Shown here: piece after piece, positions 1 to 37,122 of the stretch
How positions within the stretch are numbered: the stretch's first letter is position 1
How the letters are laid out: every line of letters begins with the position of its first letter
Source: a virus
Lineage: Duplodnaviria; Caudoviricetes
Virus record (IMG/VR): IMGVR_UViG_3300005611_000086
Coordinates: 1 to 37,122 of that record
DNA length: 37,122 nt
Reading direction: 5' to 3' (one strand)
Notes under the pieces: generated by a model
What the model saw: the letters and a program-made list of their open reading frames with translations, nothing else
What the model was told of the DNA's origin: nothing
Database searches by the model: none
Program-made: the position numbers and the translations under genes

Positions 1-1121
1 GACTTAGCAAGGCCACCAATAAGATGAATAAGCCCCGTTCCATAAAACCCAAGGCCCGGAAGATAGCGGTAGTGAACGAAGTGTAAACGCTTCTTTTTCC
101 TCTGATCATCCTCGTACCAGTTCTTTCTTATGGATAAAATTTCTCTTGATGACTTATCAATGGTCACAACATATGGACGGGCAATACCATCTGGATCATC
201 AAATTCATCTGGCATGTTAATCGTCACATGCATTTCAAGTATTGTATGACGATCATCATCTTCAATTACAGCGCTTTCTCCATCCAACTCATCATATTTC
301 TCTTGGATATCAGAGAAGTCTGGAGATGGCGCGGGTAACTCTACATCACGATAGAAGCCAGCAACTTGAAGCTCTCTTATTTCGTTTTCGCTTTTCTTCA
401 TGACATGCGTGTACCGTGGGCATGTCATTAGGTCTGTTGCTCCATAAGACACAACAAACTCTTCCGATGGAACAAACACAGCGCAAGGCCTGTCCATTAG
501 AGGGTCATAGTAAACTTTCTTAAACGCAGATCCAGCTAATGGAAGCTTGAAAAGCATTTGCTCTAGTTCATCACGATATTCTGTCATCTCTTCTGTGAGG
601 AGATAGTTCATTTCGTTTTGAACACGATCAGCTTGATCTGCTTTCTCTGGGGTCATCTTCCCCATAATCTTTGACCTAACAGGACCACCAGAAGGAAAAA
701 GTTCTCCCATTGCTTGAGCTTGGAACCTAACAACAGATTCTGTAAGCACAGGATGGAACACGCCAGACGCACCAGCCCACGGCTGCTGTCTGTCTTCAAT
801 CTTCATGCCAAGTAAATCTAAACCTTTTACATAAGCCCTAGCCCAGTCAGAGCGTGACTCACGGTCAGACTCAAAATCACTAACAAGGTCAGATGCCATG
901 GATTCAAGTTCTGACTCCTCTATGAACTCAGCCAAGTTGGAGTCATGATCTGGACCCATTAGATTTTCAGCAAGGCTACCCTCAAAGTCAATGATAACGC
1001 CACCGTCATCTGTTTCCATGGAAATGGAATCTGGATTTACAATCTCAACAGTAAGCTCTTCTTCAGATGGATTCTCTTCAATCTCTACATCAGAAGGAAC
1101 CATTGGTTTTTCTATAGCCAT
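1..1121 (-). CDS. Phage portal protein (5' part; runs off left edge)
   Basis: Not in ORF track; translated manually from ATG at 1121 (RBS AGGTGA): MAIEKPMVPSD...HDSNLAEFI...SRSDW...GASGVFHPVLTESVVRFQAQAMGELFPSGGPV...LPLAGSAFKKVYYD...YLPGLGFYGTGLIHLIGGLAKS. This is typical of marine podovirus portals and lies downstream of terL. Confidence 0.9.
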   Translation of the reverse strand, partial: MAIEKPMVPSDVEIEENPSEEELTVEIVNPDSISMETDDGGVIIDFEGSLAENLMGPDHDSNLAEFIEESELESMASDLVSDFESDRESRSDWARAYVKGLDLLGMKIEDRQQPWAGASGVFHPVLTESVVRFQAQAMGELFPSGGPVRSKIMGKMTPEKADQADRVQNEMNYLLTEEMTEYRDELEQMLFKLPLAGSAFKKVYYDPLMDRPCAVFVPSEEFVVSYGATDLMTCPRYTHVMKKSENEIRELQVAGFYRDVELPAPSPDFSDIQEKYDELDGESAVIEDDDRHTILEMHVTINMPDEFDDPDGIARPYVVTIDKSSREILSIRKNWYEDDQRKKKRLHFVHYRYLPGLGFYGTGLIHLIGGLAK

Positions 1122-1268
1122 GAATCACCTTCAGCTTGTGTAAGTGGACATTATCAAAATATTATTGTGCGGTCTAGTGTCGAGGTGGGCAACTTGGGGG
1201 AAGCCACCACACCCCGACTAGGGCACTGGGAGATGCACCCATAATTATCCTTTATCTTAGACCGACTG

Positions 1269-1297
1269 TTGAAACAAATATTATATTCCTGTATTAA
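1269..1297 (+). promoter_or_regulatory. Putative sigma70 promoter for the plus-strand cassette (probably leaderless mRNA)
   Basis: TTGAAA(1269-1274)-17 bp-TATTAA(1292-1297); the ATG at 1304 lies 6 nt after the -10 box and has no SD. Confidence 0.5.
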
Positions 1298-1303
1298 AAA
1301 ATC

Positions 1304-1525
1304 ATGGATAACATGTTGATTTGGAACATCGTATTAACTTTTGTGGTTCTACCCATAGGTTGGTGGGCCAATCAGATTGCATCTGAGGTTAAACGTCTCA
1401 ACATATTATTGAACATGACAAGGGAAAACTATGTAAAGCGAGAAGATCATTCTGGAGAACTTGGGAGAGTTGTCGATCATCTTGTAAGGCTAGAAGCCAA
1501 GATAGATAAACTTGCAGAAAAATAG
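1304..1525 (+). CDS. Small membrane-anchored coiled-coil protein
   Basis: 73 aa; N-terminal hydrophobic helix (LIWNIVLTFVVLPIGWW), then ENYVKRED...RLEAKIDKL, a pattern common in marine phage small proteins. Confidence 0.8.
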   Translation: MDNMLIWNIVLTFVVLPIGWWANQIASEVKRLNILLNMTRENYVKREDHSGELGRVVDHLVRLEAKIDKLAEK

Positions 1526-1544
1526 GGGGAGATAGGCATGGGAT

Positions 1545-1733
1545 ATGTTCATCTGCGCCCTAACAGCAATATTAGCTAGTCAAAGCCCCACTATAGGGCT
1601 GCACCAGACCTGCGAATACAGGTGCCCTAGAGAAGTTTCACAATTCTATCACCAGTATCCAGCCAAGGTCAGGGTTCCTTGGAAGCACTTCTGTCCACCA
1701 TACATCGTTGTTGGTAGGGGGAGAAAGACATGA
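1545..1733 (+). CDS. Small Cys-containing hypothetical protein
   Basis: 62 aa with CEYRC...CP pattern; stop overlaps the next start (ATGA). Confidence 0.65.
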   Translation: MFICALTAILASQSPTIGLHQTCEYRCPREVSQFYHQYPAKVRVPWKHFCPPYIVVGRGRKT

Positions 1734-2173
1734 TTGACCCATTTACAGCGCTTGCCGCTGTGAAATCTGCGGTGTCAGCGGGCAAAGAACTCGTCAACGT
1801 CACCAAGCAGATTGGTGAGTTCTTCGACGGAGTAGATGAGTTACGCGCTGCCCATGAAAAAAAGAAAAACAGTTTGTTTTCAGGTTCTGATGAAAATGCA
1901 ATGGAGACATTTGTGAACTTACAAAGGGCCAAGGACGCTGAGGAAGAGCTTCGTCAGATCGTTATTGCAACCAGAGGTTTTAGTGCGTGGGGAGAACTGC
2001 AAGCCATACGGGTACAGGCAAGAAAAGATCGAAAGGCAAAGCTTGAGGCTGAGAGAAAGCGCAGAGCAAAGCGGATTGAACGTATTATCGTTTACGGTGG
2101 TTCAATAATTATTGTTTCAATAATGATTGGCATAACGGTTGTAATAATCTTGGCAAAGCAGGGTAGACTATGA
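1730..2173 (+). CDS. Hypothetical protein with C-terminal TM helix
   Basis: 147 aa; MIDPFTALAAVKSAV start, helical/coiled-coil body, C-terminal hydrophobic helix; RBS GGGGGAG; ATGA coupling at both ends. Confidence 0.85.
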   Translation: MIDPFTALAAVKSAVSAGKELVNVTKQIGEFFDGVDELRAAHEKKKNSLFSGSDENAMETFVNLQRAKDAEEELRQIVIATRGFSAWGELQAIRVQARKDRKAKLEAERKRRAKRIERIIVYGGSIIIVSIMIGITVVIILAKQGRL

Positions 2174-2424
2174 GTGACGGTCTAAGTGGTGTGGGGTCAG
2201 CCCCATTCAACATTCAGTCAGATATCCATCAGCAAACTCAAAGCCGTGAGCGAATAGAGACGCATCTTGCTGAACAAAGGGTAGCAAAAGAACATCGCGC
2301 AAACCATATGCACTTAGAATCTCTTAGAGAGCAAAGACTAGATCTAGGAAAAGCCTACGACAGGTTTGGAGCAAAAGCTACTGCCGATAGACCACAGGGA
2401 ACTAACATAAACATAGAAGTTTAG
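2170..2424 (+). CDS. Hypothetical protein
   Basis: 84 aa; coupled to the upstream gene; ends GTNINIEV. Confidence 0.75.
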   Translation: MSDGLSGVGSAPFNIQSDIHQQTQSRERIETHLAEQRVAKEHRANHMHLESLREQRLDLGKAYDRFGAKATADRPQGTNINIEV

Positions 2425-2437
2425 TTCAATAGAACTT

Positions 2438-3946
2438 TTAATAATACTCTATCGGACGTTGATACTTGGGTTCATCATCCCAATCATCTGACTCAGCCTT
2501 TACCCAACCGCCCTGCCTAAACCTCAATAGTGCTTGAGTGGTAGAATCCACATAGTCATCATGCTCTCCTGATGGGAAGGCAGCACATTCCTCTATAACC
2601 TCATGTGCCCACTGGGTGGGTGGGTGCCATATAGATCCACTGGCAAACAGATCAGTCACAGCATTTGCTCTAGCAATTTTATCCTGCCCGCGAGAAGGAG
2701 TGAACTCCGTAACTGGTATGCCCATTGCCCTCAGTTCAAATATTAGTGGGGCACCAGACGCTTTCTTCTCCACGATCATTTGATCTGGCTCATACTCCAT
2801 GTACTTTTCATAGGCAGCACGTTTTAGATCTGGGAACTCAAGCTTTTCCTTGTAGGCATCCAGCATAATTAAGTTAGGTTGGCTACGCCCCGTATCATCA
2901 GGATGGTAAAATACCCCCCATGTGGTGCAAGCACTATAGTCAGATCTCTGTGTCTTGAGGAACGCGGTGTCCCAAGACTGCAATATGATCTCACAGGGGG
3001 GTGGGCTAGGCCTGTCCCACTCTCTCCACCACTCACGCTTGATGAGCGCCCCTTCCTCAGACGTGGGATTTTGTTGATATTGGGCATTCCACTTTGAAGG
3101 TGGAAGTTCTGCCCTCAAAGCATCCAGTTCATCCATTGACCAGAACTCAGGCCAGAGGGGTTTACCCGAAGGCATTATAGCTGGGAACTCAATCACCTCC
3201 CAGTCGTCCATACCTTTCTTATTTCCTGTAGATTTCATTATCTGCCCAGTCAGATCTCTCAGGGACCAGCGTGTCATCACGACAATGATAGCACCGCCCG
3301 GTTGTAATCGCTGACGTGGGCCAGATGTGTACCACTCATACACACGATCATAGACTTCTGGGTTAAATTGCCCCTGCTGTGCGTCCTGTTCTGAGTGAGG
3401 ATCATCAATAATTAGGAGATCAGCACCTTTACCAGTAACTGCCCCACCAACACCAATAGCGAAGTAGTCACCGCGCTTGTTTGTGTTCCACCTTCCTGCC
3501 GCTTTGGAGTCAGATGACAGGGTTATACCGCTGAACACGTTCTGGAAGTCCTCAGATTGTATGAGGTTCCGCACCTTCCTACCAAATCCAACTGCCAATT
3601 CAGCAGTGTGGGCGGTTTGAATGACTTTCTTTTCAGGATATTTACCTAGAAACCATGCTGGCAGTAAGTAAGAGGCGAACTCTGACTTGGTATGGCGGGG
3701 TGGCATGTTGATAATCAGACGTTTTAACTCGCCACTAGCCACACGTTCAAACGCACTCGCCATTTTCTGGTGATGCCGCCCACTAATAAAGCTAGGCCAC
3801 ATGAGATTTACAAAGGAAATGAAGTCTTCCTTAGCTTTCTTCTTGTTCTGCACATCCTCAAGAGCTTCAAGATCCTTGAGAAGGGCAGCTTTCTCATTGG
3901 GTGGGAGCTTTGATATCTGAGACAGAACTTGACTTAAATCTCGCAA
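2438..3946 (-). CDS. terL: Terminase large subunit
   Basis: Walker A-like MPPRHTKS, Walker B LLIIDDP, coupling motif VMTRW, nuclease motifs SWDTA and HDDYVDSTTQAL; TTG start with RBS AGGGGG. Confidence 0.96.
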   Translation of the reverse strand: MRDLSQVLSQISKLPPNEKAALLKDLEALEDVQNKKKAKEDFISFVNLMWPSFISGRHHQKMASAFERVASGELKRLIINMPPRHTKSEFASYLLPAWFLGKYPEKKVIQTAHTAELAVGFGRKVRNLIQSEDFQNVFSGITLSSDSKAAGRWNTNKRGDYFAIGVGGAVTGKGADLLIIDDPHSEQDAQQGQFNPEVYDRVYEWYTSGPRQRLQPGGAIIVVMTRWSLRDLTGQIMKSTGNKKGMDDWEVIEFPAIMPSGKPLWPEFWSMDELDALRAELPPSKWNAQYQQNPTSEEGALIKREWWREWDRPSPPPCEIILQSWDTAFLKTQRSDYSACTTWGVFYHPDDTGRSQPNLIMLDAYKEKLEFPDLKRAAYEKYMEYEPDQMIVEKKASGAPLIFELRAMGIPVTEFTPSRGQDKIARANAVTDLFASGSIWHPPTQWAHEVIEECAAFPSGEHDDYVDSTTQALLRFRQGGWVKAESDDWDDEPKYQRPIEYY

Positions 3947-3959
3947 GCCGTTCCCCCTA

Positions 3960-4040
3960 TATATATCAGGTAAACAGTTATATACCTTTAACTGTTATAT
4001 ACCTTTAACAGATATATAACTTATCTATACCTGATATATA
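3960..4040. repeat. AT-rich iteron-like element A
   Basis: Two perfect 16-bp direct repeats GTTATATACCTTTAAC (3977-3992, 3994-4009; 17-bp period) inside a perfect 13-bp inverted repeat TATATATCAGGTA (3960-3972)/TACCTGATATATA (4028-4040). Confidence 0.85.
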
Positions 4041-4257
4041 ATAGTAGTAAATATATAATTTGCTGTTTTATGAAAAAAGTTGGGGTAGTCATAGGGTGGG
4101 GTCTCTGTTTCACCAGATTTTGAGATTATTTGTGTGTAATACTATGTATGGTCAGAATAATCGGGCGCGACGATCAGGGGTGGATGGGGGTGGGTGGGGG
4201 TAAAACTCCTTTTAATTCTGTGCGTGTGCGAGGCAAAAGTTCAATAGCACTTCTTTT

Positions 4258-4788
4258 TCACATGCCTAGCCGCTTCAGCCGTGCCTCGATATCCGCTTCA
4301 ATCTCATCCGCGCTGCGCTCTGCCTTCTCTGTGGTTTCCACACGATCAATCCACAGCCCGCAGTTCTTTCCAAGCAACTCCAAGGCCCGCACCCTTGCGC
4401 CATCCTGCACGTTCTGGTCAAGAGCAATATCTTGTAGCTGTTTCAAAACCAGATCTGTTCGAGAGAGGCCCAACACGCGCTGCTCTGCTTCTTTTTCCAC
4501 AGCCAACTGCTCCAGCCTAGTTGAGACCTTGGGGTTCTCTGCCGCCAGCCTGTAAGCCTCACGATGCACTGTAGCGTCTGCCATGTTCTCCGCATCATAC
4601 GCGGCTCTGTAGGCCTCTGAGAAGCTACTGCCACTCATCACCGCCATGCAGAAAGCTTCCTGCTTGTCTGTCAGTTGACTTACTCCAGCGGCAGGAGATC
4701 GCTTGCGGGTTTTCTTTGGTTCACTGGCAGCTACAACTGTGAGCTTTGGCTTTCCCTTTGACGTGCTGCTTGTCGGTGTTTTTTTCAT
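4258..4788 (-). CDS. terS: Terminase small subunit
   Basis: LTDKQEAFC...SEAYRAAY...AYRL..NPKV HTH-like N-terminus, ARVRALELLGK motif; directly upstream of terL. Confidence 0.88.
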   Translation of the reverse strand: MKKTPTSSTSKGKPKLTVVAASEPKKTRKRSPAAGVSQLTDKQEAFCMAVMSGSSFSEAYRAAYDAENMADATVHREAYRLAAENPKVSTRLEQLAVEKEAEQRVLGLSRTDLVLKQLQDIALDQNVQDGARVRALELLGKNCGLWIDRVETTEKAERSADEIEADIEARLKRLGM

Positions 4789-5012
4789 CTCATGCCTCTT
4801 TTTCTCAATGTTTTCAGTGTGAGGTATTATTCCACCCCACTAGCAGCTTGCATCCCTGCCCCAGCAAATCACCCCGCGAATCACCCCTGATTTTACGTGC
4901 TGCTTGTCCATCCAGATCCCCGCTGCAAAAGTTCTATTGCACTTTTTATACCAGCCAAACCCCTACTTTTAAAGGCTTTTAGTGCTAAGGTAACTTTAAT
5001 CAACATTAGGGG

Positions 5013-5041
5013 TTTACAAGGGAGTCATAAGCTGCCATAAG
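5013..5041 (+). promoter_or_regulatory. Putative early sigma70 promoter
   Basis: TTTACA(5013-5018)-17 bp-CATAAG(5036-5041) with a TG extension, at the head of the plus-strand early region. Confidence 0.5.
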
Positions 5042-5047
5042 GGTACT

Positions 5048-5378
5048 CGAAGGCGGGGGGGCAACGAGCCTAGCGCTCACAAGCCCCGCTGGACAACGCC
5101 GCAAGGCCCTTGGCAATCGCCCCAGTTTGGCATTCCCGACCGCGAGGTCATCAGGGTTTCGATCAGATGAGACGCTCACTACGAGGCATCAACCCTCATA
5201 CGCGTGGGCAACTTCAGAGCTTAAACGTAAACGCTGCGAGTGCCGCCACTGGGAAACGGGCTAGCAAGGCGGTTGAATGTAGAGAACACCAGCTTGCAGT
5301 AGTAGTGAGGCTTTGAACCCCACAATGTGAACTAAACTTTGTAAGCGCCGTCTGTGGGATGGCGCTTGGATGGTTCAG
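5048..5378 (+). ncRNA. Candidate structured ncRNA or long structured leader
   Basis: GNRA-capped stems (GCC-GCAA-GGC 5098-5107; GACC-GCGA-GGTC 5138-5149), long-range pairs (5175-5182/5302-5309; 5233-5240/5293-5300; 5242-5247/5268-5273), 10-bp hairpin 5343-5367; no convincing ORF. Confidence 0.5.
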
Positions 5379-5394
5379 TTTGAAAGGTTTTAGA

Positions 5395-5547
5395 ATGACC
5401 AGATTTTTTATCAAGGACGCTGATGCGGCTGTCACCGCGATTGACTGCTTCGCATCGTTCTGCATGTCTGCCGCCGATGGCAATACTGTCAAGGCTGCGT
5501 TTGAATTGGCTAGTTTTCTGGCTGCTATCAAAAACTCTGTTTCGTAA
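5395..5547 (+). CDS. Small early hypothetical protein (50 aa)
   Basis: MTRFFIKDADAAV...; RBS GAAAGG upstream; shortened from the track ORF 5359..5547. Confidence 0.5.
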   Translation: MTRFFIKDADAAVTAIDCFASFCMSAADGNTVKAAFELASFLAAIKNSVS

Positions 5548-5689
5548 GGGGGTGTCATCTTCTGAAAATTATTATTGCGATTTACATCTGGGCAGAGACG
5601 CTGCCCTTGATACACAAGGTTGCCTTGGTTGCAGCCATCAACGCAGCGATACTTGCCGCTGCCTACCACCTTGGATGAAAGGGGAAACC

Positions 5690-5875
5690 ATGAATACACC
5701 CAGAGATCTGGCAATGGCCTTAGTCGATACCCATGCAGCAACTGAGCGGCAAATGCTGCAAGCTTGCTTGAAATATATGACATGGGATGAGGTGAGCGAA
5801 ATGCTCAAGATGAACGAGTTCTTAGACATATTCCCCGCTGGATATGCTGAAGAACATTATCAGGTAAATGTGTGA
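5690..5875 (+). CDS. Small early hypothetical protein (61 aa)
   Basis: MNTPRDLAMALVD...CLKYMTWDEVSEMLKMNEF; RBS GAAAGGGG; the true start is likely 5690 rather than 5423. Confidence 0.75.
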   Translation: MNTPRDLAMALVDTHAATERQMLQACLKYMTWDEVSEMLKMNEFLDIFPAGYAEEHYQVNV

Positions 5876-5889
5876 GAGGAGAAAACACA

Positions 5890-6231
5890 ATGGCTTCAAT
5901 TAAATCTGCAATCAGTTCTATCAGTGAGGTAGGCATCACTGTTGATATCGTTATGGACAACGGCATCAAAGGTGATCACGTTCTGACCATCAAATCAAAC
6001 CAACAGAACCGTTATGCTTGGACATATACGTTGTCCGATCCGCAAGGGAATTACTGGCGGCTGCGCTCAAATCATTTCCTTCATGATGGTCTGCACAACT
6101 TCGATCCAGAAGACATATTCCACGTCAGTGCAATGGCCTCACAGGTCAAAGCAACTGGCAACGCGTGGAACGCTGGCGGCGAACTAATCCAAGACGGGTT
6201 CGCCATAAGACGTGAGCTTATGCAAGCATAA
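5890..6231 (+). CDS. Early hypothetical protein
   Basis: MASIKSAI...; RBS GAGAGGA. Confidence 0.75.
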   Translation: MASIKSAISSISEVGITVDIVMDNGIKGDHVLTIKSNQQNRYAWTYTLSDPQGNYWRLRSNHFLHDGLHNFDPEDIFHVSAMASQVKATGNAWNAGGELIQDGFAIRRELMQA

Positions 6232-6233
6232 GG

Positions 6234-6279
6234 TTTTACACTACATGCCCCGTAATCGTGCGGGGCATTGAGGGTAAAA
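6234..6279 (+). other. Long intergenic hairpin (possible RNase III site or terminator)
   Basis: TTTTAC..ATGCCCCGTA-ATCG-TGCGGGGCAT..GTAAAA; no U-tract after the stem. Confidence 0.55.
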
Positions 6280-6316
6280 TCGCCCATAACATTGTCAGCC
6301 TAAAAGGAAGATACAG

Positions 6317-6982
6317 ATGGCAAAATCAGCATTTCAAATTCAAGACGCAACCGTGAACCTGATCGGCAAAGCGGAGCAACAGATCGGCTCTCTGAAGGCC
6401 GACAACAAGGCAAACAACGAGGTTGCCAACGGTCACAAGATCGGGGCCTATTGCGAGCTTATCGCTGCGCTTGCGCCCGTCAAGTTGGTCAAGGGCAACC
6501 TGCCCCGCGCTGCGTCCAAACAAGTGCGGGAAGCGCTTGCTGTTGCTGGTCTGAAAGAGGCCACCATCAAGCGTTACATGGAGAACTCAGTTGGTGCGAT
6601 ACGGCACTTTGAGATCAGCGGCATGGCGAATGCCACTGCCACCATGGTTGGTGAGTTCTTTGAGACCCACAATATCGACAGCGAGAACAAGCTGGCGAAG
6701 CTGGTCAAGGGCGAGGGCGGTAAGTCCAAGGCCCAGCGGCTGGCTGAGCAAGTTGTCGGCAAGTGGTCCACAAAGAAGGACGACAAGGGCAACGCGGTAC
6801 AGGGTGACGTGTTCAAGGATGGCCTCGATGATGCTGAGCTTGAGCAGTTCGAGGATATCATGCGTGAGCTTTTGGCTGCGCGTACTGCCTACCGCAATGC
6901 TGAAGCAGCTAAGGCTGCTGAGGCTGCTGCGTCTGAAGAGAACCAAGACGTGAATGCCGTGATGGCGCAGTTTGCTGCGTAA
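6317..6982 (+). CDS. Early hypothetical protein (221 aa)
   Basis: Strong RBS AAAAGGA; Ala/Lys/Glu-rich; ends ...QFAA. Confidence 0.9.
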   Translation: MAKSAFQIQDATVNLIGKAEQQIGSLKADNKANNEVANGHKIGAYCELIAALAPVKLVKGNLPRAASKQVREALAVAGLKEATIKRYMENSVGAIRHFEISGMANATATMVGEFFETHNIDSENKLAKLVKGEGGKSKAQRLAEQVVGKWSTKKDDKGNAVQGDVFKDGLDDAELEQFEDIMRELLAARTAYRNAEAAKAAEAAASEENQDVNAVMAQFAA

Positions 6983-7000
6983 AGTTCGTTTGAACTTTTT

Positions 7001-7024
7001 TTGCGCCGCCTGTTGGTGGCGCAA
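7001..7024. terminator. Intergenic hairpin (terminator or processing site)
   Basis: TTGCGCCGCC-TGTT-GGTGGCGCAA directly after the palindrome copy at 6984-6995. Confidence 0.45.
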
Positions 7025-7049
7025 GGATGGTTTAAAAGAGGAGTGAGTG

Positions 7050-7181
7050 ATGAATAAATGGACACCAGAAGAGATCATTGATTTCTATGATGCCAACCCT
7101 GACGTGACACTGCGTCAGCTTTCAGTCGTTACAATGCGTAGCGTCTCAGAACTTAAAATGATTTTGATGGGGGGAAAGTAA
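7050..7181 (+). CDS. Small hypothetical protein (43 aa), HTH-like
   Basis: Not in track: MNKWTPEEIIDFYDANPDVTLRQLSVVTMRSVSELKMILMGGK; RBS GAGGAG; TAATG coupling to the next gene. Confidence 0.7.
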   Translation: MNKWTPEEIIDFYDANPDVTLRQLSVVTMRSVSELKMILMGGK

Positions 7182-7663
7182 TGCCTAAGTTTTTAGTTTT
7201 CAAAGCGCACCTGACAAAGGTGGATCGTGACATCGTAAACGGTGAGACCGTCAGACATGGCGGCTGGGGCGCAACCCCAAAGCTTGCAGCCTATGCGGCT
7301 GTAGCGCATCCCATTGGCAGTGTTTCTGAGGTGGATGTTTTGGCAGCAACAATTCACCGCGTTTATGTTCATGGCATCACGGCAACGGCTGATAGCCTTG
7401 AGCAAATGTTTGAGTATGACAACGCGCCATGGGGATGCGAGGCTGTTCAGCCAAGCTATCATGCCAAGGGTTTGCGTAGCCTGTCTGTCGGGGATCTGGT
7501 CATGGAAATCCCTTGTGGCGGTAACGAGGGCCACAGTGAGGCAACCCTGCACGTCTGCGAGGGTATAGGTTGGGTGAAGTTATCTGAGCGTGTGCATGAT
7601 GCATTTTGTGCAGATATCCCAACGCTGGAAAGAAAAGTAAACGCACTAGAGGAGGCTGCGTAA
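7181..7663 (+). CDS. Hypothetical protein with YodL-like motif
   Basis: RSLSVGDLV followed by CEGIGW resembles the YodL-like SLSVxD motif; ends EEAA. Confidence 0.7.
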   Translation: MPKFLVFKAHLTKVDRDIVNGETVRHGGWGATPKLAAYAAVAHPIGSVSEVDVLAATIHRVYVHGITATADSLEQMFEYDNAPWGCEAVQPSYHAKGLRSLSVGDLVMEIPCGGNEGHSEATLHVCEGIGWVKLSERVHDAFCADIPTLERKVNALEEAA

Positions 7664-7938
7664 TGAAAGAATATACATATCACATTGACGCTGGGCACGG
7701 CTACTTGGAAGTGCCCTTGGCTGATGCCTTACGGCTTGGCCTGACACTAAAAGATTTCGCGCATTACAGCTTTGCGCGGGTCACTGAATTGTTTGTGCCA
7801 ACCCTCTACCTTGAAGAGGACTGCCACATGTCAATGTTCTTGGGCGCGATGGAGTCCAAGGGTGAGCAATTCAAATTGATTGAAATTGTCCATGACGGGG
7901 ATGCGCCCTGTCGGGAATATGGTCGGATCGAGGGGTGA
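7663..7938 (+). CDS. Conserved phage hypothetical protein
   Basis: Start re-set to ATG 7663 (RBS GAGGAGG); DAGHGYLEV...YLEEDC motif seen in small phage proteins. Confidence 0.75.
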   Translation: MKEYTYHIDAGHGYLEVPLADALRLGLTLKDFAHYSFARVTELFVPTLYLEEDCHMSMFLGAMESKGEQFKLIEIVHDGDAPCREYGRIEG

Positions 7939-7939
7939 T

Positions 7940-8185
7940 ATGACAGAGAGTGAGATTGATTTTCAACGGCAGATGGAAAGGCAAACATCAACCATGATTA
8001 ACTATGAAACCGTAACCGCTGCCATGGCGAAGGCTGTTGCCATGGTAGAGAACTTGAACCCTGACGGGTCAATCAACTGGAACTTTGTGGACGCTGATGC
8101 CTTCATGGAATTGGCTCCAAACAACTGGGATGTTGACAAGTTTTATTGCTTGTTTGAGGAAATTGCAGAGGAGCAATACTCATGA
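7940..8185 (+). CDS. Acidic hypothetical protein
   Basis: MTESEIDF...ENLNPDGSINWNFVDAD; RBS GAGGGG. Confidence 0.75.
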   Translation: MTESEIDFQRQMERQTSTMINYETVTAAMAKAVAMVENLNPDGSINWNFVDADAFMELAPNNWDVDKFYCLFEEIAEEQYS

Positions 8186-8298
8186 ACAGTCGCATCTCAC
8201 GGCGTGAGAAACGCCTGATATTTGTAGAGGCCTTCCTGTCTGGGATGGTCTTCACCGCTGCCATGGTTCTCATGGTCATCGTGATGATGGCTCTGTGA
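8182..8298 (+). CDS. Small membrane peptide (38 aa)
   Basis: Not in track: MNSRISRREKRLIFVEAFLSGMVFTAAMVLMVIVMMAL; RBS GAGGAG; fills the gap between two ORFs. Confidence 0.6.
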   Translation: MNSRISRREKRLIFVEAFLSGMVFTAAMVLMVIVMMAL

Positions 8299-8486
8299 TG
8301 TACTGGGCAGTTTGGGAAGAGTGGGGCACCAACTATCGCAGATATGCGGAAGCTGAGACCCGCGAAGGGATTGATCAAAAGATCCTGACCAGAAGTGTGT
8401 ACCCGCCTAAGCGTCACACTATTCAAATTTTTGTAAAGTCTGAGGAGACAACCAATGAAACTATCACAAGCACAAACCATCGTTGA
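8295..8486 (+). CDS. Hypothetical protein
   Basis: 63 aa; coupled to both neighbours. Confidence 0.55.
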   Translation: MMYWAVWEEWGTNYRRYAEAETREGIDQKILTRSVYPPKRHTIQIFVKSEETTNETITSTNHR

Positions 8487-9492
8487 GAGTGCAATCAACT
8501 TCAACATGGATCTTTCAGATGGGCGTGATGCTCAATACATCGTTCCAATGCTGATGGGTGGCGCTGGCCTTGGTAAGACAACCATGGTCAAAGGCGCAAC
8601 TTCCCGTGTCGCAGAGCAGCGCGAGGTTCCAATGGAATGCCGCATTGTTTCTCTGGCGCAGTATGACCCGACAGAAATTGCGGGTTGGACAATCCCTTCA
8701 GAGGATCGCAGCCATATGGTGCGGATGCGCCCAGACTGGATGCCGACAGATGGCTATGGCGTCATCTTTTTGGATGAGCTACCGCAAGCCATTGTGGCGT
8801 GTCAGAACATTGCAGCGCAGATCACAAACGAGCGCCGTGTGGGGCCGCATCACTTGCCTGATGGCTGGGTTGTGGTTGCCGCTGGTAACCGCATGTCGGA
8901 CCGCGCTGGCACAAACCAGATGCCCTCTCACTTGAAGGACCGTATGATGTTCTTGGAGATCGAAGCGGATCTTGATGACACGATGTCATATTTCAACTCT
9001 GTGGGTGTTGACTTTCGCGTCAACTCTTTCCTGCGCTTTCGCCCTGAGTACCTGCACAAGTTCGACAGGGATGCCAATGCTTGCCCATCACCGCGTTCAT
9101 GGGAGCGTGTTGGCTCGATCCTATCATGGGGTCTTGATCCTGTGTGCCAGCTTGAAGCTATCGCTGGGCAGGTTGGTCGCGCAGCCGCTGCCGATTTCAA
9201 TGGGTTCTTAAAGATCCATGAAACGTGCCCTGATATCGACGCGCTGATTGCAGATCCCATGGGGTCCGATATCGCAGACGATCCAGCCGTTGCCTACGCA
9301 ATCACGGCAAACCTTGCGTTCCGCATGACCGACAAGAACGCGCATAACATCATCAAATATTTGATGCGCTTGCCACAGAAAGAGTTCGCTGTGTTCTGTG
9401 TCAAGGATGCGCTGAGCCGCAACAAAGACCTCAAGAAGGTCAAAGCGGTGCGCGATTGGATCATGACAGAAGGTCGTCACATGATCCTTTAA
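8455..9492 (+). CDS. MoxR-like AAA+ ATPase
   Basis: Walker A GGAGLGKT, Walker B IFLDE, VVAAGN sensor, LKDRM arginine-finger region, PSPRSWE; RBS GAGGAG. Confidence 0.92.
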   Translation: MKLSQAQTIVESAINFNMDLSDGRDAQYIVPMLMGGAGLGKTTMVKGATSRVAEQREVPMECRIVSLAQYDPTEIAGWTIPSEDRSHMVRMRPDWMPTDGYGVIFLDELPQAIVACQNIAAQITNERRVGPHHLPDGWVVVAAGNRMSDRAGTNQMPSHLKDRMMFLEIEADLDDTMSYFNSVGVDFRVNSFLRFRPEYLHKFDRDANACPSPRSWERVGSILSWGLDPVCQLEAIAGQVGRAAAADFNGFLKIHETCPDIDALIADPMGSDIADDPAVAYAITANLAFRMTDKNAHNIIKYLMRLPQKEFAVFCVKDALSRNKDLKKVKAVRDWIMTEGRHMIL

Positions 9493-9510
9493 AAGTTCAA
9501 TAGAACTTTT

Positions 9511-9534
9511 GTGGGTATGTCGAATCATACCCAC
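9511..9534. terminator. Intergenic hairpin
   Basis: GTGGGTATG-TCGAAT-CATACCCAC, a perfect 9-bp stem right after the palindrome copy at 9495-9506. Confidence 0.5.
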
Positions 9535-9573
9535 CACCAATTTTTGTAACCTTGAACTTTTGGGGGAATAATT

Positions 9574-9699
9574 ATGAAGTGCAATAAATGTGATGCGTCT
9601 GCCCTGTGCCACTATGAAAACAGATGGTGGTGCGCTGCGTGTTGGTTGAAATCATTTGGTCCAAGTGGTCCAAAAAATGTGAGGAAAAAGTATGAGTGA
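9574..9699 (+). CDS. Small zinc-finger protein (41 aa)
   Basis: Not in track: MKCNKCDASALCHYENRWWCAACWLKSF...; CxxC...CxxC; RBS GGGGGA. Confidence 0.65.
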   Translation: MKCNKCDASALCHYENRWWCAACWLKSFGPSGPKNVRKKYE

Positions 9700-9877
9700 T
9701 GCTGTTGTAATGAATATCTATGAAATCTTTGTTGAGGAGAGACAAGTCTTCTCTTTGAAGGTCGAAGCATTGACATCCGACGATGCTGCGAGAGAGGTCG
9801 AAGAAAGATATCGGGAAAATTATCTAAAGTTTAAACGCGATGCCACATACCATGATGGCAACGTAGAATTTCTGTAG
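9692..9877 (+). CDS. Hypothetical protein
   Basis: 61 aa; RBS GAGGA. Confidence 0.7.
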   Translation: MSDAVVMNIYEIFVEERQVFSLKVEALTSDDAAREVEERYRENYLKFKRDATYHDGNVEFL

Positions 9878-9889
9878 AGGAGAGTTCAG

Positions 9890-11020
9890 ATGGATGAACA
9901 AACAAAAGTATCGCGCTCTATCACGCGCCTTGTGATATCGCACCCGTTCTTTGGGTCAATGGCCCTGAGCCTCAAGATCGAGGCTGACGAAGACATCCCA
10001 ACCATGTGTACCGATGGCAAGTTCATCAAGTGGAACCCTGATTTTGTGGCGAACATGTCAGAAGAGGAGACCACTGGGGTGATGGCGCATGAGGTCATGC
10101 ATGTTGGCATGAAGCACAACCTGCGGCGCGGTGATCGTGACCCAGAGCGCTGGAACATTGCGTGTGACTATGTGATCAACCCTATCCTGATTGAGGCTGG
10201 GTTCTCGCTTCCCGCTGGTGGCTTGTATGACGAACAGTATGCAGACCTTCCCGCTGAGCGTGTCTATGACATGCTGCCAGAGGACGTGTCGCACCTGTCA
10301 CAGGCTGGTGGCATGGGCGGGGTGATGGACACCACCAAAGAGGGTGGACAGGCACTGTCTGAGGCTGAGGTTAAGCAGATGGAAGCCGACATCAACTCCA
10401 AGGTCATGATGGCTGCGAATGGTGCCAAGTCTGTTGGCAAGCTGCCAGCATCTATTGAGGCCTTGGTGCAGCGCATGAAGCGCAACCAGATTGACTGGGA
10501 AGAGAAGGTGCAGCGTTTCATGGGTGGTGATCAGCCTGATGACTACTCAATGCGCCGCCCTAATCGTAAGATGTTCGATCAGGTTGGGGTGCTTGGCCCC
10601 AGCATCGTGGGCACTGGTTGCGGTGATGTCCTTGTGTGGATGGACAGTAGCGGCTCTGTGGCTGATCGTGAAAGTGAGTTCTTCTTGGGTGGGTTGAATG
10701 CAATCAGCCGTGACGTGAAGCCCAAGTCAATCACAGTGATCACATGTGATGCTGAGATCCAGAGCGTCAAGCGTTATGAAGAGGGCGAAGAGATCACCCT
10801 GTTCAGCAACAAAGGTCGGGGCGGTACATGTGTGCAGCCTGTGTTCAACTACATTGAGCAGCACAATCTCAATGTGGATAACATGATCTGCTTCACCGAC
10901 ATGGGGATCTTTGACTACCCAGATCGTGCGCCAGACTACCCAGTCTTGTGGGTGTCTTCATATTCTCGCGGCAAACCAGCGCCGTTTGGCGAGACCATTT
11001 ACCTAAACACGGGGGATTAA
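9890..11020 (+). CDS. Metallopeptidase plus VWA domain protein (DUF2201-like)
   Basis: TMCTDG, HEVMH zincin motif, WNIACDYVIN, MIDAS DSSGS, GRGGT, FTDM; the usual partner of MoxR-like ATPases. Confidence 0.92.
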   Translation: MDEQTKVSRSITRLVISHPFFGSMALSLKIEADEDIPTMCTDGKFIKWNPDFVANMSEEETTGVMAHEVMHVGMKHNLRRGDRDPERWNIACDYVINPILIEAGFSLPAGGLYDEQYADLPAERVYDMLPEDVSHLSQAGGMGGVMDTTKEGGQALSEAEVKQMEADINSKVMMAANGAKSVGKLPASIEALVQRMKRNQIDWEEKVQRFMGGDQPDDYSMRRPNRKMFDQVGVLGPSIVGTGCGDVLVWMDSSGSVADRESEFFLGGLNAISRDVKPKSITVITCDAEIQSVKRYEEGEEITLFSNKGRGGTCVQPVFNYIEQHNLNVDNMICFTDMGIFDYPDRAPDYPVLWVSSYSRGKPAPFGETIYLNTGD

Positions 11021-11308
11021 ATGGTGGGTGAAAGAACTCTCAATGGCACAAAGCTAAGAGCTTTGAGGCAAGCTAAGGGCATTGACCAGCAAACCATGGC
11101 TGGTGCCCTTGGCATAAGTCAAACCATGCTATCCAGATATGAAAGGGGATATCAAAAAAGTCATAGCGCAACAGTGCTTATTGATATCTGCAAATATTTG
11201 GGTGTCTCTTTAGATGATCTCTATGATCATGCGGATGAAGTGAAATCAAATCAAAGGCTAGACGTGCATGTATTCTTTCATGTCGTTGGCCCATATGAGG
11301 AGAAGTAG
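11021..11308 (+). CDS. XRE/Cro-family HTH regulator
   Basis: LRALRQAKGIDQQTMAGALGISQTMLSRYERG...ICKYLGVSLDDL. Confidence 0.9.
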   Translation: MVGERTLNGTKLRALRQAKGIDQQTMAGALGISQTMLSRYERGYQKSHSATVLIDICKYLGVSLDDLYDHADEVKSNQRLDVHVFFHVVGPYEEK

Positions 11309-11548
11309 ATGACTAACGAACTTAAATTTCTAATGGAGATGTTTGAGATCCATGTCTCTTACATCATGGATGAAAACCAAGCCCTCACATATGATGAGGC
11401 ACATGCCCTCGCATGGGAGCAGGGCAAGGATGGGCTGCTGCAATATCTCGATGCAGATATCAACACCAAATCTGAGCTAACCTCAAAGATAAGGCATCGA
11501 AGAGCCAACGATCCTACTGGGGAAGGGAGATACAATTATGCTAGCTGA
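11309..11548 (+). CDS. Hypothetical protein
   Basis: 79 aa; RBS GAGGAG. Confidence 0.7.
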   Translation: MTNELKFLMEMFEIHVSYIMDENQALTYDEAHALAWEQGKDGLLQYLDADINTKSELTSKIRHRRANDPTGEGRYNYAS

Positions 11549-11999
11549 ACTTTGCTTGGCACTGGCAGTGTATCATGAAGCCAGAGGCGAACCACTGATA
11601 GGGCAGAAGGCTGTCGCTGAGGTGGTGATGAACCGTGTTGCATCAGATAGGTTCCCAGACACGATATGCGAGGTCGTGATGCAGCCTAAACAGTTTTCGT
11701 TTGTCAGTCCTAATGGATGGGCTGGCATACCCACAGACCCAGATGTATGGGCTGACGCTGTGAACATATCTCAAGACGCGATAGGCAATCATCTTGATGG
11801 TCAATCATATTTTGCCAACAAGGCAATGCTGTATTATCATTCTACTGAGGTCAGCTTGGTGTGGACTAAAAGTTTATTTGAACTTTTTACCTTGGGGAAC
11901 CACACGTTTTACTCTGACCCTCTGACAAAAACCAGCAAGCCAAGGGAGAGACCTGTTGGAGATACAATTAGAAAGGATGATGGAGTTGGCAAAGGATGA
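11538..11999 (+). CDS. SleB/CwlJ-like cell wall hydrolase (Hydrolase_2)
   Basis: CLALAVYHEARGEP..GQKAVAEVVMNRV...FPDTICEVVMQPKQFS...YYH...W...LGNHTFY. Confidence 0.93.
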   Translation: MLAELCLALAVYHEARGEPLIGQKAVAEVVMNRVASDRFPDTICEVVMQPKQFSFVSPNGWAGIPTDPDVWADAVNISQDAIGNHLDGQSYFANKAMLYYHSTEVSLVWTKSLFELFTLGNHTFYSDPLTKTSKPRERPVGDTIRKDDGVGKG

Positions 12000-12285
12000 A
12001 GATCGTTTGCGTAAGCTGCGTGATGAACCAAACGCATGGCAAACGAGAAAGTTCTTGGGAACTACAGTGCATACGCCTGAGCATAAAATTGTGAACGTGA
12101 TGAGGCGCAGAACCTGTTGGACCACCCAAGAAATAAAAGACAGGGCCAAGCTGAAACTTGGAACAACCCTGCAAATTCTAAAGAAACTTGAGAAGCATGG
12201 CATTGTAAAATCAAACAGGCCAACAGAAGCAAGAGCAGTCATATGGGAGCTTAGTGATGAGCATAAAAAATCCAGAAGAGCTTAG
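11956..12285 (+). CDS. Winged-HTH hypothetical protein
   Basis: TTQEIKDRAKLKLGTTLQILKKLEKHGIV wHTH pattern; start uncertain. Confidence 0.7.
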   Translation: MEIQLERMMELAKDEDRLRKLRDEPNAWQTRKFLGTTVHTPEHKIVNVMRRRTCWTTQEIKDRAKLKLGTTLQILKKLEKHGIVKSNRPTEARAVIWELSDEHKKSRRA

Positions 12286-12454
12286 CCCGTTTCAAGAGGC
12301 TCAGTTAAAATTCTTTAGGCGTCAGGTTGATAATCTGCTTGATGAACAGCTTAGTCGTGACCCACGCCCCAACTTAGATAGAGAACTTTTCTATGCGAGA
12401 GAAGAGCTTGATCAATATGTCAAAGGTTTGAGGGAGATAGGGAAGTTAATATAA
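12254..12454 (+). CDS. Hypothetical protein
   Basis: 66 aa helical protein (LFYAREELDQYV..LR..G). Confidence 0.7.
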   Translation: MMSIKNPEELSPFQEAQLKFFRRQVDNLLDEQLSRDPRPNLDRELFYAREELDQYVKGLREIGKLI

Positions 12455-12479
12455 AAGTTCAAATGAACTAAAGGAGTGA

Positions 12480-13256
12480 GTGATGAATGAATATGATCCT
12501 TGGTTAGCGTACCAAAGAATACGCAAGAACAATACTGCCATCATCGACTATGTGTGCAGTCAGTATGGTATCACGGGCAAAGGCAAACAGCTTATGACCC
12601 TGAGAACATACGGTGCCCTGCAAAAGGGATTTGATAGTGACCCAGAGCTATGGGATCCTATACTCGAAAAGTATGGGCAAGGCGCAATAACAGATGCCAA
12701 CAGTTATCTGTCAGGCCTCAGAGGTAAAATACGAACCGCAAGATCTGCTTGGAAAGAATACAAGTTTTCAAACAAACTGCACAATGAGAAGGAAAGGAGT
12801 GTGCAGATTGCAGATACAATCCTCAATCAAACATATCCTTCTCAGGCTTTTGATGTTTATGGTGTAGACAGTCAGGCAGATGCTCCATCTTGGAAGTGTC
12901 GATCAACTTTCCTTTCAAGGTATTCTTCTCATGAGGTTCGTGTACCATTGTCATGGAACACAACTGTGTATGAAAAGGACATTGAGGTTGTGCAATCAGG
13001 CAAAGGCCCTCGCTTCATACTGCAAGCCAAGGAGCGCAAGATTGATCGTCTGAATGAAGACGACATATCCGCTTACAAATGTAAGGCCCTGTATGTTTAC
13101 AATGGCAACCTATTGGATGAAGATCTATGGGTATTGAAGGGCAGTGGATACAACCAAAATGTTATCGCGTGTGGTGAGGATTTTCTGATGACTGAAAGGC
13201 TGCTTCAGAGACGCATCAAAAAAGCCGTGATGAAGGCAATGGAATTGGAGACGTAA
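12480..13256 (+). CDS. Hypothetical protein
   Basis: 258 aa; RBS AAGGAG. Confidence 0.85.
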   Translation: MMNEYDPWLAYQRIRKNNTAIIDYVCSQYGITGKGKQLMTLRTYGALQKGFDSDPELWDPILEKYGQGAITDANSYLSGLRGKIRTARSAWKEYKFSNKLHNEKERSVQIADTILNQTYPSQAFDVYGVDSQADAPSWKCRSTFLSRYSSHEVRVPLSWNTTVYEKDIEVVQSGKGPRFILQAKERKIDRLNEDDISAYKCKALYVYNGNLLDEDLWVLKGSGYNQNVIACGEDFLMTERLLQRRIKKAVMKAMELET

Positions 13257-13484
13257 ATGAAGATGCCACATGAGGTAGAGCAAGAGATTGATGCGATAAG
13301 AGATTGGATCGATGTCAATAACGAAGTCCTTCCAAACTCTATGACGTTCAATCAGATGGTCGTGTTAATTGATGCTCTCATAGATATATATGAAATGAAT
13401 GATGCTAGAAAAAATATCTGTGATTGTGTTCACAAGATGGCTATACTCTATTCCATACTTGAGAATGAGCAATCAGTTCATTAG
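13257..13484 (+). CDS. Hypothetical protein
   Basis: 75 aa; RBS GGAG; last gene before the terminators. Confidence 0.7.
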   Translation: MKMPHEVEQEIDAIRDWIDVNNEVLPNSMTFNQMVVLIDALIDIYEMNDARKNICDCVHKMAILYSILENEQSVH

Positions 13485-13550
13485 TATTCTTCCTGATCGG
13501 GCGCACCTAAACAGTAAAAGTCCTGCCTTACTGGCCTAGCGCCCCAACTG

Positions 13551-13596
13551 CCCCTGACTGAGTGAGCTTTCGCACTCAATGGTCAGGGGTTTTTTT
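13551..13596 (+). terminator. Intrinsic terminator ending the early operon
   Basis: CCCCTGAC..TGAGTG..CACTCA..GTCAGGGG followed by T7. Confidence 0.75.
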
Positions 13597-13711
13597 CGCA
13601 AGCTATGAGTGCGATACAATGGCCTTCTGATAACCCTGTCTGGTCAGATCGTCATATAACCATAGCAGCCCAAGCCTAGTCTTTAAAGTTTCAACTTGGT
13701 GATTGGGTACT

Positions 13712-13739
13712 GGGGAGTAGCCACAACTGCTCCCCTTTT
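13712..13739 (+). terminator. Second intrinsic terminator
   Basis: GGGGAGTAG-CCACAA-CTGCTCCCC-TTTT. Confidence 0.55.
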
Positions 13740-13818
13740 AAAAAAAAGAGTGGCCCACCTTAGCAGAGCCACCCTTTAATTTGTAGAGTGAGGAGAGGCC
13801 CCATGAAAGCCTCAAGTC

Positions 13819-14019
13819 CTAGCTATCATTCAAATCTGTATCAGTCAAACTATTAAATAGCTTCTCAGATAATTGATTTATTACGACTATTGTTTCCCTG
13901 AGATTGAGTTCAACGCTGCAAGGCTTCCCGTCTTTCCATATATAAAGGACTGGACCCTTACTGCCATCCCTAACGGTCACAACTGTTTTAGAAAGGTAGT
14001 TCAATGTCCAACTCCTCAA
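13819..14019 (-). CDS. Hypothetical protein
   Basis: 66 aa overlapping the end of the primase-helicase; exact start uncertain. Confidence 0.55.
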   Translation of the reverse strand: MRSWTLNYLSKTVVTVRDGSKGPVLYIWKDGKPCSVELNLRETIVVINQLSEKLFNSLTDTDLNDS

Positions 14020-15775
14020 TGTCTATCTCTTCAAAGTTATCCTGATCTATCTTAACGGGATTTAAAAATGGGTCAGCATTCTTTTGTTGATAGCTGGAGG
14101 TGATGGTGTTGAAGTCAAGCTCAGTAAACCCCTGCTTACCAACCCAAGAGAACCGACACTTCCAGATGTGTATCTCTGATGACACTGAGTTCACTGGGTC
14201 TGGCCTATGCACAGACATTCCGACATCTGCCTTTGCAAACCATGCAGCAGATCCAGATATATCGTATCCCTTTGGCACTGGCACCTTACCGTCTTGGCCT
14301 CTCAGCATCTTTGCTGGGTGAGCGACGAACCATATGTGAATGTCATGAGCCTGAGCAAACACCCTGATCCTTGTAAGGATCTCCGATATCCATTCAGTTT
14401 CATTCTTATCGCTTGGTCTTTGGATGTAATTGTATGGGTCAATCACCGCACCTCGAATGCCATGGCGAAGGACAGCAATCTTTAATCTTTCAATGATGCT
14501 ATCTATTGAGGACAGTGACCCGTCAGCTTGGTACAAAAAAGAAAAGTGCGATTGAACAAATTTCTTACCCGCCTCTAGCTCACGTCTAGTCAACCTTTGA
14601 ACATTACCGTCAAAGAACGGCTTGCCCAGCCACTTACTTATGAGCTTGGCAATGTGTAGCCTTGGCTCATTCTCGAATGAACATATGCCAAACTTCCAAC
14701 TGGTTCTCTCAGCCATGTTGACCATGATCTGATCAACGAACTCAGACTTTCCTGACGATGGGTGACCAGTGACAATGGTGATCTGCCCACCAACAATAGT
14801 GTAGTAATTATCCACGTTGTCATAGCCAGTGCTTTCACCCTTGCCCATTCCCTTCTCATAGATCTCATCAACCTGATCATAGAAATGAGAGGCATCATAC
14901 AAACCAGCGACAGGCCACGGCTTACAACCCGTAACAATTTTATCAATACCGTCCCTGCCATACTTGATTAGAACGTCATTGGCATCCTTACAGTCTTCTG
15001 GAAACTCCACCTTCCAGCACACGTCTTTGCCTATGCGCCTTGCAATTTCCTCTGCCATTGCCTGACCAGCTTCGTCGTTGTCAGTGGCAATCACAATCCT
15101 GTCAGCATTTTCTAGCTGCTTCTTGGCATCCCAAAGAAATTTGAATTTGTTATCGTCAGCGGGGTCAATCTTTTTATCAACCACCTTCATCACTGCCCCG
15201 TTGGGCACAGATACTACGCTGTCATAGCCCGTCTCCATAAAGGCCAGTGCATCCATCTCCCCCTCGCAAATGATAATCCAATCATTCAGTTCTACATTCT
15301 CCAGATTGAAGAAGGATTGGGGTGACCCGTTGCACGAAAATCCTTTGTCAGTTATTGACCTGATCTTTGATGCGTATACGTGACCGTTGTTTTTGTATGG
15401 GAATGTTATGCATTCTGTCTCAGACCCGATAGACTGGATCCAATGATTGACTGATTTCAATCCAGCCTTGGTTGCCGTTTCCTCTGATATGCCCCTGCTC
15501 TTTAACCAAGAAACTGCCCCATCAGACAGGTTCGTTTCATTGATTTGCTTAGCGACAATCATAGGCCTTACGTTCTCCCTGACCTGATCTTTTAAAAATA
15601 CATAACCTTCTGAGTTGCAGTGCCAACATTGGTACACTGCCATTTCTGTTTCAACCTTTAACGAAAGGGTTTTATTTTTTTTCTTGCGGCTATGGCTGCA
15701 AGTTGGACATGCTATTTTGTGTTGACCTGTTCCCAACTTGAAAGCCTCGCCACGAACTTTTAGTTCGATTGACAT
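13988..15775 (-). CDS. Bifunctional DNA primase-helicase (Twinkle/T7 gp4-like)
   Basis: Zn ribbon CPTC...CWHC, TOPRIM ICEGEMD and DNDEAG, KDAND, Walker A GHPSSGKS, IDPYN, VAHP, ISGSAAW, KCRF. Confidence 0.95.
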   Translation of the reverse strand: MSIELKVRGEAFKLGTGQHKIACPTCSHSRKKKNKTLSLKVETEMAVYQCWHCNSEGYVFLKDQVRENVRPMIVAKQINETNLSDGAVSWLKSRGISEETATKAGLKSVNHWIQSIGSETECITFPYKNNGHVYASKIRSITDKGFSCNGSPQSFFNLENVELNDWIIICEGEMDALAFMETGYDSVVSVPNGAVMKVVDKKIDPADDNKFKFLWDAKKQLENADRIVIATDNDEAGQAMAEEIARRIGKDVCWKVEFPEDCKDANDVLIKYGRDGIDKIVTGCKPWPVAGLYDASHFYDQVDEIYEKGMGKGESTGYDNVDNYYTIVGGQITIVTGHPSSGKSEFVDQIMVNMAERTSWKFGICSFENEPRLHIAKLISKWLGKPFFDGNVQRLTRRELEAGKKFVQSHFSFLYQADGSLSSIDSIIERLKIAVLRHGIRGAVIDPYNYIQRPSDKNETEWISEILTRIRVFAQAHDIHIWFVAHPAKMLRGQDGKVPVPKGYDISGSAAWFAKADVGMSVHRPDPVNSVSSEIHIWKCRFSWVGKQGFTELDFNTITSSYQQKNADPFLNPVKIDQDNFEEIDIEELDIELPF

Positions 15776-15861
15776 GGCTGGTTCCTCTTCTCTACCCCGC
15801 CAAGGTAGAATATAATTACTGCCCCAGTCAACCAGAAACTTTCAAAGAAATCAAAGGCCTA

Positions 15862-15960
15862 TATCTAGTAGGTATATAACTGTTAAGTTCTATATCTATT
15901 AAAGGTATATAATTGTTAAAGGTATATACCAGTTATTATATATATATATATATTATATAT
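15862..15960. repeat. AT-rich iteron-like element B (inverted homologue of element A) plus (TA)n tract
   Basis: AGGTATATAACTGTTAA (15870-15886), TTAAAGGTATATAATTG (15899-15915), TTAAAGGTATATACCAG (15916-15932); 17-bp period; followed by a TA run. Confidence 0.85.
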
Positions 15961-16333
15961 CTGGCAGATTTTTTATGTCACATGAAGAAACTCTAATTAA
16001 AGTTCGAGGGTTCTCACGATCCAAGCCCCAGTAAATAAACTTTTGTTTTACCTGCCTGTCGTTTGCATAGATTTTGTCTTGCATACAATCGAGAATAAGG
16101 CTCTCATCAAGGTCTGGTCTGCGTGTTGCGTAGTAGATTATCATCTCTACCTTCACGTCATCTTTCGTTGGGCAGTCAAGCACTGGACACTGCTTTGCGA
16201 AGGCATCGACATACCCTCTGGCCTTGGCAGATTTTATAAATGCTGGCCTACCCCTGATGACAACAGCCTTGCGGCTGTTAGCCTTGGATGCTGGCTCCCC
16301 AAGAATTGAAAAACTTATGTTAAAACTTCCCAT
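15953..16333 (-). CDS. rusA: RusA-like Holliday junction resolvase
   Basis: GEPASKANSR, RRPDLD..LILDCMQ..IYANDRQV, NPRT; start set at ATG 16333 with RBS GGGGGA. Confidence 0.85.
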   Translation of the reverse strand: MGSFNISFSILGEPASKANSRKAVVIRGRPAFIKSAKARGYVDAFAKQCPVLDCPTKDDVKVEMIIYYATRRPDLDESLILDCMQDKIYANDRQVKQKFIYWGLDRENPRTLIRVSSCDIKNLPDI

Positions 16334-16354
16334 GTATTCCCCCAAAAAGAACTA

Positions 16355-16383
16355 TTGCCATCTAAGATGGACTATGGTATTCA
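16355..16383 (+). promoter_or_regulatory. Putative promoter with overlapping operator for the recombination operon
   Basis: TTGCCA-17 bp-TATTCA with a TG extension; palindrome CCATCT-A-AGATGG (16358-16370) overlaps it; lies in a divergent intergenic region. Confidence 0.5.
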
Positions 16384-16404
16384 ACCTAACAGTAGGAGTG
16401 AGAA

Positions 16405-17313
16405 ATGAAAATAACAAATAATTACGGGCTTCCTGACCCGTTCATGAACTTTGTAAAGAATGACAAATACACAAGGGGCAAGGCTGATATCAGTGTGACT
16501 ACGCTGATCGACAGCCCTCGCATCAGGTTACTTGTTGATGATCACAAAGATAAACTGGAGTCAGATCTTGTTGATATGATCTGGCCTATCTTTGGAACGG
16601 CAGTGCATTCTGTTTTAGAAAGTTCAATAGAACAAAAAAATACCATAGTGGAGGAGCGTCTATACGCATCCTGCAATGATTGGACTTTATCGGGTGCCCT
16701 TGACCATCAAGAGATCCTTGAAGACGGGCGCATCAGGGTAACTGACTATAAGGTTACATCTGTCTGGTCTGTAATCCATGGTAAAAAAGAATGGGAGTAT
16801 CAACAGAACTGCTACGCTTGGTTACTCAGGCAGAACGGCAAGGATGTTGAAAGCATCAGGATCTGTGCAATCTTGAGGGATTGGCAGAAGCGTAAGGCTG
16901 CAACTGATAGCGACTATCCAAGCGCACCTGTTGTCATCATTGATCTTCCATTGTGGACACGGGATGAGTGTCAGAAATATGTAGAGGAAAGAATGTCTCT
17001 GCATCAAGAGGCGCAAATAAATTATGATATCCACGGTGAACTGCCTTTGTGTTCAGAGGCAGAGAAGTGGGAGCGCCCAACAACCTACGCTGTAATGGCG
17101 AAGGGAAAGAAGAGAGCCATCAGGGTTTTGGATACTCAGTTTGAGGCTGATGCCTACCTTGAGGGATTTAAATCAACCAGTGCGCTGGACCCAAAACACC
17201 TAACCATTGAAGCCAGAAAGGGCGAGAAGGTCAGGTGCGCTGGATACTGTTCAGTGTCACACTTATGCGATCAATATTTGAAGGAGAGTGAGGAAGATGA
17301 GTACAGCAATTAA
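16405..17313 (+). CDS. PD-(D/E)XK (Cas4/RecB-like) exonuclease
   Basis: GTAVH, EERL, SGALD, DYKVT, YQQNCY, C-terminal RCAGYCSVSHLC; RBS AGGAG. Confidence 0.88.
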   Translation: MKITNNYGLPDPFMNFVKNDKYTRGKADISVTTLIDSPRIRLLVDDHKDKLESDLVDMIWPIFGTAVHSVLESSIEQKNTIVEERLYASCNDWTLSGALDHQEILEDGRIRVTDYKVTSVWSVIHGKKEWEYQQNCYAWLLRQNGKDVESIRICAILRDWQKRKAATDSDYPSAPVVIIDLPLWTRDECQKYVEERMSLHQEAQINYDIHGELPLCSEAEKWERPTTYAVMAKGKKRAIRVLDTQFEADAYLEGFKSTSALDPKHLTIEARKGEKVRCAGYCSVSHLCDQYLKESEEDEYSN

Positions 17314-17668
17314 GAGATATTTATCTGAGCATAAAATATCTCAGAGAGATATGGCGAGAGAGATCGGTATCAATGTTGCTACCATGTCTAAGATAGTCAG
17401 AGGTGAGAGAATGCCTCGCATAGATGTGGTGGAGCGCATTGAGATTGCCACCTTTGGAGATGTAGGGCCACGTCACTTCTATAAAAATCCAGACGTTTGG
17501 AGTGAGGTGTCAAAGTTAGAAGATGCTAAGTGGGCAAAGGAAAATATTGATAGGAAAAAAAGTGCAGAGTTAGAGGATGCAAGCTTTGAAGAAGATTTAA
17601 ATGATGATTTAATTCCGTTTCAAGAGTTGTCTTCTTGGGGTAAACTGAAACGGTTGTTTGGGGGTTAG
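17297..17668 (+). CDS. Cro/XRE-like HTH protein
   Basis: ISQRDMAREIGINVATMSKIVRGERMP...IEIATFGDV...F. Confidence 0.85.
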   Translation: MSTAIKRYLSEHKISQRDMAREIGINVATMSKIVRGERMPRIDVVERIEIATFGDVGPRHFYKNPDVWSEVSKLEDAKWAKENIDRKKSAELEDASFEEDLNDDLIPFQELSSWGKLKRLFGG

Positions 17669-17670
17669 CA

Positions 17671-18405
17671 ATGGCTAAGAAAACTGTATGGGAAACACTC
17701 AGAAGTATTGACGTATCTGAGTATACTAAAAAGAAAAACGGCATGACCTATCTATCATGGGCACATGCTTGGGGTGCATTGAAAGATGTTTATCCAGATG
17801 CAACATTTGAAAAGCATGTAGAGGAAGGTAATATCCCCTACATGATTGACGTTCATGGGTTTGCTTATGTGCGTGTGACTGTAACTGCCAGTGGAGAAAG
17901 TGCTACTGAACTTTTCCCCGTGCTTGATTACAAAAACTCGCCAATCAAAAACCCCAATGCCTTTCAGATCAACACTGCCCATCAACGCGCTATGACGAAG
18001 GCCATGGGCTATCTGGGTCTAGGTCATTACATCTATGCGGGTGAAGACTTGCCACCAGATGATGGCGCAGAGCCTCAGAAACCTGCCGTAGAGAGGGAAA
18101 AGGCTAAACCAGCAGATAAGCAAACCAAAAAAGAAACACCCACCTCACCGCCGCCCTCAGCAACTGAGGCGTCATCAGGTGACGTGAAGAAGAATGCGTC
18201 TGAGGAAAACTGGGATAAGACCAAGGATCTAATCGCTGAAGTTGTTAAGGCTTCATCGGATATAGAATGGTTGAATGGTGTGTATCGAAAGAACCTTGGT
18301 CCAATCAATCAACTCAAGGACAACAGTCCAAAGTTGTATGAAGAGTTAATGAATGACTTTTCAAAACGTAAATCTGAACTCAATTCAAAAGGAGATCAAT
18401 CATGA
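17671..18405 (+). CDS. Sak-type (Rad52-like, DUF1071) single-strand annealing protein
   Basis: TYLSWAHAW, PVLDYKN..I.NPNAFQINTAHQRAMTKA...GLGHYIYAGEDLP. Confidence 0.88.
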   Translation: MAKKTVWETLRSIDVSEYTKKKNGMTYLSWAHAWGALKDVYPDATFEKHVEEGNIPYMIDVHGFAYVRVTVTASGESATELFPVLDYKNSPIKNPNAFQINTAHQRAMTKAMGYLGLGHYIYAGEDLPPDDGAEPQKPAVEREKAKPADKQTKKETPTSPPPSATEASSGDVKKNASEENWDKTKDLIAEVVKASSDIEWLNGVYRKNLGPINQLKDNSPKLYEELMNDFSKRKSELNSKGDQS

Positions 18406-18698
18406 GTCAGTATCCACCACGCGGAGCGTTGTTTCAAAATCAAAACAAGCAGAAGGAAACTCAGCCAGATTACACTGGCAACCTTGAGATCCCCAACGAT
18501 GTTGCTCAGGATATCGTCGCTCAAATGAATGAAGGCATAGAGGCTCCAAAGATTGACCTCGCTGGCTGGAAGAAGGTTGGCAAGAGTGGTTTGGCTTTTG
18601 TGTCTTTACGTGGGAACTTAGAGCGCAATCGCAGGGATGGAGCTTCATCTTTCCAAGCGCCAAGCAATAATGTTTCCAATGATGAAATCCCGTTCTAG
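18402..18698 (+). CDS. Putative single-stranded DNA-binding protein (DUF736-like)
   Basis: GALF.N..K....PDYTG...AGWKK; acidic tail NDEIPF. Confidence 0.75.
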   Translation: MSQYPPRGALFQNQNKQKETQPDYTGNLEIPNDVAQDIVAQMNEGIEAPKIDLAGWKKVGKSGLAFVSLRGNLERNRRDGASSFQAPSNNVSNDEIPF

Positions 18699-18702
18699 TG
18701 CT

Positions 18703-18915
18703 ATGGCTAAGAATGATTTTCTCAAAAACTTTAAGGTCGGTGAAGATCTTTTAGACGCTCATGAAGCGGCAGCACTCCTGTCAATTCATGTAAAGACTTT
18801 CTACAAATGGACAAATGAAAAGAAAGATTTTCCTAGAGCCATTGAGTTTAGTCCACGCATGAAACGCTGGAGAAAATCTGAGATCACAACTTGGGTTGAG
18901 AGCTTAGGTGTATGA
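18703..18915 (+). CDS. AlpA/excisionase-like DNA-binding protein
   Basis: LLDAHEAAALLSIHVKTFYKW...FPRAI...RWRKSEITTW. Confidence 0.85.
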   Translation: MAKNDFLKNFKVGEDLLDAHEAAALLSIHVKTFYKWTNEKKDFPRAIEFSPRMKRWRKSEITTWVESLGV

Positions 18916-19346
18916 GTACAGGCGGTGAAATAGTACCGTATGAAACTCAGGCTGACTTCAGCAATGAGGAGCGTGTGGCTAAAATACTTGCTGAAAAATG
19001 GCGTTGTGAAATGCAGAGAAACAAACCTCTCTCTGCGTTTGACTACATCGCTCACAGAGGCGGTAAACCAACCGCCTTTGTGGAACTTAGAAGGCGATCA
19101 ATTAGCTTTCATAAGTACCCCACAGTCATAGTATCTATAACCAAATTCACATCAGCTAAAACACATACTGAGGTCACGGGATTGCCCTGTCTGTTTGTGT
19201 GTGAGTGGACTGATGAGATTGGTTACATAAACTTAGACTGTAAAAAAGATTTTGTTCTGTCCGGTGAGGGGTGGAACAGAAGAAATCCTTCACATGAAGT
19301 GGAGGTGATTGGTCACATCAAGACCAGTGATTTCATTCTATTGTAG
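18912..19346 (+). CDS. Putative PD-(D/E)XK nuclease
   Basis: E...FDY...FVELRRR...K motif (E-x-R in place of E-x-K). Confidence 0.65.
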   Translation: MSTGGEIVPYETQADFSNEERVAKILAEKWRCEMQRNKPLSAFDYIAHRGGKPTAFVELRRRSISFHKYPTVIVSITKFTSAKTHTEVTGLPCLFVCEWTDEIGYINLDCKKDFVLSGEGWNRRNPSHEVEVIGHIKTSDFILL

Positions 19347-19359
19347 AGTAGGAAATAAA

Positions 19360-20208
19360 ATGGACTATAGAAAAGCACCACGAAAGCCCAATATAAATTA
19401 TACGTTCACACTTATAACCCCGCCAAAGGCTAGGGAACTGTTGCAGCTTAATACAAAAAACAGGGCGATTAGCATGGAAAATGTAAGGCAGTATGCTGTT
19501 GACATGCTCAATGATGACTTTGATTACAATGGTCATACTGTTTGCATTTCAGATACAAATGTACTTCTTGATGGTCAGCAAAGATTAACTGCCTGTATAA
19601 ACAGTAACACTCCATTCTGGACCATGCTGATAACCAATATGGATGAGGCCACCATGGTTACCATTGATAGCGGCAGAAAGAGAACGTATTCTGACAGGCT
19701 GAAGATCAGGGGTTACACTGAGAGTGCATCGTTGGCTGGTGTATTATCTCATGTTGGCCTAATCGCTAGGAAAGATCCAAAGCATTACGGGTTCACTCCT
19801 TCTGAGCTAGACAAGGTTCTTGAATTACATCCTGACACTGAGGCCAGTGCGGTATTTGCAAAGGGGTCGTACTTGAGATGCGACACTGTGATAGGTGCGA
19901 TACATTACATCGCTCATCAAACTGGATATGGTTCACAAGGCGATGAGTTTGTAAGGACTTGGAGAGATGGTCAAATGAATTATGAGGACGATCCAATCGT
20001 ATTCATAAGGGAAAGATTAAACTCTGATGCCACCAAGATAAACAAAATGACAACCAAAACAAAGCAGCGGTTGATAATGTTGGCTTGGAATAAATTCAAA
20101 GACATGACCCCATTAAGGGCAGTTAAGCTTAAAGGATCCCACTATCAAATGGACGGTTGGACGCCTGAAGTTTGCGGGATATCTTCGCCAGAAAAAGAAC
20201 AAGATTAG
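19360..20208 (+). CDS. ParB-like N-terminal domain protein
   Basis: ITPPKARELL..NTKNR....V..YA.DM...NG.......LLDGQQRL.A...IDSGRKRT; start at ATG 19360 (RBS AGGA). Confidence 0.8.
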   Translation: MDYRKAPRKPNINYTFTLITPPKARELLQLNTKNRAISMENVRQYAVDMLNDDFDYNGHTVCISDTNVLLDGQQRLTACINSNTPFWTMLITNMDEATMVTIDSGRKRTYSDRLKIRGYTESASLAGVLSHVGLIARKDPKHYGFTPSELDKVLELHPDTEASAVFAKGSYLRCDTVIGAIHYIAHQTGYGSQGDEFVRTWRDGQMNYEDDPIVFIRERLNSDATKINKMTTKTKQRLIMLAWNKFKDMTPLRAVKLKGSHYQMDGWTPEVCGISSPEKEQD

Positions 20209-20285
20209 TTCTATTGCACTTATTAGTGAAGTGATCTATGGTTCCTTAACGCGAGGGGTTTGGTCACTTTACGTTGCTAGATATG

Positions 20286-20317
20286 AAACCCTCTCAGAGA
20301 GATCTGAGGGGGTTTTT
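20286..20317. terminator. Bidirectional intrinsic terminator between convergent operons
   Basis: AAACCCTCTCAG-AGAGAT-CTGAGGGGGTTTTT. Confidence 0.7.
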
Positions 20318-23300
20318 ATATTCCTTGAGCAATCAGTATTCCCTGACGGGTTATCAGCTTTCTTTGCTCAACCAGTTGCTTGACGATGCGATCCTTTTCA
20401 TCTTGCGGCAAACGTGAATCATTCACTGCCGTAATCTGCTGAGAGATCTTCCGTCTTGCTGATTCGATCTTCCTGATTTGTGGGGCAATCCTAAGCTCTG
20501 CCTCGAACCTAGATATGGCACTGTTGATGCGGTCCACGTCACCGCGCTCAGCCGCCTTCTTGTACTCAGCCGTTGCCCTGTTTACCTGATCACGAACCTC
20601 AATGTATTGAGACACGTCATCCCTGCTGGATACGCTGCGTAAAACCCTACGCATGAACGGGATCTCAGTGGCAATATCTTCTGCGGATTCTGCGGCAGCT
20701 ATTCTTGCTGGTGCTTCAGCGGTACGCTGCACAAACCTACCAGCGCCACCAGTGATGTAGTCGAACCAGAACTCCAAAGAGTTTGGTGACCAATCAATCC
20801 ACCCACTCAGCGTCTCAGTCCCACCTGTCAACTCATTAAGGGCCTGTGTTATGCCAACCGCCGTTGGAGAGGTGTTGTTCCAGTACAGGCTGCTTTGTGA
20901 TGCCACCTGATTTGGGAATGCCTTCTTAACAATATCTCTGCCAGAGAAGTCTGTGTTGGTTCCGTACAATGAGATGAAGGGATCAAACACAGTGGGTGCT
21001 GCGAAGTTCAAGAAGCTTTCAGTGCCACCCAGCGGGTTGAATATCTCAAGGGTTGTGCGCCCAATGGATGCTCCGATCTCTGATGGATCTGATCTACCTT
21101 GAGCCATCTTGGCAAAGTTGCGCCCGACATTGTGGAATGCGTTCATGCCGTATGGCATTGGTATAGAAACATATCCACGTCCAAAGGGGTCCATCACGTC
21201 TGGCAGCATGAACACCATGTTGTGTTCCAGAATGTAGTCTGGGATCTTGTCGTACTGCTTTACCCCATCCTCATCTTCGTCTGACATCATTGAGTTGATT
21301 ATGTCCTGCGTAAAGCCAACAGCTATAACGCCACCCATGATGTTGCGAACCTTCTTTGAGCGAGCCAGTGATCTCAACAGGAAGAAGCTGCCCTGCAAGG
21401 ACGCATTGTAGAACAGGTACAATGAGTTCAAGAATGCCTTGTTGTCACCACCCTTGCCAAAGTCTACGGTCACACTCCTTGCGGCCTGTGCTGCCCTCTC
21501 CTTAGTGACGCCACGACTAACCAAAGCGTCATAAGTGCTAACACGAATGGCGTTTTCCACCACAAGGTTTGAATTATCCATGAACTCTAAGAGCTTCCTA
21601 CCCTTGGCCTTCATCAACCCAAGCTTACCGCTTGCATCAGAGATGTCTGACAATGTGGATTGAAGATCAGATATCTGATCCTGTAATGTGGTCATTGGGT
21701 TGGCAGCACTCGCACCACCGTATGCTCTGAACTCCTTGTATTTCTTTGCCCAGTCAGAGGAATCATCCTTGTTTAGGATGGATCTCTTCAAGCCTTTTGC
21801 TGCCTTCAATACATTTCTAATCGTGTCTTTTCTCAGGCCATCCATTTCAAACTCACTGACCTGTATGCCAGCGGCTTGAACGTCACGAATAAAGTTGGAG
21901 ATAAAGAACTCTGGGTTCCAAGATGTGTTAATGTTTGACAGGTATCTGTTTACCTTAGCCAAACCTCTGGTGATTGTGGCAGCATTGCCAGCATCCCAAA
22001 TGTTTTCTCCATTGAATGCACCCGCAAGATTGTTGTCATAGAACTGAAGGACTTTTTCTTTTCCATCTTCTTTTACAATGGCGATTGATGGGTCATCACG
22101 ATAGGTTCTCGTTGGCTTGATGACAACCGCACCGTTCTGCATCACACGGGCTGATGGTGGTTGATCTAGGATCTCAGCATATCCAGACATGCCTTGAGGG
22201 TTTGATCTAATCAGATCGAGCATAGACTTACCAACCTTGTTACGCTCACCGCGAACAATAGAGTTTGTGTTTTGTAGGATGGTGCTTGCTAGGATATCTC
22301 TGCCGTATGATCTACGACCCAAGGCCCTTTGATCTTCTCTGCCCATAGCGCCATATCTGGATGGCTTGCCGCTGCCGTAGACGCCTTCTTGGTCAACTTC
22401 AAAGTGACCTTTGAGGGGCACATAGAAATCAAAGTTACTATCTTCCATGTCGCCTATGTTCATGTCACTTGACTGAAGACCAGCCGCAACGCGAACAGCG
22501 TTAGTGTCATCAACGATGGCACGAACAGCATCCTCAGCCTGACGCAAAGCTATTTTGTTTTGCGGATCAAGGCTATCAAACCAGTTGAGTATTGCATCAG
22601 CCTCTGCATCAGTCATGCCTGAGCCAGCATCATTGGTGGGGTCCACCGTTCTGATGTATGCGTTTCTCTCCTTAGCATGTTTTGCGTAGAGATAAGTATC
22701 TACGGCGGATAAAGCTTTTGACTTTGTTCCCTCAAACGTGAACTCAGCAAGGCCTTTACCACCACCAGAGTTAGCATTTGACAGTGCCTTTAACTGTTCA
22801 ACCTGCTGCTCTGTGATGTTCATGTTTTTGACAGCATCAGTGGCAGCTTTGTAAATTGTTTCCTTGCGCTCAGTAATCTTACTGCCAGCAATACCTTCAC
22901 TCAGTTGCTGCTTCAGATACGGGTCCATGCTGTCAGCGATCTTGTACTGAGGATTTATTTCCTTCAGTTCTTTGATCATTCTGCCAACAGGAATGAAGCT
23001 GTCCTGTGCTTTCTGAATAAATAGATCCGCTCTCTTCTGTGCCTTTGTCTTGTCGGTGAAGGGCACCAAGCGCAGAGCTTTACCAACCCAGTCAGCGATA
23101 TCAGTGTAGCGTGTCACACGATCCGCTTGCATCGCGTCGAGACCCGTGCCGCTTACAGTGTTCAGTGCGCTCAGTTTGATCTGGCTGTTGCGGATCTTCT
23201 TGCGATCCTTCTTGTCCATAACTGGGAAGAATGTCTTAACGTAATACGGACCCTTTCCGCTGTTACGCTTGCCACGCTCAAGGACAAGGCGCAGGGGTGG

Positions 23301-26300
23301 GCTTTTAGCCATACGGTTATCGAACCACTCCAAAACCAAGTTGCCTCCTGACGGGTACGCTACAACGCTCTCACCGTCCTGATAGCCTTGGCTCTTCCAT
23401 CTGTGCAGTGTGTCGTAGATGGCTTTCTCTACTCGCTTGTATCCTGAGTTCTCTATAAGCTCCTTGTCGTGCAGCCTTTGCTGTATGTGATAGAGGCCAC
23501 CACCATTATCAAACTGGTCATTGCTTCCTTCAGTAAGAAGGACAGGGATAACCTCACCATCAGTCTCCTGTATGCCGCCATATATAATGTCAGTCAGAGT
23601 TCCAGTTCGTTTGACTGGAGTTCTGATTGCTTTGTATGGATCAATAGGTATTTGAGAAAGCTTTTGTGGTGGAAGTTCATTTGAACTTTCTACACCTTCC
23701 ATCGTTGACAGATCTACGTCTGCCTCTGTGATGAATGGCGCTGCCTCTAGTGCTAGTTTTCTAGGGGCGAAGAAGTCTCCCTCTGCAATCGTTGGCTTAA
23801 CCGCATCAACGCTTCCGCTACCTGATCCATCTCCTTCTCGTTGAGAGATGACACCAGCGAGTCTTCCTCGCTCTGCTGCGGGGAGTGAATTTTTGATTTT
23901 GTCATCGCCTATACCTTTGTTTTTCAGGATGTTCAGGGCACCGTCAGCGTAATCGTTGTCATCACCACGGCCCTTACGGACACCACCAGCTTCAAACAAA
24001 CGCTTCTCAGCATACCACATAAGGGCTTGGAAGTCAGCATTAGTTATATCAACACCAGCTTCATCCTTGAGGATCTGCCTTGCACGGTTGGCAACCTCAC
24101 GCATTGCAGTCCTGTCCTGTGCGCTGCGAGGATCTTCTTGTAGTGTTGGGATCAGCTTCTTCTGATATGTTTCAGCGGCCCTCAGAAAGTCTGTCTTTGA
24201 CGGACGTGATGCAGCAGCAAGTTCCTTTACTGTTGCGGCGTCTCGACCAACAGGAGTTTTACTCTTGTTAAGACTGAACTCATACTGTCCAGATGTAAGT
24301 AAATCCTCAACAGTATCTTTGTATGCCTTGGTGTAATAATCTTTATTCCAGATCTTACCAATCACAGGAGCTATCAGAGGTATGTCTGTCTTATCCATTG
24401 TGGATATGTTCAGTTTTCTTTGAGCTTCAAACAGAATGTTTCTATCCATGTCTGTCAGGGGCTGGTCTACTTCAGTAATAAAGTTCCAAACCTTATCAAG
24501 GTTCTGCTCTATCAGCTCGTCTGCATATTTTACTGTGGGGTTACCAGTGATGCGGTTGGCAAAGCGCATCCACCACCTGTCCATGGTTAGAGGATCGTAA
24601 TTACCTCTAAGGTTTTGGTAGAAGCCGTTGCCAATCTTTGGACCTAGTATATACGCCACAGACACCATTGTATCTGCCTCTTCAGCCCCACTTGCTTGGA
24701 ACTCTTTGGGCAAATCTTTAACTCTATTAGCCCCAAGGACATTGAGCATTGTTGTGTTAAGGTCTTTCTTTGGCATCTGCATGGTTAGCAAAGCCTCAAT
24801 GTCATTTGATGACATGCCCTTACGGCTCAGTGTATTCCAGAACTCAAAGGCAGATAGCATAGACCCACCTTGAGCGCCTGATCCTTTAACGGGGAAGGTG
24901 CCATCATCACTAGCCTTCCAAGCGTCATACTGCTCAGATGCAAACCTGTAGTTGTCTATAACTGACAAACCGTTTGACGTGATGGCAGTTGCAAAATCAA
25001 AGGCATGTTCTGCTGCTGGATCATACTCAGAGTTTGGAGAACCGTCAGGCCTCTCCGGTGAGACCTCTGGATATACAGGAAATAAAATACGCTTAGCCAG
25101 CTTGAGTGTGGAGTCATACCAACCAAGAGCATCACTGCCAGATATCAATGCTGCCTCAGCTTCAGCCGCCATGATCCTTGCTGCGTCTTGCTTGTCACGC
25201 TCTGAATTTATTATGTCCAAAGGCGGTACGTTACGCAGGCCAAGAAGTTTCTCAGCAAAGCTAACTAATGTCTCTGAGCCTTCTTTCTTTTTAAATTGAG
25301 GCTGTCCTGTTTTTGGATTAAGGTAATCAAGTATACTCGCATCACGTTGGGCTGGTGTCAGTGGCACCATTGATCTCTTAATGCCAAGAGCCTCAGTGTC
25401 TATGTCACCAAAGGTTGACTCTATCTGATCTGATATGATAGATGTCTCAGTAGAAGGAGTTATGTCAATGGCAGAAGAAGCTTTTGCTCTAGTGGAAGAC
25501 GGAACTTCCCGTGCAGTAATATTTAAATCAGACGGTACATCATCAGTGCGAACACTGGATGGATCTATCAAGCCAGTGGGCACTTTGGTTGGAGAAGAGA
25601 TACCAACCGCAGATGATCTACGGGCATTCCGCGCAGCTTCCAGCATGGAACTCTCTGCGCTTCTCCAAGAAGACTCAGCCTCCTGACGGGAGATACCTGT
25701 CCGATCTAGGGCAGCTTGGAAAGCAGCATCATAATTACGATAGCTCTTTGCGATAGATGCAAAGTATTCTGCCTGTTGATCCTGTAGTTCCTGTTGAGTT
25801 TTATTTCTCCACTCTTCAAAGATCAGGTGGCCCCGTGCTTTCTTCTCTACCTCAAGCTCTCTTAGTGGCAGATACCACTCAACCAACTGACCGTTAGGCA
25901 TACGGATATCAAACGCAATGATGCGCCATCCCCATTCCTTTGGCTCAAACAATTTGTTTGTGTCGATCTTAACTAGGCTTATGCCTTCCTTGAGAAGCTC
26001 ATCGAAGATAGCTGGAACGTCTCTGAAGTCATCAATAACAGTCTTGAACCTGTAAGAATCACGGATGTGTGATGCGTCATGCCAAGGCTTGTTCGCTAAG
26101 ATGGATGGTCTGCTCGCCTTCTGAGTTACCTTTGACAGGTCTTTGATGTTATCACCTGACTTGGTGCCAAACTTCTCATCAATCCTTTTGATAAGACGTT
26201 TAACAAGAGGCACATTCTCTTTCGTTAGCTTTTCTATCTCTGCCCGTATCTGATCATTGGGGGCATTGGTGTTGATAGGCATCCTGATATTCTCAGGCGC

Positions 26301-28766
26301 AACACTATCCTCCTCAACAACTGCATCAATAGGTATAGCTGACTGTTTCGCAGTAGTTACTTCTGTGCGTGATGTCGGGGTCTGTGTGACTGTGGTTACA
26401 GGAGCGCGATCAGCAACACTGCCAGCACCAATCCCACTGAATATAGCACCAACATTATTAAAGCCATTGTCAACATGTGCCCCTACTATGGACCTAAAGA
26501 AATCACCTATCCGCTTGAACAAAGGTCTGGATGTTCCAACATTTTTTAATCTGCCAGCAGTGTAGTCACGATACATTTCTGCAATCGCTTCCTCTTCAAC
26601 AGCAGATAGCCTACCTTTGTCTCCCTTCCGACCGACAAGCTCACCGTTAAGCCTACCAGCGCGGTCCAAGTAAGAGTAAGATCTCTTCTTTCCTTCTCGA
26701 TTTATAAACTTTGTTTTCTTGGCAGCTTTCTTTAGAAGGTTTATTTCCTTGGGCGTGAAGACATTCATATCCACAAGTGCATGAACTGCCTCATGGTTCA
26801 TCACCTCAGCAACGCTGTTAGTGTAATCAGCGTCAGACAGTGAAGGATCGTATACACCAAGAGCCAAGGTAATTGCTTTCTCCTCGCTCATTGGATCGAA
26901 CTGACCCTCGACCAAACTATCTTGACTGCCAATAACCTTCTGGCCCTTGAGGCCAACACGCTTGAGACCCATCTTATCAAGACGTTCTCTAAGGTTATTA
27001 ATCACAGCCTCTTCACGCTGTGTATACTCAGGCTTCTTCTCGACTTGCTCTTTGCTAAGGCCATCGAAGATGGCTCTGGTTTCGCCTCTCTTCTCAGCCG
27101 CCTGAAGCTGTGGGCCTATCTCTGCCCTCAACTGCTCAGGGGTAACTCTACCGGGTATAGCTGAGATTCTCGTAGCAGCTTGAACTTTATATTCATCTGG
27201 CAAGGCAACCAACTTCTGTTGGTTCGATTCGAGCCTATCATTTAATTTGTTCAATTGAACTTTTTTACTATCAAGTTTTGCCTTTACCTCTTCAGGCTTT
27301 ACAGCGTTCCCCTTTGTATCTTTCCCCATCTGGGTTGCATACCTGAAATCCAATTCAAGCACTGGTATTTCTTTGGCGAGTTCGCTTGCTTTTTTTGCGG
27401 CAGTATTGCTGTCACGTCTGATTGCGTTAAGCTTGTTCTCTGCCATCTTTGATGGGGGGGTTACTGTATACTTATCAACCTTCTTTCCTCTTGGAGTTAT
27501 AGATATAACCCCTTGTGACGCGAGAGAATCTCTCGCTTGCTTGATCAATTTATCTGTCTGCTTCTGAGTTTCACCTGAGAGACCAGCTTTTTGTAGGGCA
27601 ATCCTAGCCTTTGGAAATCTTAGCTCACCCTCAACGCGCATAGATGAAAGCAATATATCAGCCGCACGATTAACAACTTGATCTTCTGGAGTGGCTGTCG
27701 GTGCTGGTAATGCTAACTGAACCTGTGGCTCAGGGGCTGATAGTATTTCATCAACCTCTTTAACCTCTTGCTCTGTTTGTTCCAGTCCATATGCAAGCCT
27801 TGTTCTTGCCACCTCTCCCAGCTTGGTTAGGTCTTCATCCAGTTCCTTGGATACTTTATCGGTATCAACGGTGGGAGATACCAAGCCAGCAGCAGAACCT
27901 ATTGCTCCACCGACTACTGCTCCAGAAACAAATGCTTCTTCGTATTCTTTTAAGGCATCTTCATTAAACAATTCTTGTCCAGCTTGTGCCCTGTTTACCA
28001 TGCTTTGAGAAACTTCTTGAAGACCCTCAAGCCCACCAGCTTGCCCACCTTCCATCAAAACTTTTCTGGCACGGCCCGCATCAACTGGCTTAATAAACTT
28101 ACCAATCACAAAGTAATCAATTAAGAACTCAGAGGCTGCATTGATGGCAGTTGCCCCACCCGCTCTTAGAATGCTGGTATCCATACCAGCTTCCTCTTGT
28201 TTATTAATTGCTTCAGCAAACATCTGAGGCAACGCTTTGACTGTTGTGTATCCAACACCCGCCGCCCTAGTAATACCTGCTCCTAATGGGCCAAATGGAA
28301 GACCAACTGCCGTGGCTCCAGCTTGTATGGCCGTATCCTTAGCCTCGCTACCCAACGCCTCACCAGCAAAGCTTGCTGCTGATGACAGATCATTTACATC
28401 GTCATATCTTACAGATGGATCTTCAGCTTCAAGTCTTCTTAACTCTGCCAGTGCATTTCTTTGCTGCTCTTGTGCTGCCTCAGAATCCAAGCCAAACATT
28501 TTGCCAACAAATGTATCTGCAAGAACCTCTTTTGTTTTACCTTGAGCAAGTTGATTTTCATAAGGCTCTCTTTCAAGACCCCGCATGAAGGCAGTTTTAT
28601 CTTCCTCTTCTGGCTCAGGTGGTTGAACTGCAACAGGTGCTTGTTGACGCTTCGATAGAAGGAAGTCGTTTATCTGTTGCTGTTCATTCTCAGTGGGTTC
28701 TGTTCCAGAGATATTTACTGAGTAGTCAATTCCTGTCTGAGGATCTTTGACAAATATTACAGACAT
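20316..28766 (-). CDS. Giant polyvalent (probably virion-ejected) protein, 2816 aa: zincin peptidase, RelA/SpoT-like, HhH/Ogg2-like glycosylase, PBECR-like nuclease, LPD38
   Basis: HEAVH (aa 658) + EEEAIAE; IRDSYRF/GWR/LVEWY/GHLIFEEWR; LGWYD/GPKIGNGFYQNL.G/TMDRW/QALMWY; GGGLYHI...H...VKTFF; C-terminal YLFYNASLQG/IPMPYG. It is the last gene of the late operon. Confidence 0.85.
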   Translation of the reverse strand: MSVIFVKDPQTGIDYSVNISGTEPTENEQQQINDFLLSKRQQAPVAVQPPEPEEEDKTAFMRGLEREPYENQLAQGKTKEVLADTFVGKMFGLDSEAAQEQQRNALAELRRLEAEDPSVRYDDVNDLSSAASFAGEALGSEAKDTAIQAGATAVGLPFGPLGAGITRAAGVGYTTVKALPQMFAEAINKQEEAGMDTSILRAGGATAINAASEFLIDYFVIGKFIKPVDAGRARKVLMEGGQAGGLEGLQEVSQSMVNRAQAGQELFNEDALKEYEEAFVSGAVVGGAIGSAAGLVSPTVDTDKVSKELDEDLTKLGEVARTRLAYGLEQTEQEVKEVDEILSAPEPQVQLALPAPTATPEDQVVNRAADILLSSMRVEGELRFPKARIALQKAGLSGETQKQTDKLIKQARDSLASQGVISITPRGKKVDKYTVTPPSKMAENKLNAIRRDSNTAAKKASELAKEIPVLELDFRYATQMGKDTKGNAVKPEEVKAKLDSKKVQLNKLNDRLESNQQKLVALPDEYKVQAATRISAIPGRVTPEQLRAEIGPQLQAAEKRGETRAIFDGLSKEQVEKKPEYTQREEAVINNLRERLDKMGLKRVGLKGQKVIGSQDSLVEGQFDPMSEEKAITLALGVYDPSLSDADYTNSVAEVMNHEAVHALVDMNVFTPKEINLLKKAAKKTKFINREGKKRSYSYLDRAGRLNGELVGRKGDKGRLSAVEEEAIAEMYRDYTAGRLKNVGTSRPLFKRIGDFFRSIVGAHVDNGFNNVGAIFSGIGAGSVADRAPVTTVTQTPTSRTEVTTAKQSAIPIDAVVEEDSVAPENIRMPINTNAPNDQIRAEIEKLTKENVPLVKRLIKRIDEKFGTKSGDNIKDLSKVTQKASRPSILANKPWHDASHIRDSYRFKTVIDDFRDVPAIFDELLKEGISLVKIDTNKLFEPKEWGWRIIAFDIRMPNGQLVEWYLPLRELEVEKKARGHLIFEEWRNKTQQELQDQQAEYFASIAKSYRNYDAAFQAALDRTGISRQEAESSWRSAESSMLEAARNARRSSAVGISSPTKVPTGLIDPSSVRTDDVPSDLNITAREVPSSTRAKASSAIDITPSTETSIISDQIESTFGDIDTEALGIKRSMVPLTPAQRDASILDYLNPKTGQPQFKKKEGSETLVSFAEKLLGLRNVPPLDIINSERDKQDAARIMAAEAEAALISGSDALGWYDSTLKLAKRILFPVYPEVSPERPDGSPNSEYDPAAEHAFDFATAITSNGLSVIDNYRFASEQYDAWKASDDGTFPVKGSGAQGGSMLSAFEFWNTLSRKGMSSNDIEALLTMQMPKKDLNTTMLNVLGANRVKDLPKEFQASGAEEADTMVSVAYILGPKIGNGFYQNLRGNYDPLTMDRWWMRFANRITGNPTVKYADELIEQNLDKVWNFITEVDQPLTDMDRNILFEAQRKLNISTMDKTDIPLIAPVIGKIWNKDYYTKAYKDTVEDLLTSGQYEFSLNKSKTPVGRDAATVKELAAASRPSKTDFLRAAETYQKKLIPTLQEDPRSAQDRTAMREVANRARQILKDEAGVDITNADFQALMWYAEKRLFEAGGVRKGRGDDNDYADGALNILKNKGIGDDKIKNSLPAAERGRLAGVISQREGDGSGSGSVDAVKPTIAEGDFFAPRKLALEAAPFITEADVDLSTMEGVESSNELPPQKLSQIPIDPYKAIRTPVKRTGTLTDIIYGGIQETDGEVIPVLLTEGSNDQFDNGGGLYHIQQRLHDKELIENSGYKRVEKAIYDTLHRWKSQGYQDGESVVAYPSGGNLVLEWFDNRMAKSPPLRLVLERGKRNSGKGPYYVKTFFPVMDKKDRKKIRNSQIKLSALNTVSGTGLDAMQADRVTRYTDIADWVGKALRLVPFTDKTKAQKRADLFIQKAQDSFIPVGRMIKELKEINPQYKIADSMDPYLKQQLSEGIAGSKITERKETIYKAATDAVKNMNITEQQVEQLKALSNANSGGGKGLAEFTFEGTKSKALSAVDTYLYAKHAKERNAYIRTVDPTNDAGSGMTDAEADAILNWFDSLDPQNKIALRQAEDAVRAIVDDTNAVRVAAGLQSSDMNIGDMEDSNFDFYVPLKGHFEVDQEGVYGSGKPSRYGAMGREDQRALGRRSYGRDILASTILQNTNSIVRGERNKVGKSMLDLIRSNPQGMSGYAEILDQPPSARVMQNGAVVIKPTRTYRDDPSIAIVKEDGKEKVLQFYDNNLAGAFNGENIWDAGNAATITRGLAKVNRYLSNINTSWNPEFFISNFIRDVQAAGIQVSEFEMDGLRKDTIRNVLKAAKGLKRSILNKDDSSDWAKKYKEFRAYGGASAANPMTTLQDQISDLQSTLSDISDASGKLGLMKAKGRKLLEFMDNSNLVVENAIRVSTYDALVSRGVTKERAAQAARSVTVDFGKGGDNKAFLNSLYLFYNASLQGSFFLLRSLARSKKVRNIMGGVIAVGFTQDIINSMMSDEDEDGVKQYDKIPDYILEHNMVFMLPDVMDPFGRGYVSIPMPYGMNAFHNVGRNFAKMAQGRSDPSEIGASIGRTTLEIFNPLGGTESFLNFAAPTVFDPFISLYGTNTDFSGRDIVKKAFPNQVASQSSLYWNNTSPTAVGITQALNELTGGTETLSGWIDWSPNSLEFWFDYITGGAGRFVQRTAEAPARIAAAESAEDIATEIPFMRRVLRSVSSRDDVSQYIEVRDQVNRATAEYKKAAERGDVDRINSAISRFEAELRIAPQIRKIESARRKISQQITAVNDSRLPQDEKDRIVKQLVEQRKLITRQGILIAQGI
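23753..23905 (-). CDS. Candidate nested (+1 frame) gene inside the giant ORF, 50 aa
   Basis: MTKSKIHSPQQSEEDSLVSSLNEKEMDQVAEALMRLSQRLQRETSSPLEN*; AAAGG 8 nt upstream; amphipathic acidic helix; sits in the linker right after the glycosylase-like domain. Confidence 0.5.
   Translation of the reverse strand: MTKSKIHSPQQSEEDSLVSSLNEKEMDQVAEALMRLSQRLQRETSSPLEN
25468..25686 (+). CDS. Candidate antisense nested gene inside the giant ORF, 72 aa (putative antitoxin of the RelA/SpoT-like domain)
   Basis: SD AAGGAG (25454-25459) 8 nt before the ATG; extended -10 TGATATGAT (25431-25439); product MAEEAFALVEDGTSRAVIFKSDGTSSVRTLDGSIKPVGTLVGEEIPTADDLRAFRAASSMELSALLQEDSAS. Confidence 0.6.
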   Translation: MAEEAFALVEDGTSRAVIFKSDGTSSVRTLDGSIKPVGTLVGEEIPTADDLRAFRAASSMELSALLQEDSAS

Positions 28767-28788
28767 AGTATTTCCTCATTGATCAAGA

Positions 28789-31140
28789 CTACGGATTAAC
28801 TGTTTGTACGTTAGCTAGTTGCGGGTTGGCTATACCTAAAAACTTATTCCTCTGACTCTTCTTATTTGCCAACTGACGCTCAAGAAGAGCCTTTGCTTCA
28901 TCTGTCATATCATCTGTCATTAATCCTGTAACAGGATTTGCTTGTTTTCCTGATGCTAACTGTGCTTCTATTTTCTCTATTTGATCTTCCAGTTCAGAAG
29001 CTCTGTCAAAGTAACCAGCCTTCTCTGTTCCTGTCATCGCCTTTGGTCTGTTGGCTTTAGCTAAAGCTGCCTCTCTGGAAAGACGTGAGCTTCTTGCCTT
29101 CTCTTCCAGACCCATCAAGCCAAGGATATCTGCATCGTATTGGCTTTTAGCTTTCTTCAATGCACCCACGCCAGCAAGACCAGCTTCACCTATAGCACCG
29201 CCAAGTGTTGGGTTCTTAGACGCCATCAATGCCAGACCAGCTTGTGCCAAGGCCATGTACTTGTCTGTCTCTCTGTCCTTCTCTCTGTCTGAAAGCATCT
29301 GCGCTATGCGAGCTTCCAGTCCTGTAGCTGCACCACCAGTGGGAACAATGCCACCACCGCCACCGCCGCCATCTATTGTAGGAGCAGTGACAACATTTCT
29401 CGCAGAAACATCCTGCGCTAATGCTGATGCAATACCTTGCTCCAATGCAGGATCACCACCGCCTAAAGTCGGTGTGCCTGTTGACGCTGCCATATCGACT
29501 ACAGAATCATCAAGCTGTAATGCCTCTGGGTCTGGAGAAAAACCTGTTGGAGTTAATTTGGGAGGTTGATCTGGACTATCTGACGAAACTACATCTCTAT
29601 TTAAAATATTGCCAAGGCTAAGGTTACCGTCCTTAAATGCTTGATCAACAAAATCTGGAGTCTTAAGTCCACTAATATTAAGAGAAGCTGGAACAAAAGG
29701 ACTGTCTGGATCTACAAGATTAGTATTTGGATCCACTGTTCTATAGCCAATTGGCATCGTGCCTACAGGAGACTGTGCGAAGTCTGCGCCTTGCCTCTGA
29801 GCAACGTCTATTGCTTGCATGGCTTCGCCGCCACTAACCCCAACCAGCTTTCCACCAGCAACTTTAAACATATTGCCAGCATCGTTTACCAAATACTCTG
29901 TGCCGCCACTGACTACTGGGCTAAGGCCTAGCTCTGATATGCCTCTTTGACGGGCAGCTTCATCTGCCGCTTGGGCTTGTTCTAAGTCTGGGAAGAAACC
30001 ACTTGCTGTTGTTTCTGGTCCAGTAACATCAGGCATTCTGTAGGTGTCATCAGTAACAGGCTGAGATAAAACATCTACAGGCAGAGATCCACCCGGCCTA
30101 CCGCCCCTCATCTCTTGACTTTTAAAGAACGCATCAAGATCTTTTTTGCTTGTGCCTCCCCCAGTTAAATCCAGATCAACTCCTAATGCACTCAAGCTCT
30201 GCTGAGGTGTGGACTCCAGACCCTGCTCATAAGTTGATTCTCTGAACATAGGACTGGCAGTTTCACTATATATTGGTTCTAAAGATCTAGGCCTTGTAGG
30301 CAGTTGCTCAGATGCAGGTATTACCTCTGGACCTGCATCTCTATTCTCTGATGTAATTCTTTGAGGTACACCAAAAGGATCTACTCCCGCATCAGCAGCC
30401 GATAGAAAGGTAACCCCTTGTCCATCTAGATCGGGGCTAAAGGTAGGTTGCGCGGGAGATTCAACAATAGCAGGTCTCTCACCACCCATGCCTAAATCAG
30501 ATGGTGTTGCTGGGCGAATGTCAGTAACTTCAGTTGATAGTGGGCTAAATGGTCTATCTGAACTTATTGTGGAATCAAGAGAGGGGCGTTTTGGAGCAGC
30601 TTCTCTTAGTACCTCTGATCCTAAAGGTGTAGCAGATTCATCTTCAACCTTTGGCGGTGTTTCCAGAGAAGCCTTAACTGCTTCAGCAACCTCATCACTG
30701 ACGGGCCTACCAAGGGCATCTTGTACATCACCATTAGCCAATAAGAAGTAACCCACTCCATTGTATACTACTGGAGTACGACCACCCCTAGCCATACGCA
30801 CGATACCACCCTCAGCCATACGCTGTGGTGCCCGTGTCGCTGCCGCTGGCATTATCTCATTCATACCAGTGTTTTGTGCAATAGAACTTTTTGGAGCCAT
30901 AGCTCTGGCAGCATCAGCAATACCACCTTGTGGCATACCCGCAGCCATCACTACCTCTTCAGCTACAGTGGGCATATCTTGTGCCTCTCTGCGCTTGAAC
31001 TCATCACGCATACGCTGACGCCGCTTTAGCTCCGCTGTGATAAACACAGGCGGTGCCATCCCTGTGGGCATTTGCATTTCTTTTACTAGAGCCTGATCAG
31101 GTAGGTCTTTAAGGGCTTCAGTCTGCTCTAAGATGTTCAT
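28789..31140 (-). CDS. Putative internal virion/ejection protein
   Basis: 783 aa; N-terminal LKDLPDQAL..EM..P.G..P...ELKRR..MR, MAEGGIV motif, low-complexity middle, ALAQAGLALMASKNP...IGEAGLAGV typical of podoviral ejection proteins. Confidence 0.7.
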   Translation of the reverse strand: MNILEQTEALKDLPDQALVKEMQMPTGMAPPVFITAELKRRQRMRDEFKRREAQDMPTVAEEVVMAAGMPQGGIADAARAMAPKSSIAQNTGMNEIMPAAATRAPQRMAEGGIVRMARGGRTPVVYNGVGYFLLANGDVQDALGRPVSDEVAEAVKASLETPPKVEDESATPLGSEVLREAAPKRPSLDSTISSDRPFSPLSTEVTDIRPATPSDLGMGGERPAIVESPAQPTFSPDLDGQGVTFLSAADAGVDPFGVPQRITSENRDAGPEVIPASEQLPTRPRSLEPIYSETASPMFRESTYEQGLESTPQQSLSALGVDLDLTGGGTSKKDLDAFFKSQEMRGGRPGGSLPVDVLSQPVTDDTYRMPDVTGPETTASGFFPDLEQAQAADEAARQRGISELGLSPVVSGGTEYLVNDAGNMFKVAGGKLVGVSGGEAMQAIDVAQRQGADFAQSPVGTMPIGYRTVDPNTNLVDPDSPFVPASLNISGLKTPDFVDQAFKDGNLSLGNILNRDVVSSDSPDQPPKLTPTGFSPDPEALQLDDSVVDMAASTGTPTLGGGDPALEQGIASALAQDVSARNVVTAPTIDGGGGGGGIVPTGGAATGLEARIAQMLSDREKDRETDKYMALAQAGLALMASKNPTLGGAIGEAGLAGVGALKKAKSQYDADILGLMGLEEKARSSRLSREAALAKANRPKAMTGTEKAGYFDRASELEDQIEKIEAQLASGKQANPVTGLMTDDMTDEAKALLERQLANKKSQRNKFLGIANPQLANVQTVNP

Positions 31141-33158
31141 CCTGTTAATCCTCTATACAGGCCCAATCCAGATATACCTGCCCCCAAGGCTTGCTGTATT
31201 GGATTATATGCTTGATAGGTAGCCGTGCTGATATCAGGTTGTATAGGCATACCGCTAAGTAAACCAGCAAACCTTTCATACTGACGCATTGGGTAGTCTT
31301 GCTGACGCAAGAAGTCCTGATATGCAAGGTCAAGTCTTGCCTGATCCTCACCCCTAATGTCACGACCAATGGTCTCAAGCAACTGGGCACCCTGTATGTC
31401 TGCTGCCCTTGCTCTCTCACCGTAGTCCACAAGCCCTCTACCAGCCCCTAGAGCGGCCTGATACGCAGCTAGGCCCTGACCCGCACCAAACTGTCTTGAC
31501 GCCTCTCTAGCAGACTGTACACGCGCTCTCTCAGCGGCCTCTGCTGCCTGTATCCTAGCAGCCTCATCAAGGCTTATACCCTGAACGCGAGCAAGCTCTG
31601 CTGCCTCTGCTTGCTGCACACGCGCAGCCTCGTCAAGACTAATGCCCTGTGTTCTGGCTAGCTCTGATGCCCGTGCATTTTGAACTCTTGCGTCTTCTGA
31701 TATATCAATACCCTGCACACGCGCTCTTTCAGCAGCTTCTGATGCTTGTATTCTAGCCGCCTCATCCAAGCTAATCCCCTGCGTCCTAGCAAGTTCAGCC
31801 GCTTCCGACCTTTGCACCCTAGCTGCCTCATCAATACTGATGCCTTGCGTTCTGGCAAGTTCTTGCGCTCTTGCGTTCTGGACCCTAGCCTCTTCACCAA
31901 CGTCAATGCCTTGAACTCTGGCTCTCTCTGCTGCTTGCTGCCCTTGTATCCTTGCAGCTTCATCAAGACTGATGCCTTGGGTGCGAGCAAGTTCTGCTGC
32001 TTCTGCCTGTTGAACGCGGGATGCCTCAGCGATATCAATTCCCTGTGTTCTAGCAAGTTCAGCAGCCCTAGCATTCTGCACTCTGCCAGCCTCACCAGCA
32101 CGACCAGCTTCCATTCTTCCGATTTCGCTAATGCCAATGCCCTGAGTTCTCCCAAGCTCTGCTGCACGGCGAGCATCAACTTCCATCTGTGCTGCTCTGT
32201 CAGCTTCAAAGGACTTCATCGCTTGCTGGAATGCTGCTTGACTTCCAGCCGCTTGGATATCACCAAGCTGTTCTTGCAAACCCTCTTCTGCCATGCCTTG
32301 CTGTATGGCCTGACGGGAGCCACCAAATGCGCCAGCGCTTATTGCCCCCGCATCTCGCGCTGCTTGGCTTCTGCCAAAGTCTTCACGGGCCTCACGCTTC
32401 TGAACATCCACAACATTCTGCATGTATGGGTCCATATACTGTTGCACTTCAGCGCCAGTAAACTGACGGGCTGGATCAAAGTCGTATTGGTCAGCGGTCT
32501 GTGCTGTAAATTCAGCTTCTCTAAAATCGCTAAATGGATCTGCTCTACCTGCCCTAAAGCCAGCGTATGGATCTGCTGCACCAGCTTCAAAGCCTGTATA
32601 CTCAATACCCCTGCCAGCTTTAAAATCTGAAAAAGGATCAGCAACGCCAGCTTGGAACCCCGCGTATGGATCTGCCCTACCAGCTTGAAAACCTGTGTAC
32701 TCAGTGCCTCTACCCGCTCTAAAATCAGCGAATGGATCTGCGGAACCTGCGCGGAATCCAGCATATGGGTCAGCCCTGCCCGCTTGGAACCCTGTATATT
32801 CGTCAAATGCACCTGTATTGTAGTTAGCTAATCCCTCAAGGCCCGCAATCCCTCTGCGCTGTAGGGCAACTGCCTCATCAAGACCCCCAATAGGTGTTTC
32901 AGCAATGCCACGAACCATAGCGCGGGATGTATTGATATCACCGTAGTCCTCAGACCCAGCTATACGCTCACCGCCATACGGCACATATGTAGACTCACCC
33001 GCAAGATCCCCGTATGTATCAGGGTCATCAGGATAGAAAGGTTGTGTCGCCTCTTCCGCACCCTTTAGGAGTCTACGAAAGTACGGGTCTGCATATTCTG
33101 GCAGACTTACTGTTCTTGTGGTGCCGCCAGACTGTACCTGCTGTGATCCCTTGCCCAT
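31137..33158 (-). CDS. Putative internal virion (pilot/ejection) protein with tandem repeats
   Basis: LPEYADPY, YMDPYMQNVVD, AGAFGGSRQ, QARLDLAYQDFLRQQDYP motifs; 11-aa and 22-aa repeat arrays. Confidence 0.75.
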   Translation of the reverse strand: MGKGSQQVQSGGTTRTVSLPEYADPYFRRLLKGAEEATQPFYPDDPDTYGDLAGESTYVPYGGERIAGSEDYGDINTSRAMVRGIAETPIGGLDEAVALQRRGIAGLEGLANYNTGAFDEYTGFQAGRADPYAGFRAGSADPFADFRAGRGTEYTGFQAGRADPYAGFQAGVADPFSDFKAGRGIEYTGFEAGAADPYAGFRAGRADPFSDFREAEFTAQTADQYDFDPARQFTGAEVQQYMDPYMQNVVDVQKREAREDFGRSQAARDAGAISAGAFGGSRQAIQQGMAEEGLQEQLGDIQAAGSQAAFQQAMKSFEADRAAQMEVDARRAAELGRTQGIGISEIGRMEAGRAGEAGRVQNARAAELARTQGIDIAEASRVQQAEAAELARTQGISLDEAARIQGQQAAERARVQGIDVGEEARVQNARAQELARTQGISIDEAARVQRSEAAELARTQGISLDEAARIQASEAAERARVQGIDISEDARVQNARASELARTQGISLDEAARVQQAEAAELARVQGISLDEAARIQAAEAAERARVQSAREASRQFGAGQGLAAYQAALGAGRGLVDYGERARAADIQGAQLLETIGRDIRGEDQARLDLAYQDFLRQQDYPMRQYERFAGLLSGMPIQPDISTATYQAYNPIQQALGAGISGLGLYRGLTG
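31510..32165 (-). repeat. 66-bp/22-aa degenerate tandem repeat (about 9-10 units)
   Basis: AAELARTQGISLDEAARVQ-type units in the translation. Confidence 0.85.
32510..32810 (-). repeat. 33-bp/11-aa degenerate tandem repeat (about 9 units)
   Basis: AGRADPYAGF(Q/R), AGRG.EYTGF and AG.ADPFSDF units. Confidence 0.85.
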
Positions 33159-33159
33159 C

Positions 33160-33576
33160 CTATAACTCCATGCGGTATGCTATATACTCTGAATAAAAGC
33201 CGTTCCCCCGTAAAGCTCTTTCCCAACCTTTTCTGCCATAACCTTCTAAGTGTTGACAGTCATTTTCTTTTGCGAACCGACCTATTGTTTCAATAACAGT
33301 GTCTTTCCACTTGTGTAGTTTAGTGCCACCAACAAAATCAAGAACCATAGCTTTCCTTCTAGGGTATGTTGCTATCCTTGTTGTTATCGCAGCGACCATA
33401 TTATCCTCTTCGTCAAGAACTACCCAAAGAACGTATATGTCTCTAAGGATTCCATCTAAAACATCTAAGATGTTTATCTTCCCCCTAGATGTATCCTCAA
33501 CGCTCTTCTTCAGTAACTTTTCAACATCCTTCCAAACATGCTTTACAGCCTCTTTAGGAACTGTGCTAACTCTCAA
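33160..33576 (-). CDS. Conserved virion-module protein, GNAT-like fold
   Basis: LWV...AAITT....YP......FVGG.....W......FAKENDC...EGYGRKGWER. Confidence 0.7.
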   Translation of the reverse strand: MRVSTVPKEAVKHVWKDVEKLLKKSVEDTSRGKINILDVLDGILRDIYVLWVVLDEEDNMVAAITTRIATYPRRKAMVLDFVGGTKLHKWKDTVIETIGRFAKENDCQHLEGYGRKGWERALRGNGFYSEYIAYRMEL

Positions 33577-34990
33577 CCCCCACCATCTCCCTTATTTTCT
33601 CTGGAGCTTTCTCTTCAGACTGATTGATGATGTCCAAGAAATCACTGCCAAACTCGTCTTGGATAGCCTTGGTAGTAGGCTGTCTCATGACGAACTCCCC
33701 CTCAGTGAGAAGAACATCTTGCTCACCGTCTAATGATGCAGGAATCATGTCATCTCCACCAGACCCATCACCCATGCCTTCAACCATTCCCTTGTCGCCG
33801 TTGGCAAAGCGCTCAATGGTGTCATCAAGAACACCAGACTGCACTTTTTCTACAAGATCCTCCAAGGCTTCTTGACCGTACTTATCAAGGAATATTCCAA
33901 GAGCAATCTCTGGCGCATCAGACAGTCCCTTGATTGCCTTTACTGCCTCAACAATCACATCCTTTTCGTTCATGCCCTCTGGCGCCTCTACCTCACCACC
34001 CTCTGCAAAACCAATGGCGCCAAACCTAAGAAGAGGTGAAGCTCCAAAGCCTCTGTTAATTCTACCAAAGGGAGAGCCGCTTCTATTCAACGAAGGTGGC
34101 GGTGCAAATTGCACTTGAGCCGTTCTATTACCCCCGCCTCTATTGAACAGTTGCGCTTGTTCAAGCCCCTGAGGATCAAATAAAGGTTGAGCTAATTCTT
34201 TCAAAGGCCTTTGATAAGCAACATCTTGAATTTTATTAGGTGCTAGCTGGAACGCGTCTTGACCAAATGTATTTTTAGCTAAGGTTTCTACCTCTTGCAC
34301 AAACGGCTGAACCTTTTCTTTATTCGATTCAATCTGAGCCTGAGTAAGGAACCCAGCCATATTGTCCCCAAAGCTCTGGAATATAGGGTGAGAGCCAGAC
34401 ATAGACATTATCCCGCCACCACGCATACGCTTGACTGGATTGTAGTATGTAATCATCTCTTCCTCAGCACTGCTGTCCATATCTGTCTTGGGCTGATAAG
34501 ATTTGATGCGAGGCATGGGCGGTGGTACGTCCACCTTTTCCTTCTCTGGCATCTTCATGGTAGGTGGATTCATCGCACTGCCAACCAATGCAGCAGTGCC
34601 CACACCGGGAAGCACCGCGCCAGCTAACCCACCTTGTAAACTTTTATTTGTTACACTCTGTAGGAATGCGTTCTTACCGCCCTCTACTGCTGATGCATTG
34701 ATGGCAGCTTGAGCCGCGCCCTCTGTGCCACCGATTGCACCAGACAGTGCTGAGTTACCGCCACCAGTAAGCGCTCCCATAGCCTTACCGCTAAGACCTG
34801 CCACCAAACCAGTTTGGATTCCCTTACCTACATCACCTGTCTCAAGGAATGATCCCAAACCAGCGCCTATACCAGCCAGAGTTGGTGCGCTAAGTCCACC
34901 CAGAAAAGCGCCAGCAGCACCCAGTCCAGTGAATGCACCAGCCCCAGCTAAAGCAGGTAATCCAAATCCTAAGAGTAAGGGTAGAGCCAT
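33566..34990 (-). CDS. Putative internal virion protein
   Basis: Gly/Ala-rich hydrophobic N-terminus, FAEGG, C-terminal G.GDG..D.IPA.......LTEGEFV motif. Confidence 0.7.
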   Translation of the reverse strand: MALPLLLGFGLPALAGAGAFTGLGAAGAFLGGLSAPTLAGIGAGLGSFLETGDVGKGIQTGLVAGLSGKAMGALTGGGNSALSGAIGGTEGAAQAAINASAVEGGKNAFLQSVTNKSLQGGLAGAVLPGVGTAALVGSAMNPPTMKMPEKEKVDVPPPMPRIKSYQPKTDMDSSAEEEMITYYNPVKRMRGGGIMSMSGSHPIFQSFGDNMAGFLTQAQIESNKEKVQPFVQEVETLAKNTFGQDAFQLAPNKIQDVAYQRPLKELAQPLFDPQGLEQAQLFNRGGGNRTAQVQFAPPPSLNRSGSPFGRINRGFGASPLLRFGAIGFAEGGEVEAPEGMNEKDVIVEAVKAIKGLSDAPEIALGIFLDKYGQEALEDLVEKVQSGVLDDTIERFANGDKGMVEGMGDGSGGDDMIPASLDGEQDVLLTEGEFVMRQPTTKAIQDEFGSDFLDIINQSEEKAPEKIREMVGVES

Positions 34991-35047
34991 CTGTTTACCT
35001 CAAAGTTTTGTAGATCATAGCATCTACATCGTAAAAGTTCAATTGAA

Positions 35048-35521
35048 CTAATCTATCAGTTCAAAGTGCGGTCCATCAATGAAGGGCCTGCGTCCTTGGC
35101 TCCTTCTTAAATCTATGTAGGCATTCATTGCCTCTTCCATTGTGCCTTCCCATTTGCGGATATCCATTGGGTATGGCATGTCAGGTGTGCCCCAAGCAGC
35201 GCCCCAACAAACAGGAACTCCCAGTTGTGTTGCAGCCTCTTTAATTGCATCCGCAAGGTCATCATAGAGCGAGAGTTCCCAACTCGCCCTGCCATTTATG
35301 AACGCCATGATATCGAATGCCTTACCCTCAAGGTGCTTAGACTTCATGGTTTTGCTGGCACCTTTGGCAACTAATTCTTTCTGCTGCTCAATGGTTCTCA
35401 TACCTTGCACTACACCAAAATCGGTCTTGGTCAACGTAATAGCCATTTTGACTACAGATTGTAGTCGCTCATCAATCCCCTCAAGCCTATCAAGGCTACG
35501 TCTGCTAAGTTTAAAGCTCAT
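35048..35521 (-). CDS. Endolysin, peptidase M15 (L-Ala-D-Glu peptidase-like)
   Basis: Start MSFKLSRRSLDRLEG at 35521 (RBS GAGG); GMRT..QQ, SKHLEGKAFD, WGAAW, DGPHFEL. Confidence 0.9.
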   Translation of the reverse strand: MSFKLSRRSLDRLEGIDERLQSVVKMAITLTKTDFGVVQGMRTIEQQKELVAKGASKTMKSKHLEGKAFDIMAFINGRASWELSLYDDLADAIKEAATQLGVPVCWGAAWGTPDMPYPMDIRKWEGTMEEAMNAYIDLRRSQGRRPFIDGPHFELID

Positions 35522-35522
35522 A

Positions 35523-35912
35523 TCATTTCCTCTTAAATAATGCTTGTGCCCCACGCACACCAAAACTGGCTGAAATTGCAATTCCAAGGCTGTAAAAATA
35601 CCAGTCCGGTGCTTTTGAAAGCTGCTCAAACCCACGATCAACCCAGCCTTCAGCACCGGGGATAAACGCTAAAATCAGCGGAATAGACAGGACAATAACG
35701 AACCATGCGTCCTTCCAACTGGATTTTGCGCCCTCTGCCATGATGCGTTCCCAGTCGGCAACGCTTGTCTTTTCAGACAAAAGTATCTGGGCTTTCGCTT
35801 TCGCCTCAGTAAGCTTTAACTCCGCTTCAGCGGCGTTCTTATCGGCCTTACCCTGCAACCATGATCCAGCAAGGTTAGCTATCGGCCCTAGTGCAGCGGT
35901 GAAGATACTCAT
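35523..35912 (-). CDS. Holin (3TM gene-transfer-release type)
   Basis: SSWKD.W, hydrophobic segments, PDWY...IAISASFGVRG; directly upstream of the endolysin. Confidence 0.75.
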   Translation of the reverse strand: MSIFTAALGPIANLAGSWLQGKADKNAAEAELKLTEAKAKAQILLSEKTSVADWERIMAEGAKSSWKDAWFVIVLSIPLILAFIPGAEGWVDRGFEQLSKAPDWYFYSLGIAISASFGVRGAQALFKRK

Positions 35913-36820
35913 ACACTCTGTCCTTGTATCATCCCACGACCACGTTCATACTCGTCGTTCATCATCTGCCTACCACCTAACCTGTAGTAGTTTTCCGCAG
36001 CGTAACGCATGGCAGGGCTGATGTTAGACCTATCGGCTAGTCCCATAATGCCTCTTAGCTGTGGCGGCATGTTGGGCATCGGGCGATAAGGCGGTAGCAT
36101 TGGCATCTGTGGAGGTGGCGGTAGCATTGGCATTTGTGGAGGTGGCGGAGCTGGCGGCGTAGGTTGGGTGCCCGCTGTTGGTGGCATTATGCCACCGCCT
36201 TGCTCTTGTTGCATACGCATACGGTTACGCAAGAATGCGTTGTTTGGGTTAAAGATGGTTGACTCTGGGTCCGTTGCATCAGGCGCATTGGGGTCTGTAA
36301 TAGTAGGCGCTGGTCCACCAGAACTAACAGACATTTGACCATCTGCGCCTCTTGTAAATCCATACTGCTGACCTCTGGCATAATCTGCTTGAGACATGCC
36401 TGTGCCCATGAAATCTTGGTCTGCCCTACGTTTTGCTTCACGGGTTCTATATAGATAGGTATCTAACTCTGCTTGCGCGGCTTTTCCTTCTGGAGAATTT
36501 GGGTCAAGCTCTGGATCAATACCCATCTCATTGCCCGTAAACATGTTAAAGAAGCCTTGAGTTCCGTATGAGCGGTCCTTCATGGCGTCATAATATGGAC
36601 TCGTTGAACCGGGGTAACGTGGGATTGCAGTGCCGGGTCTTACTGGAGGTCTTACATCTCTACCTGTTGGTGCGCGGCTAATGCCCTTATCTTCACGATA
36701 CCTGTCAGCTTCATCACGCCCTCTGGTGGCCTCTATACTATCAGCGGTTCTTTGGTCGTAGCCAGCAGGTTTATCTTTAGAAATGCCAAGGCCGTATGAG
36801 ATATCATCGAAAAGTCCCAT
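35909..36820 (-). CDS. Pro/Met/Gly-rich hypothetical protein
   Basis: 303 aa; low complexity; 27-bp duplication (36090-36143) encoding PPPPQMPML x2; coupled to neighbours. Confidence 0.75.
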   Translation of the reverse strand: MGLFDDISYGLGISKDKPAGYDQRTADSIEATRGRDEADRYREDKGISRAPTGRDVRPPVRPGTAIPRYPGSTSPYYDAMKDRSYGTQGFFNMFTGNEMGIDPELDPNSPEGKAAQAELDTYLYRTREAKRRADQDFMGTGMSQADYARGQQYGFTRGADGQMSVSSGGPAPTITDPNAPDATDPESTIFNPNNAFLRNRMRMQQEQGGGIMPPTAGTQPTPPAPPPPQMPMLPPPPQMPMLPPYRPMPNMPPQLRGIMGLADRSNISPAMRYAAENYYRLGGRQMMNDEYERGRGMIQGQSV

Positions 36821-37029
36821 TACTTAGCCCCCGCTTCTTTGCTCATCCAGATGCCAAAGCAGCCTGTGAGTGCGCCCATGCAGACGGATACCAGACCCGC
36901 TGATTGCGTGGTGTGCGCCTCTGGTGGTAAGCCCATAAACCAATGCACTGCCTGATAGGTCAGCACCGTTACAACAAACATCATCAGGCGGGGAAACACC
37001 TTCCATTCATCTATCATATTCTTAGCCAT
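36820..37029 (-). CDS. Small two-TM membrane protein
   Basis: W..FPRLMM...WFM.L....QSAGLVSVCMGALTG.FGIW; RBS AGGAG. Confidence 0.8.
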   Translation of the reverse strand: MAKNMIDEWKVFPRLMMFVVTVLTYQAVHWFMGLPPEAHTTQSAGLVSVCMGALTGCFGIWMSKEAGAK

Positions 37030-37038
37030 GTCAGTCTC

Positions 37039-37122
37039 CTACGTCGATACCGCTGCCCGTGTATCAACACGCAGCCAATTAGATCCATCACCAAACGCAA
37101 CAACGGGGCTACCTGCTGCCCC
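37039..37122 (-). CDS. 3' end of a probable tail-associated protein (partial)
   Basis: ...GAAGSPVVAFGDGSNWLRVDTRAAVST* with stop at 37039-37041. Confidence 0.55.
   Translation of the reverse strand, partial: GAAGSPVVAFGDGSNWLRVDTRAAVST

Follow-up and report, generated by a model that had tools for sequence, protein, structure and literature searches.

A 72-codon ORF, likely a real gene with its own start signals, was found nested in antisense orientation inside the gene of a giant phage polyvalent protein. The window analyzed here, a stretch of viral DNA of 37,122 nucleotides, carries the giant gene (2816 aa) at positions 20316..28766 of the minus strand and the nested gene (72 aa) at 25468..25686 of the plus strand. 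The final 12 or so codons of the nested gene overlap the last helix of a divergent RelA/SpoT-type domain with the small alarmone synthetase fold, which the giant encodes at 25650..26240 (minus strand; aa 843-1039). The two probably form a toxin-immunity pair like Tas1 and Tis1, in which the antisense gene encodes an inhibitor of the adjoining, likely toxic synthetase domain. I assign this reading a probability of about 0.7. An earlier note on this DNA had proposed such a cognate inhibitor, and the idea is now supported computationally by the conserved start and Shine-Dalgarno (SD) sequence, selection on the antisense frame, free-standing pairs, a structural match to Tis1, and a predicted complex.

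The synthetase domain was assigned by an AF2 model (pLDDT 90.6), Foldseek, and a profile match. Foldseek placed RelQ and RelP on top (E about 1e-6, TM 0.52-0.66) and Tas1 at rank 29 (E 9e-5). Thus, the (p)ppGpp makers RelQ and RelP are closer to it than Tas1 is. The profile comparison matched the domain to B. subtilis YwaC/RelP (E 0.006). The earlier note had seen an RSH-like segment at about 25800-26180; its motifs lie where they were placed, but the domain is larger than that segment. A putative catalytic Asp lies at 26060, a putative catalytic Glu at 25880, and the G-loop GWR at about 25923-25931, all on the minus strand. K33, K41, R44, D61, E121, and H138 of the synthetase are invariant in 66 of 66 homologues. 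Judging from spacing and the RelP alignment, D61, E121, K33, K41, and R44 may correspond to D90, E145, K66, K74, and R77 of FaRel2. The first Arg of syn1 is replaced by Asn or Ser in the family, and Trp stands where the G-loop Tyr is expected. The window's domain has no match to Pfam RelA_SpoT (PF04607), and matches of 6 of the 66 members stay below its cut-off (best E 0.011). Most matches of the synthetase in the ESM Atlas were to clusters without a name, and in one cluster 17% carried RelA_SpoT. The divergent synthetase may define a new alarmone-synthetase subfamily.

What does this enzyme make? A passage of PMC12226406 gives AVR, SxH, and IR as the syn2, syn3, and syn4 signatures of (p)ppGpp synthetases, and RYT, GxN, and YH as those of Apk1/Apk2. 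The present family has RFK, I-x-A, and LP at these motifs. The three (p)ppGpp-synthetase signatures are absent from it, as are GxN and YH, and RFK resembles the Apk motif in its Arg alone (65 of 66 homologues have this Arg). Since RelQ and RelP are closer, GxN and YH are absent, Trp occupies the G-loop, and Asn or Ser replaces the syn1 Arg, the product appears uncertain. The domain is likely a toxic, probably (p)ppApp-making enzyme.

The 72-aa protein was modeled by AF2 with a pLDDT of 85.9. Its best PDB match in Foldseek was Tis1 (6ox6_B; prob 0.98, TM 0.56, with a weak E of 0.12), which confers immunity against the (p)ppApp toxin Tas1. Tis1 was also the best match in VIA-align, with a Z of 4.2; the next match had 3.0, and the tool describes scores in the range of 4.2 as a common arrangement. 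The Tis1 alignment covers 62 of the 72 residues at 3.6 Å with 18-19% identity, so absolute scores are weak. A sequence search of the PDB with the small protein gave no Tis1 match, a BFVD fold search gave nothing at E ≤0.001, and pZFD was not matched in the structure comparisons.

The earlier note had suggested folding the RSH domain together with the 72-aa protein. The predicted complex scored 0.80, and the best of three controls scored 0.00. At least 77% of contacts are shared between runs, and the pLDDT of the partner is at least 89. The mark used for this score was calibrated, being reached by 116 of 157 solved pairs and 2 of 215 mismatched pairs. A solved complex of like kind (6OX6) exists, and passing the mark may partly reflect that likeness. 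The predicted interface on the synthetase consists of the G-loop residues 99-104 and the helices 141-168. It is thus predicted that the small protein binds the acceptor-site side, over the loop. According to a passage of PMC11782079, Tis1-like domains neutralize (pp)pApp synthetases at the acceptor site, and in tRNA-modifying toxSAS enzymes it is the donor site that pZFD blocks.

In one alternative the antisense protein is real and binds, but the enzyme is something other than a lethal (p)ppApp toxin. The enzyme would make (p)ppGpp or another product, or modify tRNA, and the small protein would be a regulator or an off-switch. The best structural matches, housekeeping RelQ and RelP, and the lack of the Apk2 syn3 and syn4 signatures fit this idea, as does the alarmone-like host response that Iyer et al. 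proposed for such domains in a part of PMC5512222. However, the guanine-reading SxH and IR of (p)ppGpp synthetases are missing as well, and the syn2 Arg holds its Apk-like position in nearly the whole family. Moreover, the enzyme has a dedicated Tis1-like partner, in some loci duplicated, and this pattern is that of toxic (p)ppApp synthetases. I consider this alternative rather unlikely.

The giant is a large multi-domain protein with a polyvalent-type domain, Pfam LPD38 (aa 2504-2704, E 1e-38), and belongs on these grounds to the phage polyvalent proteins. Its last 800 aa, at the C-terminus, match PHROG 14770, 616, and 10691. The neighboring genes are minus-strand genes of the structural module, one of which weakly matches a 'DNA ejection protein' (E 5e-4). 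Among 25 homologues scanned of the 150 listed, Pfam domains included ddrB-ParB (7), ART-PolyVal (4, two of them below the cut-off), InPase (2), and LPD38 (2). No Pfam match to a PAAR or MuF carrier domain was found in the window's giant or in these 25 homologues. Contigs of four RNA runs from one study span most of the giant gene and carry neither strand nor level. A tblastn search of 50,697 isolated-phage records gave no match for the synthetase domain or the 72-aa protein.

The gene context and the literature suggest that virions contain the giant and deliver it upon infection, as a passage of PMC5512222 proposes for this class of proteins. As a virion-packaged polyvalent protein, it would be injected into the host, where the synthetase domain might pyrophosphorylate adenosine nucleotides and throttle the host just after entry. 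The host sigma-70 polymerase would read the antisense gene from its own promoter. The inhibitor would then cap the enzyme later in infection, above all when new giant accumulates before packaging. Such a toxin poses a layout problem, as it lies amid a protein of 1,000-7,000 aa with no downstream slot for an immunity gene, and nesting may have solved it. A convergent cassette of 'synthetase, immunity, SD, promoter', read through by the host ORF, could shuffle between polyvalent proteins while keeping its antidote.

Is the small protein linked to the synthetase outside the giants? Free-standing bacterial synthetases were found beside a free-standing, non-overlapping homologue of the small protein in 12 of 12 evaluable loci, and the homologue is doubled in four. 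The linkage between the synthetase and the small protein is strict across loci. Profile-profile comparison of the nested and free-standing small proteins gave a probability of 97.7% (E 1.6e-12). In 11 loci the free-standing homologue is divergent to the synthetase gene, and the free-standing homologues have no long gene opposite. Such pairs are found in bacterial MAG contigs among non-phage genes.

That location and the part played by toxSAS modules in anti-phage defence, described in a passage of PMC11782079, would suit a defence or superinfection module. A neutralized complex would wait in the infected or carrier cell until a rival phage displaced the small protein and caused abortive infection, as in toxSAS systems. 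In contrast, the phage domain sits within polyvalent proteins of the structural module, and no integrase was found among the 26 window proteins scanned, in a record that is 62% complete. By terminase, the lytic pelagiphages HTVC023P and HTVC027P are among the nearest isolated relatives. A defence role thus seems improbable.

The inhibitor reading requires the antisense ORF to be a gene. Both the ORF and its SD, AAGGAG at 25454..25459 (plus strand), 8 nt ahead of the ATG, are present exactly as the earlier note had claimed. This is the only plus-strand ORF of at least 45 aa in the giant gene with an SD match of at least 5 nt. The extended -10 named in the note was also confirmed as an extended -10-like element, TGATATGAT, at 25431..25439 (plus strand), a candidate promoter of the antisense gene, but a promoter scan called no plus-strand sigma-70 site at the gene start. 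A -35-like hexamer, TTGACT, lies at 25415..25420 (plus strand), 13 nt from TATGAT and 18 nt from TAGATG, and neither pairing has canonical spacing. Since TTGACT is only 13 nt before TATGAT, the window's candidate promoter comes down to the extended -10. Homologues are enriched at the same place in -10-like hexamers and TTG-17-TAnnnT. Of 50 homologues, 21 have a promoter-like TTG-16..18-(-10) ahead of the antisense start, whereas 32 control offsets gave 0-4. By itself the open frame is unremarkable, as 7 of the giant gene's 85 stop-free runs in that frame are 72 codons or longer; it was rejected as evidence for a gene because such runs are common there.

A homologous antisense ORF was found in all 56 non-redundant loci with the synthetase domain inside a longer protein. 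The antisense profile was built from 50 of these loci, and the remaining six match it at 15-86 bits. An ATG with an SD of at least 5 nt and 55 open codons occurs at the antisense-gene position in 42 of 56 loci. Thirty control windows gave 0-2 of 32-56 each in the same test, and the adjacent window gave 4 of 55; the homologues are mutually related, so counts across loci are not independent trials. The ORF, SD, and start are thus conserved among homologues, a check that the earlier note had proposed. The antisense gene is conserved down to about 40% identity, and this conservation extends over a family of 516 clusters at 50% identity. Only five database proteins match the window's own 72-aa version, which has no family in Pfam or PHROGs and no usable match in the ESM Atlas. 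No Pfam family is common to more than 3 of 61 members.

Selection at the amino-acid level acts on the antisense frame. Third codon positions of the sense and antisense frames coincide. In 17 disjoint pairs, 162 sites allow transversions that are silent in the giant and change the antisense protein, and 15 of them carry one; among doubly silent sites the count is 68 of 200 (p 2e-8). The same comparison in the synthetase domain as a control showed no drop (134/367 vs. 90/220, p 0.29). Before sense His or Gln codons there are 84 cases in which the sense-silent base could create an antisense Trp, and it does so in 81; the corresponding count in the synthetase domain is 129 of 521. The window's own protein is without this Trp of the family. 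Hence the nested gene has a conserved start and ribosome binding site and is under purifying selection in its own frame. The giant's frame is also constrained in the overlap (24/151 vs. 68/200, p 1e-4). The idea that coding constraint switches strands here was thus not borne out, as both frames are constrained across the overlap.

Could the ORF be an untranslated shadow, open and acidic by arithmetic because it lies opposite a conserved Ser/Thr-rich linker? Antisense stops arise only from sense Tyr, His, and Gln, long open runs do occur in that frame, and the sense frame keeps some constraint. However, a shadow leaves unexplained the conserved ATG and SD, the Trp-codon bias at sense-silent sites, the free-standing homologues, the Tis1-like fold, and the docking, and I regard it as very unlikely. 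Scarcely any probability goes to an antisense unit that acts mainly as RNA, damping the giant gene by convergent transcription with an incidental peptide, since the promoter-like elements upstream would suit it but selection is on amino acids and RNA from the homologues at the 11 divergent free-standing loci would not pair with the synthetase mRNA.

The giant's 'linker' (aa 1039-1118; 25415..25650, minus strand) is Ser/Thr-rich and Tyr/His-poor. By its composition and shadow profile, this read-through segment shadows the antisense gene together with its SD and candidate promoter. Its constraint in the giant's frame is relaxed yet not neutral. The earlier note had spoken of an overprinted antitoxin, which likely has the direction backwards. 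It is more likely that the giant reads through the immunity gene and that the linker is the newer frame, because the family of the small protein has free-standing members and an immunity-type fold. A quick, midpoint-rooted tree without a clade test placed the free-standing forms in one clade (SH-aLRT 95) within the nested diversity, and no order of events was drawn from it.

How does this module compare with known systems? Tas1 (Apk1) of Pseudomonas aeruginosa (PDB 6OX6) has the same RSH synthetase fold, Tis1 is the best match of the partner (72-76 aa), and the predicted binding side is alike. However, Tas1 is the C-terminal domain of a PAAR/T6SS effector with a separate, co-expressed tis1 gene, whereas the window's domain is internal to a polyvalent protein and its partner is nested antisense. 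MuF-Apk2 with IapK/BcTis1 and Aph1 of temperate phages, as described in parts of PMC10083569 and PMC12226406, likewise combines a phage-borne synthetase with a Tis1-like inhibitor. The Apk2 immunity genes are separate and follow the toxin gene, unlike the nested ORF, and the window's module has no MuF (nor do the 25 scanned homologues), GxN, or YH, and no hydrolase gene was seen. The RelA/SpoT domains of polyvalent proteins described by Iyer et al. in 2017 (PMC5512222) are likewise embedded with LPD38, ddrB-ParB, InPase, and ART-PolyVal, while the window's clade lies below detection by Pfam RelA_SpoT. The words 'antisense', 'opposite strand', and 'overlapping' do not occur in the main text of that paper, which yielded no passage dealing with a cognate immunity gene. 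In toxSAS type II toxin-antitoxin systems (FaRel/AT2faRel, FaRel2/ATfaRel2, and CapRel), a small structured antitoxin likewise controls the synthetase, and AT2faRel uses a Tis1-like domain. Those pairs are operonic or fused, whereas the window's partner is encoded inside the host ORF, on the other strand. Among nested genes, olg1 in tle3 (PMC8850804, whose text does not use 'immunity') is young and nearly species-restricted, and the OAFI insertions in a part of bioRxiv 10.1101/2024.11.07.622342 are engineered, synthetic nested genes. In contrast, the window's inner gene belongs to an old family and is predicted to act on the product of its host gene.

Paired in this way, toxin and antidote would move together as a unit overlooked by gene finders. 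The pair offers a concrete, testable answer to how a giant virion protein can carry an internal toxic domain without early killing of the producing cell. It would also be an unusual natural overlap, one in which the protein nested antisense is old, folded, and conserved family-wide, with a target that can be predicted. It is possible, though doubtful, that polyvalent proteins are generally built from portable self-protecting cassettes, that a host-promoter-driven antidote times the toxin off, and that low-complexity Ser/Thr-rich linkers behind other effector domains hide further immunity genes. When 214 kb of host ORF from the 56 loci was scanned for further antisense ORFs of 50-200 aa with ATG and SD, 20 turned up, two of which extend the antisense gene itself. 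The others neither recurred nor resembled a family by eye, and a nested candidate immunity gene was seen at the synthetase domain only. Such ORFs are dropped by gene callers, so annotation may systematically miss the immunity genes of polyvalent proteins. The shadow signature, found in 103 of the 131 family members listed, provides a way to search for hidden immunity genes.

It was found that a 72-aa ORF at 25468-25686 (+) is nested antisense in the gene of the giant polyvalent protein (20316-28766, -; 2,816 aa), with the SD sequence AAGGAG 8 nt upstream and the extended -10 TGATATGAT at 25431-25439 (+), all where the earlier note had placed them. The ORF shares its third codon positions with the giant gene. 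In this frame, sense Tyr, His and Gln codons are the only source of stops, and Ser is read as Asp, Glu or Leu. Thus, an open and acidic antisense frame is expected for any Ser-rich linker; over the whole giant gene, 7 of 85 stop-free runs in the frame reach at least 72 codons. Since openness is unremarkable, the case for the ORF needed other evidence. It is the sole + strand ORF of at least 45 aa in the giant gene with an SD match of at least 5 nt; a simple promoter scan found no + strand site.

Is the antisense ORF conserved? Homologue searches yielded 167 loci; after the window was added, 165 of 168 were anchored, one of them being too short downstream, and collapse at 90% identity left 71. 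These are 14 loci with a free-standing synthetase, 56 with the domain in a longer ORF, and L150, which was dropped because its sense frame holds stops. A homologous antisense ORF is present in 56 of 56 longer-ORF loci; the profile was built from 50 of them, and the remaining 6 match it at 15-86 bits. At the antisense-start position, ATG, an SD of at least 5 nt and 55 open codons occur together in 42 of 56 loci, against 0-2 of 32-56 in 30 same-frame control windows and 4 of 55 in the adjacent window. The ORF, SD and start singled out in the earlier note are thus conserved. A TTG-16..18-(-10) arrangement lies upstream of the antisense start in 21 of 50 homologues (0-4 at 32 control offsets), many of the 21 being close relatives of the window, which itself lacks the arrangement. 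Twenty relatives with a synthetase identity of 74-87% have 25-72% sense identity to the window across the overlap, and just past the promoter this drops to 12-23% in 19 of the 20. Thus, the synthetase domain and the antisense unit behave as a single module.

The base before a sense His or Gln codon, usually silent for the giant, sets an antisense codon. In the overlap this base is C (antisense Trp) in 81 of 84 cases, spread over 45 of the 56 loci, compared with 129 of 521 in the synthetase domain used as a control, and the sole stop among the overlap cases is the terminal stop. Sense-silent, antisense-changing transversions were found at 15 of 162 overlap sites against 68 of 200 doubly silent ones (17 disjoint pairs; p 2e-8), and the converse, sense-changing class at 24 of 151, also below neutral (p 1e-4); these p-values overstate independence because the loci share kinship. 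The synthetase control has no drop in the first class (134/367 against 90/220) and 14 of 499 in the converse class, so the giant's frame is far more relaxed in the overlap. Since both classes lie below neutral, both frames are under constraint, the antisense one clearly. The earlier note's suggestion that constraint switches strands here is therefore too simple. A profile of the sense "shadow", the Ser/Thr-rich linker read over the same DNA, reaches at least 10 bits in 103 of 131 segments that follow the domain and in 0 of 130 upstream controls (150 best representatives, 19 tails being too short; some proteins overlap the training loci).

That the small protein is real and belongs with the synthetase, and that the linker is its shadow, is best supported by the free-standing relatives, whose named sources are Obscuribacterales or 'Cyanobacteria bacterium' MAG contigs. 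Two of the 14 loci were too short to evaluate; in 12 of 12 others, the nested-only profile finds an ordinary non-overlapping gene beside the synthetase (one weakly, E 0.32). The partner gene is divergent and upstream in 11 loci, doubled in 4 of these, and in L166 the two genes converge, with 4 nt between the partner and the synthetase stop. In a profile-profile comparison, the alignments of nested and free proteins match with a probability of 97.7% (E 1.6e-12). The strand opposite the free gene of L121 is Ser-rich, like the giant's linker. The antisense gene has gene-like conservation, selection and linkage; it is very probably a real translated gene.

The synthetase domain (aa 843-1039, about 25650-26240, -) gave an AF2 model of pLDDT 90.6 from a 66-sequence alignment. 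Foldseek puts the small alarmone synthetases RelQ and RelP on top (E about 1e-6), with CapRel and Tas1 at ranks 28 and 29. The domain profile matches B. subtilis YwaC at E 0.006 and does not reach Pfam RelA_SpoT; the domain is divergent. K33, K41, R44, D61, E121 and H138 are identical in 66 of 66 homologues, which speaks for an active enzyme. At the aromatic position of the G-loop, 63 of 66 have Trp; Asn/Ser replaces the first syn1 Arg, and an Apk-like Arg of syn2 is present in 65 of 66; neither the (p)ppGpp signatures AVR, SxH and IR nor the full Apk2 signatures RYT, GxN and YH, as listed in a section of PMC12226406, occur in the family. The family comprises 516 clusters (E <=0.001) among 50%-identity representatives. 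The domain is also found at 99% identity on a contig (L151) binned as Sansalvadorimonas sp., which may be a host hint or a mis-binning.

For the 72-aa protein, AF2 (pLDDT 85.9) predicts a compact fold in which a sheet of four strands is followed by a C-terminal helix. Against 350,542 PDB chains, Foldseek ranks the Tas1 immunity protein Tis1 first (6ox6_B; prob 0.98, TM 0.56, E 0.12; runner-up E 0.7), as does VIA-align (Z 4.2 over 62 residues at 3.6 A, against 3.0 for the second). This likeness is structural and its scores are weak alone, gaining weight because the top match inhibits exactly this enzyme class. Co-folding of the domain with the protein, as the earlier note had proposed, gave a predicted complex at 0.80 against 0.00 for the best control, with contact agreement of at least 77% and partner pLDDT of at least 89; the score mark is attained by 116 of 157 pairs with a solved structure and by 2 of 215 mismatched ones, and since 6OX6 is already solved, the pass may reflect likeness to 6OX6. 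The predicted interface consists of the G-loop (99-104) and helices 141-168 of the synthetase. It is very likely that the small protein binds and inhibits the domain. Dominguez-Molina et al. (PMC11782079) report that Tis1-like domains inhibit (pp)pApp synthetases by blocking the acceptor site, and that in tRNA-targeting toxSAS it is the donor site that is blocked. By this analogy, the product is tipped slightly towards (p)ppApp. The conserved Trp of the antisense family is missing in the window protein and in L003, L011, L012, L024, L033, L078, L083, L084, L089 and L102; the same subclade carries a short insertion, placed by the model in the predicted interface.

The window is a virus record of 37,122 bases, complete to about 62%. 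It has terminase, portal, primase-helicase, Sak and PD-(D/E)XK genes, and the terminase shares 51-59% identity with those of phages 023Pt_psg01, HTVC027P, DSL-LC04 and HTVC023P. In its early region (8455-11020, +), an AAA ATPase adjoins a DUF2201 metallopeptidase-VWA gene. The giant has LPD38 at aa 2504-2704, a domain specific to phage polyvalent proteins according to portions of Iyer et al. (PMC5512222). HEAVH, an HExxH motif outside any Pfam match (26781-26795, -; aa 658-662), may mark a zincin-like protease of the kind proposed to cut polyvalent proteins into units. Two more globular-looking segments without Pfam matches lie at approximately aa 1720-1860 (23150-23600, -) and 1150-1600 (23950-25300, -). 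The first, with GLYHI at aa 1757, resembles a BECR-type nuclease, and the second a glycosylase-like domain; neither is followed by a strong-SD antisense ORF.

The giant would be packaged in the virion and injected, and its synthetase domain would throttle the host at entry. The inhibitor, expressed from a host-driven promoter, would later cap the synthetase and protect the cell during synthesis of new giant protein. I put the toxin-immunity reading as a whole at a probability of about 0.7. The chemistry of the pair is already known in kind from Tas1-Tis1 and Apk2-IapK/BcTis1 (parts of PMC10083569 and PMC12226406). RelA/SpoT domains have been described in polyvalent proteins (PMC5512222), and dsDNA phages are known to have antisense overlaps (PMC7017920). 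The toxin gene tle3 has olg1 on its antisense strand, with no immunity role given for it (PMC8850804), and alternate-frame insertion was engineered (bioRxiv 2024.11.07.622342). Among the results listed by full-text searches, mainly over the main text of open-access papers, there was no polyvalent toxin gene with its cognate immunity gene nested on the opposite strand. The architecture appears to be new and would surprise a specialist.

The nesting may have come about as a host ORF extended through a convergent toxin-immunity cassette, for example of the L166 type. In a quick tree, the free forms are one clade inside the nested diversity, so loss of nesting is equally possible. In 18 nested loci the end of the host ORF lies no more than 300 codons from the anchor, and 16 of these (L013-L017, L046, L051, L052, L055, L070, L098, L109, L111, L131, L133, L152) finish in a similar helix that has a Cys close to the C-terminus and may direct packaging or anchoring; such a signal would explain the need for the sense frame to read through the antisense gene. 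Two tandem diverged immunity-like copies lie upstream of the free-standing synthetase in L124, L161, L162 and L163, resembling the immunity arrays of polymorphic toxins, and the second copies of L162 and L163 seem to be fusions with a longer ORF. Single MAGs of Obscuribacterales or 'Cyanobacteria bacterium' carry 2-3 diverged synthetase-partner loci on separate contigs (L154/L156, L159/L164, L161/L162/L163), often adjoining the same small hypothetical genes, perhaps as a repeated mobile element.

Follow-up and report, generated by a model that had tools for sequence, protein, structure and literature searches.

Inside a 2816-aa virion-module protein of a virus genome, we found a predicted base-excising domain of the HhH superfamily with a small gene overprinted in the +1 frame directly behind it. 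The module is evident from fold prediction, from the conservation of a Lys and an Asp, from selection in the +1 frame and from linkage across several phage architectures. We read the pair, with a probability of about 55%, as an injected base-excising HhH effector with an overprinted cognate inhibitor. All positions refer to the window, i.e., the whole 37,122-nucleotide stretch of DNA that was analyzed, and the features are collected in Table 1.

Table 1. Features of the window, with their positions, strands and basis or remarks
Feature	Position	Strand	Basis or remark
Polyvalent virion-module protein, 2816 aa	20316..28766	(-)	final gene of the minus-strand structural block
LPD38 domain, C-terminal, aa 2504-2704 of the giant protein	20655..21257	(-)	Pfam, E 1e-38
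HEAVH (HExxH) zincin-like peptidase motif, aa 658-662	26781..26795	(-)	sequence
Upstream effector-like domain, aa ~840-1025	25692..26249	(-)	close relatives share it at 75-99% identity and others lack it
Antisense nested gene, 73 aa, with strong SD AGAAGGAG	25465..25686	(+)	in the linker behind the RelA-like domain ("first pair")
Predicted HhH-superfamily glycosylase-fold domain, aa ~1189-1625, distantly DUF7178-like	23892..25202	(-)	AF2 model and VIA
Lys1377, predicted catalytic nucleophile (GPKIG)	24636..24638	(-)	K in 196/197 aligned relatives, 1 X; in no search pattern
Asp1396, predicted catalytic Asp (TMDRW)	24579..24581	(-)	D in 197/197 aligned relatives; several search patterns contained TMD, so this is in part built in
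50-aa overprinted gene in the +1 frame, with an HSP motif followed by helix-turn-amphipathic helix; predicted partner/inhibitor	23753..23905	(-)	
Shine-Dalgarno-like AAAGG, 8 nt 5' of the +1 ATG	23914..23918	(-)	sequence

A predicted HhH domain in a polyvalent virion protein

The window is a 37-kb virus record (~62% complete) whose genes include terminase, portal, primase-helicase and endolysin. Polyvalent proteins are large and multidomain, carry LPD and MPTase domains and are encoded among virion genes; the giant protein has the LPD38 domain, a HExxH motif, effector domains that are swapped among relatives and a virion-gene context, and it fits the phage-type polyvalent class of Iyer et al. 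2017 (PMC5512222), a source that, in the part available, also treats the role of MPTases in such proteins. The words "glycosylase" and "overlap" each occur zero times in the main text of that paper, and its available passages describe no nested partner genes. Judging by its context and by the available part of PMC5512222, virions probably carry the giant and deliver it into the cell together with the phage DNA. A gene upstream of it has a weak match (E = 5e-4) to a PHROG of DNA ejection proteins. Contigs from 4 metatranscriptome runs of one study span the giant's gene and are uninformative on strand, level and frame. No base-modification genes were recognized among the 24 window proteins scanned of this incomplete genome (E <= 1e-5).

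The first-pass annotation had proposed an Ogg2/HhH-like domain in this protein, and the motifs that it quoted are all present in the 2816-aa frame (LGWYD at aa 1214, AITSNG at 1261, LGPKIG at 1374, LTMDRW at 1393 and DFQALMWY at 1578). The domain is somewhat wider than was quoted, spanning aa ~1189-1625 in the AF2 model (pLDDT 93.7), and the +1 ORF therefore begins within the last helix of the domain. We searched the model against 48,161 chains with VIA-align; the top 23 rows were all HhH-fold, led by T. maritima OGG2 (3n0u; Z 10.6, rmsd 4.0, 195 aligned) and including Qng1 (Z 9.4 and 9.1), NTHL1, EndoIII, MagIII, AGOG and phage gp46 (Z 6.9), and the first unrelated row came at Z 4.8. The model of a 298-aa relative (pLDDT 91.1) matched 3n0u at Z 10.2 (rmsd 4.0, 173 aligned), with MagIII and NTHL1 tied with OGG2 and Qng1 1.1 lower; here the top 26 VIA rows were glycosylase-fold. 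Z values below ~13 can reflect a common arrangement in helical proteins and the values of 10-11 seen here fall in that range, so the fold call is based on the unbroken run of one superfamily at the top of the list in two models. Foldseek against the PDB returned no match at E <= 0.001 for either model; among its weak rows for the 298-aa relative, AGOG/OGG2 made up 4 of the top 6, and against a viral library it returned other phage polyproteins only. Sequence-profile searches of the PDB with the domain gave no match. Structure searches thus bear out the proposed fold with VIA and fall short of significance with Foldseek: the two-lobed helical HhH arrangement is present in the predicted models, and OGG2 is the best or tied-best VIA match for both.

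The domain belongs to a family that is still without a name; among 50% cluster representatives 1478 relatives pass E <= 0.001, and those with the best scores lie mostly in long proteins. Its members were found in LPD38 polyproteins, head-module genes and bacterial chromosomes. A cultured phage that carries the domain is Limnohabitans phage DC33 (PQ492659.1). Pfam DUF7178 (PF23802), an Atlas neighbor of the domain, matched relatives weakly (12/43 at E <= 0.1, best 7e-5; 19/58, best 5e-6), with scores of, e.g., 23.3 and 19.8 bits under a curated cut-off of 27 bits. The DUF7178 model has 193 positions, and it gave no Pfam match to the window domain itself. We found no paper using the term DUF7178, and none on the HhH domain in a literature set from which subscription papers were mostly missing.

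The Lys and Asp that had been singled out as catalytic are conserved among the aligned relatives (Table 1), and their spacing is OGG2-like, with 19 residues in the window and 18 in one clade, compared with 18 in 20 OGG2 proteins that we fetched. Members of the superfamily have an Asp after the HhH motif and, if bifunctional, a Lys; the domain has both, by correspondence of motifs. The fetched proteins read K-x4-F-x2-N-x-G...D, and the domain shares with OGG2 (TM1821, 3n0u; PF22175) this K..F..N..G..D series, the predicted HhH fold and a C-terminal helix ending in WY. Unlike OGG2, it is about twice as long with helical insertions, has Trp where OGG2 has His two residues past the Asp, is embedded in a virion protein and has a partner gene; neither the large insertions nor an invariant W-x2-R-x3-R patch can be matched to anything in the OGG2 alignment. 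OGG2 reads 8-oxoG through the carboxylate of a strictly conserved C-terminal Lys (PMC3397491, in the part available). All 20 fetched OGG2 proteins end in this Lys, 9 residues past a Trp, whereas the window chain runs ~1230 aa beyond the domain and the stand-alone relatives that we saw end in residues other than Lys. We rejected membership in OGG2 for want of this 8-oxoG sensor. The Pfam OGG2 family PF22175 had no match in the one genome searched, our own (0/1), and hhalign of the domain family against the 20 OGG2 sequences was not significant (probability 0.4-1.2%). Of the first assignment as Ogg2-type, the HhH fold and the Lys/Asp pair at its spacing stand and the membership falls; the domain is predicted, from models and motifs, to be a bifunctional-type HhH glycosylase other than OGG2, and 8-oxoG specificity is not predicted for it.

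A conserved gene in the +1 frame

The translation of the +1 ORF is exactly the 50 aa quoted in the first-pass annotation, and its Shine-Dalgarno-like word lies where it had been placed (Table 1). As had also been observed, the linker behind the domain is G/R/D/S-rich in the giant's frame (41%, compared with 27.5% in the whole protein), a richness that 4.5% of 51-aa windows equal. The giant's +1 frame holds 33 stop-free stretches of at least 35 codons, 9 of them of at least 50, so that within the window alone the length of the ORF is not beyond chance; we take it to be real because it is conserved across relatives. A promoter scan yielded 2 sites compared with 3.4 expected, and an internal promoter is therefore unsupported.

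To examine this conservation, we collapsed the window-like loci at 85% nucleotide identity, excluding one truncated locus that had no anchor; the resulting 52 clusters are related to each other, so counts over them are non-independent trials. The +1 start lay 15-17 codons past a conserved DY motif in 52/52 clusters (45 ATG, 7 GTG) and opened ORFs of 46-93 aa. All 52 had a Shine-Dalgarno-like word 5' of the start, partly supplied by main-frame K/E-G codons, and in the window and others a +1 stop stands two codons 5' of the ATG. The main-frame codon over the start (GAT 24, AAT 19, AGT 4, CGT 3, TAT 2) always ended in T, while in the domain body, counted in the first 29 clusters, 247/432 (57%) of comparable D/N codons did so; the start codon thus persists while the main-frame amino acid above it varies. 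Over 40 codons the +1 frame was open in 52/52 clusters, where synonymous re-encoding predicted 18.8, and the +2 frame in 0/52. A spanning tree linking 22 close sequences then served to count isolated changes. Those that alter the +1 protein while leaving the main frame silent occurred at 13 per 1000 opportunities inside the ORF, down from 55, and those silent only in +1 reached 10.4 per 1000 there, compared with 0.4 in the domain and 1.0 downstream. In the core of the ORF, conservation was 43% for the +1 protein and 35% for the main frame. The marks of a dual-coding gene were all found: its start is conserved, stops are depleted and the second frame is under selection. The overprinted gene first proposed from one sequence is, on these alignments, very likely real and under dual-coding selection.

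The peptide had been described as a clean acidic amphipathic helix. Its residues 22-41 are indeed amphipathic, with a moment that 1.4% of shuffles reach; its acidity is mild (9 D/E, 6 K/R, pI 4.9, net -3). Across the 52 clusters the first 45 residues have net charges between -5 and +7, with a median of ~0 (median ~-2.5 over residues 10-40), and the conserved features are His7, present in 51/52, and positions 17, 18, 21, 26, 29, 30 and 33, which are hydrophobic in 45-52 of 52. Inhibitors that mimic DNA, such as those of the Ocr/Ugi type, have a strong and conserved negative charge. The suggestion that the peptide is an acidic DNA mimic finds no support in this family; its variable charge and preserved hydrophobic positions fit a helical binder. 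No significant match to the peptide was found in Pfam or PHROG and no usable one in the Atlas. Its profile matched 9 gene calls among 58 candidates, all without genomic context; for one of these, the apparently free-standing P0154, placement was confirmed in 0/160 stretches.

Linkage across phage architectures and competing accounts

To follow the pair into distant clades, we drew on three further scans, using the 80 best loci from each and excluding 12 loci with no anchor or a short flank. Where the main frame continues, +1 was open in 38/40, 36/42 and 29/43 clusters of the three clades, compared with 23.9, 24.3 and 18.0 expected, and in all four clades the nested frame was +1, directly behind the domain. 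The gene ends soon past the domain in 11 clusters of clade A4, and a peptide-like ORF was present in 11/11. At five loci (L189, L194, L203, L205 and L217) the enzyme is a stand-alone gene of 426-435 aa; the start of the following gene lies 1 nt ahead of its stop, and that gene carries the same YAPW-type peptide as the N-terminus of a 118-166-aa protein. At a sixth, L198, the YAPW-type peptide gene starts 17 nt before the enzyme stop and heads a 549-aa head-module protein. In this stop-start coupling the peptide sits in another frame than +1. The layout of an effector and its immunity gene, to which the original pairing amounted, is thus seen as a coupled downstream peptide gene in 6 stand-alone loci. 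Free and nested YAPW peptides matched in hhalign with a probability of 98% (E 7e-14; reversed control 0.8%), and the YAPW motif is therefore independent of an overlapping frame. The window-clade peptide matched the YAPW clade moderately (probability 52%, E 1.4e-4; control 0.3%), with L216 and L214 as the bridge, and directly against the six free peptides the probability was 2%.

The stand-alone enzymes have an N-terminal tag common to neighboring genes, which may be a packaging signal. In L205 the enzyme gene sits between portal and scaffold genes. By eye, the same portal/scaffold setting appears in L189, L203 and L217. Chromosomal copies with an overlapping small ORF were found in Methylobacterium hispanicum (L168) and in Mesorhizobium (L180, interrupted by a stop).

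A small gene tightly linked behind the effector was thus found in 52/52 clusters of the window clade and coupled in 6 loci, and it was absent from ~20/52 clusters of clade A6, which have no recognizable +1 peptide though Lys and Asp are kept; the partner is therefore not obligatory family-wide. These clusters include all 9 whose gene ends right behind the domain. Peptide loss does not track loss of the Lys or the Asp. It often coincides with a change of GPK to GAK or GDK, but GAK also occurs with the peptide, so we draw nothing from this.

On the reading that we favor, the stretch would be a mobile two-gene module made of a predicted HhH DNA glycosylase/AP-lyase domain and a small inhibitor gene. 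Late in infection, both would be translated from one mRNA, the peptide through its own Shine-Dalgarno sequence and start. The peptide would bind the domain by its conserved hydrophobic helix face and the HSP/YAPW motif, not by acidic DNA mimicry, and would protect the phage DNA during replication and packaging. The giant would then be packaged, ejected and probably cleaved by its own HExxH peptidase, entering the new cell without fresh peptide, where Lys1377 would excise a base and nick the DNA. For the substrate, we would put about even odds on host or competitor DNA, a little over one in three on host-added marks or lesions on the phage's own DNA, and the remaining seventh or so on something else. 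The coupled pair seen in stand-alone form may have come first; when the effector was later built into a polyprotein, the downstream gene would have been retained on fusion, its stretch becoming a G/R/D/S linker when translated in the main frame. The hidden gene bears on how a phage makes potentially toxic polyvalent proteins without self-harm.

One competing account accepts that the peptide is real and binds the domain and makes it a folding chaperone, a packaging adaptor or an activator. Linkage and an amphipathic helix would be equally expected of such a protein, its place at the N-terminus of the 549-aa head-module protein in L198 and of the 118-166-aa proteins at five loci would suit an adaptor, and one sub-group does without it with Lys and Asp intact. 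However, the nested genes behind different domains are unrelated to one another, and each comes and goes with its domain as a cognate immunity gene would, and the stand-alone enzymes already bear an N-terminal tag that resembles a packaging signal, if that is its role; we give this account somewhat less than one chance in five. Another possibility, at about one chance in seven, is that the HhH fold serves other chemistry, such as nucleotide hydrolysis as in Qng1 or base transfer as in phage gp46, with the peptide as a regulator. The Z scores of Qng1 (9.4 and 9.1) and of the gp46 glycinyltransferase (6.9), the second model, in which MagIII and NTHL1 score as high as OGG2 and Qng1 scores 1.1 less, and the insertions and W-x2-R-x3-R patch absent from the OGG2 alignment all leave room for it. 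It is opposed by the K-F-N-G-D series, which matches the bifunctional glycosylase pattern of the fetched OGG2 proteins, and by OGG2 being the top VIA row in both models.

The remaining accounts concern the small gene itself. Programmed frameshifting into +1 would yield a shortened polyprotein ending in enzyme plus peptide and no separate protein, and the constant +1 frame straight after the domain in all four clades agrees with it; a start kept through ATG/GTG swaps with a Shine-Dalgarno-like word, the +1 stop that stands, in the window among others, two codons ahead of the ATG, and the ordinary stop-start coupling in a different frame in stand-alone versions make it quite improbable. The peptide could also be an independent small effector against a host protein that hitch-hikes with the domain, as its absence from one subclade and its strong divergence between clades might suggest, but it stays right behind the domain, whether in polyproteins, in head-module genes or on chromosomes (L168, L180), and we regard this as very improbable. 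That conserved main-frame residues (K/E-G-x-S-D-D-x-I, L-P) produce the ORF as a by-product is scarcely credible and already largely refuted: the ATG and Shine-Dalgarno word do overlap conserved main-frame codons and the giant does have 9 +1 stretches of at least 50 codons, but the start is kept over five different main-frame amino acids, substitutions follow a dual-coding pattern and a related peptide is conserved where no main frame overlaps it.

By analogy, the closest tested precedent for an effector and inhibitor module appears to be Apk2/IapK, in which a phage toxin is followed by a downstream immunity protein that occludes its active site (PMC12226406, in the part available). Like this representative of the MuF polymorphic toxins of temperate phages, the module described here has an effector associated with the phage head and, behind it, a cognate partner gene that diverges faster. 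In Apk2 the toxin is C-terminal and the immunity gene separate and downstream, whereas here the effector is internal and the partner overprinted; the toxicity of Apk2 was demonstrated, whereas the present module is known from sequence and models (PMC12226406, in the same part). The Dag system, compared here by the description available (bioRxiv 10.1101/2025.10.29.685425), employs host HhH glycosylases in anti-phage defense and is alike in that such enzymes are repurposed for phage-host conflict; Dag is host-encoded and targets modified phage DNA, whereas our domain is phage-encoded and likely virion-borne. A phage-delivered DNA glycosylase, if true, would mirror these recently found host enzymes.

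Nested genes behind other domains

The first-pass annotation took two such pairs in one gene to suggest a general design, and nested genes were indeed found behind two other domains (39/40 loci and 9/9 clusters, detailed below). As far as sequence comparison goes, the design appears common but not universal behind polyvalent domains. More broadly, polyvalent virion proteins may be chains of effector-immunity modules, each with its inhibitor gene overprinted (+1 or antisense) in the linker behind, here with a new class of virion-delivered base-excising HhH effectors; we hold this tentatively, at slightly less than even odds. No literature on nested partner or immunity genes in polyvalent proteins was found, with coverage of subscription papers mostly missing. 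Should nested inhibitors prove general, they would be escaping standard gene calling, and they would provide antidotes for cloning and assaying effectors, flags for which uncharacterized domains are toxic and natural cases of effector-antidote overlap. If the chain-of-modules reading is true, a large set of small inhibitors that annotation has passed over could be read off linker frames.

The upstream effector-like domain of the window (aa ~840-1025) has a motif resemblance that we take to be RelA/SpoT-like; this identity is unconfirmed, with no Pfam or PDB-sequence match. The antisense 73-aa ORF behind it was present in 39/40 loci with the RelA-like domain, a set that includes re-fetched contigs and the window itself, and in 0 without it. 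The 8 loci compared for the domain at aa ~1700-1870 had no conserved ORF nested behind it. Another unnamed domain in relatives is followed by a +1 ORF with an ATG in 9/9 clusters, and a P-loop kinase-like domain in relatives is followed by an open +1 frame in 2/2.

Nested genes behind other domains

The HhH domain, a predicted glycosylase fold, is not the only domain of the window's 2816-aa polyvalent protein and its relatives to be followed by a nested gene. An antisense gene of 73 aa was found at 39 of the 40 loci bearing the RelA-like domain, an upstream effector-like domain with a putative RelA/SpoT-like motif, and at none of the loci without it. Another domain, unnamed and recognized by GGFVVAP...YLGGW, is followed by a conserved +1 ORF that has an ATG and encodes an L-x2-L-x3-L-x2-QG-type helix (9/9 clusters). 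Locus L002 shares 96% identity with the window across the HhH domain and has, in place of the RelA-like domain, a P-loop kinase-like domain, putatively zeta-like.

Nested genes, chromosomal HhH-domain copies and tagged genes (L###, loci of relatives)
Feature	Location	Strand	Remarks
Antisense gene, 73 aa	window 25465-25686	+	strong SD; linker behind RelA-like domain
GGFVVAP...YLGGW domain and its +1 ORF	L005, L016, L009, L083, L088, L090, L098, L106, L107, L119, L048		linker preceding or close to HhH domain
P-loop kinase-like domain, then open +1 frame	L002/L081; L016/L095
+1 peptides with C-terminal extension	L264-L343 (clade A5), L130, L140, L146, L147, L184, L246
Stand-alone chromosomal HhH domain	L168:4734-6434 (Methylobacterium hispanicum); L180:4671-6330 (Mesorhizobium); L170
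Tagged genes	L189:1667; L194:431, 1405; L203:2258; L205:2261, 3974; L217:2309, 4004

Variation of the +1 peptide and its HhH domain

Many +1 peptides, the predicted inhibitors overprinted behind the HhH domain, share an AM-x2-HPGLTRE-x-AE-like C-terminal extension, which suggests a second small helical module. A subgroup of distant clade A6 (L388-L422) has no recognizable +1 peptide and keeps Lys/Asp intact, with GPK often replaced by GAK or GDK; the substrate of these members, or the way they are controlled, may differ. The chromosomal copy in M. hispanicum retains both residues and an overlapping small ORF; that in Mesorhizobium is broken by a stop and has an ART-PolyVal gene nearby. P0154, a 56-aa gene call matching the peptide-family profile, has an N-terminus that looks unconstrained by the main frame and is possibly an orphan inhibitor.

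A common tag in head-module genes

Several genes lying between portal and scaffold start with a shared short TFNPDEARDEHGKW-like N-terminal tag, a candidate capsid-packaging signal.
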